NCBI RefSeq assembly: GCF_037042905.1
Contig: NC_087251.1
Coordinates: 10,976,001-11,040,000, forward strand
Length of the DNA stretch: 64,000 bases
Direction: 5' to 3'
Source: Lytechinus pictus
Taxonomy: Eukaryota
Positions 1 to 64,000 of this stretch are shown one piece after another (within the stretch, counting starts at the first letter, position 1; the number at the start of each line of letters is the position of its first letter). Under the pieces are notes generated by a model, which worked only from the letters and a program-made list of their open reading frames with translations, had not been told where the DNA came from and did not search any database. A program made the translations under genes and the position numbers.

Positions 1-95
1 TCATCATGTACCTAGAGGCATGTCATTACATCAATAAGAAAGTCAATGATAGCCGAACTCGGGTTAGACTGATCGTCATCCTCGGCATCTATCCA
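1..95 (+). CDS. SLC51A: OSTalpha-like A exon (partial; frame starts at nt 3, ends ..ILGIYP)
   Basis: Open frame homologous to paralog B exon 26550-26707 (MYLE..IMGIYP); donor GTCAGT at 96. Confidence 0.85.
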
Positions 96-3000
96 GTCAG
101 TTCATAATTAATTCTTTTTTCAATGTTATATATTTCAAACATAATCATAATTATTTTAGAAAATACTCTATAAAACAGGATCAACTGGAACAAAAATGTA
201 TATAAACTAGATTGATTTTTGTTTTTCATGTTTTTTTATTTTTATTTTACTTGTCTTGTCTTGTCTTGGGTTAACTCGGCTTATGTAGGCTTTTTGTACT
301 CCACCAACTTTGTTGAAAATGTGGGGTCACCGAGCAAGCAGGTTACTTGCTTACTTTAGGCTATTGTGTGGCTTTTGTTTTGTATTAGTTCAGTGTCTTG
401 GGTTACAGTTGTGCTATGTTCAATTTATTCCAATCATTAATGGTCCGAGGGAAGAAACTGTATTTATGAGCATCCCTTTTGACTAGTTGGCGTCAGAGTT
501 TGTTGCTATTCCCTATAGTCTGCCGAGTGGTATAGGTGAATCGGAGGTGGTGGCAACAAGACCTTTAATTACTTGGAACATAAAGCAAAGTCTACTATCA
601 AATGCTGTTTGATATATATTTTAACCCATAGCAAAGGGTCAGAAATCAAGCATTCACGTTATTTGGTTCGGATAACATTTCTCTTTTTTTTTTAAGGTTT
701 ACTCGACGACATCATTGCTCGCTCTTTATATTCCAAGAGCACATCTTATAACCTACCTGACTGCAACACTGTAAGTACTTAGTCTCTCAACTTCTTCGGA
801 GGTGGCGTGGGTTGGGGGTTTCTTTTGCATTTTAGTAAACCAATGAAAGGGGTAAGCCTTTGAGATTCTACATAGTATGAATCTATTTATCACATTATAC
901 ATGTTATAGAGTTCGCTAGGTTAACCGATATATACTGTACTCTTTTGAATGCATTGATCGCTAACTGAACCAAATTATTTGAACGTGCAGAAAACGTTAT
1001 CGAGCATGCATCATGTTAATGCATGTCATAATAGGGACACAAAGCAAACAATTGTTGTCACCATGATCATAATATTTCTTTTGCTAAATTAGAACGGTAA
1101 ATCTTTGAAGCTACACTATTCTAATTGAACAAAGCTTCAGCCATCTCATGTAGATCGAAATTTAATTGAGATTCAACTGTGTATGAGGCGTAAATGTCTA
1201 GTTACAATCTCATTTGTTACACTCTCGTGTAGATATTTTTCGGTCGCCCTGTATCAGTTCTTGATGCTGATTGTGAGCTATTTTGGTGACAGGGACCAAC
1301 TGATTGTCAAGCTACAAGGCTCAAAGATTCCCATCGCCAGCCCTCCTTTACTCTGCTTCTTTCCTTGTCTTCCAAAACCAGATATGAATGTGTAAGTTCT
1401 CATTATATCTTCTTTGATAAATTTCCACAACTACGTACAGTTTCAAACTCCATCGGCATGGTGAACACACTCTTATTGAACTATTAGCAAATTATTCACC
1501 GCCAACCAACCGATAAACCAAAAAGCTGAACAACTGCACTAAAATTTGACCGCTAGCGAGTCAACCAACAAACCAATAACCACAACCAATTGTTAAAATC
1601 CAACAGAAACAAATCATCATACGGCACATGACAATCAACTAAATGTAGATATCCAACGACAACCATTAAAAATAAGCTAACTTACAAACTCGACGCCCAC
1701 TCTCCTCGGCCACCAATCAACCGACCAAATAAACAACAGCTGACAACCAATAATCATACAACAAAATAATCAAATGTATAATCATCAAACTATCAACTGA
1801 CTGATCATGATTGGGCCTGCCACCGACAGTGACTGTAACTTCTTCTTTCTGACAAATCAGCACGGTCTTTTAGTAATTCGATTACACAAATTTTGTTTAT
1901 CCCTTTACAGCAAGAACCTGCTCCGTCTTCGTCGTCTCGTTCTCCAGTTCGTCTTCATTCGACCGATCTGTAACTTCATCGCTCTTATTCTTTGGGCCGA
2001 CGGAACCTATGTTCCAGGATTGGTAAGTTATCACTTCTACAGTGCTATAAAATTAGATGAGGTTGCTGTTAGTTGGTCCGAGTTAGTTCCTTCACTTTCT
2101 CGGGTTTCTGTTTCGGTTTATTTCCAATTCGTCTATTGCCAATTCGTCCAATTGCCAACTCATCTACTATCATTTGGTCTACCATCAGTTCGTCAACAAT
2201 CCACATGGTCTAATTGCCAATTTGTCCACTCACCATTTCATCTAATAACCAGTTGGTCCATTTGGTCTAATTGGACTAAGTGTTAATTGTGCAAAAAGAA
2301 TGAAATTAAAATGGATATTAGACAAACTGGTTATGAGACTATATGGTGATTAAACGAAGTGATGGTTGGACCAAATGGATATTGAACCAAATGGTTGTTA
2401 GACGAAATGTTGATAGACGGAATGGTATTAGACTAAATGAAAGTAGACCATGTGGTGAGTTGGCAGTAGACGAATCGTCTACAAAACGTGCTCAGGTGAA
2501 CAAATGTTTGAAGATGACTGGCGTCTTTAAAGGGGAATCCAACCCAAATAAAAACTTGTTTTTATAACAAAAATACAAATCAGACAAGTTGATAGGTGAA
2601 AGTTTGAACAATATTGGACAAACAACAAGAAAGTTATGAATTTTTAAAAGTTGTAAATATTGGTAATCACTATACCCATGGAGACTTCAAATTGGCCGCA
2701 TATGGGATGTCATAGTGATGTAAGGCAAGGACTACTCTTCCATGTACTCCAATACATATTATGGCTAAAATGTCATTTTCCCCAAAAGATTTATTTCAAA
2801 TTATATTTTTCTTTCATGAGGGCATAAAGCAATATTCGACCTGGATTATATTTAGATTACTGTCCCAGGGGAATGAGTACTTAGGAGAAAACCACAAATC
2901 CCTGATAATAAAGTACATGGCCTATGGGAAAGTTGTCCTTGCCCCTTGTCATAATTTACTTACCCAGTTGCCAATTTGAAATCTACATAGTATTAGTGAT

Positions 3001-5698
3001 CTCAATTTTAAAGCAGCTATAATTTTCTTATTGCTTGTCCGATTTCTTTCAAACTTTCGCCATTCTGTTTAATATATATTTCTCCTTTCCAACACAACAT
3101 TTTATGGCCAAGGCTGGATTCCCCTTTAAGATCATGAGGATGTTAGCGCTTGATATGATAGATAGATAGATGGTTTATTAATAAAAATCAAGACCTCATC
3201 GCTGCTAAGGCCGAAATGCGATGTATTTACAAGGTAATAATGACACAAAAAATGTTCAAACAATAACACAGATAGTTACAAAATAAATAATACGGATGAA
3301 GTATTGTATTAAAACCACTTGTGTTGTAGAATTCTGGAAAGGAATATTAATTGAAAGTAAAGTGTATGTCTTAGAAACGACTTGTGTGTGTGCAATTGTA
3401 GTATTCAACTATATCATAATAAAATCGGAAATGATCAACAAATTAACGGAAACATTAAACATGTTAAACAAATTGGCAAAAGGTATTTTAAATGACGAAA
3501 ACATTAAGAGATAAAATATATAAAAAACTATATGATTCATACATGTGCTATGATACGATTTTATGAAAACGTGGGTAGCGTATGTGTTAATAATTCGTCT
3601 AGTATACTGCCAGTTTAAATTTTACGTTTATCAATTTTGAATAATTAACCTATATTAATAAATATTAAAAAAAGAAACAAGTTATCTATTAAACACAAAC
3701 ATAATAACATAATGAAGAAATCCTTATATCGGTGGAAAAAAAATGAAGATTATAGTCAGAAGCGTTTCCTGGTGTACAATCAAATCTGAATAATAGAGAT
3801 ATAATGGCGGTAAATTAAAGTAAGTAAAGCAGAATTAAGATTAATCTGAAACTAACCATTTCGTTTAAGGACTACAAATATTACATGAAATAAGAATTGA
3901 TTAATTAATATTATGAATTATATCTGATTTCGAATGCATGTATAGGCGGCCTATTGATAAAGGGAAACGATTTATGAACGTGTCCACCATAATTGCTAAA
4001 GTTTTCTTAGAAGGTCGTTGGTAATTCAGAGGCAGCGGAACGTATTTTCGTTGTGTGTGGGGGGGGGGGGGCAAAGCCAAAACGGGCACTTATATGTCAA
4101 AATGGGCAAGTGGTGCAACGGATATTTTTCCATGAGATTATCATCTACGTGAAGTAGTTTTGTGTTTTGTAGTAATTAATTACAGCGCGAGCTGAATATT
4201 TTTTATATTCTAACTTGAAAAGTTTACATTCTAAGCATATTTTGTAACCAGGAACAGAATGAGTACCCTACTGAACAATAATTGATGCAAGTGCGAAGCG
4301 CGAGCAAATTTTTTGGTGATTTTCTTAACTAAAATGTATAATGTTCAAAGAGGAAATTTCATAAATAAGGCACATTTCATTTCGAAAAAAACGAAATTTC
4401 CCCCTCAGGGATTTTTCTTTGAGGGGGGGGGGGCGGTTCCGCCGCCCCTGAGGTAATTGTTTTAATGTGGCAGTTTATCTATTTTTTAGAGAATAGAATA
4501 AGTACTGAATGAGCAGCATTTATAAATGAATATATTTCTAATAAAGGGTATTGAGATTGAACATATTTTCCGCCTCAAATAACATAAACAGTAATTCTTT
4601 TTCTGACAATCCAGTTTACAGCCGACAGTGCATACGTGTGGCTCTCGGTGATCGCTCTTTGTTCCACCTTTGCTGCCCTCTATGGCGTCATCATCCTTAT
4701 GCGAATCACCAAAGGACCCTTGGAGGGGTATAACGTCCAGCCCAAGTTCTTGCTCATCCAGCTCGTCCTCGTACTCATCACCTCTCAGCTTGTCATCGTC
4801 GGCATCTTCGTGCTCACGGAAATGGTTCCATGTGACTACCCATTGGGGTCGCTAGCCAGGGGATACTGTACGTGGCTTGTGATTTTATTTTTCTTTTCAT
4901 AGCGTCGCAATTTATCCATCATTCTATGATTTCCTTTCTTTATTTTATATATCTGTCCGACTGAATTGCTACAAATATATCCCAATCTTAATTCATAGTC
5001 GCGTGTAATTAAAATGATGAAGTGTTCACTTTCAGTTTAGCTTTCAAGAAATAATTGCCCTCATTATTATTAGGTAGCCCATTTCAATTTAACATATTTC
5101 CCAACAGAAGCTCTCGAATACTATGATTGATGACGCTTTTGAATGTTTGCGTTATTTAAGTTCTCCAAATCTATTATCTTCCGTTTGATTTTCCAACAGT
5201 TCTTGAATATTGATATGATCGATGGTGCTTTTGAATGTTGGCGTTGTTTAATTTTCCAAATGTATTATCTTTCATTCAGATTACTGCGATCTCCTGACAG
5301 TTGCAGAGATGCTGGTGTTCATCACCTTCGCACGGTTCTTCTTCCGAAAGCGCATCGACAGAACACCCTCTGGCAAGGACCACCCCGACCACACCTACAA
5401 CATCAGCAAGCGCAACTCCGAGCCCTATCTCGACATCAAAGAGAGCTACACCTCCTCCGTAACGACCTCAAAGATGAACGGCAACGGCGTCAGCTATAAC
5501 AACAACAATAACAGTGGATCTTTCGTCAACGAAGGAGCGGACGCTGTCGAGGTCGACGTTGAGAACGGGTCTACGTTGAAGTCCTTCAAAAAGCTCGAAG
5601 AGGAAGATGAATATCAGGATAGGGATGAGGTTGATGTCGCGCACGGAGATAGCGATATGCCGACGGACATCGAAGTCAGTATCCAGGAAAATGTGTAG
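1..5698 (+). CDS. SLC51A: OSTalpha-like transporter, paralog A (5' end upstream of window); spliced exons 1-95, 697-770, 1233-1391, 1911-2022, 4615-4867, 5280-5698
   Basis: All introns are GT..AG and the phases join into one open frame: IMYLEACHYINKK..ILGIYP / VYSTTSLLALYIPRAH.. / YFSVALYQFLMLIVSYFG..SPPLLCFFPCLP / ..LVLQFVFIRP.. / ..PKFLLIQLVLVL..VPCDYPL / ..DLLTVAEMLVF. The motifs (GIYP-V-S, PR, Cys-rich loop, LQ...RP, KF..IQ, C..P, EM) match OSTalpha/Solute_trans_a from family knowledge; no search was run. Confidence 0.88.
697..770 (+). CDS. SLC51A: OSTalpha-like A exon (74 nt)
   Basis: Poly-T tract plus AG acceptor, GTAAGT donor at 771; same length as paralog B exon 27702-27775. Confidence 0.88.
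1233..1391 (+). CDS. SLC51A: OSTalpha-like A exon containing the Cys-rich loop
   Basis: TAG acceptor, GTAAGT donor at 1392; YFSVALYQF..PPLLCFFPCLPKP. Confidence 0.88.
1911..2022 (+). CDS. SLC51A: OSTalpha-like A exon
   Basis: TTTACAG acceptor, GTAAGT donor at 2023; KNLLRLRRLVLQFVFIRP..YVPGL. Confidence 0.88.
2113..2477. repeat. Foldback-like element made of ~15-bp subrepeats in inverted arms
   Basis: Left arm has AATTCGTCTATTGCCAA.. units; right arm has the reverse-complement units ..TTGGCAGTAGACGAAT. Confidence 0.65.
2531..3125. mobile_element. Non-autonomous DNA transposon (MITE), Kolobok-like
   Basis: TTAA at 2527-2530 and 3126-3129; TIRs AGGGGAATCCA.CC / GG.TGGATTCCCCT; 595 bp; in an intron of paralog A. 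Confidence 0.8.
4027..4450. mobile_element. hAT-like MITE
   Basis: TIRs CAGAGGCAGCGGAAC / GTTCCGCCGCCCCTG (13/15); flanks TGGTAATT / AGGTAATT (7/8, 8-bp TSD). Confidence 0.75.
4615..4867 (+). CDS. SLC51A: OSTalpha-like A exon (253 nt)
   Basis: CCAG acceptor, GTACGT donor at 4868; same length as paralog B exon 30014-30266. Confidence 0.87.
5280..5698 (+). CDS. SLC51A: OSTalpha-like A last coding exon (last TM helix plus long acidic tail, ends ..IQENV*)
   Basis: TTCAG acceptor at 5275-5279, phase 1 matches the previous exon, TAG stop at 5696-5698. Confidence 0.87.
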
Positions 5699-6835
5699 CT
5701 CTATCTCACCAACTTGCTAAAAGAGAAATGTATCAAGAGCTTAGTATTTTGAAAGGACTCATTAAAAGGGGAATTGTGATATGATGTAAATAATCCAACC
5801 AATACTTTTTTATATTTCTATTTTATTTATACAGGCCCACATAATGTACATGATGATGTTGATATGTGTATAAGCTGTTTTTACAACGATTTTTAAGATG
5901 ATTGAAGGCATCCCATACAGCTCTCTTTGTATTTGATTGTTATCTATTTCTGTCTTCTCACAACCCCATACCTGTTTTGTTTTATATTCACTGTTTTAAG
6001 ATTATCATCAACCAGGACATAAAAGGCATCATTATGATGTTTAAAGAGGGTATCATTTTTTGGAAATGCATTTTTGGTACAATTCGTGTATGTAAGCCAT
6101 CATTCAAAATTTCCAATTTCATGTCTGACTACGGCATCTCGTTGACTGCAAGAGGCTTCTTATTTTAATTTTAGTCTTTGGCCTGTACTAGCCTACGTTT
6201 TGTTGGTTTTAAGGCAAACCTTGTACCTACCTTGTTACATTTATTTGTACCCCCCCCCCCCCTGAATACGATTTTCAACATTGCCCTGCATAGCAAGATA
6301 ACTAATGGTATGCGGAACATATTCATGATTCATGTGCGACGATTGAAAGAATCTCATAGGAACAAAAAAGTTCTTTAATCATTTTTCTAGAACGCAACAG
6401 GCTTGATGTGATAATGACGATTTAAGATTTTGTTGGTTTTTTTTTTAAAATCTTTTCCCCACAATTAGTGTTTTCATATAATATCTTGTAAAGAAAAATG
6501 AAGTTTGTTATTTCTCCATGGTTAATTTTCAAGATGAGTTTTTATGTTGATGTAATCTGTATCTGTAATGACTTTTTAAAACTGTTATATTTTACCCATC
6601 ATCTATACCAATATATTGTAAATATGGTAAATAATAGCAGGACATCTTCTGCACTTGATGGGACTAGAGAATGTTTGTGACATTACCACGGTGCGACTTT
6701 AACTAATTATCAGCAGAGCGAGACAATTGAGTCGAAAGAGAATAGAATGAAGATTAATGAGTTAAAGCTAAAAAGGAAATAAGAAAAAAGGTGGACTAAA
6801 TGGTGGCATGGAAAAGAATAATAACCATAATGTTA

Positions 6836-6961
6836 ATGTTGTTGATGATGATGATGATGATAATGATTGTAATAATAATAATAATATTAAGAAGAAGAAG
6901 AAGAAGTAGAAGAAGAAGAAGAAGAAGAGGAAGGAGAAGAAGAAGAAGAAGATGATGATGA
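6836..6961. repeat. Compound trinucleotide microsatellite (GAT/AAT/GAA)
   Basis: Directly visible runs. Confidence 0.9.
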
Positions 6962-7165
6962 CATAGAATGAGGAAGAAGTAGGATAAAATGGAAGACAAA
7001 AGAGGAGGAACAGGAGATAAAGAAGAGTGGGAAAGAAAAGAAACAAAACAAGAACAATGGAAAACATAGAGGTAAAAACAAAAATATAAAGGAAGATCTT
7101 TACAACAAACTTCAGAAGAGAATGATATAGGACTAAACAGTCACGTGTACGGCTATATAACTAGC

Positions 7166-7439
7166 AATTATCATATGTGTTATGTTGTATTACCATTATG
7201 TCTATGTTGAATTACTAATATGTATTATGTTGTATTACCATTATGTCTATGTTGAATTACTAATATGTATTATGTTGTATTACCATTATGTCTATGTTGA
7301 ATTACTAACATGTATTATGTTGTATTACCATTATGTCAATGTTGAATTACTTATATGTATTATTTTGTATTACCATTATGTCCATGTCGTATTACTAATA
7401 GGTGTTATGTTGTATTACCATTATATCCATCGTATTACA
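7166..7439. repeat. 45-bp minisatellite, ~6 copies
   Basis: Unit TATGTTGTATTACCATTATGTCTATGTTGAATTACTAATATGTAT; produces the spurious 15-aa-repeat ORF 7182-7469. Confidence 0.92.
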
Positions 7440-7586
7440 TGGAAAATATTATATATCATGATTTTGTAAAAATAAATGCATTTCTGTATATTTACATTTT
7501 TTAAAACAAATGATAGCTCACTTTATTTGAATATCCTTTGTACGAATTAGAGAGCATTACGAACAATGATTCTTATCACATTACTA

Positions 7587-7910
7587 TTGTTGTGATGGTG
7601 ATGGTAGTTGATGTTGTGATAGTGGTGGTGAAGGTGATAATGATTATGATAATTGCCATGATGTGTTCTTGGTGGTAATGTTGATGATGGTGTGGTGGTG
7701 GTGGTGGTGATAGTGGGGGGTAATGGTGGTGGTGATGCATTGGTGGTGATGACGGTGATGATGATGATGGTGGTGGAGGTGGTGATGATGGTGGTGGTGG
7801 TGATGATGATGGTGATGATGATGAAGATTATGATGATAATTTGATGAAATTATGTTGGTCGTGGATGGTGGTGATGATGACGTGTTGGTGGTGTTAATGG
7901 TGATGGTGAA
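7587..7910. repeat. Degenerate (GGT/GAT)n microsatellite
   Basis: Directly visible; gives a spurious poly-His ORF on the minus strand. Confidence 0.88.
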
Positions 7911-8638
7911 GGTTTTTTTTGTATCATCGTCATAACCCTGATTGGTAATGTTGGTGTGAAGTTGCAGTGGTGTATCCAGTCTATGTTTCGGCTCATACAC
8001 ACCATAGTCTGCCGACCTACTAATGGTTAGTTTCGCTCATGTTCGCTCATTTGGTTTACGTAGCAGACGATGCTGGCCTGCTAGTTTATACTATACGTAC
8101 GCAGACCCTATTGCAAATCAAAATAAATTCCGGACTCGATACTACTAAATATTTGTTTTCTCAAACTGTAGCTATATATAATAAATATCAGTAGGCAAGG
8201 CTTTATAGTACAAGAACATTGTTACTTTCAAAGTATTATACATCAACATGTAGGTAATCTATTTAGCATTTAGATGACAATCAATCTCGTCTTTTTTACC
8301 CTTAGGGATATTTCAGTGGGAAAACAAAGGTGCCGGTGTCTCGAAAATATGGGTGGCTTCGGACCCTTTGCCATAGCAAGAGTTGTGAACATGGACAATT
8401 TCAAATGAACAGCTAGACGTAAACAGTGAATTAATTGTAATTATATTTACATCAAATTAATGGAAGTGAATTAAGTTTTCTTAAGTTTATCAACCTGGTG
8501 TGAGATTATTAATAATTATAAAGATATACCCGGATTTTTGCAATAAAACATTCATGAAAAGACTGTTCCCTGTGCTGAAGCTCTGTGTGTGGGCATTCGG
8601 ACACTCAAATGCACGGGACTAACAAATATATCTGCTCC

Positions 8639-8841
8639 ATTATAACTGAACTAACCATTATAACTGGGCGTTGTGGTGTGTGCCTGTAATCCAAGCTGTG
8701 GGGGAAGTTACAAATTGATGCAGAGGTTCGAGGTTCGAGCCCGGGTCACGTCTTTCGGATGGTGACGTTAAAGGTCGGTCCCAGACGTAAATAATCATAT
8801 CTGATTGATACACGTCAGACAAAACTCAAATACACAAACAC
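8639..8841 (+). mobile_element. SINE with a 7SL-RNA-like (Alu-domain) head, B-box, Deu/Nin-like core fragment and CA-rich tail
   Basis: 13-bp direct repeat ATATATCTGCTCC at 8626-8638 and 8842-8854. Head CTGGGCGTTGTGGTGTGTGCCTGTAATCCAAGCT (8664-8697) resembles the 7SL 5' end. B-box GGTTCGAGCCC at 8732-8742. GTCTTTCGGATGGTGACGTTAAAG at about 8750-8773. Confidence 0.75.
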
Positions 8842-11800
8842 ATATATCTGCTCCCATCACGTCCTTCTCTCTCTTTAGATAGAGGGTCAGGGGTCTGAAT
8901 CCCATCAAAGCGATACACTAGTATTCTCACCGTATTCACCAATTTAAATAGATATTTAAATCAATAGTTATTTCACTTTGGGAGGGCAACGGATATAAAT
9001 CATTGGTTGGAAATCTATTCAAATGCTTTTTTTATAAGCTGATATATTATATTCGTATCAATAAACCAACCAGTTTAACAAATCTACTTTATGTAGAAAG
9101 TGAAACATATTGTATGTGAATGAAAAGAAAGAAAGAGAATGAAATCGAAACGGGGGTTTGAGAAGAGAAAGGGGAGGGTGATAGTTGCATTCTTTGTTGA
9201 TCTCTCGTGGACATCTCTTCTGTTTAGCTCCCTCTATTGGTCATGTTACTCATATTGGTAATAATGATTTCTCACCAATCTGCAGATAAACAGACCAATA
9301 TGTACAAAAATAAAGATAAAGACAGGGAGAAATACAGTATAGAGGGGAAATTGAGGAGTGAATGGTGATTAAGGAGAAATAGGGGAAGACGAATAAGTGG
9401 GAGGAGGAGAAGGAGGAGGAGAATAAGATTTTTTTATAATCTTTGTTTCTCTGGTGTACTCGTTACAAGATGTGCTTTCAGAGTTGTCACCTTCATCATA
9501 TTGTAACTCTTATAATGTCTTAATGTGAATAATGCTTAGCCCTTGGAAACATCATTGTTGCTGACTTGAATCTTTGAATCTAATTGAATTGAATTCAATT
9601 TAATTTAATAATGCAAGTCCCCATGATGGTATCGTACTTTTACGCTAAGACAGTATTACTTTTCTAAGACTGCTTGATATAAGTTTCATTGTGGGTCATT
9701 TTGTCACTCATAATCTCGAATGCAGATTTGAATAAGAATGGCAATTTAAATAACAGAAATCAGAAATTGATTTCAAAGTCCATATCACTGTCTCATTACG
9801 TTTCCTAAATACATTTTGATTATGGATTTATGACTTAATAACGATTACATACCCCCTCTGGAGATATGTTTCTATCACGTTCAGAGAATGCTATTTGGTT
9901 TGTCTTAGAGTAGCAAATAGATAGATTGAAAGGGTGAGAGAGAAAGGAAAGAGAAGTAGGAGGACAGTTTGGTGGAGTGGAGAGGGAGGTGCATTAGAGA
10001 TGGAAAAAACGGAAAGAGCGAAAGATGGGGGGGGGGCATGTCATAGTAAAGGACGGTGAACGGAGGATTGGAGGGGTGTGGGTAAACATTGTAAAAGGGA
10101 AGTGGGCACAAGTGTACACAGGAGGAAACGGAAAAGGCAATGGCAATTTAGACAGGCCAACACATTCAAATCAATTTAATTTTTTTTTCTACTTTCAATT
10201 TTTCATATTCAAATTGTTCACATTTACATTCGCGATATTACAATAAGTTATTATAATGATTCCAAATTATTTTTTAATGACCGAAAACTAGACAATGCCA
10301 GGCCAGGGAAATGGCAGTACTGCCAACTTGTTATGCTACACGATTTTAGTTCCCAACGCCTGTACCATTATTTTGTTTTTCATTGACCAAGAGGGGGTTG
10401 AGGGGGTCTAAAACCATGATTTTAGGAAAGGCTTTAGTAAGAAGTGTCAAATATTATTTCAATCATTTTCAATTGAATTGGATAATAATTCAATATAGAG
10501 CAGGTCGATTAAGATTTAATGAAAGAAAACTTTTAATTGAAGGCACTTCAGTAAATACTTCTGAAAAGCAACCTCCCAACTCCCCGGTATAATTGGCATT
10601 ATATATAAAACATCCGTTCTATGCATAACCGTCATTTTGATACATTTGACACAGACCTTGCCCCCCCCCCCCCAACCGATCCTGTCCAATGTGGCTCCAA
10701 GCCCCCCTTGAGACGCAGATGGGTATCATTAATAAACTACCGTCTTTGGATTGATACACTTCTAATCTTATCAAAATTACAAATAGCAATCGAAGAAAAG
10801 AGGGTCGTTCTAACGCAATTAGTCGTAGGAAGTGTCAATACAAATTGCAATTGATACGCGTCACTATCCAATATATCCATTGTTTGTGAGTAAATATTAA
10901 CGTTATCTGTACACTGTGTTGAGGTGATGAGCAAGCACGTTTTATTGGGTAATAATATGGTGTAAGTAAACATACAAAACAAGGATGGGAAAGATAAGGA
11001 AGATCCAGTGTCGCCATGGAAATCAGATTCCAAGCCGAAATTGTGAGATTCCCTTTATATCATAATATTTAATTTTTCGATTTCATTTAATATAATATAT
11101 TAAACGCAGTATTTTGGTGCGGCAATTAAATTTTGAATTAACTGTGGTACTTTATACTGCTTCGCTCTTTACTTTGTTTGAAATGATGTTGTCATAAAAC
11201 AACAATAAAATATACAAGGATTCGATTTCATAAAAATTGTAGCCATATACTTATACATAACTTATATGCCCCATAATAATACATCATTTTTAAATACAGT
11301 AAATTGTTGTTTGACTTTCCATATATAAATGTGCGGATAATCTCCATTGTACTGCGCAATGAAGAAACCATACTCATACTTTTTAAAGGACGATATTTCA
11401 TAATGCTATATACCGACATCGAAAAACTCGTTCCACGTATCAGTGTAAAGTTTTGATGTTGACATCGTCTTATTTTGCACGTTTTTAACATTTAAAATCT
11501 TGATTGAATTTATTATTTTTTGTTTACTCCATTCATTATTTGATTTATTTTTTTAGGTGGAATTGATCCCCAATTGGATTGTAAGAATCTAGAAAATAGA
11601 AGTGATGCATGCCTATATATAGTCAAAAATTCATTCGAGTTCATTTTAAACCGATTTCTTATCATTGCGACGAGTAGAGAAGTTGCCGAGCAACGATCTC
11701 GCTTCTTTTGTATTACACAGGCCTTTGTATATCGACATCTATGTTAATGATGGTACAATTTTATTCTTTGAAAGTTTCATGTAATTTGATCCAAAATTGT

Positions 11801-12826
11801 TCTCGTTCAAGAAAGATTTTTAAAAACTCATTGTATTTCTTGTCCAAACGCAACATTTATCCCTAGTTTTCTTCACATGGCATAGAGAAAATTTAAGTTT
11901 GCAACCGGGGCCCCGTCTTCATAAGTATTGCGATAAGATTGATATCTCTTAATAGAAGATCAATCGCAGTTTGAGATTGATCTTAATCTATGTAATAAGA
12001 TGTAAACAGGCACAGTACATTATCTTCTAATATATCATGTAAATCTATCTAATTCCATTTGGAAATATATGTATTGATGCAATTAAAGAGTTTAAATGTG
12101 TGAAATATCCATGTGTTGAAAATTGCAAAACTCGAATTCTAAGTGAATGTAATCGCAAAACGGTGGGGTGTCGTTGGACTTCAGGATTACATTTGGCTTG
12201 TGTTTTTTTTTAGTTGACCCACCGCTGAGATACTCAAGTGCGCTTTGTCATTGAATAAAACCCTCCCGTTGAAGTTTTCATTATTATCATTTAAGGTTCA
12301 AACACCCAATACATTCTCGTGAATTATTTGGGGTTTTCACTCCTTCGTTTCTTTTTAAACCGTCTCTCCCTTTCTCTCTCTTTCTTATCCTCAACCATCA
12401 AAAAAAATTAGTGACAAACCAATAACACAGTAATAATAATCATGATGGCAAATGACAACAACAACAATATTCTAATGATGACAATAATAATAAATAATAA
12501 TAACAATGACAACAATGAAAATAGATACAAAAACAACAATAATTAAAAGAAATATTATTCATTGTGATCATTTTTTCAACTTTTACCTTTAAACCAAGAC
12601 GACCCAAAAGTGCACTAAGAACACCACCAACTCAACTTATGTTTGCCTTGGGGTGCATTTTTTCCCTCGCTTGATCACCACTTTTGGTGAGTTCGCTGTT
12701 TACATTTTGTTCCGTATAGGGTAAACATTTCTGGGCGACCACGTCATAATTTATGCGGATCAGCTATCAATAGAAAATTGTAAAATGTTGTGAGGCGTGC
12801 AAGAAGGAACTTTATGACAGCAACGG

Positions 12827-13529
12827 CAGGGGCGGATCCAGCTTTTTATAAAGGGGGGGTTGGGGTGGTATGCGAGGGAGCGTAGCGACCGAGTCCAAGC
12901 GAGCGGAGCGAGCGAGGAGGGAGGGTGTGGGAGGGGGGTGTCCCCCTCCCACAGTAGGGACAATTTTTGAAAATCTGTGTGTGAAAATGGCGTTTTCTTG
13001 CATCTAAAACACCACTCTTTTTGGTATAGAGGTCGTTGCCAAATTAACCCCCATGAAAATTTGTAAAATTAAGTTGCATTTTCCTGCAATGTAAGGCCAG
13101 TTAACAACACAGATACAAAGAATTGGGGACCTTGGAATAAGCACTGTTAGCCTAATACTTTTATTATGAACAGCTTGTCACTGATACTCACTGGCAAATT
13201 TTTTTTTTTTTTTTTTTAATGTGGGGATTTTGGGGATGAGAATCGGCAACGCTGGCCTAGCTTGTCACTTCGGCGGTGGCCCGTGTCCTCAAAAAAGCTG
13301 ATGGGGGGGGGGCAAGGGACTCTGTGACATTTGTTCGCCCAACCCCCCCCCCTCCCCCAAAAAGAAATAATAATAATAATAATAATAAATGAAATAAATA
13401 CATAGAAATAGAATAAAATAAAATTACAAGTTTAAAAAAAAAGATAAGATTTAAAAAAATGGTCCCCGGATTTTTTTTTTTGGGGGGGGGGTTGCAACCC
13501 CCCCAACCCCCCCTCTAGATCCGCTTCTG
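12827..13529. mobile_element. Non-autonomous TIR element (CAGGGGCGGATC..GATCCGCTTCTG) with an apparent 5-bp TSD
   Basis: Inverted termini; AACGG at 12822-12826 and 13530-13534; G/C homopolymer subterminal tracts. Confidence 0.7.
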
Positions 13530-16500
13530 AACGGGGTTATTCTGTATACCCGTACAAAAGAAAACACTATTGTACTTTGCGATGCGATATAATAAAATGA
13601 GTTGGGACTTTGGAGGTTACTCATTCGTGAAAAATTGAATGAATAATAATCTCATTTGTACTGAGAAGCCGGGTGGCGTGCTGCGAAAATACATGAAATG
13701 CAACAGGTATGGGCTGTGCAAAAGCTCTTTAGTACAACCGGAGAACGGGAAGAGCGTTTTCAGCTTGATTCGGCAATGAACTAGGATATTGAAACATATC
13801 AGAGAGAATTATAACAAACCTGTCACTCAACACCGCGTATTTTGACGTTCCCGAAACATTGCCCAAGGTACATTGTTGGTAACAATAGCTCAGACGATTG
13901 GCTTTCGCCCCTCCGGAGTCTACCAATCTCTTCGCGTGTTAGGTTTCGGATTGAGTCCGCTAAACTTTCGCCCAGTAACCTTTCACCCGCACCGTGGACT
14001 CATTTGCATATTCATGAGCGGTTTTCCTCACAAGCCATCGTTCTTGTCGTCTGCTGCTAAATGGCCTTTTTGTGCCTGTGGTTGGTGGGAGGTAGACGGA
14101 CAATCAGCCAGTCAGAACAGCTTGAGGAAACTTTATCAGCTCTTGATATGTCATTTGCCGATGCCTAACTTTTCTCACTTACCCACTTCTCCGAACGGCA
14201 ACATTCTATATGGGGCTGTCTGATTAAAAGGCCCATACAATACTACATGCAGGGATAAAATTCTTTATGCATATAATGCTTTGTTTACCCCGTATAAACA
14301 CACATCCAGGAGAAGTGAATGGCCGGGGACCACATGTTAAAAGGTGTCTACACCAACTGAAATTTCTTCATATTTGATTTAGGAATCAAAGCGACAACAC
14401 CTATTGCTTATCATCGGAACGAGATGAAGAGCTAACCCGAAGAACCCCGTGGAAAGTTGTTGACCGATCAAACCTTAAAGACCTTGCACTGCTGAAAACG
14501 TGTCAAAGGAAAACCAGCAGACTCAAGAAAGGAAACAATCACATGCATTGTTTCGATTAAGAGAAACATTTCATCTTTCCAATTAGATTAACAGGTGGTA
14601 AGTATGAGACTGAAACTTCTATCATTTCTCTTAAGCGTAAACATGATTGTGTATGCCTTCCTGTGTGAATAAGATTTGACTACCCTCTGTTCAAGTTTTT
14701 TATCTAAAATTTTCGTAGACCTTACCGAATCGGAGGAAGACGTATAGGCCTACCCAATATCTACCTCCTCAATTCTTCTTTACTTTGGTCAATTAAAGCA
14801 TGATTAGAGGGAAGTTTCGCTGTACTGGTCAATTTTATCAACAACAACAATCTCTCCATTTCCTTAATCTATTGCCTCGAATATTTTCGTCACCCCGCTG
14901 ACACACGTTTCAAACACCTTTGAACAAAATTCTAATGAGCCCATAGACCTAAAGAAAAAATAATAATTGTAGAAACATTTTGGTTAAACAGAAATGTGTT
15001 TGATTTAGTTTTTGATTTAGTAAATCAGTGGAAGATTTAATCAATGTATATTTTTCAGTCTGCTTTCTAAATTTGATTTTAATCAATTTTGTTTGATCTG
15101 ATATATCATGTCCTATTTCAATGCGAATACATTCATAAATATGCAAATTCATAATAAAGATTAGAAACATGAAAAACATCTAAAAACACTTTTTACATGA
15201 CATAAACAAATTTTTTAAAGCTTAATTTCGACTATATTAATATAAATTTTGTATCAGTTTATATTATGTTGTGCCTTTGACCTGCAATATCTTTTATAAA
15301 TAGAATTCACAACACATGATTTTGATTTCCACTCTGAGGAATACACTGTTACATAGCGTTGTGGAATTTTTGTGGGTCCTAATTTCTCCCTGGTCACCAC
15401 AACACGGACACACAGGCAGACAGACAAGCAAACAAACTCCTGCTCATTTTCGTAACTATTAGCTACCATCATCCATTTCATCTCACATAACATAGTCAAT
15501 AAGAATGCTTCGCCATCGAAACATTTGTTGACCTAGTCAATTAGTCATGGTGATGTTAACGAATATCAGACACCTCCGATGTGTGGCCGTTCGATGCTAC
15601 TCAAATATATACACAGTGTGTGCGTGTTGGTCATTATAAAGAGATGGATTTTTGCAAGGCCATGAATTGATGTCGAGTATTACTAGCGAGTAATTAGCCA
15701 AAGTATTATAGGTCTGTTCAGAAATTGAATGAAATTTCACGCAAACGACGATATTGAAATATTCATATATGATATACAATTATTAAGATTACATCTATTG
15801 TATTATTTGAATGAGAATCAATATGAGAAACAGAGTATGAACAAAAATTACGAACATATATAATTACTGGCGAGCATTTCATGAAGGACTTGTCATACGT
15901 TTTATCCGACAAGTAATATTTTATCTGACAGTTACTATGGTAACATAGCCCCTCAGCCAATCATAATCAAGGAAAGTTGTCGGACGAAAATGTTGACGAA
16001 ACGTTTCCCAGATGTATTCGTGGGGTTCTCTCATTTTTTTTTCATTGGGTGGGGGTACTTACCAACCCCTGCAGCCATAATAGAAATGACACACTTTCTA
16101 AAGACTGAATAATAAGAAGTTGAATTCATGAAGAAAACAATCAATGATAAAGGAAATGTGTAATCTCTAAAGTGGCAACAAGCCAGGGCAAAGTTCTGTA
16201 CGAAACTTGTAAACACAAATGAAATGTTTTATTTTGTAAAATAGTAGAAATAAGAATAATGTGAAAACAGATTTCAAAAGACATGACAATTGGTGGTGAG
16301 ATGATACAGACCTCAATTTCTCCGAAGATGTAGGGTACGTGTTAGGGTTTGGGGATTCAAATACTGTAAGGATTATGATTAGAGTTAAGTTTTTGGTTAG
16401 GTTTTATGTTTGTCTGAATGTATAGATTTAGGAGCAATTATTGTCGTCGTAGCGGATGTCGCGGGATCATTATATTCATCCATAGGCAATAATGCACCTT

Positions 16501-17501
16501 TTTCTTACCATACCTTTTCCCTCGTCAACAACGATCTAAAAGGCTGCAAAAGAATTGAGTGAGGAGATGACACACTGTTGTGAATTAAATACAATTACTG
16601 AAGGACTTCAAATGAAGAAAACTCTGTCTTCGAAACAGCAGTGTCGTATAGATTTACTCAAAGATTACGGATGCAGTATAGAGATGCAGAGTTTATTGAC
16701 TGCCCGGAATGGAATGTCCTAATTTTGTTCCGAGAGTAAATATGCACTGTACTTGACTCGTGAAGCTACGTTTCCTTGTTCTTTTTTGTTTTGTTTTGTT
16801 TATAAGGAGCAAAATGTCAGTGAGTGAATGAGAGAGAGAGAGAGTGGGGGGGGGGGGGATAATAAGAGAGAGGGGGGTAGATGAGACGAGAAGAAAACGG
16901 ATGGTCACTGGTCAGAACAACGCGCCAGAGGGACTCCAAAACAGATAGAGAGGGGGTGGAGAGAGAGAGAGGGGGGGGGGGGGAGAATAGTGATAAGCAT
17001 GATAACGGATAATGGGATCGTGATAGGAAACTTATTAAGAGGGCTCAGTTTACATGTAGGTGAAAAAAGTAGAAGAAGTGGACGGAGGGGGGATTTCATC
17101 ACTTTTCCCCGAATCACATCGAGATCATGACACGGTATTTTACCCTGACGTTGTATACATCCTAAAAGCGAAGATTTACTGCAGATTATCATAATAATCA
17201 GAAATGAATTTATTATGACATCAAGGCATGGAAGATACGGTTAACCTTGTCTGACCTTTGACCTCCTTTGAGATGTCACGGTTATTGATGATATTCAAAC
17301 TTTCTTTTTAAGGGTATAGATAACGAGGCATTTATCTTCCTCTTCGAGCACAGAAGGAAGAAATTGGAGGAGAAAAGTTATATGTTTCCGACATTACTAT
17401 CAGTGCAATTACAATGAGAGGTTAAACATGTAAAAAAGGGCTTTGATACTCTGATAGGGCGTATCCATTGTTGCAGTCAATGTGGCTATCATATCTGTAC
17501 A

Positions 17502-18706
17502 CAGTGGTGTAACTACGGGGGGGGGGGGGCATGGGGGGCACGTGTCCCCCCCCCCCCCAATCGGCTGGGCCCAAAAAAAAAACGGGGGAAATTAGAAAAA
17601 GAGGGAGAAAGGAAGAGAAACGTAGTGGGAAAGAAGAAATTATTGTTCATTATAATGTAATATCATATTACAATTATGTTATGTTACTGTATATTACATA
17701 ATAATTTTTTTAATAACCGTATGAGACATAATTTGCTCAGGGTTTATGTCCTCATTGTTCCTGGTGCTCGCATTGTCTGTTTAACTAGATATAATAGATC
17801 AAATATTTTTTTCGGAACACTATAGTTTTCAAGTATATTTGAGAGACCTGACGTTGTCAAATCAAGTCAATATACACCAAATATATTTCCTCGCACTTCG
17901 AGTTATTATTGTTTTATGTAGTGACATATGCTTCTTTTTCATGACTACTTAAAGTGATTGCCCCATTTAAGGTCTTGATATAGAACATTTCCTGTCCGTG
18001 CTTACGTTCGCATTAGTGGATTGGTGAGATATGTCTGCTCTTCATGAATTCCTAAAATCAGTCATTAAAATGTCCCTTTTTCTGGTCTGAATATCAAAAA
18101 CATTTAGCTTGCGCTTCGCGCTCGCATCATCTGGTTAGTGAAATACGTATAGTCTTAGTAAATTCCTACAAACAAGCCTTAGAATGCCCCTCTTCAGGTC
18201 TATATTTCCTAAAGTTTCAGCTCGCGCTTCACGCTCGCAATATTTGATTAGTGAGATACGAAGTGATGATCATGATTGCAATGACTACAAAAAGTGCTTC
18301 ATGTGTTTAGATGTAATTCTAAACAAAATCAGCAAGCGCTTGGCACTCGCATTAGATGACTATGGTGAGATATGTATACTCTTAATGGATTCCTTAAAAA
18401 ATAGTCTTTAAAATATCCCTGTTTGGAGTCAATTTTATACAAAAATTTCAGCTCACGCTTCGCGCTCGTATTGTTTGTTTAGCGAGACAGGTAAGTATCA
18501 TGATAACAAAAATTTACTTATAATGTCTTTTTTAGGTCTGAATATCAAAAATCTTCCGCTCGCGCTTCGCGCTCACATTATTTGATCATTGAGATACATA
18601 TCCGTTTAATGGCACTGTCCTTAAAATGTCTCTATCAGGTCAGTATACCTGGACTAAAACATTTTGCTGCCCCCCCCCCAATGCCGTGACCCACGGTATG
18701 TCACTG
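17502..18706. mobile_element. hAT-like non-autonomous element with internal ~110-bp tandem units
   Basis: Perfect 8-bp TSD TCTGTACA (17494-17501, 18707-18714); termini CAGTGG..TCACTG; poly-G/C subterminal tracts; repeated GCTCGCGCTTCGCGCTCGCA units. Confidence 0.8.
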
Positions 18707-21700
18707 TCTGTACATACTGGCTGCTTTAGGCATCTTCAAACTTCAGAAGTGTAAGATGCTCTAGTTGAAGTGGAAGGCAAGCACATTTCAGATTTTAGGC
18801 AAACCTTTACGAGGAAAAAAGAAGCGATGTCAAAAAACAAAAAATAAATCAGGTCAAAATATATTTTAAAAGTCCCCACGTCACGCATTTACGACTTTTG
18901 TGAAACATCTCATGACGCCAAGTTCATTGTCGATAATTTCACTTCGATCTTTAAATAACAAAGCAAAATATTAAAATATTTCAGATATCATATTTTGTAC
19001 ACGTCCGACAAAAAAGTGGTTACGAGTAAAATTTTCGTTTTCACAAGGGAGCTGATATTTTAGCAAGATGTCAACTTTCCACCATGTTGTTGATATGTCA
19101 CTGTAACCCAATCGAATCAATCTGGACTGAAACTTGACATTTCGTGAGGTCGCTGTGAAGGTGACGATTACACCCCTTTGTCATCTTTGCGACTAAACTT
19201 TCTATATACAAGCCTATATTTAGCGTCTCCTGAAAACTACTGTCAAACTATCCGAAAGATCTTCTTATTTGTCGAAAAGTAGACAAAAGTTTAACTGCTT
19301 TTCATTTATCAGAATTTCAATCAGATTTTTACTGACCTATATAATTTTAATCTGATGGATTCCATTCCATTCTTATTTAGGAATTCCAATAGTTATTGAG
19401 AATTCAAAATATGCTTTCGTTAACTATACGGGTAATCGATATAGGACATACATATATAAGATATATTATCGAGTTTAATGATTTTAGAGAAAACGGTAAA
19501 CTAAGGATAGGTGTATATATTATATAAAGGGATAATACCAATACATATTATTTAGGGACAAACTTAATACTGCTTCAGTTAATATCAGCCATGTGACAAA
19601 TAAATCAACATCGTAAAACTTTCATATCCATCATCCTATATCAGCCAATAGGAACTAACATGACAAGGTAGAGACTTTTGTTCATGTCAATTACATTCTA
19701 TCTCGCCTAAAAGTGTCACCAGATAACACGGATGAGGAAAAACTATGATGGTTATGCAGAAATATTCGAATGCCTTGATAAATTGTTCTTGCCATTGAAA
19801 CCCTTCTATTCCAGCTATCCATTGCCTTGATTATAACCCTTAGCAGTAAGTGACCAATGATCGTAAAATCTTAAATTGACGGCGATCCCAAGTTCCCGCC
19901 AATTTTTGGTAGTTCGTCAGCGAGAATCCTTCAACGCAGGCGACACGGGCTCGTCAACGATCTATGAAAATTACATTAAACTATAGCTATCTACGACGAG
20001 AGATTGGCAGTGATAGATGATTTGTATATTCTTCCACATTGGTCAGTAAACAGAGGGTTAATTTGTTGCCATAAGCTCCCTTATTTGCCCCCCTCTTTCA
20101 TCATTTGATCACCCCAACTACACTCGGAATGAAAATATACTCTTGCAAAAATCAATGCTATTTCGAATTTGGAGGTGAGATAGAGGTACTGGGCTCTTTA
20201 TATTTTTGTATGCGGGCGGAAGGTTTTTTTTTAATAGGACATATCACCACCAACCAAAATAAAGATTACAGTGCAAAACAGGGGGTGGGGATCCCAGAAT
20301 TCGGCACCTAACTAATTAGAAAAGACAAAAACAACTTTATGTCATCTTTGTATTCTTGGTGTTTCATGGGGTAGGGTTATTGCCCCTGCGAAAACTCGGA
20401 ATGATGTCTCAACAAATTATATCTTTTGTTAATGGTTTGAAAATTGTCATTTGGGAAAATAAGTCAATCATTTTGGAGATGATTAATAATACACTACATA
20501 CATAAGAGTAAGTCATTTATCAACGCGCTATCTTAACTGTCATAAATTAAGAAGCGATGATCGCTATGATTGATTAATACGATATTGGTTTGTTTTGTCA
20601 ACATAATCATCGGACAATGAATTTCCAAATATGGTCAGAACAAACCAGCTCAAATGTCACTTTATTCAATCTCAAGGGATTAAAATAGGGTGAATATTAA
20701 CTCCTATTTCAGATTAGTTCCCTCGGCACCAGACTGGGGAGTAGGAAAGTTCCATGACGCCATGTCTATGTCTTCGTAATTGAATTTCAGTTTAACCGTT
20801 TTGTCTGTGGGACATGGTATGCCACGTCTCAGGCTCTGTATGAAGGTGCATAAATGTCGGCTCTGATTAAGACGATTATAAAGAGTTTTTTTAAGTGACT
20901 CGTGACTTAATTTTGGTCCCTCCCGTGTAAGATTTTTGGGGAAAGTCGTAATCAAATGATTAGAAAAGGGGCACTTGATCATTTTGCATACTGGGTATAT
21001 AATACGGTGGGCACCTTCCGACCCTTCCCTGCCCAGTGGCGGGATGACACATAGGGGCTGGTTCAATCAATTGCTCAAATATTAAATTTGTTTGTTGATT
21101 TCGGGAGAGAGGGCAGCAGTCCTGCCCCCTCCCCCATTAAAACAAAATATTACACCTACCGGGGACGCAAGTATGCTCCCACCGTCCTGCGAAAATTCCG
21201 CCATTGAATGCAGGCTTTGGTTCATGACGTGCGGTGATCTGTCTTTATTTTACATCCATGGTGCAGGATGTAGAATCATTATCAATCACATTGGCGGCAT
21301 GATAGTTCTCATGGAGTGTCGCTATGGTATAAGCATAACGAATGAAGTGTTTATTATTCAGAATGAGATAACGGTAGATGGGACCATTCCTTGCTCGATG
21401 CCCGCTCGATGAAAGTTTCAAAGGCAGACGTTATTATTTATTAAACAGAAGGTGACGATGTTATCGGGTAATCTGGTAGATGAATGTTTGTAAGTACAGT
21501 GTTAGTGAGAGGCGTTGATGTTACAGTGGACTTAGAGTTCTTCGGTTATGGTACCACCACGATGGTGGTGTACTTTTTGCAGAGTGTTTCTGCGTGATTT
21601 AGACGAGGATTATTTCAACGTGCAGCTTCTTTAAAATCCTTAGTGTTAAATTAGGTAAGAATTTATAATATCTTAATTGAACTGTTAACAGCATGGGCAC

Positions 21701-22961
21701 CAAACTATTCTTATTAATGCTTTATAAGAAATGTCTATTGCCATTATGCCATTTGCATCTGAAACATTGTTGGTCTTGTAAAGATACATAAAGTGCAACA
21801 AAATGATACTTGTTGAGGTGTTATCACAGTGTCATTTGCGGTATATGCAGAATATTTAAGATAATGTTTATATTCAGATGTGCTGCAACATTTGAACTTA
21901 GGAACGCTTTTCTTTCTGGTATGTGTTTTTATGCCAAACGATGATGCACAATTTGCAGACATTGTATCTTGTAAATTTTCCGACACATAAATGCACTTCG
22001 ATTATGTTTTGCAGCCTTGGGAGAAAGCTGTATGTTAGATAACAAATTAGATCGAGGCTGACTATATTATACAATGAAATACTTGAAAACGTCGTACTGC
22101 GTAACAAGCCCGGTGTGGAGGAAGATCTGAAGACATGAAGTGCTCCCAACACCTCCTATACGTCTTGATCATGTTGATACATTTTGCAATGGCAGCTAGG
22201 CGTGAGAGTTGAAATGACATTCCTTACATCAAGGATATAAATCAGTCTAGTAATTTCTATCTCTTTCTACCAGAGAATCATCGTAAATGATAGTGCCTGC
22301 CTGCATTTTACGTGATTTTCATCATGTTCACCAGTTCTTAAAGCTATCTCAGAGAATATAAATCTACTTTGTGCAAATTAGTAAAACAGTATAGACGTAA
22401 TGATTGGTCCTCGAAATCGGAGTTGAAATGAATTTGGATTGAGTTTCAAATAAAGCACAAAATAATAGTAGTATAGGAGTATTCAAAGCATTGTTGTAAA
22501 AAAAAACCTAAATTAAACGTGAATGAAGTGATTATCGGGTAACAATGTCGTTGGCAGAAATTATTTTTTTGGAGAGTTCAACTCTATTCTGAGGTCAACT
22601 TTGTAAAACGGAGAAACGTTGGTGATGAAGGGAATACATTCAAGTCATCATCATCATCAGCGATGTTCAAGTATTAAGGCTATTTCTTTTGTATTATCAA
22701 AACCTTTTGATAGCTCTTCTGGATATTATAAGATGAAATAGGATTAAATAAAAGAAAGTTTTTCCAGATAATATTATCATTTCATAATGCCCTTTACCCC
22801 CCGATCTGATGTTCTTAGTGCTTACAAGGTCTTTAGGTTGAAATTTCATCCAAGATTATCTTATCTTTTGGAGGTATGGAGACATGACGATGGAATAAAA
22901 GTATAAATGTTGCCAATTTGAAGAAAAATAGCGTATCGAATTCTTCCTGAATGAGTTCAAG

Positions 22962-22989
22962 CATGGACCTACTACTCTATAGGTCCATG
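22962..22989. mobile_element. 28-bp palindromic insert or transposon footprint with a 7-bp TSD
   Basis: GTTCAAG-CATGGACCTA ctactcta TAGGTCCATG-GTTCAAG. Confidence 0.8.
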
Positions 22990-25349
22990 GTTCAAGCTAT
23001 AGAATACACTAGGCATTCAGTACTTAGATCCATTATCCCATAGGAGTGTGTGGTATATGATTCGTCATCAATCGAAACTTAACGAAAACTTTATCTTACA
23101 TTTGAATTAAAGGAATTGCTCACTCACTCTCTCTCTTTCATGTATTTCATTATTGCCCCGTAGGAATTTGAGCATACACGATAAAAATAATGAAATCATA
23201 CAGTCATCACGTGCTTCCCGCGTCAGATTTCTGTTATCATGCTTATTGTAGTATTGATGTCATTTTGTTGTTTCTCATATGAACACACACACACACACAT
23301 AAATCAAATTTCATTTCATTTGCGATAATCTTGATCACTACCATTAAATGGGCATCTTTATCAAATTGAAAAAGAATGTTAAATTGCCTCTTCTGAACTC
23401 TAGATATTGAATAATAACAAAACATCGATATATTTTATTTCAGAGTCCATTCTAAGTAATATATCGCGAATAAACACGGTAGATGAACTGGCTTGTATGA
23501 ATATTCGCAACTTGTAATACAGACGACGAGACACAGGCATGCGATATCTTTTCCTGACCATTTTTCAAAAACTTATATGGAGGTGGAGACTGGTCATAAA
23601 CTATGCCTTGAAACATTTATGAGAGTTTCGGCACAGAAACATTTCTTGATAATAACTGATGTTATAATTGGTTATTAAATGCTACAGATCGTAACTTTGA
23701 TAATCCTAAGTAATATATCATGATGTGCTAATCCGCTTTGTAGACGATAAAGCACGTATCGTATGCACCCTCGATAATGATGAATGCAGGAGTGAGTATT
23801 AAGGGGCAGGGGCAACCATCACCTTCTGATTTTCTAAGTAGTTAAAAAGAGAAAAACGGGGGGGGGGGCAAAAGGAAGAAAAGGAAAGAAAGGAGATAAT
23901 AGAAAAATAAAAAAGAGAGGCGTGGATCTTATAATGTTATGATATACCCTGTAATTCAATTGATAAAATGACGTCACCATTTGTCGTCTTGCTCCCCTTT
24001 CAAAGTACCCTGGTGCCGCCTATGATCATTAATTAGTATTTGGTAGGTATTAATGATTCATATATTGGTACGGGAATGGTGCTTGATTGTCGTGTTTGTT
24101 TATTGTTGCTAGGCATTCTAGTACATGTCCTTACATCAAAGACGTATGAGGCATTCATGGGAAGGTGCACGACTTAAGGTGGATGTAAAGTTTATGAAAT
24201 TAGAACAGAGGATACTTTTGAAAGCATTTGAGGATTTGTGTGGGTTTTTTTTTGTCTATTTGATTTATCTTTTATTTTTTATTTACAGCGGCGACCCAAT
24301 CTCGTGCCCTTGTCTATGATTATGATTGCTTTTTCAACTTTTCATTTGCCTAAATAATCGGGAGTAGTATAGTTGACAGGACGTGTCCCTGGAGTACACA
24401 CCGACATTTTTTATTACTAACCCACTACACACATTTGCATAAGCCAAAACTCACGCACAGTAATTTGGTCGCTAAAAACTGAAGAGGTAGGTGCCCCTTT
24501 AATCATAATCAAAAGAATTTTATCTTCAAAGATTTAAACTTCCGTTAATCATATGAATCTTTTAAACATGTGTGTATAACCGAACTGCACATGGGCAATT
24601 AAATGGAATTAAATTGGAAGCCTATTTTGCTCTCACTTCAAAACCTAACTAAATTAATCACCGTCAAATTAGCTCAGCATGTAGTAGCAAAACTGAACAA
24701 GATCTACTTGCCAGGTCATTATATGAAGATAAATGGATGTGCTACTGTATCTAAACTGTGATCAATAATTCCCGCTGCAATCTTGTCCACCCTGTTTCCC
24801 ATATCCCCCTGCAACTAAGGCAATGGATCAAGTTGTAGTTTAGACCATTTTGAATGTTCAGATATTGTAGAGACGTCTATCACACTGTTTTCAATATTTA
24901 TCCCAGCATGTACAACATTATTTTTCGTTCATTTCTCTTTCTTGCAAAATTTGTTTTTCATAACATTATTTGTAGAGTTGTCATTTTTTTAGAGTTCCAA
25001 TTCTGCGGAAAGGATAATGAAAAAATATTATTCATGATTGTAAAACATGATCCACTATTTTTACCATTAACAGCTGCCTTTGTGAACTCGAGGAAATGTT
25101 TTTCTTATTACGGAAGGATTGTGAAAGTATTGAGTGTCTGATAACGGTTTTTCTATTGGTTTGTATTGTATCATTTTCGGGTTTAGTGGAGGTAACTTTC
25201 AAATTGATTTCCATGAGCAATTCTGACCCTCTTCAGAGTCAATAGCACAAATCAAAAGAGTTTTCTGATATGAAATCGTTCAGCATTGACTATCAAAGTT
25301 GGGAATTGTTTTCTTTCAGGATCTTTCTGAAAGCGGTCCAGACTTCGAG

Positions 25350-25467
25350 ATGGATGACTATACCGAAATGATGATGGTGACCAACTATAGCAATGCCACT
25401 CCTGGTCCAGTCTTACCGGCCTGTTGGCCAGTCCTTGTTGACCCTACGACATCAGAACTTCTGAATA
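25350..25467 (+). CDS. SLC51A: OSTalpha-like B first coding exon (exon begins 25320)
   Basis: TTTCAG acceptor, ATG at 25350, N-glycosylation sequons NYS and NAT, GTAAGT donor at 25468. Confidence 0.78.
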
Positions 25468-28400
25468 GTAAGTTTCCTTCTTATGCATTGGTCAATGTAT
25501 TGGATGGATGGGATAGGATAGATGCTGCAGTCAATACAAACACTTGAAAAAATAGTGATAGTGTTTTTGTATATGAAACAGCTTTCTGACCACTAAGTGT
25601 GTAGATGACAGTGACGAAGGATAATAATGATAATAATGATATTGACAATTACAGTAATAAATAATGAATTTAAAACAATGACAACAATAATAACATGTGT
25701 ATATGTGTATAAATTTCGCATCATTCAAAGCAGAGTACGCCTATTTATTTCATACTTCCCGTAAAAATAACAAGACAGAAACAGAGAAGTATGGAAAAGT
25801 TCGAATGGAGTCCTACTCTTCATTCATTTATCATCATCATGTACTTGATAAAAAATTTTGAGAAAAAAAGGAAAGATAGCATCTCCTTGTTGTCTCATTA
25901 CAACAGATGACTTCTGACCAAATTGAAGTCACAGTAAAGTTTATACAGTATATTCATTGTCGATTTTCACATGCATTTCTGAAAGAGGCCAGGGTATGGA
26001 ACTGTCAATGTAATGAAATTTGAATGGAAAAATTAAAGCTTAGCATAAAGGTTGGACCAATTATAGCATATGAAGCTCGTGTATTATTGGCAAAATACAA
26101 TAGCAGGTCATACAGATAATGAAGGTTAGTAACTCCCACATACAGACTTAAGGCGTGAGGATTCAGTCGAAAAATTAGAGGGTAAATAACCTTGTATGCG
26201 GATTAAAGTTAACGAAGTTAAATTTTATTGTGATAAGATGATAGTCGTTTATAAGAGAAGAGACCCCCCCCCCTGAAGTGACACTGCTATAGCACAACAC
26301 TATTTCTGTTTGCTATCATGTTAATATGAGAGATGGAAATGATAGATCGGTTATTTGTGATGACGATGGTGCGGCCATAAAGATTATGATGATGACGGTG
26401 GTAAACGGTGGTTGATATGGTGGTCGTATGACGATAATCATGCTCTCCTATGATAATGATGTCAATGATGATTACAATCATATCAATAATGAATCTCAAA
26501 TGATGTTGATTATTATTAAGAAGATTTTTTTTCCCTTTCACTTCTGCAGCGATAGGCGGGGACCCCAAATTTCTTGGGGTGATGGGGACAGCCATTGCCC
26601 TGACTGTTTTCAATGTCGGCATGTACCTCGAGACTCTATGGTTTCTTTGCAGAAAGATACCAAGCAGAAGAAAAATACAGCTCTCATTCATCATGGGTAT
26701 ATATCCAGTAAGTATATTGAAACACCTCATCCCCCTTGCCCCATCCCACACTCACCAAGGTAGTATCGTGCTTGAGTGCTGTTTCTCAAAATCTATTTAA
26801 GCCAGTGGCGTAATGAGCCCAAAATTTTGAGGGGGCTCGTTGTGGCATATCGCGTAAAATCAAGAAGAAGTTGGGAGCGAACGAAATGAGCGAGCAAAAA
26901 TGTCAAAATTTTTACTACAAAATTCAAGTTTGTGATAGATTTTGACATTATATTCGGTAAATAATATATCATCCTTATCCCTTTCCTTTCCTTTTCTTTC
27001 ATCTTCTTTTTTTATTGGTCGTGATTTTTTTTGTTTGGGGGGGGGGGGGAGCAAGAGCCCCCCAAGCCTCCCTATTTGTACGCCCATGATTTAAACATTT
27101 TAAGTTTTTGATTCAAAGAATTTCATATTCAAATCTGGCATCCTTTTGAACTACAGATTACAAGTTGACCGTTTCACATAAAACCGGCCCTTGGCTTTAA
27201 TAGCGAACGTGATCTTTCATGATGCATGGAGTGGCTATACCTCAATTTTTTCAAGTGAACAGCAATAAATGTTAACATTAGAGAAAAAGAGAAGAAGAAA
27301 AAAAAAGACGGGGAGGAGAAAGAGCAGAAAAAAAGAATAATAGTGTCTGGAAGAGAGGACCATGAATACCCCCATTCAAATGAGAATAATGATGACGTCA
27401 TCCCATCCCTATCAAAACACACTGGCGCCAATCTTCTGTATTTCCATAAGCTAAGAGAGCCGTTGCTATTATTGAGACAATTGCTCATATCTGTGTAAGT
27501 ACAGTGATGAGTGCGAATTCATAGATTTCAAAATTTTAAAGAATGATAACTATTTTGCTCTTTTTAATCTCAGGATACCATTCAAGAATGACCTTTATGT
27601 CTTTGATTAGTGATCGTACTTTTTTCAATAAGTTTGTTCTTCGCTCCGGACATGTTTATCTATCGTTCTCTATATTCCAGATACTTTTTTTTTCATTTCA
27701 GGTATTCTCAGTTACTTCTCTTCTAGCTATGTTCATCCCAAGAGCTTCGATTATTACAGGGTTCACAGCTCATGTGTGAGTAGTAAAATGACAATTAAAT
27801 CCTTGATATTTCCTCCTTTCTTTCTTTTGTTTTTCTCTCTATTTTCTTTCTTTATTTTTTCTTTATCTCTTTCTTTCTTTGATTCTTTCTTTATTTCTTT
27901 CTTTATTTATTTATTTATCTCTTTCTTTTTTCTTCCTTTCTTTCTTTCTTTCGTTCCTTCTTTCTTTCTTTCTTTCGTTCCTTCTTTCTTTCTTTCTTTC
28001 TTTCTTTCTTTTTCTTAACTAACTAACTAACTTACTTACTAACTGATAATCCATTTGCTTATTTACCTGTCTATTCGTTTAGTCATTCATTTATCTATGA
28101 ATTCATCTTGCATCCATTCCCCTTTTCCCTCTCATCTTATTTATTTTTAATATTCAAATTATCAATTTTTTTACTAATACACTTATCAAATCATTTACTT
28201 ATTCGTTTGACAGTAATCACTTTCACATATATTTACTACTCTCTTCCTGGTTGTTATTTACTCTACCATTTTACTTATGAATGCTGGTCCCTTTACTTTC
28301 ATTAGCTGATGCTGTTTTATAATCAGTAGTACACGTATCAATCATATATCTTATTTTCACATTCTGTTCTGTTAATCTGGGGGTTGGCTCTTTACATGTT

Positions 28401-31170
28401 CTGCCTTTTGTTGGGCTCTGATTTTATTTTCATTTTCATTCTTTACGGTTTGTTATTGTATATTTTATATCATGTTCATTTATGTTCATATGGATTGGCT
28501 TGTTTGATTAAAAAATATAAATGGATATAAAATGAAATAAAACAAATCTTGAACACTTGAATATTGAATAACCTTATAATATCGACTTCCAATCTAAGTA
28601 ATTAGTCATGTTTTTCTTTTCTCTTCAACAGATACTTTTCTTTGGCGCTTGTTCAGTTCATTATGTTGTTGACTGGTTACTATGGTGATAAAGATAAGAT
28701 GTTAAGGATATTAGATGGTACAATTATTCCACTGGCCACGCCACCGCTCTCTATGTTCTGTGTGTGCTGTCTACCAAAAGTTCCAATTAATAAGTAAGTA
28801 GGAATATTATGATCAATATTACGTATGGAATATGTAATACTGTATTATCATGCAATGGCTTTCGTTTACAACAAGCTGTTTAAGTATACTAATCTCATGA
28901 AATGTTCCTTATAAAATACACTTTATTATTAAATTTCTACTTTTATAATTTACTTTCCAGGTTCAATAAAGTAGGTTTGTAAAACAATAGTCAAGACCAA
29001 AATTTAGATTTTAATTAAATTTCTATTTGAAACAAACTTTCACGTGTCCGCGAGAGATAGGCCTATCCTGTTTTACACTTAGCGCAACATCTATTTATTA
29101 TATTTTTAAACCAGCGTCGTCACCGTAAAGGTATAAGAAATCAATACTATCCGGCTACTTATCTTCAACTTTGTCATTTCATGGCTATAATAATTCTTAA
29201 CAATGACGAGTGCTTAACTTCCTATTCTAGTATTCATATCTTCTGAGTTTTTCCCGGTGATGCACGAATTTTATTTTGAGTATGGTACCTATTATTTCTA
29301 TGATAATTACTAATGAAGCCCTTTATTTTTCTTTAAGGTTTACGCTTCCCAAATTCGTGAAGTTAATTCGTGGTTTGGTGCTTCAGGTTGCCATCATCAA
29401 ACCTCTTTTCTACTTTCTTGGTGCTATCTTATGGCTCAATGGATCATTCATTCCAGGCGATGTAAGAAATATACTAAAGTACAAGCCGAATATACTTATA
29501 TACCTCTAAGTTAAATTCATTTGCTGGATCTATTCTAGTGAATATTCTATTTCATATATCAATAGAATGCCAATCCAGCTATCTGGAATTTACAAACTGA
29601 TTAAGGAATGAGTGGTTCGGATGCGTCCTCGGTCAAGTCTTTCCCCAGTTCGATCGCAGACGTAAATATCCATTTATTTTGGACCCATTTCATATAGGCA
29701 TATAACTATGTTAATTGTTTTTTTACGATCATGTAAAATTGTTTTTAAAAAAAGACAACCAAATTTTGGTACTTTTAATGATTGGTGAGCATTTTCCTTC
29801 TGGCGTAAATACACAACTCGTGACATTCGTTTTCGCAGTTCAGTTCAAGACAATTTATTTTTTCTCAAAGATACTAACCATAGCAAGAGCTTTATGTAGT
29901 ATCCTTCCCATATCTCTTATACATAAACAATTCATAGTATACTTGTCTCTGTTTCAATCGAATTCTTGACAGTCAATATAGATGTGATTTATTTATGTGT
30001 TATCTCTACGCAGTTTTCAAGTTCTGGAACCTACTTGTGGTTCAACGTCATCTATATTGTCTCGACACTCTTCGCTCTCAACGGCATCATCATCTTCTAC
30101 AGGTTGTCAAATGAACCGCTCAAGGAATACCACCTTACGCCGAAATTCTTCACCGTCCAGCTCACCCTCATTCTCACAAACGTCCAGTCTTTCACCATTG
30201 GTATCTGCGCCATCACAGGGGGTATCGCCTGTAAGCCACCCTTCCATCCGGGCTTGAGGGCGCTGTGTAAGTTTGTTTCATTCTTCTATTATCTTTGATC
30301 CATTTTGTAAGATCCTATTCATTCTGGTCCTGATGCATAAATCTAACACCGGTGGCCATTTCTACAACAGAACTAAACAAATGCCAAAATGCGAACAACT
30401 GGCCAAAATCCCAACTTTCACTCGTTCTTTAATTATTTTGCTATTTTTGTTCTGCTTTCAGTAATATTTGTGATCATATTATGTTCTAGTTTATGTTGTG
30501 TTGTATAGTTCGCCAGTGGAAACCGAATTTTAATGTAGTTGTAAACAGAGACCCAATAAACTAACCTGTATTTTTGTATCAAATCAAGGGTTCATAGAAG
30601 GCATCATCAAAGACAAAGTTTCCATTATTGTTTTTTTACTCTCTCATTATCTCTCTTACAGACATCGATAGTTTACTCAATATCATCGAGATGTTTCTCT
30701 TCAACATCTTCGCTACCGTCTGGTACCGGAGAATGAAAGGCAACATGGGTCGTGACCAACTCCTTGAAAGGCGCGACTACGCCAGACTAAGCCAGAACTC
30801 ATACCGTCAAGATGCAGCCAAACAGATCGCTCTGGGTGACGAAAACGACAACAAGACCGATCTCGCTCTTTACAAACCAGACGTCGGGAGGAATACCACA
30901 CAAAATGGCGGCTCGTCTGTTCACCTGGAGGGAGATAATCCATGGCATCAGTTTGGCAGTGAGCATGAAAGCGAGCAGAAGCAGCCGTTTCTTCATGTGG
31001 TTGCAAACCAGCCGAATGGAAGTGTTGCATGTAAGGTGACCAATGAAACTTCTCAACAGCAACCATCACCGCGAAATAACTTTCAGGAAGAGACTGTCGA
31101 AAGAGGCTCAATCAAGTCAGGGTCAATTCCGTGGAGTGGTTCTGGGTCAGACAGGGAGACGGATGTCTAG
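25350..31170 (+). CDS. SLC51A: OSTalpha-like transporter, paralog B, complete; exons 25350-25467, 26550-26707, 27702-27775, 28632-28793, 29338-29461, 30014-30266, 30662-31170 (1398 nt, 465 aa)
   Basis: All introns are GT..AG with compatible phases. MDDYTEMMMVTNYSNAT..C..PTTSELL / ..MYLETLWFLCRKIP..GIYP / VFSVTSLLAMFIPRA / YFSLALVQF..TPPLSMFCVCCLP / LVLQVAIIKP / PKFFTVQLTLIL..IACKPPF / IIEMFLF. The first coding exon has an acceptor at 25319, so an upstream exon (probably 5'UTR) exists. That exon is open in frame before the ATG, so the exact start codon is less certain. Confidence 0.9.
26550..26707 (+). CDS. SLC51A: OSTalpha-like B exon
   Basis: CTGCAG acceptor, GTAAGT donor at 26708. Confidence 0.88.
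26803..27088. mobile_element. hAT-like MITE in an intron of paralog B
   Basis: Termini CAGTGGCGTA / TACGCCCATG; flanks ATTTAAGC / ATTTAAAC (7/8). Confidence 0.68.
27702..27775 (+). CDS. SLC51A: OSTalpha-like B exon (74 nt)
   Basis: TTTCAG acceptor, GTGAGT donor at 27776. Confidence 0.88.
27815..28045. repeat. (CTTT)n / (CTAA)n low-complexity tract
   Basis: Directly visible, intronic. Confidence 0.85.
28632..28793 (+). CDS. SLC51A: OSTalpha-like B exon with the Cys-rich loop (not in the ORF track)
   Basis: CAACAG acceptor, GTAAGT donor at 28794; YFSLALVQFIMLLTGYYGDKDKML..PPLSMFCVCCLPKVPIN. Confidence 0.88.
29338..29461 (+). CDS. SLC51A: OSTalpha-like B exon
   Basis: TTTAAG acceptor, GTAAGA donor at 29462. 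Confidence 0.86.
30014..30266 (+). CDS. SLC51A: OSTalpha-like B exon (253 nt)
   Basis: ACGCAG acceptor, GTAAGT donor at 30267. Confidence 0.88.
30662..31170 (+). CDS. SLC51A: OSTalpha-like B last coding exon (ends ..DRETDV*)
   Basis: TTACAG acceptor, phase 1 matches, TAG stop at 31168-31170. Confidence 0.88.
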
Positions 31171-34039
31171 GATCGGAATTACAAATCCACCGGTTCAAAT
31201 CCCACACAGGACTTTATGCAATCACTTTCTTTGACGCCGAGATGTTTCAGAATACTTTTGCCATCGCCGAAACAGCATTAATCGTCTCTTGAGCTCGTCG
31301 TGCTTGCTAATCAACACATTAAAAACTTGATGATTCTTATGCAAACTTTTTTCGTTTCCATATGTTTGAGGAAACTGCTCTCCAAAATTCAGCTCTTATC
31401 AAGGACGTAAAATCTTCCTTTTGTTTACGTTACCGGACCTTACAGCTTAATAAAGTTCCCGCTCTTACACAGCAAAATGGCAAATGTTTGTATATTTATT
31501 AACATTCAGATTATTTTATGCTATCTATACCAAAATTCACTTTTATATCCTATCATAAGTAGTGTTTTTTACATTTTGTAATTTTGAAAATGTTTTTGGC
31601 AGATGACTAGCATTCATTACTGACGATGGAATGAAAGACATCTATAAATATAATTATATTGAAACAGTTGACATAGTCCTGAACCCGTTTTCAGCTTTTA
31701 TATGAGAAAATGGTTTGATTGATAATTTATTATATATAATGCCAATCTCTGCATATGAAATGGTAAATTTTAAATTGACCATTAAAATTTAGAAAAATGT
31801 AGTTTTTGTACTTTCACATTCCTTACTGTTATTTTTCACAGATATACTGACCAAAATGTTATGATATTTTACAGACATTAATATCCGCATCACATCGAAT
31901 TCTTTCATGTATATGATGTAAGAGAGATAGCGCTTGTTCATGGTTGTGGATCTTTTGAAGAGGCTTGGTACCCGTGTTATGCAGTAGAGTATTTATGTTA
32001 GAATATCACCTGGTATTTATCATCACTTTTCTGATGGAATCAGTATTGCTTGCGCGATTTGTGTAAGGAGGCTTACTATAATGATGAAAATATTTCAAGA
32101 ATCGATTTAACAGCGGTAAGATGTCAACCTGAGTAAGTGATTCGAAATCCTTTTTGTGAAAGTTTTCGAAAAATTATTGAATTTGATTTAACTTGATTTC
32201 AAATCTTTAAATTTCTCCTAAACATTACTGTTATACTAAAAGAGGGTGATAAAGGGAATATTGACAACCTGAACTTAGAGGATCTCGAAGCAAAATACAT
32301 GTACATTTTGGTTTGCATGGAATGTGGATGACGTACCTTAATACACAGCTATTGTTTTAAGTGCCTTATACGTCTCTTTATATCCATATCAATTTTGAAA
32401 TAATCCATATGCCGTTCAAATATGATTGATTAATTAAGTTATATGATTTTCCAGGTATAACAAATACAAATATAATATTTAGGGCATCAAAATATATTAT
32501 CAGAATAGATAATTCTACGACAAAATTTGAATATTACATCAAGACGTTAAATCCAGGGTAAAAATGGCATAAGCGCCTTGAGCACTTTGCAAAGTAGATA
32601 CGTGCTCTACATATTAATTTCCATTATTATTGTCAATGATATTCATCATGGATAAAGTCGTTAATAAATTATTTCCTATCTAGACTGACAGTTTAGAAAT
32701 TTTCATCAGCTCGTCATCATTAATGATAAAACACACCTGAACAGATCAAATAAATTCAATGATTGTTATACTACAATTATGAAAGAAGAATTGTATGCCA
32801 TATTTCTTATGAAAGTCCACCCAACACCGAATTTGAATTGATGGAGAAAATTAAAGCATAATATTGAAAAGTAATCTAAATTGGATGAAAAATAAGAATA
32901 TTTTGTTTCATCTTTAGGTTTAGTACACAGTAAAAATAATAAACATTTTTAAACAACAAAAAAAGTTTCTAGAACGTCGTTTGATATGGTCACGTTAGCT
33001 ATAAAATCTAAACCTTAATCTAAAAAAACACATTGTTTAAGCCTGTAACTCTAACAACAAGTTGTTTAAACATTTTTTGTAATTGTTTAAACTTTTAAAC
33101 AATTTTTAAAAAGTTTAAACAGTAGTTGTAAGAGTGATGGGCTTAAACAACGTGCTTAACTACATTCTATGATCACATGCAGATTATTATGATAACGATG
33201 CATGGGATAACAGTTTCCTTGAGTAACTGATTAGCGTTTAAAATATATTGGAGCGAAGAAAACAAATGCTTTAAGTTTCATTCGATAAAAATACAAGCTG
33301 ATTAAAAAGCGTGTGATATTATAGGCTCACTCATTTGTGTAACATACTCGTTATTGATGCAAAAGGGTTTGCAAAAGTAAACATTAAAAGAGATAGAAAA
33401 AGGGCGTTAAAAACAGTTTATTCCCGATTTGACATGAATTTATCGCTAATGTCTAATACACTCTGTTTATTCAAATCGGCTTAGAGTTTGGCTGGACTTG
33501 ACATTTTAATGTGTTTTTTTTTCCTCCTGCAATATGTCCTGATTATAAGATTACAGACTACTTTTGAAGTCTCATAAAGAGGAATGTGAAAAGGGGGATG
33601 AGGTGAAATGAGAGAGGAGGAGGAGAGAAAGGAAATGGGGGATAGGAAATCAAATGAAAATAGAGGTGGGATTTAAGACGGCGAAAGAAAAGGGATGTAG
33701 ATGAAGATAAAATGGGAAAGAGGAGGAAAAGCAATATGGGTATCTAAGGAAATGTGAGATGGAAATAGCGTATAGATGAAGAAAAGTTGAGGGGAAAAAG
33801 AAGAGAGAAATGAAAATAAATGATGGAAGGAGTGAGAAGGTGAAAAAAGGGGAGAAGGAACGAACTGAAGGGTAAAGAATAGAAAAATAATAAGAGGCAG
33901 AAAGAATGGGAATAAATGAAAATAAGAAATAAAGAGATAGAGTTGTTAGATCGACTACATTTTTTACAAAAATTGTGGATGGAGAAAGAGTGAGAAGAAA
34001 GTAAGAAGGACGGCGGGGCTGAGAGAGAAGGAGGAAGAG

Positions 34040-35526
34040 TGAGGGGCGCCGAATTGATGTTGTGGCGCCGCCGAATTGATGTTTTACTTAGGGGCGCCGA
34101 ATTGCAGTTTGATATAGGGGCGCCGAATTTTAATATGTTTGACCTAGTGGGGCACCGAATAGATGTTCGACCTAGGGGCGCTGAATTGATATTCAACCTG
34201 GGGGGGGGGGGGCGCCGAATTGATGTTCGACCTAGGGGCGCCGATTTGATGCTGGACATAGGGGGACGCTGAAATAATGTTCGACGTAGGAGCGCCGAAT
34301 TGATATTCGACATTGTGGGGAGCCCAATTGACATGATTGTTATCCGACCTAGGGAGCGCCGAATCGATGTTTTATTTCGGAGTGCCAAATTGATGTTCGA
34401 CATAGGGGCGCCGAATTTATCTTCTACTTAGGGTCGCCGAATTGATGTTCGGCATAGAGGGGTCAATTTAAAGTTTGTCCTGGGGCGCCAAATTCGTGTT
34501 CAACCTAGGGAGGGGGTGCCAAATACATTCTAGTATTCGAGATTTGGGGCGCCAATTTGATGTTTGACCGGGGGGGGCGCCAAATTAATGTTTCACATGG
34601 GTTTGGCGCTCGCATCAAATGCATAGTTAGATGCCCATTCTGTTCATGATTACTAAAAGCGCTTAGAAATCCAAATTTTAGGTCAGAATATTAACAATTT
34701 TCAGCTCCCTCTTCGCGCTCGCATCAATTGTTTAGTAAGGTGACAATCGATCCTGTTCATAGTTAGATAAGTGCTTAGAATGTCCAATTTTGGGTTGAAA
34801 TATAGAAAAATTCAGCTCGCGCTTCGCGCTCACATTAAATGTTTTGTTAGATACTCATCCTAGTCATGATTACCAAGAGTGTTTATAACGTCCAGTTTTG
34901 TGACGAAATGTGAAAACTTTCAGTTTGAGCTTCGTGCTCGCATCGATTAGTTAGATGCCCATTTTGTTCATGATTACAGAAAGTGCTAAGGATGTCTAAA
35001 TTTTAAGGCAGAATATAAAAAATTTCATCAATTGCTTAGTTAGATGACTATGCTGTTCATGATTACTAAAAGCGCTTAGAATGTCCAAATTTTAGGTCAG
35101 AATTTCACATTTTTTTCAGCTAACAGTTCGCGCTCACATAAATTGCTTAGATGACCATTCTGATCATGATTACCAATGTCAGAATATCAGATTTTTTTAG
35201 CTCGCGCTTCCGCGCTTCGCGCTCGTATAAAAATCATTTTTAGATACTCATTCTGTTCACGATATTCAAGAGTGCTTAGAATGTCCAAATCTAAGGTCAG
35301 AATATCGTGTTTTTTTTTTAGTGTGCTCTTCGCGCTCGCATCAATATCGTTATTGTTTGTTAAAGGTGGTATAACATAATATTCATGGATATTTTTTTTC
35401 ATGAACACATAAAAAGCGGTCTTCTAATGCCCTTTTTCACGTGATTATGAAATAAGATAATTCAACATGCATTTAAGGCCAAAATTAGGTCGCCCCCGGG
35501 GGTGCGAAATCCTGGATACGCGCCTG
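34040..35526. repeat. Composite transposon-internal repeat: ~26-bp minisatellite (AGGGGCGCCGAATTGATGTTCGACCT-like, 34040-34600) followed by ~110-bp GCGCTTCGCGCTCG units and a hAT-like right end
   Basis: About 20 degenerate GGGGCGCCGAATTG units; then units homologous to those in 17502-18706; ends CCTGGATACGCGCCTG; left terminus not found. Confidence 0.75.
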
Positions 35527-37143
35527 TTGCCGATCAGTTAACATGGTCGTGGGTTCCTTTATCATTTAATTCCCGGCACTTATTGCATTCAAGCACATTG
35601 TACTATATTGTTTTAACCAAAAGGTGGTGCTAGACCACCTCAATCTTTGACTGAATTTATTTCCATACAGTCGCACTGGAAAGTGTGAATTGATAATACA
35701 CTATTATTGTTTTACATACTAGGAAAATTTTGTTAATTCAGTCTCCCCCCTTTCTTATCTTACCTTTTATTTCTCCTCACGTTCTCGTTCTTCTCCTCTC
35801 CTCTTTCTCTTTTTCTTCTCAATTATTCCTCCTGTTTGGCCGGCCGCGATCGGCTCTTGCGCATAATTTAACGCAGAGGGCGGTCTTTGTTAAAGCAAAA
35901 TTGAAAAAAAAAAAAACAGAAAAGGAAATCAGAAGGCGTCTTCAATTTTTTTGTTTTTTGACGAAGCAAAAAAAAACCCTCAAACTAATAGCAAATAAAT
36001 GTCCAATTAATAACAAACACAAACAAAAGAATCCTATGAGTTAAATTTTCATTATAGAAATACCAATTTTTCACCAATACGGTAAAACACAAAAACGGTT
36101 CGTTTCTTTAAATATTTGATTTTACATATTGCATTTGTGATACAAATTATTGATAAACGACTTTTATTATGTTTAAAATCTCAAATACCGAATCATTTTT
36201 CACTCAATATTTCGTTTTGCCATTTCCGAATTGTTTGATATTACCTTGATTCTTGATTGATCAGATTTGCTTTCTGTTTTTTTTTTTTCATTTTTGCTTT
36301 GACAAAAGTTTTTTTTTTAATGTGCAAACTAACTCAGAGCAGCTTAATCAAGTCTGGATTGTGAGGATCAACACTGATAAGCTAGGTCGCATTTTTAAAA
36401 AAAATATCATTATTCTTTACCAAATCCAATAACATAATAATAATAATAATAATATATATATATATGTTATGACTGCAGCTAGTGCTGTTACAGTGGAGTG
36501 TTTTGGATAGAATTCAGGCTCTTTGCATTATGTAAGCTATTTAGACCAGTTCGTTATTAGCCAAAGTTCCAAATTACCTCTACTCTTCACAGTTATTTCA
36601 ATATCGAGAAAAGTTTTTTCCTGCATTATTGCTCTTAATCCCATTTGAAAAGTTGACATCAACTGGTCACCATAGAATGCACCATGAGTAAACAATAAAC
36701 TGCCTCTGTAGGGTATTCTATTTATCCAATCACATTTTCAACAAGGATCAAATAGAGACGAGCCATTGTATTGACCCTTTGCTTATAATATAAGACTCGG
36801 TTTGAAATCCATTTTGCATAAATTTGCTTTGCCACAGGAACACCGCCGCTGAAGGAGATTTATGTATGACTATTTTGAATATACCAAAATATGATGAAGC
36901 TATTTTGTAACCACCTAACCACTCATTAGACCATTATCATTATTATCATTACCAGCGTGTCTACTTCTTAAGGACTTTTTGGATATTGGTGTCATCATTT
37001 TTCCATGTATTTGAAAAGCACGAAAAAAGTGTGAGTGCAATATAATAATTATTCCTTGATTGTCTATTTGACTTAACCCCTAAACGATTATGCAATTACT
37101 ATGTTAAGTATTTTGCTGAAGTGATGTTTATTTCGTAATGGTC

Positions 37144-39696
37144 CTAAATTTGTGCGAGAGGTAGATCATAAAAAATGAGATGACTTCTACTAACAGTCTG
37201 ATCTTCAACCTGAAGTTGAAAATGGATTGTGCCGGGACTGTCCCCCGTCTCCAAACAACGAACTTCAAGTTCTTTTCCTTGATGAATCTCTCGTATGTAC
37301 TCCACAGAGTATGTCTTTAATTTGTAATGGATCAACTCGAGGTGGAACGACTTGAGGAAACCAGCCGAGGCTGCAGAACTTCCTGCTTCAAACACCAATC
37401 GCAGATACATCATTATGCTAACATGTTGATTGTAATCAACGTCATTCCATTGAACAGTGGACCTCCACTTGAAGACATCACCTTCTGCATGCTGCAAGGG
37501 AAGGTTTCTGCGGCGGTGTCTCCAACGTGATCTTATCCTCGTACTTCTCATTGGTTTCGGGATCGATTGGGATTGGTTTTCTTTTCTTCATGTCCATTGC
37601 CATTCATTGAAGTTGACCTGTCATGTAGAGCAAGTCGGTCCCATCGTCTCGGAGATCGAAGCCTATGAACATGGATGTTCTTCCGAGGTAGGACATGTAG
37701 GAATCGTATCTGACCGGACGTGAAATGAAGATCGTTTCGTGATAAGCAGGGAGGATGTTGAGAAGAGTGAGACAGCGCCCAACAAACGATACATCACTAT
37801 CTTGACAGATGCTGCATGGTACACTGTAAGTGGAAGATAACCGAGAAGGCAGTGAGGGAGAACGGTTCCTGTTGGAAAGTTTAAAGAAGAGAAGAAAAAA
37901 AGGGGAAGGAAATATGAACATTTGAATATAAAGAAATATAGGCAAGAAAATGATAAACCCATCACGGTTCTTATTTCTTACTAGATTTTTTTTTTTCATT
38001 TCAAATATTTATGTTTTTCATTTTTCCCAAAATACAAATTCTGCTGCTGTTACATGAATAATGGACAATGTTTGTAATAAAGGGGACGTCATTTTTTTAA
38101 TACGTAAAATAGAAAATAGTGGTACTATTATTTATTGGGGGAACAAATCTGATCGGTTTTGGATTAACTTCCGAGCTTTATAGAGAGACACCCAATCTAT
38201 TATATCTCTTATTTTTACAAAAGAGCAAAGCTCTGGCAGAATTTGGCAACGGCAACGAGATCTTGACAAAGATTATTGATATATGTTTTTTTTAATAGAG
38301 TCCGATATGCATTTGTTAAGAATCAACCAATGACTGCATGGCAAAAAAGTTTCTTACCGATTTTGCTGAAATCGGTCCAACTGAATTCCTTTAACTTATA
38401 TGATTTCGGATATTCGTTGTTTAGTATTCTCAGAAAGAAATCCTTCAAAAACGTACGAAATTTAGCGTAGTCTTCTTTCCCTCTTGTTGACATCCCCCTG
38501 ATCTCTCGTTGCATTACTCTATCACTATTGGCAATTGTCTTAGTTCTGCACAAATGTTGAAAAAAATATTATAATATATAATTAAAAGTAAAACAAAATG
38601 TAAAAGAAAATCATAAATCAATCACTTAGACACTTTCCCTACTTTAATACAAGAATTTTACTCTAATAGGACTTCATTTTTAAGTTGTCTGGTTTAATAG
38701 ACAGTGTCGAGGTGAGAAGCAATGTTGAACAGGGTGTGAAAAAACGAAAATGAAAAAGGGATAAAATGAGAAAGTCGAGCTTCATAGACCAATACATGCT
38801 TGATAATAACACAGAGTCCTACAATGTGTCCCCCAATTTGTTCACAGTGTGGAACACAATGTGAATACACTGACACTGCCATATGTCCAGTAGGGTATTC
38901 CGCACAATGGTATTAATGCGTATCTCATTTTAAGAATACCTATATCAGGAATATCGCGACCCTTGTCGAATTTGTCAGCATGCTTGTAAAAAAACATCAA
39001 TTTTGTATAAGAATACAAAAAAGGCATTGTAAAATGTTGGAGTTATGTTTGATGATAATTTACCCTCGAACATGTCGAAGTTATCCCTGGGAAGGAGTAA
39101 AGCGATCAAGACAGTGGGTGAAATTGTGCGTGTATGCATGAATGTATGAATAGTGGTCTAACGCGTAAGACTCAACTTTCTTTGGAACAGTTTGAAGGGG
39201 CTATACATTCGCAAATATTTTCGATGTGCATAATATCATATTTCTTATATAATCTACCATCCACAGGATCGTGGACAGATGTGACCAAAGAATAAAATAA
39301 AACGAGCGAACTAAGAATTAGGAAAGATTCACCGATACCAAGATGATAGTTAGTTCGTTCGTTCAGTAGTTATTCACCTTCCCAAATGAGTATTATACTG
39401 AATATTACGAAAAGAACTAACAACCAACAGCTTTGGCTAATAATGATCATTGATTACCGCAAAGCATTTGATCCAATCACACCACCCTGTGGAAGACTCC
39501 ACAGGGTGGGACCGGGGGTGGGAGGCGGTGATCGGACAAAGATAACTGGAAGTTTTTCCGATGTCTCCACCGATCTTTCTAATCGCCCATCCATCCTTGA
39601 AACATATCGTTTAAGTATCATCAGATCTCCAGCCGTACGTGAAACGACTGATGTCGATAGCATCAGGGGCTCTTTATAAACTGCCTCATTTTGCAT
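37144..39696 (-). pseudogene. Double hotdog-fold thioesterase-like gene (acyl-ACP/4HBT thioesterase-like), disrupted; putative exons 39696-39458 and 37868-37144
   Basis: The C-terminal frame has V-QWNDVDYNQHV..Y..(V)EY.REI..G.EL.V, a thioesterase D-x-D-x-N-x-H-V signature. The N-terminal half has YMSYLGRTSM..FDLRD and D.KKRKPIPI. In-frame TGA at 37606-37604 and a 1-nt frame offset near 37490-37515. The acceptor at 37870-37869 and donor at 39457-39456 join in frame. The upstream exon is less certain. Confidence 0.7.
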
Positions 39697-42600
39697 GTAT
39701 AAGTTTCAGCCCGTTTGTACACTACATATCACCATGGTCACAACTCAAGAAGATGCCAAGAGGGAAAACACACGGGCCGACTGTCTCCCTGGCATCGCAA
39801 GATGTCCACAAGATACTCTACCAATGAATCGTTCGATATCCGGTTAATAATTGTCCGGCTATCGCACGAGCCCTGTACGATCAAACGGGGACTATAGTAT
39901 CAGTCCGGCCGATGTTCGACCGTTAGTCACTGCCACCCCGCCCCCCCCCCAAATATCTTTAGAGACAAACGCCAAACTATCATCGGCGGGTGTATGAACG
40001 GCCTCCACACGATGGCATTTGTGTCTGTCATATACTATGCTCAACTCCGATTACCTCAGATGTCCTGCCGCCGGCCAGCGGATGTGACTGAGGCATAAGC
40101 AGCAGAAGTAGATAAAACGTTTGGCAGTGGCACTCAGAAGTGCTGAGGGCTGCTTCCCTTTGTCATGAGGGGACCAGAGGGGAGGGGGTGGCCACCTAGC
40201 CCTTTGTTTATATTGCTTGTCATATGACCAGTGATATTTTTTTCTGTTAGATAGGTGTAATACTGTATTATGTTTATTTTTCATGTAATAACTTAATATT
40301 GCTGGTGCGAGCTCGTACAAGAGTGTGTGTTTTTTTCTTCTGAAAATGGTTATTAGGCCTTTCCTAAAATCGACATAATTTCACTGAAAACTGAAACCAA
40401 ACGTAGATTTAAAGACAAATTAATCAATTTTATATTATATTTTTTAATCGGGAGGTAAATTAAGGGCAAAGATTCTAACTAAAGGAGCATTGCCACGTGC
40501 CCCCCCCCCCCAATTGATGCCACCAGTAGGTAGCGATATCTTTTTCACGACCTGGAGGGTCTGAGACGCGACACCAGAAAAATGACTTTCAATCATTATT
40601 TTGTATACAAGGGAGCTTATTTTAGGACCGAACGAAGAAAATATATATTTTCTGGATGGAAATCTGGCATTCTTAAACACATTAACAACTTGGGTAATCG
40701 TGTATTGCAGTGAAATTGATTTAGAACATCCCCTTCCTGGAAATAAATGTCAATTGTTTATAATTATAAGAGAGAGCTTGGCGATCGAACTATAACATTT
40801 TCTTATTTTTCAGTTAGAAATTATAAACATCTGATATTGTAGAAATTGAGGTTTATTGTACAAAGAAACCTAAACAGTGTTCAATAAATAAGTTACAGGT
40901 GTTTGTATTAAAGCCGATAAAGGATTTTCTGCTATTTTCGTAGTATTACGGAACAATTCTAAACCTAGTCACGATAAACAATGTTTTTCTATATTTTGGG
41001 GGTGGGGGCATTTTCCAAAACTTAGGGATAATTATGAATGAATATTCCGATTGTTTTCGTGAATGAATAAATCCAAATTCAACATGAGTACGTTAATACA
41101 TTTACTTGTATTTAGTAAGGTGGCAGACAAATTTGCCCCCCCCCCCATCTTGCTTTCTTGACACATAATGTATGCATGACGGTTTAAAAATGCACATTAC
41201 AAACAATATGTTTTATGTATTAAATGTGATTTTAGGTTTTTAATATAATAAATTAGCATTTATCACGCTGGTTGAGTAAATAATGAAGTTTTGAAGATGG
41301 AAAATTCGGGGAAAAATTATATTAAAACGGCCGGAATAGGATGCTTATTTAAGCATTTACAACATTTCCTTTTTCACCTTTTAAATTATTTTGGCGCTTT
41401 GAACCAAAACAAAAAAAATTACTGTTTTCTTTATTGTAGGTGTCGTTATACTTGCTGTTCTTACTCTTCTTTCCCCCACCCCCCCCAAAAAAAAAAAAAA
41501 AAAATTACATTATCGATCTTGGAGGCGAATCGATCGTGACATTGGTGACCGTTATTTCTCAAAATTTAAAACAGATGAAATGAGTGTTCACGGTCATTAA
41601 TTTTCTATAAGTGTTGTTGTTAAGGTCTATGGAAATGGGTCATTAGAATGTAGAGATGCCCTGGTAGCGATACTCGTTTGTTTTTGTAACTCCAGTATCA
41701 ATGAGTATAGATCCTCTAAAGTGGTCTAGCGCCAGCTTTGGTTTGCATGTTACGATTGAAATGCATTTCCCAACTGTTAACAGAAAGAATCAAATAAATA
41801 AATCGATTTCCCCTGAGACAAGTGGATAAAATGAATTGGTGCGGTGTCACAAGGGGGCACACTCTAAGCAATATTGGGTAAAAATGCTCCGTGAGAGTAA
41901 TCATGTGTCCAACCAACATTGGGCATTTCTTTGGGGGCATTTTTATTAATCCAGTGTGATGAAAATTTTGCCCATCTAAAGTAATTGCTACTTATTTTTT
42001 TAAAGAATTGGTGCGTTGTAGAGAGTTTCCCCGTAGTAAATGCGAAAAGCTCGGATTTGCCAGTGACACTGGCAAAATCACAAAAAGCTCGTTCATTCGA
42101 AAGCACATACTTGTGTACAAAGGGAATGAAGATTGAAAGGCAAACCAATGAAAACAACACTGATGCACAAATTAAACAATGGCTTCCTATTCTTGATGAA
42201 TGAAACATTTATGAAAGTTAGTTAAGACGTGCTTTTGCGTGTTTTCTTTATATAATAAATACATTCGTGTGTGACCAAAGCACTTCCAATCAGTGATGAA
42301 GCTTTGTGAAGGGAGGGGTGGGGCACGCTCCCGAATTGTCTATCCTAACTAAATTGAAAGGGAAGGTCTTTTGTGGACTATAGCACTACGAGCGATAAGC
42401 ATTTCCATTACCGCCCCCTATCGTATTTATAATGAAAACTCCTACAATTATTTTAACTCGGTCGACATACCATGTCGGGCAACCCTTCATGTTGTTGCTA
42501 CAATAAATCTATATTTACGATGTGTATGAAATTCTATTATGATTAATATAAATGGCATTTATTTCTATTTTAATGAATGTGAATTTCGATTTCACAGCTG

Positions 42601-45600
42601 AAGAAAAACGACATGAAAGGTTAAACATTTTATCAAGTGCCGTATATGGCATCGATTTTGTGTTTGCTTTAGCGCCAACTTGTGACTTTTTTTTTTAAAT
42701 ATTTCATTATCTTATGTAGTTGTATCCAATGCGATCAGTGACTTGTTCTGAAGTATTTTAACTTGCTGTATCATTTTTGAGCTGTACCAAGACATTTGTT
42801 AGTTCGGTTATTTATGTTTTCAATCTACCCCCCTCCTCCCACCGGATTATGGAAATAATGATAATGATTAAATCACTTTGCAGTCTCAACATAGAAAACG
42901 TTGAGCAAAACTGTACTGATTTTTATGTATCCGGCTAATAGAGTGAAAATACACACGAGCATCGACATAATCAGCATTCCATGATTGTTATAAATGATGA
43001 ATGACTCTCATTCTTTAATACAAAGAACATGTACAAAATATGATTATCGGAAATGACGTCATGCTTTTTCCTCACAGATTGTCATGTTTTTTATTTCACG
43101 TAAGGAAAGCCGCATCTCGACGACCACAATCATACTGTGCCCTGGATGGAGCGATTGACCTTTTTATCTATTTCTAGAATTTCATGAAGATCTCGTGTTA
43201 TTCCGTTCAGCAATAATTGGTCCCATAATTCATAATTGGCAGATGATACCTCCAAAAGTAAAATATTATATTTTGATATTTAGGTGACGAAATGGCGCAC
43301 TTACAAACGGCGGGGAACGTCGTCTATATAGGTATAGGATTACGGTGGAGCATTACGTGACGGTATCAATATTAAAATAGTTTTATAATTATTATTTTAC
43401 TGTTAGTCAGATATGTTTTTGATAACTATGAATGACAGTAGTTAGAATTACGTGACCTTTATTTCGCACAATACTTTATTTTGCAATAATAAAACAAGTA
43501 CGTGCATGTATGACTTATGAGATCAGCGTTTAATTAAAACGTTTGATTTCACACAAAGGTTTTATTGTTCAAGGTGGGGCAGATTTGCATTGTCCATATA
43601 TATCTTTATTCAATACGTATAGATATATTATATATATTCAATTTAAATAAACATGTATTTTCTCTCATTTTGCACAAAACATAATTTGTCAATAATATGA
43701 ATTATACAAAATTATTTGTCATGAAAGTATCAATATAATGGCGTATAGTTCCCTGAACAGCTGAAAGCAAAATCTTGTGACGGGATATTATGCGCCTGTA
43801 ATACAAATACAATACAAATACATAATACTAAAAAGGAAGAAGGGCGAAACACATATATTGTTTGAAACGTTAGTTTTTAATCATAACAAATTATCATTCC
43901 AAAAACCTCGAGGTCGGGGTAGAAACATTCCAAGTTCTAGATAGATTTTATCAAAATTTTCCACATGTTGTTTCCTCTATCATGTCTAGTCAGATCAAGG
44001 CATAAAATGTAAACAGAATATCGCACTTCCTCCTTCTCTCTAAGCGACATTTTCGGTCTCACTTTCACTGGTTTACAATAACAATATCACCTCTTCTTTG
44101 TTCTCATATATTTTGCAATACCAGGGTCGCGATTGTATGGTAATCGGCATATGAATGAATCGAACCAACACTATGACATCATATCTAAAAATAGATTCCA
44201 TATCTTGATGAAACAATGGGCATTATCTCGTTCTTCACAATATGGTTCATAAGTCAAGCTGACGAACGAGCGCAGATCGGCTGCCGCGACGCGCCCGGAG
44301 GAGCTAACGGCAAGGGGGATACGTTGCTAATTTTGGCTTTGGTTGTGAATTAGGCGATTAGGCGGGCTACAATGAATTATCCTCCCAATTAATTGCTTCC
44401 TTTATGCTATATTCTTTGTCATGATTAAGCTTAAAGTATTGTTGGTCGGTTGTATAGATAATTGATTGATATTATAATTATTAACACGAGAAGGGTGTGG
44501 CGAGCCACAGATTGCATAATGCATGCTCAAACTTTGTCATACAGTTCGATAGTGTAATCGTGGTAATATAACAATTTCCTGGTATTGTGTGTTAACCAGA
44601 CTTCATAATTTCACAACCATTACTAAGAAATTTTGAAGTGAGTGGGGATATCGTTTTGATGGATTTTCGAGAAGACATAGACTTCAATGGAAATCAATGT
44701 TTTCTAGTACTTGGAATATTTTGTTTACTATAAGATTTGACATTACATAATGATAGGAGTTATTTTCTATATTATATATAGCAACATATATTCTACTAGA
44801 TACTAAGTATAATTATAGACAAGTCAATGGAAAGAGAAATTAGTGAAACCAAACCCAACATGGTTAACAAACAAACATATATATTTTAAAATCCCCATAC
44901 TTCTTTTTTTTCCAATCATAAAATACATTTCTGCATAATTATGACAACTGACAATGCGAAGGGCCTATATTGTAAAGACCACTGATTACTTGATATTTCT
45001 TCTTTGTCAAAGTAAGCATACATCTTATTACTGATACCATATAACATTCATATTTCAAAGAAAATGCAAAGTGAGGCTCATTAAAAATAAGGAGGATTGT
45101 CAAACAACTGACAAAATGAAATTCCTAAAGGATCTGTGAAATAGGTTTCACTCCTTTGGTTTATATTTGAATGCTGACATCATGCTCCTGTTCTTATTTT
45201 CGCTGACTCACTTGGCTTGCGTTTATCAGGCGGGCAATACTTAGAGCTGAGCCGGCATAAGTGAATCAGCGAAGGTTCATTACATGATATCGTCATTTAT
45301 AAATTTATGTTGTATACTTGCAATGACTTCAATGTCAATGATTTGGGTTATCTCAGGAATTATACCAACCAAAGAATTTATCATTTGCTAAACAGATATC
45401 AAATAAGTAGTAAATAAACAAATAATTCAATAAAACTATTAACATGACAGTCATACGATGTATGGTTGCGGTTTTGACAGCTCTCGTTATTATACAACAC
45501 TCAAAATTACGATTCTCTTGATATGTCTTTATCATTGTCACTATTACACGTGTATCACGTTTAAAACAATATTTTTTCGTAAATTATTGATTAGATATTC

Positions 45601-45644
45601 GAAAGATATAACGTTTGTATCTTACAGATAATAATTATCATATA

Positions 45645-45875
45645 CACCCTTAAAATAGTTTGGCAAAAATGCCCAACTTTTAACCAGCCCTGGGCAACAT
45701 ACCGTCTACACAACTATCGGTTAAAATCTGCAAAAACTGGGTAATAAAACCTAATCATTGGGTAATAAACTTGCCCGATTCGATAATAATTGCCCAGAGT
45801 ATATATATTTTCTTTACCAGGCAACATACATTACCCAGCACAATGGATAGTATGTTGCCCAACATTTTAAGTGTG
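45645..45875. mobile_element. MITE with CAC termini (EnSpm/CACTA-like) and internal TTGCCCA/TGGGTAA repeats
   Basis: CACCCTTAAAA at the left end, TTTTAAGTGTG at the right; repeated TGCCCA/TGGGYAA motifs inside. Confidence 0.55.
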
Positions 45876-47224
45876 CATACTTGGTTCTTTTAAAGCCCAA
45901 TACACATAGAAGATTGCATGATATATAACCATGCAAGAAGGAAAAGCAAAGGATTAAAAACGATCAAAATGTTCTTATTATGAATTTATTAAGATGAACA
46001 TGATTGTATACTTCAGTCGACCGAGTCATAAGTAACAATGAGGTAATGCATATTTTTATATCCTAGATTGATCTTTCATTCATATCATTATGATTACAAT
46101 AAAATTTTATGATAGCTAACTTGTTTTTACAGTGAGTGTAAACGATAAGCAATAATCTTTGAAAGATTTACAAATCATAAAAGAAACAAAAATAACGTAA
46201 CGCATCGGGTGGTTAAATTAATCTCTTCGGTCAAAGTGCAAAATCCTCGATAAGATTCCTGTGAAAAATAAACAAACAAAGCTTTTTTTTCAAAAGAAAT
46301 CGCTAATCTAAAAATCTCCCTCGCGTATACCTGTCTGGAAGTGGTAATATTTACTACTAATTTCGAATGCTTTTTCATGCTTTTCTCATTAAAGAAAGAG
46401 CCTTATATGTTTGTCAATCAAAGAAACGTACGGCAAAAATATGATTTTCACTTGCGCTCTAGTACGTCTTTTATGCGAATATTTCATGTTCTTTATAGGA
46501 TATGATCATACATTTCCAATGCCAACTTTATATTCATATCATTAATACAACCATTTGTGTGTGATTGTGATCCGAATGTATTAATGATTAATCCATTTAT
46601 CCGAACTCCAATGATTCCTGTGAGCTTTCAGTAATCAAGCTCTTTTGCAGAAATCCATGATAAACTCCCTAATAACAAAGCACGGGTAAATAATTCAAAT
46701 CGAATAAACAGAAACAAAGTAGTAATAACAAATAAGTTTTGAGGAAGACATATTGCTCAGATAATTTTTCACATTTAAATGAAGTGTGTATTATTTTATT
46801 TGTTTACTGCATAACGTTTAGTAAGCCTTGCTGTAATTCATACACTGAACATTTTACTTGTCATATTGGTATACTTGTTCACATATTTATCTACATGTAT
46901 CAAATTATTCAATACTTAATTGACATTTTACATTCATCTATATCTAATTAATTCATTCACTCATATATCTATTTCTGTATTCATCAATTAAATAATTTAG
47001 TTATATCATGTCATGCTGTTGTTAGAATGAACTTGAAATAACATTAGATATCAATATCTAGGGCGGTGAAGAACATGCAGGTATGTTCTTCTCATCCTCT
47101 CTCCTTGTGGTTATTCTTCGTAAATTACTCATTTCATGCATCATGTTATTGTTTATTTCACATTTTTCTTCCCCTCTTTTGGCCACTATCATTATTTTAA
47201 TAATGTAATTTAATATTAATGAAT

Positions 47225-47472
47225 AATTTGTTTTGAGGGGTCCACGATTTACAAGCACAGTTTCACAGTGGACCTCTCCATTTCCAGCATGTTATTTTCA
47301 GCCACAAATATTTAATGATCCATATTAAGTTTAAAATGTATAATTTAGATAAATATATATATTGTGTTACATGTTTCTTTATACATTTCAATTGTTATAA
47401 ATGTATTTATGATGGATTTTGTATACTGTTTTGTTGGAAATGAGAAAAAATAAAACTGAAACTGAATCTTGA
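47225..47472 (+). mobile_element. Probable isolated 3' end of a CR1/L2-group LINE
   Basis: Stem-loop GAGGGGTCCAC..GTGGACCTCTC, an AT-rich stretch, then AATAAA followed by (AACTGA)n-like tail repeats. Confidence 0.45.
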
Positions 47473-47794
47473 GGAGAGGTTTACCAACACTTGTCACTTA
47501 GTCTGCTGCCATTATTTTGTCTCATTTTCTAAACTATCAACATTTATATACATTACAAAATAGTAAAAAAACTTTTGTAAAAAAAAAACTTTGCTTATGT
47601 CAGTTTACTATGGTGTATTATCGCAGATATTGTCTTGAACATTTATTCTTGAATAGAAATATGACTATAATTTTAATGGATGCATTTTGTAAATCATCGG
47701 CCATTCATACAAACGTTTGAAGAATGGTAAACAAAATAGTTCCATATAAATGTGCACACACACACAGACGCGTAGTTTAGGCCTACACTTAGAC

Positions 47795-47804
47795 CATGGA
47801 CCTG
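47795..47804. mobile_element. 10-bp remnant of the same palindromic family with a 7-bp TSD
   Basis: CTTAGAC-CATGGACCTG-CTTAGAC. Confidence 0.7.
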
Positions 47805-48200
47805 CTTAGACTAAACATTTTCTGAGGATGGAGTATTTTAAAAAGGTATATTGAAATTGCCAATATTTGATATTATTATTCTAAATTCGATTTGCTTACT
47901 CCCCCACCCCCCCCCCCCACCCGCAGCTCTATCTCTCTCCTTCGATTTATCTATTTTTCTCTTTTATCTTCCTTCTAAACGTTCTCATTAATTACTTTGG
48001 CTAAAGCCTAACAGTGTCTAATAAAGATAATGCCGATGAACAGTACCCAGGCCAAAGTACATGATTGCATGCGACACAGTCAAAACATGTAGATGACGTC
48101 ATAGTTTAAAGATAGAACAATTACATTTCCCTCGCCGTAACTCTGCGGTTGTCAACCACATACATAAGCTAATGTATACCTTGATGATCATATATTATAC

Positions 48201-48227
48201 CATGGACCTATTCGTAATAGGTCCATG
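48201..48227. mobile_element. 27-bp palindromic insert or transposon footprint with a 7-bp TSD
   Basis: ATTATAC-CATGGACCTATT cgt AATAGGTCCATG-ATTATAC. Confidence 0.82.
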
Positions 48228-49270
48228 ATTATACATATTATTATCCAACTGCGCACACAGCAAAGTAGAAAATTTGTGATTTTTTAATTCAACGGTGATA
48301 AATATTTCTGTATTTGAACCAACTGGAGGATATGTTTTGAATGATTAATATATGAAATAATATTAAATCCAAATGGCTGTGATATAATTAGAGTTTGATC
48401 TGCTCATCCAGTGTTCCAGTATTCTTATATAAATCTCAGTGCTAAACTAGAAGGTACCACCATGGTTTAGCTCGAACCCACAACCTCCCGCTCAAACATC
48501 TTTTTTTTGCAGGAGTTTCTGCATTTTATTCATAAATCAATAACAAATAAAAAAAATTGATACAATAACAATGACATGAATTAGTACATTTTTGCGTGAC
48601 AATCGAAAATATAAATAATGTATAAGACTGAAAACTACATAAATGAAGCATGTAAAATAACAAAGTGGGTAAAAATGCAGGGGCAAGCTATAATAAGCAG
48701 GTAACTGCTTGAAAAAATTGCAGCCATGTGGGAGGGCTACATGGAAACCGTAATAGGTTATAAATATAATTCCATAAAATGATGTCACGAAATAGAAAGT
48801 ATGAAAGTTTAGATATTTAGTGGGGAAAGATAAGATAAAGTTTAAAAAAGTGCGAGTGAGTGCTAGTGCGAGTGAGTGCTAGTGCGAGTGAGTGTCTGAT
48901 ATTTCTAGATGGGCTATGTTTTGCGGTGGGGCGCCATGACCGAGCGGTGAGATGGCAGAGCTTTGAATGAACCCTTTTGACCGACCTCCTGGAGCGCAAA
49001 ATCTGTTGATTATTAGGCAACAACCAAACAAAAATAATGCTTATTCCATAGGGCAAAGCAAAACGGAGGAGGTATCTAAAATAATTTTGAACATGAAACA
49101 AATGGGCAACGTTTATTTATCAGTTACACACTCCTATCCTAACGAAAAAAACGTTTTTTTTTTTTAATACCAAAATGTATCGACCAAAATAAAAGAATAT
49201 CAACAATTGATAATCTATTGTAATTTCTGAGCTAGTGAAAATTAACATGGTATACGGAAAATATTTGGAA

Positions 49271-50925
49271 TACTTTGATTTTTTATTTATTTTGAATTTA
49301 TTTATTACCAAATATCACTGTCAGGTACAATTACAAGGAATAGTACATCACATATAAACAAAACATTTGGTAATTGGAGCTAACATAATAGCAAGATGCT
49401 AATCGAGGTTAGCCCCAAATAATGTCATTATAGTTTAAACAATAATTTTAACTAAATATCAATATTGTACATCAAATTCAGTACTAATTCTACTTATTAC
49501 TGTTGCAGAAAATTTCGATCATTTTTAGTGAACATATTTACACTATTTACAAGAAAAAAATATCTTAATTATTCACAAAATCTTTATATAGAATTATTTG
49601 TTTTCAGGCAGTATTTTACCATACCAAATTGATTATAATCTTCCAGTAGCATTAATTTTAACGATTTGCTAAATATCTTACGACTGGGGGTGTTTCTAAT
49701 ATTACTTGGCAGATGATTCCATAAAGTAGGACTAGTAAATGAAATTGATCGTTTTCCCAAATTGGTATTATTTTTGTCAAGATTAACATTTCGCTTTTCT
49801 CTATTTCTTGTATTGTAAGGATGGTCTATACTAAATGAAATATAATCAATAAAACTATGCGGCAACCGATTATTAATTAAATCGTGCATAAATACTCCTA
49901 TCAAATATTGGTATTGTTTTAAAATATCGAGAATATTTAGATCATAAAATAAAGGAGCAGAGTGATAAGTATGATGGTTGAACGTCATTATTCTAGCTAT
50001 TCTTTTTTGAAGTAATAATATAGGGTTCAGGGTTGTTTTGCACGTCCCACCCCAAACTTCCAGACCGTACGTTATATGTGGTAAAATAAATGAGTTGTAT
50101 AACATAACTAAGATTCTCTTTGTTACATAATTCCTCAATCTATAAAGTATTCAAATTGTTTTGCTTAGCACATTGCATACAATGTCAACCTGTTTCTTCC
50201 ATGTAAGGTTTTTGTCGATACATATACCAAGAAATAATGTTGATTCCACACACTCTAATAAAGTTCCTTCAGTGACAATTGTCCTGATATTAAAATATTT
50301 TTTCGTCTATTTTTAAACAACATATATTTAGTCTTCGTAACATTGATTATCAATTTGTTGGCATTGCACCATGTTATTATATTGTTTAAACTGAGACTAA
50401 TTTCTGATAAATCAATATGTTGTTCATCACAATTTAAAGTATGAAATAAAGTCATCCGCAAAAAGAAGGAAATTGAAATAATTTGATGAGTTTGCCAGAT
50501 CGTTTATATACAACAAGAACAAAGTTGGACCCAAAACTGATCCTTGTGGAATACCGCATGAAATTGACCTGTATTCGGAATTTACACCATCATAATTAAC
50601 AAATTGCTTTCTGTTTCGTAAATAATCATTAAACCATTATACCGCCTTACCGCGAATGCCATTATAGTTCTAGTTTTTTAATGAGAATAGAATGATTAAT
50701 CGTATCAAAAGCTTTAGCAAAATCGATGAATATTCCTACTGTCACCTTTCCTTCATCAGTATATCTTGTAATTTGATTAATCAGATTTATCAGTGAAAGT
50801 TTCGCACTGTATCCATTTCTAAAATCATTTTGGTGTTTATACAATATTTCATTCTTTTTTATGAATTTCATTAATCGTGCATTCACTAGTTTTTCAAATA
50901 TTTTGCTAATCGTGGCTAAAATCGG
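49271..50925 (-). mobile_element. 5'-truncated, decayed non-LTR retrotransposon (CR1/L2 group) ORF2: RT domain, C-terminus and 3'UTR
   Basis: The minus strand reads ISKIFEKLV, IFIDFAKAFDTINHSILIKKL, CGIPQGSVLGPTLFLLYINDL..FLLFADD, W..ANKL.IN..KTKYM, LYNSFILPHITYG.EVWG..LQKRIAR. Several stops and frameshifts; 3'UTR stem-loop near 49375-49415 and an AATAAA-rich tail near 49271-49307. Confidence 0.92.
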
Positions 50926-52311
50926 TACAAGAAACAGCTCAAAATTAAGAAAAGGGTATATAAAAAAAGGAAACGCCTGTGAACTTATAATGAAATTATA
51001 ATTAGAAAAAAAGAATTACTTTGAAAAATACGGGTAATGTTATTTTTTGACATTCTTAATTATTTTTGTCGGTAGTAATGTGCAGTAAGATATTTGAAAT
51101 AACAAAATCGAGTATTGTACTACGATTCTTTTTTTCTTTTGCAATACCGAACTCGAAAAATTGTCTATAAAGTCGGGCAACAGAACAAATCGACTCTTTA
51201 TACTGGAGAATGAAAGGTTGTATAAGTAAACTGTTGTTGAAATATTCAGACATCACCTCCTCCTCCTCGATACTGTATCCAAATATCAGTCACTTCATCA
51301 GAAAATTTCCCTTGAGATGACATCATCATCCAAATACGATTCTAACTGTGTGACTTTCTTAAAACCAACATTATTGTGGGTGCGTGCGTGCCACGTTCTT
51401 TATGTTTGCAGAAGATGTAACACAAAGAGAAATTTCACAAAAAACGATGATTTGCAGGCGTAAAAGTCACCTTGAAGTAATACGATTCATTCTATAATTC
51501 TCTTTATCTGAATAATAATGACATCATTGTCGTGGGAAGGAAAAGAAAGGTTTTTCAGTGCCTATAAAGAATGTCCGACGTTAATCCTCAAACTAGTACT
51601 TTCTTTGGAAAATGTGGCAGTGCTTGTAAGACATTTTGTTCAATTTCATTTGTTTCAGAATTTATAGGCTACGACTTTAAACACCCTTCTGGTTCTCAAA
51701 GTTGTCTTAATTATGATAATAATCATACCATGATTAATTAATTGATTGATTTTTGTTCGTCAGGTATAACACAAGATATCGAATGTAAAATTGTTAGGAT
51801 CAAATTGATATCTTGACAGGATAACCAATGAAAGTCGAAATTGCTTATTTCCAATGGGGTCCTATACATGATTGACGACAAACACTATACAGCTACAAAC
51901 GAGGTAAAGCAAACCAGAAATCTAAAGTAGCAAATACAAAAAATATGTTACTAACTCTTTGGAAAAGACGAATGTATTTATATGCTTTCAAGTATTCGCT
52001 GATAATGCATCAGGTTAAAGTATGTGATAGACGAGAAAGGTGATATTGGAGATAATTGAATGAGAGAGAAAGGGGAGAGAGAAAAGGGGAGAGAGGGGGA
52101 GGGGGAAACTAGAAATAGTAAGAGAGGTAGAGAAAGGAAGAGAGATGGAGACAGCAACGGGTGAAATGATAAGGAGGAGAAATCGAGGGGCATTTCAAAT
52201 AAGAAAATTGATACGAGATTATTTAAAGTAACTTGCGCAAGCGTGACCACAAACAAAAATTACGAAAGAACAAGAAGACGTAAGTGGATGAGGTTGTCAG
52301 GATGATATAAC

Positions 52312-52332
52312 CATGGACCTACTAGGTCCATG
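52312..52332. mobile_element. 21-bp palindromic insert or transposon footprint with a 7-bp TSD
   Basis: ATATAAC-CATGGACCTA c TAGGTCCATG-ATATAAC. Confidence 0.82.
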
Positions 52333-52978
52333 ATATAACAAGGGGTGGGTGAAGAAGGATGTGAGGACATCCGCATCCTTATGGTGTCTTGTGCCTACAA
52401 TCATCCCACTCCCAAGGCAAAGTTAGTGTTGACATTTATGTGACCACATGGATTGCCTGTGGACATCAATATGAACATGTAATCAGCTTGACATTGATCA
52501 CTACACACGAATCACTGCACCTGTGCATCATTAAGTATGGTTTGTCTATCTGGAAGATAATATCTGGTATCAACATCCGCCGCATCTACACACGATCCCA
52601 CTATACCAGGGCGCCATTACTGGCATACACATCGGGATGGGGACATTTATATAACGTACTGACCGCCTGTTAACACCATTTCTGAATAACAAAATTGTAA
52701 ATTTGGTTGCATACTTCATTTCGCACGATATGTGTATCATCACTGAGGTTTCCATTTCACCTCCATGGTTTCATAAATCAGTTTTGGGTTCCATGTGTCA
52801 TCATACATGTAATATCTAAAATTACACTGATGTCATATGCATGTTCAGACAACGTACCCAACATGGTCGCCACAATTATTCAGGGGTCCGAGCCAAAATA
52901 CGGGGAGGAAGGAATCAGCAGAAAGCATTGTACATTGGATTCAATTGCACAGCTCCCCCATCTTGCCATAACTATAAC

Positions 52979-53012
52979 CATAGACCTATGTTAGAATGTC
53001 AGTAGGTCTATA
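52979..53012. mobile_element. Diverged 34-bp member of the palindromic footprint family
   Basis: CTATAAC-CATAGACCTA tgttagaatgtcag TAGGTCTATA-TAATAAC (TSD 5/7). Confidence 0.55.
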
Positions 53013-56000
53013 TAATAACTACAATAGTATTTCTATAGATTAATGCTTTTCTAATTGTAAAACCAATATTATGAAAATCATGTACGATACATCCTTGATA
53101 TAATGATATAAACGTGGCGACTTTTAATACATTTAGTTACAAGCTTATCAACATGTCACAGATGTTATGCTACTAATTAATGTTAGGAATTAACACATTC
53201 GATGTTATACAATTTACATTAATTTACACCTTCGATGTGTGCAGATTACTCCTGGTAACTTTATATTTAACTTTACATTTTTTCCCCCTATAATTTATCT
53301 GAAGTTCATAGAGTTTAGTTATAAATGTAATGACATTCCCATTTTCATTTAGCCTTTTTTTCATGAACATCTTTGATCATTCAAGGATCACGATGCCAAG
53401 TAAGAGATATAGAGACTGATATAGAGGGGGTGCCATTGCAAACACGATAGATAAAAGCTGAAATTTATATTCACAATCTGATTAACAAATTTTAAGTTCA
53501 GCTCTAATTATGGGTAATTACTTAATTTCATTTCTGCATAATCCTTTGCTTTTTTTATGTAGGCCATAATACTACCGGATAATTTTTTTTCTCTCGGCTA
53601 TCTTTTTTAAATAAACAAACCTTTGAATACTGAAGAAGCGGTTACTTTTTGAATGAAATGATTTGCTTTATTTACATTATGAGTTTTTAAATGAAAAATA
53701 TGAATTAGAAATGAGATCTAAAATACCATCCAGTAAAAGTACTGTATATAGGTCCATAAGAAAATTTGTCCATTGATCGGGTTGACCTGCAGCGGCATCG
53801 TATAGCCTATATTAGAGTTTAATAGATTGCTTTCCTCTAAGCTAGTCATCAATGGGGGCATTCACATGTCATCCACGATCTTCCTCCTCCTCCTTCTTAA
53901 CATAATTTATGAAGATCAAGCCGTAATGAGGATGCTGCATCACAACTGATGCAGAGAGCAAGCGGGAGAGTGTATGTCGTCTGCGTAGTTTCCCGCCCTT
54001 TCGCTCCGCGTCATAAAGGATGCTTTTTATTGGTCTTCGCTGACCATTGACCATACATGGAGAGCAGGATATTAACGAACTGGTCGATGACTCATCGGCT
54101 ATTATCATTCAGCGACGTCGCTTCGCCAACATCAAGGTTCGGTGTCGCTAACAGCCTCTACCCGAGGTTCATGTCGCGTGCAGGCAGTTCCTGACGTCAA
54201 GGGTCAATAAAGATATCTTTAAAGCAAAGATATCTTTAAAGCTCAGTGTATCATGAAGCGGGATGGGGAGGGGTGGGATAGAGGGGTGTAAGGGTGTGTG
54301 TGTGTTTGTGGGGGGGGGTTAAACAGTTTTTTTTTTTACAATACTTAGGCACTCGCCCCCCTAGTGTATCCTGGTGGTATACCTTTGTAGATTGCTGTTG
54401 ATTTCGAATATTTTTTTGTTGATCGGCAAAATTAAAATACATGAAAGCACATTTAACCCATCCCTTTTAAACCAATCAATAATATAGCCCTCTCAATTTC
54501 TTTCATTACTTTGTCAACTCCCTCTCCCCCTCTCAGATGTATATTCTAAACATTCAATAGTCTTGTTTATTTTGTTTGAAGCAAGCGAAAGTCGAGGAGG
54601 ATTTGACATTCAATATCATGAAACAGGATGAGCGGGGAAACATCATCAGTTCCTTGATTTTTGTTGTAAAATGAATCCTGGCCATCTGGTGGTGCCTACA
54701 TACATAGCCAATAATGAAGAAGATGGATACAGAAAGTGCACGTCTCCGGCTGCATGTATTAGGATGAAACAGTCAAACAGTGGCTATGGAATTAAATGAT
54801 GGGGAGGATAACTCTGATTGTAAAAGTCAAAGATGTAGGTTTGAATGTAGTTTGAAGCTGGGAGCGTATGGAATATTTACCTCATCTCTATTCCATCATT
54901 CATTTTCACATTTCTCATTTCTGCTCTGCTTTCTTCCATTCTTTTCGTGATCTAGGTAATGTGTTTTCAATGTGATTTTCATTCAGAAAGCAAAGCAGGT
55001 TGTATTTGTAATTAGCTTGTTTTAGAGTATTTTAAAAGAGCTGCTCACGATATTCCTCCTCTAAATATAGACGATAAGAAGACCTTTATTTTTTCTGTAT
55101 TACAACGTTGATACCCCTCCAACACGTCATGTTTAAAGATATGGGCCTTCATGTATCATGTGAATATTAATGTTCAGAAATTCCCTTTCGACGAGTTCCT
55201 CTTCATTAAGTGGATATGGTCCGATGGTCTGACCACAAGAGCATGTGTATCTTCCAAGATTTCACCGACGCCAATAAAGTCGTCAATGCGATAATTATAG
55301 TACAGCGAACTTTTTTGTCGTTGGTGCAATAGCGCTTTGAAAATAATCCGTGAACGAAATGCTGTCAAATTTGAATGAAAAACAAAACGCTTCAAATCAA
55401 TATCCTCTCCCTGATTTTTTTAAAATAAATTATTTTGAATAGGGAGGGCTAATCCCTCATCATGCCCCTTCCACGTTGGTTTTGGGTGTGGTGTTGGGGG
55501 CGGTGTAGACAAGAGGGTAGATGAAATTGGTTTGACGTCCGAGGGAAAGTGAAGAGGAGGCCAAACTCATCAAAGAGATAATAAAGAATGTCGTAATGTC
55601 CTGTTTTGCTGCTTCTTCAATATCTCTTCATACATTCTCCAACAAACACTTGAAAAACCCTTCCGTGCTCGATGAGGATGAGGGGTTTCATAAAATAACA
55701 TCAAATTTATCACGATATGTCATTATAATGCTAACATAAGCACTATTTCAATCATCATGTTCAGCTTAAGAGAAAAATATATTACCAATAGTTATTATGA
55801 TATCAGTGATGTATGTATCTAAAACATTGAGTTAATAGACACCATCAAGAGTAGTGAATGGGATAAAAGAAACAAAAATCATGAGCTCGAGCATGTTGAA
55901 GTACATCATATGAAAACCATGATCCAGATAAATTACAGACAGCGGTATTACCGGTTTTCAAATTCCCTTTCAATAAAGATTAATGACTTTGATTTTTCTA

Positions 56001-57466
56001 TTTTTATTGTCGATTTTTAATGTATCTTGCACTTAGAAACAATGTGTTTTAAGCGCTATATAAATCATTTCACTACACCGTTATTTATTAAGGGCCGCTG
56101 AACGGTTTTGAAAGTGGGCAGGGGGATGACCATGCAAAAATCACAATAAGATGGTAATTTTTACGGTTTTGTACACTGTTTTGGAATAAAAAATGGGGGC
56201 TGAAGCCCATCCAGCCCCCCCCCCCCCTATTTCCGAGGCCCTGTTTATGTCGATGGTATAATGACATTGCGAAGGTTAAATGATAACTGGATGTCTTCTC
56301 CCTCGAAAGCATGGGTGTTGCCAAGATTAATACAAATTACTTGAAAAAGACCGTATTGTCAAGGTCGGTTGGGTCGTAGGAGGAAAATGGAAAGAAAAGA
56401 TGCCGTAATTAGTATGACGTCAGATGAAATGGTCTTTTATGAAATGACGGAAGTCGTTTCTTGCATAACCATTATGTAGACCTTCATGGCCATTATGACT
56501 ACGAATGAGTTTATAAGCTAATTCATCACCCAAGCTTATGATAAATGAAAATTATTCCTTCAGAGCAATTATCATATTTTATTTTTTTGTGTGTGAATAT
56601 ATTTTGCCTGTTGAGGATTTATCTGTAAAAAAATTATAAATATGTTTTTGTTTAACATATAGCCTTTGAAAACCCACATGGTGTGGCGATATCGAGTAGA
56701 TAAGGGGTTTTTTTACTTGCCGGTAATAAGGTGAAGAAAGAAAACTTTATAGTCGAATCATCACTTACACGAAGAATGATGTGTTAATAAGAGATCTTCG
56801 CTGAAATGCTCTTTTCATCTTATTTTTGTGTTCCTTTTTTCTTTTCCCGATCCGTTTTTCACGTCCCCGAACCGCTCTTGCTTAATATATTTTTTGGGTG
56901 TGGTCGTGAGAGGGAGTGTGAAAAGAGGGAAGTGACGTTCGAATGAGAGGAGGTCAAACTCATAAAAGTGATGATTCCACCCAGAAATTGATGAAAATGA
57001 TTTCAAACTTAAGCTTTAGCTCGCCCACTTAACCGTACTTGATAACGGCAATTTAAGAAGAGTATCATTGAATCGGATTATTTTTACACATATATTAGTA
57101 GAAAGAAGACAATTATCGTATCAAATTGGCGAAGTAAAAAGGAACAATTCAAGGGATTTATTGAACATGGGGAATACTTTGAAGAAGTGGTGACGATAGT
57201 TTCTGAAAATAAATTGTAGGGTAAAACAAGGAAGAAAGATCGTGGCGTTTTGAAGAAATGAGAACAAACAATGGTGAAATCAAAAGTATTTTATGAAAAA
57301 AATAACAGATAAAGGGGGAAATTGTAAAGAAAAAAAAAGACAATTGCAGTGGATGTGTTTCCCCCCGTCCCCTTCTCGATATTCTGTTGTTTCTTGTAGC
57401 ACCCCAGTCATCATGCGAGTCACAGGTGTTGCTTGCGTCACGTTCAACGTCTTGTTGAAATTGTGC

Positions 57467-57560
57467 AGAAGAAGAAGAGAGAGAAGAAGAAGAGAGAGAA
57501 GAAGAAGAGAGAGAAGAAGAAGAGAGAGAAGAAGAAGAAGAGGAGGAGGAAGAAGAGAAA
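57467..57560. repeat. 15-bp GA-rich tandem repeat (AGAAGAAGAAGAGAG)n within a purine tract
   Basis: Directly visible. Confidence 0.85.
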
Positions 57561-59313
57561 AAAGGATAAAAACAACAAGATAAGTAGAAGAATGAGAAGA
57601 AAAATATTGTACAGGGAGGAAAAGATGGAGAAAGGGACAGAAAGAAGAAAATGGAGAAATAGGAGCGGAAGAGAAAGAGGGAGAGAGAGAGAGACAGAGA
57701 AACAATGAAAAATAGATAGACAAACAAACAAACAAGTTGAAACAAAGACAAGTGGTCGGGATGTATCATTCCACTTCCCTCAATTGAATTTTACTAAAGA
57801 TACAAAAAGACATCCCAACTATATAGAGACCTAGATGATCATCTTCCAATTGATATGTGAAATTTCACACTACTGCACGCAGTGCACGTCTTTCATTCCA
57901 AGAAATTCAAATCATTCTCTTGAATTTGTCATTCGGTGACTCGTCCTCCTCGTATGCAAAATACAGGTATGCAATGCTGTATGGTTCATTTATTTAACAA
58001 ATGATCCACATTCAGGTCCATCTCTGAATTAGTCATCGCTTTAGTAATTGCGATATATACAGTCCTTTGTGAGGTTTCTAGTGACATAGAAATCGAGTAA
58101 TATTGTCGCATGTCACATATAATTTTCTTTAATTAAGGAAAAGTAGCTCTATGGTATGGGTAGATCTGATTTATTTATAAGTCACCAAGGTAGTACTGTT
58201 TTCTATTTGTTTCTATTATCCTATAAAAAGTAATGTTGTGTTTTATTCATACCGAGGTAAAATATAAATTTACAGTAATAAACACTTCTTTAATTCTAAG
58301 GAGATGCAATTACATGTAAAAGAACATTCGAGTAAAATGAAAGAACGTGGGGGTGTTGGAGAACGTCCTGCGCTTGTTTACTGGCAAAGATCCAGAAAAG
58401 GGTACCCATCATATCTACCCGAACTTCACGTATACACAGATGACCCCCCCTCCCGCCCCCCCCCCCCCCCCCCCCCCGTATAGATTCATGTTTCATTCTC
58501 TGTTTCTATGCCTGGACACGTGTTCAGGGAATACCCTTTTGCAGCCGATGAGCGAATTTATTGCGTTTTGCTAATTCATTATACCGCCTTTATGAACATT
58601 CATTGTTGCAGCTTATCAGAGCGACACCTGCTTTCTAATGAAGATGTCTAGGGTCGCGTAGATTTCAGTCGAGAAACAATAATAACCAGGGCTGTTTATT
58701 TGGAAGATTGTATTTTTCTAGAAACGAGAGATCACTTCAGTATTATCTTGATTTCAGTATTACAGAATGTATTTTGCAATAAAAATTGGACGCATTCATT
58801 TAGCTCGTTGGCATATACCGACTCGTGTAGTTTATGGCACCTATATACTGATATAGCTGTGACAAATAAAGAAGACATGATATGCACACTTAATATTACA
58901 TGTCGTTCATAGCCTTCCTTGTTTTGTCAGTTTGATTTAGAGCAGTGACAAGGACCAACCAACTCCATGTACGGGGGGCACATATAGCCGCTCCAAGGAA
59001 GAAAATTAATAAATAATGATAATCAAAACAAAGTTCCACGACCGAGAAAAAAATGAAGGAAAAGAAAGGACGGGAAATGAAAACGGTACCATACAAAATA
59101 GAAATGGCGCAAAATAAACAACAACAACATTAATAAAAAAATGAAATGAATAGATTAAAGTTTATAAATGAAAAAATACATAGACGAATCAAGATGAAAG
59201 TTCCAATGTCGATTATAACATGTACATAACTTCATTTCTTTGTTTCCTTTGCTTGCTCTTACCATTCCAAATTGTGAATGTTTGTTTACTTCAATTACTC
59301 CTAGATATCTTAA

Positions 59314-59905
59314 AGGGATGCCTCCGGCTGATACAAATGATTTAAAGAGATAAAGAAAAATCAGACAAACAAAACACTGAAAATTTGATCAAAATCGAAC
59401 AAGGAATAAGAGAGATATGGCATTTTAAAGATTTGCATTATTCCGGTGAAACAGTTCTAGGCATGTCTTCATGAATATTCAATGAGCATATTGATGATGT
59501 CATGTCCCCACTTGTTCTTTTGTATTTTATTATATAAAATTAGATTTATTCAAGTTTTTCCTTCATGAACCAAAAATATTGCAATAACAACTGATTAAGT
59601 GCATTAGATATTCACTGCTGCAACCTATTTCATTATAAAGGAGACACAATATTCACACATGTATGAAAAATGAAACAATTATGATTTCATGTAATAACAT
59701 AAGAAATAGGAAAGTGGGTGAAGTGACATCATCAGCCCACCTGATGATGTGCCTATAACAATTTTCACAAAATATTGCTAAACTTTAAAATTCAATATTA
59801 AACTTTGTTATTTGTTATCCGATTTTGATGATTTTTCCAGCGTTTTACTCAGTGAATTTTGCTCTATGTATTTAGCTACAAATATTTTCAGCCCGGATTA
59901 CCCCT
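59314..59905. mobile_element. Non-autonomous DNA transposon (MITE), Kolobok-like, related to 2531-3125
   Basis: TTAA at 59310-59313 and 59906-59909; imperfect TIRs AGGGATGCCTCCGGCTGA / TCAGCCCGGATTACCCCT; shared subterminal AAATCAGACAA block; 592 bp. Confidence 0.72.
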
Positions 59906-62006
59906 TTAATAGCGGAATTATTTTGTCTGTATTGTGGTGCTTCTTGTTTTGTTCTGCAAAACCTCCATAGTCCGAAGCACATAGCGGAAAGATGTGCAAT
60001 TCATGCATGAAATACGTTTGATGTGTAGACAAATTGAGTTTTTTTTATAAGCGGTTTTTCTGGTTGTTGGGGTCTCTTGTGATTCAGAAAACTTACCCAA
60101 AATATCTACAATTCATATATTCACAGATGATATTGTGAACATTATCACGATGACTAATATACCAGGCACACGATTGATATCGTTTATTTATTATTATTAT
60201 TTTTTTTAAATTCATTCTATATTCTACTCCCTTTTTTTGGGGGGAGGGGTTGTAGAGACCCATTCGTTCATAAATGGTGGATTTTTCAAGCGTTTTTTTT
60301 TTTTAACAAGACTTAGTATACCGTTAGAATTTGAACAAAAAAAATGCTTTCTTTATTTGCAATTTACAGTGTATCATTGCTATAATCTTGTTGATAAAAC
60401 ATCAAAATGCATTTTCAGTCTCAAGTATTTCGTTGCACGGTCTAGGGATGATGTCAGAGAATTTCAATATGTTTTTAATGAGTGCTCTCCTTTAATTTGT
60501 AAGTCAAAAAGCTAGAGATTTTTTTGAAAGGCGTCGTTTTTTTTTCTTTTTATTGAAAGTGTGTATCACTATGGGTCAAGATTTTCACAATCTTGATGAT
60601 AATCAGCTTCATAAAATCAATAATAGCACCAACCGATTTATAGTTTTAACTATGTAGACTATCTGGGTCAATCAATTTCACCTCTAAACCGATTTAACTC
60701 TCATCTCAGTTCGCACATTGATATGAGCATGGACGACTTTCCTTGCTGTACACCGAATCCAAGGGAGTTTGTATTGTTGATGATGTTGCTCTTCAATCTT
60801 GGTGATTAAAATTGTATATAGTCGGTTTTAGGTGGAAAATAATGTTGTATTGCAATTTGATAATGTCCTTCTGGTGCTACAAGTGTTCTATTAAAATCTG
60901 AACAGTGTAATTATAACTGTTATTACTTCGAACTCATGCCATGTACACAGTATGAATTACTGCATTTTATCTATTTGATTGTAATCGAAGAATTTACAAA
61001 TAAAGGTAAGGGAAATAGGAATATATCTCTGACACGCGCTCATAGCCAGGGATAGGTCCTGACTTCTGGTTCATTATAGCTTGACGAGAAATTGATCAGG
61101 TGACAATATATTGATAAAATCAGTTAACTCTCATAAGTCCAGTGTCCTAAAATAGTACTATTCAAACACAAATAAAGATAAAAAGGCAAACTTTGTCTAT
61201 CAGAGTATTGAACGGTATCCGGGCATAAAATCTGCAGGCGAGAGCTAGAAATATATATCATAAAAAAGGTGCAACTGCTTCGGAGAAGATACTATGAACG
61301 TGTGTCTGGGGATCCATAGAGGGGGTATTTTCCAAGAAAGTTATAACACCTTTTTTCCATAAATTATAGCATGAATTTTCCCGAGGAGAAATTTTATTTC
61401 ATGAGTAGGTTTAAATTTTAATTTTGAGATATATTCCTGTATGTCATCTCTCCGAGTCACCCTCTCTAACCCTGTCGTTATGATAGTAGATCAATTTCTT
61501 TTTGGTTGGAAATTGATATGGATCAAACTCCTATATACGTGCTAACGAAACCCACTATCATGACTGTGGCGTATTACGTAGAAGTGAAGTTTCGGTATCG
61601 CGCAATGAAATTGGCTTTTTCTGTTCTAAAATCTCGAATGAAATTATAAATAAAAACAGACATCTCTTTTGTAGTTAGATTATGTGATTAAAGGGTGTGA
61701 TGATTGGGATGTGAATTGGAATTCTTCTGCTTTTAATTTTCGTTTCATGTCAATTCCTATCTCAGCCACTTTAACTAAATGATTTGTTTTACTTTGTTGC
61801 TCGTTTTCGAAATTGACATGGGCTTTTTACCTTATCCCTCCCCCTCCGCTATACAAAACACCCGACATCGCCAATACGCCATTGGATATAAAAAGGTCCA
61901 ATGGTCAACTCGTGTGTAAATAATTTGATTAAAATCAACATCAAATTGAGATTGATCTTTGCAATTTTTTTCCTTAGGTACTGTGCATGATTGAGAGTAG
62001 ATGATC

Positions 62007-62223
62007 CATGGTCGTACGCAGCGGGGGGGGGGGGAACAGGGGGCAGTTGCCCCCAGAAATTGTGAAAATTTACATTTTCAAAAGTATGTGCCAAATCCTT
62101 CAATATAACTTGACAAAATGCAAAAAAAAACGCCCCAATGACTCCCTCGCTTTCAATTTTTTTTTTAAGTGTACGCATGCTGCCCCCCACCCCCCCAGCG
62201 AAAGATTTCTGCGTACGGCCATG
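62007..62223. mobile_element. Small TIR element (MITE)
   Basis: TIRs CATGGTCGTACGCAG / CTGCGTACGGCCATG (14/15); no clear TSD. Confidence 0.6.
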
Positions 62224-64000
62224 AGTAAGTTAGATCTATTCCTGATTTTTTAATCAATCGCACATGGGAGCTGCGTCACAGGGGGGGGGGGGCTGGGATG
62301 GCCCTCTTCTATTCTCAAGTGATCAAAATGAAGACTAAATAAGAGCAGAATTGAAAAAGAAGATAGAGATACAGTGTCATAAAGAATGTGCAGGGTCATG
62401 TAATCATATAATTCACTTTTAATGCAAATATTAAGTCACTCTTATAGTGCGTCTGAAAGTGCATTTAGTTCCAAATCCCTTTTTAAGACGGAGCCCATCG
62501 AGCTCAAAGTCATGATTACCAATCAGGAAATAGTTTGATATAGTCTATGCACATTTTACATAGCGATTGTCCATACATAGTACTATTGTTCATGTAGGCT
62601 AATGGAGAAAATATAATACTTTATATCAATATCATTGTCTTCGCAAAAATTCCAGGAAATTAATGTTTTTCAAATTCATTATATGTTGAAATTGCTTTAA
62701 CATTGCATTGATATAATTATGAAAATCAAAATGTCTATTTTAAAGTAATTACCACATGATCGCGCTCTAAAAATATTACAGGTGCCTCTTTGGCATATAG
62801 TTATGAATTTAAATGTGATATGCGAGAACCTGGAAGTGTTTGCATAGTGACGGTATATCCAGGTGAGTTTGAATAACGCTGTGTGGGGGTATATCACGTA
62901 GGAGCTCGGTGTATAGGGATGGTGCCAAGGGCGGGAGGGTCATAATGACGATAGAGCTCCTAGATTTTTCAAGATAACAATGAAGGCAGAGAAAGAAAGG
63001 AGAAGAAGTGTGTCAATGAGGGGACGCGTAACTCAAAAGTATCCCTAATATCTAACTGAAAAAAATAAATCTTTGGATCATCTTGCCCCCCCCCCTTATT
63101 CCCTTGAACCGACCCTGTTTTCCCACATACACTGCTATAAGCTTGTAACCCCTGTAGGGACCGGGGCGGTGGCATACCCCATCCCCCTTATATTACTGCA
63201 TGGCTATGCCATAATCTGCAAAGTATTATTATTATAGATATAGAGAATCATCGCCCACCGTGACTGGAAATTTACAGAGAGCGTTGGACTTTGATCAGCA
63301 TTGTGTATTACACTTATCAATATACTCTGTGATCATTTATTCTTTTCGCTGTACTGTACAGTGCCATTGTGAACTTTTCAGTCAAACCATGCATTATTTT
63401 TTAAATTAATTTCAATGCATTGTGAAAGAACATGTTTTGGATCGTATACGGTATAAGATTAAATGATTTCGAATCGATGTTCAGTGTCTTTTAATTTTCG
63501 AATCGATAATAGTTTGATTATTGGATGTGCGGGTACCTCCTTTTTTATATAGCGTAGTCATAGGACGGCTTTACATATAGGACTATACCATAGGTCTGTA
63601 AATGAATCAATTTCACTGCTCTATCTTGTTGACTATTCACTATTATCTAGAGCTCAGTCGGTTTACTTCGATATCACACAATTTTATTCCTCCTTTCAGG
63701 ATATCATAAGATTTTACAGCATAAACTAAGCCTTGTGAGCATTTATCAAGAAAGCTCTAAAACGAAAGGAAATAGGGTTCTGTTTAACAATGTCATATGT
63801 TTCATCATCTCTACCATTAAATATCAGATGGTTTTAATTGTTCTTACTTTCATGGGCAAAATATGCAAGAAATTTTATTTTTAAGATTACATTTTGACTT
63901 CATTTCCATACACGCTTGGTCGCCACATAATGGATACTAAGTACGTACAGTAGTCCAGTCCGGGGGGGGGGGGGGGCTCTGTATTAATGAACAGGAGCCC

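Follow-up and report, generated by a model that had tools for sequence, protein, structure and literature searches.

The window, by which we mean the whole 64-kb stretch of DNA that was analysed, contains exons of two OST-alpha paralogs (~691-5698 and 25350-31167), and between them, ~2.9 kb past the last long ORF of the first paralog, lies a short SINE-like insert. The insertion site is intergenic or within a long UTR. Translated, positions 30664-31167 match an OST-alpha-like protein of Lytechinus pictus with 100% identity (168 aa) and that of Strongylocentrotus purpuratus with 74% identity (2 matches among 212 candidates). An earlier note on this DNA, made from the sequence alone, had placed the element in a non-mammalian genome, and the OST-alpha protein bears this out, identifying the host as a sea urchin. 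The element is short (179 bp) and non-coding, and no ORF of at least 90 aa overlaps it. The features of the locus are as follows.

8626..8638, plus strand: left copy of the target-site duplication (TSD), an exact repeat; possibly 8618-8638 with two mismatches
8639..8662, plus strand: 5′ junction filler or leader, carrying part of a 12-bp duplication
8663..8710, plus strand: head like the 5′ Alu domain of 7SL/SRP RNA (~nt 1-48), from the Rfam Metazoa_SRP match and structure pairing
8711..8731, plus strand: linker, containing the upstream unit of a 7-bp tandem duplication
8732..8742, plus strand: RNA polymerase III B box, zero mismatches, in register with the B boxes of three metagenome relatives
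8749..8781, plus strand: Inv-like stretch corresponding to the first Deu/Nin block (comparison by eye with Fig. S4 of PMC7245038)
8784..8816, plus strand: predicted 3′ stem-loop with an invariant inner stem, a candidate LINE reverse-transcriptase recognition site
8817..8841, plus strand: A/C-rich degenerate repeat tail; the relatives end in AC- or AACC-type repeats
8842..8854, plus strand: right copy of the TSD, an exact repeat

As the earlier note had reported, a perfect 13-bp direct repeat (8626-8638 and 8842-8854) encloses 203 bp (8639-8841); the repeat cannot be extended without a mismatch, and among 2000 dinucleotide shuffles of positions 8500-9000 a single one contained any exact 13-mer direct repeat. 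The whole window holds 30 exact 13-mer pairs at a spacing of 150-300 bp, mostly in tandem-repeat regions, so that the repeat is not unique by itself; it is informative because a SINE-like stretch sits between its two copies. When mismatches are allowed, 19 of 21 bases are the same in 8618-8638 and 8834-8854, which may reflect a longer, imperfect and maybe older TSD, or else microhomology or annealing of the tail to the target. The intact TSD had also been read as a sign of recent activity, and this reading goes further than the repeat allows, since a match of 13/13 bounds pairwise divergence only to less than ~21% and is by itself no proof of recent activity.

The 203-bp span between the repeats stands, whereas the element proper begins at ~8663 and measures 179 bp from head to tail, leaving 8639-8662 as either junction filler or a leader that may be common to a family. 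The short duplication noticed at the 5′ junction is present as a 12-bp unit (8637-8648 and 8655-8666). Because this unit straddles the end of the TSD and the start of the head, covering the last 2 bases of the former and the first 4 of the latter, it suggests slippage or re-priming at the 5′ junction.

A head resembling the 5′ Alu domain of 7SL RNA

The first ~48 bases of 7SL RNA belong to the module that drives human Alu, and it is this part of the molecule that the head resembles. The Rfam Metazoa_SRP model (RF00017) matched positions 8663-8719 with 24.3 bits and an E value of 2.9e-4 in a search of 701 bp (one of two matches at E<=10), a score that falls well below the gathering cut-off of 70 bits; scored against the whole window, the same match has an E value of 0.026 (one of three matches at E<=1). 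The alignment runs from model position 1 to approximately position 48, and by a hand count on this alignment the head agrees with the consensus in 33 of 46 columns, with 11 transitions among the 13 differences. An A-box-like motif lies inside the head at 8666-8676, with two mismatches to the tRNA-type consensus; the A-box and B-box patterns against which motifs were scored are those that we take to be the consensus.

On the Rfam structure, helices 2 and 4 are fully paired (3/3 each), and two pairs of helix 2 are changed on both sides relative to the consensus, that is, in a compensatory manner. Helix 3 has 6 of its 8 positions paired, with two non-pairing positions and several G-U pairs in this copy. 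The GUAA-type junction between helices 3 and 4 is retained, as is the G4-U23 wobble, which is described as conserved in PMC4238359. The profile match and the two compensatory changes uphold the likeness to the 5′ Alu domain of SRP/7SL RNA on which the earlier note had been built; the broader label 'Alu-like' is apt for the 5′ domain and not beyond it.

Folding predictions were less favourable. The isolated head had a minimum free energy of -6.3 kcal/mol, and of 200 shuffles 199 folded more stably (z +2.14, a comparison made with no true SRP sequence as control); its minimum-energy fold includes helix 3 with 6 pairs. In the fold of the whole 179-nt RNA the pair probability was 0.0 for helix 3 and 0.01 for helix 4, and the best loop-loop registers were mostly G-U. 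The weak helix pairs, mostly C-to-U changes, could represent decay of this copy.

A mir-1268 model also matched this region, with 27.5 bits where the cut-off is 83; the match was not accepted as a microRNA and reflects the same Alu-type sequence. That the head resembles such Alu-derived models is what might be said for human Alu contamination or an assembly artefact. Against such an origin stand the TSD-flanked position of the insert, embedded in sea urchin DNA with an OST-alpha gene on either side; the lack of any Alu continuation past nt 48; a body common to marine metagenome elements; and the compensatory changes in helix 2 relative to the Rfam consensus. We regard contamination or artefact as so improbable that it can practically be set aside.

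A 3′ half common to elements with other heads

Downstream of the head, the duplicated GAGGTTC that had been described as feeding into a B box is found as two 7-bp copies in tandem (8723-8729 and 8730-8736), and a B box with zero mismatches starts at 8732. Together with the A-box-like motif at 8666, this provides a pair of internal RNA polymerase III promoter motifs with ~55 bases between the boxes; the first T-run of at least four downstream of the element is at 9027.

The body between the B box and the tail had been likened to the start of the Deu/Nin core of ancient SINEs. By eye, positions 8749-8781 agree with the first Deu block of AmnSINE1_HS in 26 of 33 columns, and perhaps 10 of 13 bases of the second block are alike at 8784-8796, whilst the remaining ~100 Deu bases are absent (against Fig. 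S4 of PMC7245038). The likeness therefore stands for the first block and fails for the rest, ~33 bases of a domain given as 131-142 bases in the same figure, and an assignment to the Deu SINEs, which would have called for the full central domain, was rejected. According to PMC5804259, Deu includes Nin, the 5′ part of which constitutes Inv, and Inv occurs in echinoderms. Because only the first Deu block is present and Inv corresponds to the 5′ part of Nin, the body would be best named Inv-like, judged against the description of Inv rather than its consensus. The block also resembles that of HaSE1.

The 3′ end consists of a hairpin and an A/C tail; poly(A) is absent, and the CA-rich tail previously noted corresponds to the degenerate A/C repeat at 8817-8841. 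The hairpin (8784-8816) is predicted with pair probabilities of 0.70-0.93; its inner stem is invariant in all four sequences compared and its loop varies. No compensatory changes were seen among the 28 predicted pairs of the body, a count that is uninformative with four sequences. A scallop copy of the MESC SINE (supplementary Fig. S2 of PMC4758252) has a tail that agrees by eye with positions 8788-8824 in 29 of 38 columns; in that paper, MESC-type tails are described as being of unknown origin, and the element's 5′ end is tied to Nimb LINEs. Other bivalve SINE tails are tied to Nimb, CR1-Zenon, CR1 and L2 in PMC11481361. No LINE end matching the tail of the urchin element was found in the 64-kb window.

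A 23-base motif taken from the body, when used to scan metagenome contigs, identified three loci, L001, L002 and L003. From the B box onwards (8732-8833) the urchin element agrees with them in 84, 92 and 89 of 102 columns, respectively (82-90% identity), and B box, body, hairpin and start of the tail are arranged alike in all. The agreement extends well outside the search motif, to 46/57 (L001), 57/64 (L002) and 49/61 (L003) columns downstream of it and to 14, 17 and 14 of 21 columns upstream. None of 500 shuffles reached the body score against any of the three loci, whereas the head scores were reached by 320, 335 and 484 of 500 shuffles, indicating no kinship of the heads. A likeness of 10 bases between the linker and the sequence 5′ of the L003 B box was discarded as not significant (70 and 99 of 500 shuffles reached its score). 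Body-motif scanning gave no match in prokaryote genomes. The sole match among viral contigs, L004, was attributed to chance, the likeness being confined to the motif, and a second motif matched none of the viral contigs.

The three relatives thus carry three different heads, none with an SRP match by Rfam, in contrast to the 7SL-like head of the urchin element. A-box motifs precede the B box by 44 bases in L002 (one mismatch) and by 69 bases in L003 (no mismatch); none was found close to the B box of L001, the head of which is less clear. Neither ARAGORN nor Rfam called any of the three a tRNA, so 'tRNA-like', as applied here to their heads, refers to motifs only. No convincing TSD was found around them, the best being 7-mers in L002, and L001 reaches the end of its contig. 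On comparison of these sequences, the B box and all sequence 3′ of it derive from a SINE lineage with tRNA-like heads and not from 7SL, the B box being in register with the B boxes of L001-L003.

A body of this kind raises the question of whether the whole element is simply a tRNA-derived SINE, with a head that drifted into a chance likeness to 7SL, given that a G-rich A box opens both. The modest Rfam score with its whole-window E value, the lack of a stable head fold, and a B box and body of tRNA-SINE type all favour such a drift. It does not readily account for the agreement in 33/46 columns from model position 1, helix 3-4 junction included, for a helix 2 kept by two double-sided pair changes, or for the lack of likeness to the heads of the relatives. 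No tRNA was matched at the head by ARAGORN or the Rfam tRNA models either, in a test of low power that also missed L001-L003. Overall, a drifted tRNA head seems to us quite improbable, and the chimeric build proposed in the earlier note is supported, an SRP-like head being joined to a body that occurs with other heads elsewhere.

Family member or one-off chimera

Our data are consistent with a model in which a short tRNA-type SINE, Inv/Deu-like in its body, exchanged its A-box head for ~48 nt from the 5′ end of 7SL RNA, template switching during reverse transcription being the probable route. RNA polymerase III would transcribe the product from a hybrid promoter, composed of the 7SL A box and the tRNA-SINE B box ~55 bases further on, and the transcript would read on to the T-run at 9027. 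The 5′ Alu domain would then bind SRP9/14 and place the RNA on ribosomes; the end of the SRP match at ~nt 48 coincides with the 46-nt domain that binds these proteins. A LINE reverse transcriptase would recognise the 3′ hairpin and tail, with target-primed reverse transcription leaving the TSD. As to the partner, a stringent LINE of I/Nimb or RTE type may be more likely than L1, which is little more than a guess. By these steps the element would have multiplied into a family within its sea urchin host, and we consider it quite likely that the locus is one full-length, somewhat decayed copy of such a chimeric, 7SL-headed SINE family.

This explanation is weakened by the SRP score of 24.3 bits against 70, by the poor fold of the head and by the lack of a partner LINE end in the window. 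Two further findings count against it: the window contains no second copy, and no 7SL-headed form occurs among the three metagenome relatives. The next nhmmer match in the window (29647-29682) had an E value of 0.023, and the corresponding candidate second copy at 29585-29682 was not counted, being weak and poorly aligned. Of 24 sequencing runs listed for positions 8000-9500, 20 shared only a small fraction of the words of that stretch (0.05-0.12) and none was listed as RNA, which speaks neither for nor against further copies.

The same two findings would fit a one-off or low-copy chimeric retrocopy, in which a LINE reverse transcriptase, having copied tRNA-SINE RNA from the tail as far as the B box, made a single jump to 7SL RNA of the kind that yields U6-L1 chimeras, and no family was founded. 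The irregular 5′ junction would then be a trace of template instability at this particular insertion. A single event of this kind sits less well with a head that has been cut back to the functional 5′ domain and lies far enough from the B box, and near enough to it, to work, and with the linker and the internal 7-bp duplication, which suggest a history preceding the insertion. A one-off chimera would also, a priori, be much rarer than a family copy in a random 64-kb window. We therefore think a one-off origin unlikely, and the existence of a family the better reading.

Within the family reading, there is a question of mechanism that leaves the identity of the element the same: the 7SL-derived head may have been a passive donor of an A box, with SRP9/14 binding playing no part in the spread. 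This would suit the two non-pairing positions and several G-U pairs of helix 3 and the mostly G-U loop-loop registers, and the 3′ hairpin of the body could suffice for recognition by a LINE. Set against it, nothing was retained beyond the unit that binds SRP9/14, and the weak pairs, being mostly C-to-U changes, may stem from decay of this copy. Given a family, a purely passive head is in our view less likely than not.

In its fullest form, our interpretation is that the element would represent the first invertebrate family of 7SL-derived SINEs and a fourth independent origin of SINE1, with an architecture unlike that of the vertebrate families, in which only the ~46-nt SRP9/14-binding 5′ domain was captured and a tRNA SINE contributed the B box. 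Such an element would amount to a natural minimal Alu, brought to ribosomes via SRP9/14 and copied by a non-L1, hairpin-recognising LINE, with tRNA-headed sisters alongside. We put this forward tentatively, with the chances of all its parts holding together standing slightly short of even.

Comparison with known 7SL-derived and Deu-related SINEs

The closest parallel is the hagfish SINE1-1_EBu (Ebu1-1), likewise an independent 7SL head on an older tRNA-SINE body, with TSDs and a short A/C repeat tail that is not of the poly(A)/L1 type (PMC7245038). Ebu1-1 retains 96 nt of the 5′ end and ~44 nt of the 3′ end of 7SL, whereas the urchin element has nt 1-48 only; and Ebu1-1 uses the B box of 7SL itself and an RTE bipartite tail, whereas the urchin element has a B box apparently derived from a tRNA SINE and an Inv/Deu-like body (PMC7245038). 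A head swap on a SINE body was proposed for hagfish SINE1 by Kojima 2020 (PMC7245038), and replacement of the head by 5S is documented for Deu SINEs (PMC4758252).

Alu, B1, Tu and the shrew-mole Urop have in common with the urchin element a 5′ Alu domain head with an A box (PMC13023118, PMC7245038). As described in these sources, they also have both 7SL ends around a central deletion of ~183 nt, poly(A) and dependence on L1, none of which is apparent in the urchin element. No joining of 5′ and 3′ 7SL segments over a central deletion was found here: the alignment stops at ~nt 48, and the tRNA-SINE body follows. Judged by its sequence, the urchin element lacks two features common to the described SINE1 families, namely a segment from the 3′ end of 7SL and a B box inherited from that RNA. 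According to the 2026 paper on Urop, 7SL-derived SINEs are found only in supraprimates, hagfish and one shrew mole, and all keep both 7SL ends (PMC13023118). We found no report of a 7SL-derived SINE from any echinoderm in the open-access literature, and the element is probably a 7SL-headed SINE1 of a new type, in an invertebrate.

The Deu, Nin and Inv SINEs, including AmnSINE1, EbuSINE1 and the sea urchin SINE2-3_SP, have the first Deu block in common with the urchin element (PMC7245038, PMC5804259, PMC4758252). They differ from it in carrying ~100 further Deu bases, which the urchin element lacks, and in that its head is 7SL-like; SINE2-3_SP and Inv were compared by description only.

If our interpretation is true, the class of 7SL-derived SINEs extends to invertebrates. 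Lytechinus is a tractable laboratory animal. The occurrence of the same body with tRNA-like heads would supply built-in controls, making it testable whether an SRP-binding head is advantageous with a LINE other than mammalian L1. The engineered minimal Alu construct SA46/AY46 is built on the same 5′ domain of ~46 nt. This domain binds SRP9/14 and sustains retrotransposition in HeLa cells, the construct being provided with an external promoter (PMC12199147), whereas the urchin element would obtain its B box from a tRNA SINE. Moldovan et al. 2025 argue that the lack of a B box would have kept such a 46-nt piece from succeeding in nature (PMC12199147). If our reading is true, the urchin element would have overcome the very obstacle that these authors named, and would demonstrate that a natural element with a B box from elsewhere can do without the 3′ Alu segment.

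Genes and reverse transcriptase remnants in the window

Features by window position and strand:
691-5698 and 25350-31167, +: tandem pair of OST-alpha paralogs (PF03619)
37144-38008, -: thioesterase-like gene, as ORF pieces (PF13279 and PF20791 on 37147-37587)
49584-51015, -: LINE-type reverse transcriptase in fragments, with PF00078 at 50665-51015

The OST-alpha paralogs share about 37-60% identity in the compared exons, and the copy at 25350-31167 is the protein bearing the L. pictus name. Frames differ between the two long ORFs of the thioesterase-like gene. The SINE tail showed no match to the end of the LINE-type reverse transcriptase; a possible second reverse transcriptase scrap, without a Pfam match, lies at 39350-39679.

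The SINE junction and other repeats

In the spacer of the 5' junction duplication a 6-mer recurs (8650-8655) whose other copy (8618-8623) sits just upstream of the left TSD, a recurrence that may reflect templated insertion or chance. Within an OST-alpha intron, 29585-29682 bears a weak collinear resemblance to the SINE linker and body (nhmmer E 0.023), which is either chance or a very old relative. Degenerate tandem and dispersed repeats of 64-79% identity occupy 34040-35350, 18008-18603 and 4184-4335, and members of one family recur at roughly 4.2 kb, near 18 kb and across 34.6-35.3 kb.

Related SINE bodies in metagenome contigs

Short SINE-like bodies, by contig locus:
L001, 580-685
L002, 580-690
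L003, 251-372

The body is 81-89% conserved across these three metagenome contigs, the L003 hairpin loop carrying a 9-base insertion, and is joined to three different heads, all tRNA-like. Possibly, these bodies represent a conserved, so far undescribed group of Inv-type SINEs.

Follow-up and report, generated by a model that had tools for sequence, protein, structure and literature searches.

Excision of the Drosophila P element leaves, as described in the available parts of two papers (PMC2895639; PMC7776569), a product that consists of the TSD, up to 17 nt, filler, again up to 17 nt and the second TSD. The same parts describe CAT...ATG ends, a 31-bp TIR split 17 + 14, long 3' donor tails, and junctions with microhomology or templated insertions between intact TSDs. 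Galileo, in the accessible portions of PMC4168063 and PMC2775673, makes a 7-bp TSD at a palindromic GTANTAC-like target. It carries foldback arms, and a THAP domain is reported for it. An N-terminal zinc-finger domain, Chapa/NZD, occurs in Chapaev and in RAG1/RAG1L, and among transposons it is said to be confined to RAG1/RAG1-like and Chapaev, as far as the available text of both sources goes (PMC4411706; bioRxiv 10.64898/2026.01.24.700457). N-RAG-TP of Aplysia, in the part of PMC8355894 at hand, is a transposon encoding RAG1 N-terminal-like sequence without the Transib core, described as the N-terminal-like part alone.

The window, meaning the whole 64-kb stretch of Lytechinus pictus DNA analysed here, carries short palindromic inserts that we read, with a probability of about 0.92, as donor-site scars of a cut-and-paste family of the P superfamily. 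The likeness to Drosophila P extends to the termini, the TIR split and the junctions between intact TSDs, and would extend to the long 3' tails predicted for the donor ends; the core of the parent clade matches the P structure 6P5A. The TSD is 7 bp here and 8 bp in P, one family here has 20-nt stubs, and THAP was not found in the three proteins searched; furthermore, the scars here arose in nature and are fixed as a class with thousands of members, whereas the P products are from the laboratory. Galileo shares the TSD length and the palindromic target, but the TIRs here are short (31-34 bp) and the clade lacks a THAP match in those same proteins. Chapaev and RAG1L share the N-terminal finger, but the clade here combines it with a P-type core, which has a GTP-binding insertion in the relative P0002, instead of a Transib/CMC-type core, and with a 7-bp TSD and CAT ends. 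N-RAG-TP, as described, resembles the clade here in encoding RAG1 N-terminal-like sequence without a Transib core and differs in consisting of that part alone.

Short inserts in the window and the genome

All five insert copies reported in the earlier note were found where it had placed them, four of them between perfect 7-bp repeats (Table 1). Exact two-arm copies number three in the window, where 100 shuffles gave an expectation of 0.00. A generic scan for CAT..ATG inserts returned four matches flanked by 7-bp repeats, three being family members and one a microsatellite (shuffle mean 0.2), with none at 8 bp and four at 9 bp. The copy at 47795 departs from the earlier description, having one real arm (9 nt) and 2 nt of the other tip. 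The diverged copy is a probable member of the scar class.

Table 1. Short inserts of the window, with one neighbouring stretch
Feature	Position	Strand	Description
Family-B scar	22955..22996		TSD GTTCAAG + 17-nt B-type arm + 1 nt + 10-nt arm + TSD; 28-nt insert = 22962-22989
Minimal scar, family not assignable	47788..47811		TSD CTTAGAC; 10-nt insert = 9-nt arm + 2-nt tip, 1 nt shared
Family-A scar, commonest 27-nt product	48194..48234	-	17-nt arm + 10-nt arm, 2-nt tip pairing; TSD ATTATAC
21-nt scar, family B or D	52305..52339		Arms of 13 + 10 nt sharing TA; TSD ATATAAC
Old, diverged scar-like insert	52972..53019		34 nt, CATAG-type arms, flanks 5/7 alike
Multicopy stretch between copies (context only)	49584..51015	-	Reverse-transcriptase-like reading frames; LINE remnant by eye; high depth in runs

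Runs X1-X4 from other samples share only about 0.1 of words and were compared as contigs, the sites 47795, 52312 and 52979 without letter-by-letter reading. At 48201, run X1 carries an empty site (joint 48179-48228, a single target copy), the kind of allele that the earlier note had asked for; an empty site proves insertion, not excision, and at no locus were an empty site, the full element and a scar all observed. At 47795, arithmetic on spans and gap counts gives 12 letters deleted in X1 and X2, where an empty site would require 17, and this scar is probably present in organism A as well. The left arm of the scar at 52305 was found in all four runs, in pieces that end at 52321. The single copies of the window are probably neutral, and the scars most likely inert.

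The class is genome-wide, as had been proposed: exact two-arm matches with a spacer of 0-20 number 1,296 against 0 for the reversed pattern, and perfect 10-nt arms 11,127 against 620 in the control. The expectation of a 7-bp palindromic target also held. Among 15 loci the TSD was exactly 7 bp in 11, had at most one mismatch in 14 and was 8 bp in none; over 30 sites, strand-symmetrised to 60 counts, T stood at position 2 in 54, and the target reads nTnnnAn with G..C ends favoured. A separate large CATAG family was considered and rejected because only 15 exact two-arm copies of that type exist genome-wide, and these share the junction types of families A and B. No TIR match was found in metagenome contigs. 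Among the titles and abstracts searched, none treats a natural genome-wide class of P-type scars or P transposases with a Chapa domain; Repbase, the paper on N-RAG-TP and the supplementary table of the bioRxiv preprint, which lay outside the search, may contain either.

Arm limits and junctions

Scar arms end where the inner TIR motif TGGACA begins. In family A this point lies at 17 nt, as in Drosophila P, and in family B at 20 nt. Tallies were made by eye on the first 100 listed rows, in which one locus may be counted twice. For family A (100 listed rows of 199), none of the 17-nt arms continues into GAATGG and one reaches 19 nt; for family B (100 listed rows of 135), 44 retain 20 nt and just one of these extends to 22 nt. 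If the tail is 17 nt long, untrimmed products should measure 28, 27, 25 and 19 nt; the listed family-A rows contain 61 of 27 nt, 18 of 28 nt and 6 of 25 nt. The 27-nt product is compatible with tails of 17 and of 18 nt, and about 6 of the 100 rows also fit 18. A tail of 18 nt should give a 34-nt palindrome, which occurs in none of the 100. For family B the top predicted product of a 20-nt tail is 37 nt, found in 20 of the 44 rows with 20 nt. As judged from these sequences, the commonest junctions match microhomology joins of 17- and 20-nt overhangs. Genome-wide, the junction does not differ every time, the same 27-mer standing in 61 of 100 listed family-A rows. Nor was the notion supported that identical spacers would speak against footprints, since their recurrence coincides exactly with microhomology between the overhangs.

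The recurrence could instead point to micro-MITEs, mobile inserts of 20-37 bp that each transpose whole. Identical inserts do stand at unrelated sites with different TSDs (the 27-mer as above, the 37-mer in about 20 rows), and empty sites exist. On the other hand, the recurrent forms are those predicted from tail microhomology, many inserts are one-armed (10-17 nt), and the common forms lack the inner TIR half and hence complete ends, the half that the P transposase contacts with its HTH domain according to the available part of PMC7776569. Moreover, 20-nt arms in the TIR-derived orientation join many partner lengths (24 rows), and in the opposite orientation of the 37-mer only a few rows do so (by eye), an asymmetry that counts against a mobile 37-mer because its decay would be symmetric. 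We therefore regard this explanation, which the earlier note had held out as the alternative, as very improbable.

Equally improbable is the proposal that the inserts are mainly deletion derivatives of abortive gap repair (SDSA), in which case the arms would measure how far synthesis had gone rather than where the cut fell. For wild-type flies, the part of PMC2895639 consulted describes SDSA with subsequent end joining as the main route, and the 77-nt remnant L078 is such a product; since longer remnants of this kind exist, pure end joining does not account for all of them. SDSA would, however, spread lengths past the cut, and the arms stop sharply at the outer/inner boundary, which was passed by at least 2 nt in 0 of 100 listed rows of A and 1 of 44 of B, with patterns that detect short inserts only.

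A narrower doubt concerns the 20-nt value. The family-B enzyme might also cut at 17 nt, with three further nucleotides added by templated fill-in, or the difference might be a fixed property of each enzyme rather than a distance counted from the inner motif. The transposases of B and of the A/D lineage are just 32-47% identical and are therefore different enzymes, and a third end type, CAAAGAGA, with an 18-nt outer part, gave 25 matches that are mostly element ends, only two of which stop at 18 nt (TSDs unchecked). Yet the three extra bases are positions 18-20 of the parent TIR (L077) and stop precisely where TGGACA starts, and the 37-nt join that dominates is the one they predict, so that we hold either version to be unlikely.

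Elements with CATGGACCTA termini insert at nTnnnAn and duplicate 7 bp. Under the scar reading, and from the scar pattern and Drosophila chemistry, the transposase would cut one strand at the terminus of the element and its partner within the TIR, immediately ahead of TGGACA, so that each flank may retain a 3' single-stranded outer-TIR tail of 17 nt in family A (17 + 14 = 31 bp TIR) or 20 nt in family B (20 + 14). Germline end joining, probably of the polymerase-theta type, would pair the tail tips at microhomologies of 1-3 nt, at times with templated insertions, giving a predicted product of TSD, two stubs and TSD fixed in thousands of copies.

Parent elements and their transposase

Long elements with the same termini, which had been anticipated, were found in two forms. 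One is a MITE of about 850 bp with 31-bp TIRs and about 200 copies; copies of 854 and 841 bp each have their own 7-bp TSD and 31-bp TIR, the copies L053 and L076 carry the perfect TIR with CAT...ATG termini, and a short motif is repeated near both ends (by eye). A 23-nt TIR end has 422 genomic matches against 0 in the control, many paired about 0.85 kb apart. L076 contains a 28-nt scar that is absent from L053. A second locus with a broken transposase connects to the MITE lineage: it is 82% identical to the right end of the MITE across 96 nt and 80% identical to the left interior across 328 nt, and the transposase matches fall between these two similarities. The other form is the family-B parent (G000:C2:34078107-34083997; 5,891 bp), with ATTAAAG on both sides as the 7-bp TSD; its transposase gene is broken, and its frame scores 54.8 bits for PF21787 (cut-off 24.6). 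The outer sequence of family B is based on two parent ends, each one base off the scar consensus. Both parents with coding sequence are broken, and the search turned up no autonomous, intact element with these termini.

The best-scoring P-type frames, the near-identical L020, L021 and L016, were examined as parents. They are not called so because the DNA compared has neither the CATGGACC TIR nor MITE similarity, and because L020 and L021 (959 aa, no such TIR within 3.4 kb) are only 21-24% identical to the B parent. A 6.4-kb element at C4:4509025 seemed autonomous and proved to be a MITE with nested insertions and no transposase frame.

The parent elements show DEM, DG and DxPH motifs and a P-type RNase H DDE core, and the clade profile matches 6P5A at E 1.3e-22. 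P0002, a relative 29% identical to the B parent frame, exceeds the cut-offs for PF12560 and for the GTP-binding insertion PF21788, the latter not seen in the truncated B parent. Its N-terminal His/Cys pattern aligns to the mouse RAG1 NZD (21WB) over about 100 positions (profile E 1.6e-6); RAG1 chains match residues 25-102 only, and the remaining core matches P transposase. The NZD motif recurs in L030, L031 and L037 (one ligand codon is a stop), with its first half in L081. At sequence level the double zinc finger is thus of the Chapa/NZD kind, and the catalytic core is not of the Transib/CMC type. The L037 frame, the L030 frame and full-length P0002 gave no THAP match; for the B parent, a 5' exon may lie in the 2.5 kb or so ahead of the frame, beyond the sequence read. 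The B parent frame alone had no solved-structure match below E 0.2. The AlphaFold model of P0002 is poor (mean pLDDT 48.7), and a fold search with it returned just P transposase below E 0.001, and no NZD.

The two coding relatives, as read from their sequences, carry a P-type RNase H core behind a RAG1-NZD/Chapa-like zinc finger, and the parent clade seems to carry this finger N-terminally instead of THAP. Such a combination contradicts both statements of restriction, as worded in the accessible parts of PMC4411706 and bioRxiv 10.64898/2026.01.24.700457, and points to domain exchange between superfamilies. The earlier assignment to a P/THAP type stands for the P core (PF21787, 6P5A) and is not supported for THAP, which had no match in the three proteins searched. 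From the capped arms, the predicted junctions, the P-type parents and the empty site it follows that the reading as P-superfamily footprints holds; the stagger of 10-12 nt does not, the arms reaching 17 or 20 nt.

What the probable scars record

As a rule, excision cannot be seen in one genome alone. Because a long stagger of the P type leaves stubs that can be read, this genome keeps a record in which past excisions, the targets chosen and their repair in the germline can be counted, and in which scar lengths would show the cut depth of each family's enzyme. The scars capped at 17 and at 20 nt make the determinant of the inner cut directly testable. We lean towards the view that these elements form an undescribed marine-invertebrate P clade in which the RAG1-NZD/Chapa finger replaces THAP, the inner cut would be set from the inner TIR half with staggers of 17 and 20 nt, and the scars would read out both the cuts and the rules of germline end joining. 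If this is true, the finger domain would connect P elements with the way in which the N terminus of RAG1 arose.

Palindromic scars in the window and across the assembly

The five palindromic inserts reported by the earlier note were all found in the window, where exact two-arm copies number three as against none in 100 shuffles. Its suggestion of a genome-wide class holds as well, with 1,296 exact two-arm matches in the whole 812-Mb animal assembly versus 0 in the control; the window occupies C7:10976001-11040000 of this assembly. Perfect 10-nt arms occur 11,127 times genome-wide (control, 620), and from these two counts the scars, with MITE ends subtracted, probably total an estimated several thousand. 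The flanking repeat measures the expected 7 bp, being exact in 11 of 15 loci and within one mismatch in 14, and 8 bp was seen in 0 of the 15 loci examined. The target is palindromic as proposed, position 2 being T in 54 of the 60 symmetrised counts, and resembles the GTANTAC target described for Galileo (PMC4168063; further literature in PMC2775673). The window, chosen for these copies, holds three exact ones where the genome averages about 0.1 per 64 kb; since its copies differ in subfamily and age, a preferred region is a more likely cause of the clustering than a single hopping trail. Minimal CATG scars are likely to form a large uncounted class; one is fixed within the MITE itself and was matched again in the MITE copy L076. 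At 15 loci, four of them close together on C18, both arms carry a mirrored change (CATAG...CTATG) with several junction types, which may reflect hairpin-templated correction of palindromes.

Run X1, from organism A and about 93% identical across the compared piece, provides an empty-site allele of the kind the earlier note expected: the insert at 48201 is missing there, along with one target copy. Similarly, a 28-nt scar within L076 is missing from the same place in another MITE copy, L053. The left arm of the 52312 insert is present in all four runs from other samples (X1-X4), as the 47795 insert probably is, so both inserts are older, and their presence speaks against a simple picture. No full element was seen at a scar site among the sites compared. 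At window position 48212, comparison with runs X1-X4 showed many related scars in organism A, including a 28-nt variant bearing an extra C, which suggests that this organism has its own subfamily.

Parent elements and their transposase

Long parent elements, also anticipated, were found. Following arms without closure within 45 nt led to a non-coding element, 841-854 bp long, whose TIR measures 31 bp and which has a 7-bp TSD of its own. Its 23-nt end has 422 matches, many paired about 0.85 kb apart, so this MITE has about 200 copies. A search for variant ends revealed a common plan of CATGGACCTA, a variable stretch and TGGACA; the outer part measures 17, 18 or 20 nt, and in rare cases 22 nt. 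One of the 20-nt ends starts a 5,891-bp element (the family B parent), whose right TIR has collapsed and whose P-type transposase gene is broken. The 22-nt ends look as if a donor tail had been joined back, imperfectly, onto an element end, and TIRs of new length may arise in this way. At the second coding locus, transposase matches lie 5.5-6.7 kb inward from the 17-nt end, and beyond them comes sequence with 80% similarity to the left interior of the MITE, the span studied stopping before the far terminus. The genome search found no intact autonomous copy with these termini. By eye, a TTTACGACC-like motif, a candidate binding site, was noticed near both MITE ends and the left end of the family B parent.

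Coordinates of parent elements, ends, minimal scars and transposase features
Feature	Location	Remarks
Family B parent	C2:34078107-34083997	5,891 bp; starts with 20-nt end; ATTAAAG flanking both sides
Second coding locus	C2:34462571 (17-nt end)	82% similarity to MITE right end
22-nt outer parts	C3:60612855; C3:70288315; C9:14607516	single element ends
TTTACGACC-like motif	L053 ~105-118, 730-745; L077	MITE copy; family B parent left end
Nested insertion	L076:309-5826	5.5 kb in MITE copy; long, internally repetitive inverted arms
Minimal scars	L053:2214-2231; L001:1561; L068:1649	7-mer, CATG, same 7-mer
NZD/Chapa-like N terminus (RAG1-type zinc finger)	L037:280-520; L030; L031; L081:1-170; P0002 residues 6-103	P-type transposases; instead of THAP
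P-type frame, another family	L020 (C4:26169161); L021 (C21:9246940)	959 aa; 99.9% identical
P-transposase fragments	G000:C6:17787000-17804600 (L034, L038-L040, L043-L045)	many, short; locally repetitive 17-kb stretch

The frame of the family B parent and its relatives open with the pattern His-CRLC...HP-CxxC...H-CxxC. The best named relative found for a transposase from this genome comes from a sea urchin. P0002, a full-length sea-urchin relative of 868 aa, exceeds the Pfam cut-offs of three families: P RNase H, GTP-binding and RAG1 N-terminal. The Pfam search of full-length P0002 gave no THAP match; the proposed P/THAP type is supported as to the P core and not supported as to THAP. Against solved structures, P0002 matched P transposase (E 4e-23) and the mouse RAG1 NZD (E 3e-5); the zinc-ligand motifs align to the NZD in a seven-sequence profile (E 1.6e-6), and 12 of 4,672 candidates are relatives below E 1e-20. 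Structure prediction did not confirm the NZD/Chapa domain. According to Kapitonov and Koonin, no other transposable elements so far known carry the Chapa domain (PMC4411706), and in a 2026 preprint Chapaev is the sole such lineage named (bioRxiv 10.64898/2026.01.24.700457). Aplysia N-RAG-TP (cf. PMC8355894) may be relevant to the NZD-bearing P clade. The L020/L021 family, judged from its two near-identical frames, was probably active recently.

Position of the cut and repair of the donor site

In family A, the 17-nt arm lies within a short scar in 199 rows. Tallied by eye, the first 100 of these gave lengths of 27 nt (61), 28 nt (18), 25 nt (6) and others (15, several with templated repeats), and none of the 100 extends the arm into GAATGG. 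With a 17-nt tail, a simple tip-pairing model run on the real TIR sequence predicts products of 28, 27, 25 and 19 nt; with one of 18 nt it predicts 27, 34, 19, 33, 30 and 23 nt. Because the 34-nt palindrome is absent from the same 100 rows and the 30-nt form occurs only twice, a 17-nt tail fits best. In family B, 20 nt are kept in 44 of the 100 rows listed (of 135); 20 of the 44 are the 37-nt form, the first-ranked product for a 20-nt tail, 24 are joined to different partners, and a single one extends to 22 nt. Few ends (3 matches, at most one mismatch) run on into the inner motif. The scars thus fit 17 nt and 20 nt rather than the 10-12 nt stagger suggested earlier.

The Drosophila P element is cut 17 nt into its 31-bp TIR, whose inner half the HTH domain binds (PMC7776569). 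Family A follows this 17 + 14 plan and family B a 20 + 14 plan, and the two families have different enzymes, 32-47% identical. The inner TIR motif may position the cut; the available text of PMC10983969 gives no cut position.

At the scar junctions, between intact TSDs, joins at microhomologies of 1-3 nt recur and templated insertions are seen; both match the polymerase-theta-dependent end joining described for P-element tails in flies (PMC2895639), and a pathway of this type probably made the scars. Abortive gap repair occurs too, as the 77-nt remnant L078 shows. Both the mechanism and this kind of product are already known, and here the scars occur naturally as a large class; on present evidence, as read from sequence, two things seem new, a stub length specific to each family and a P clade that bears the NZD.
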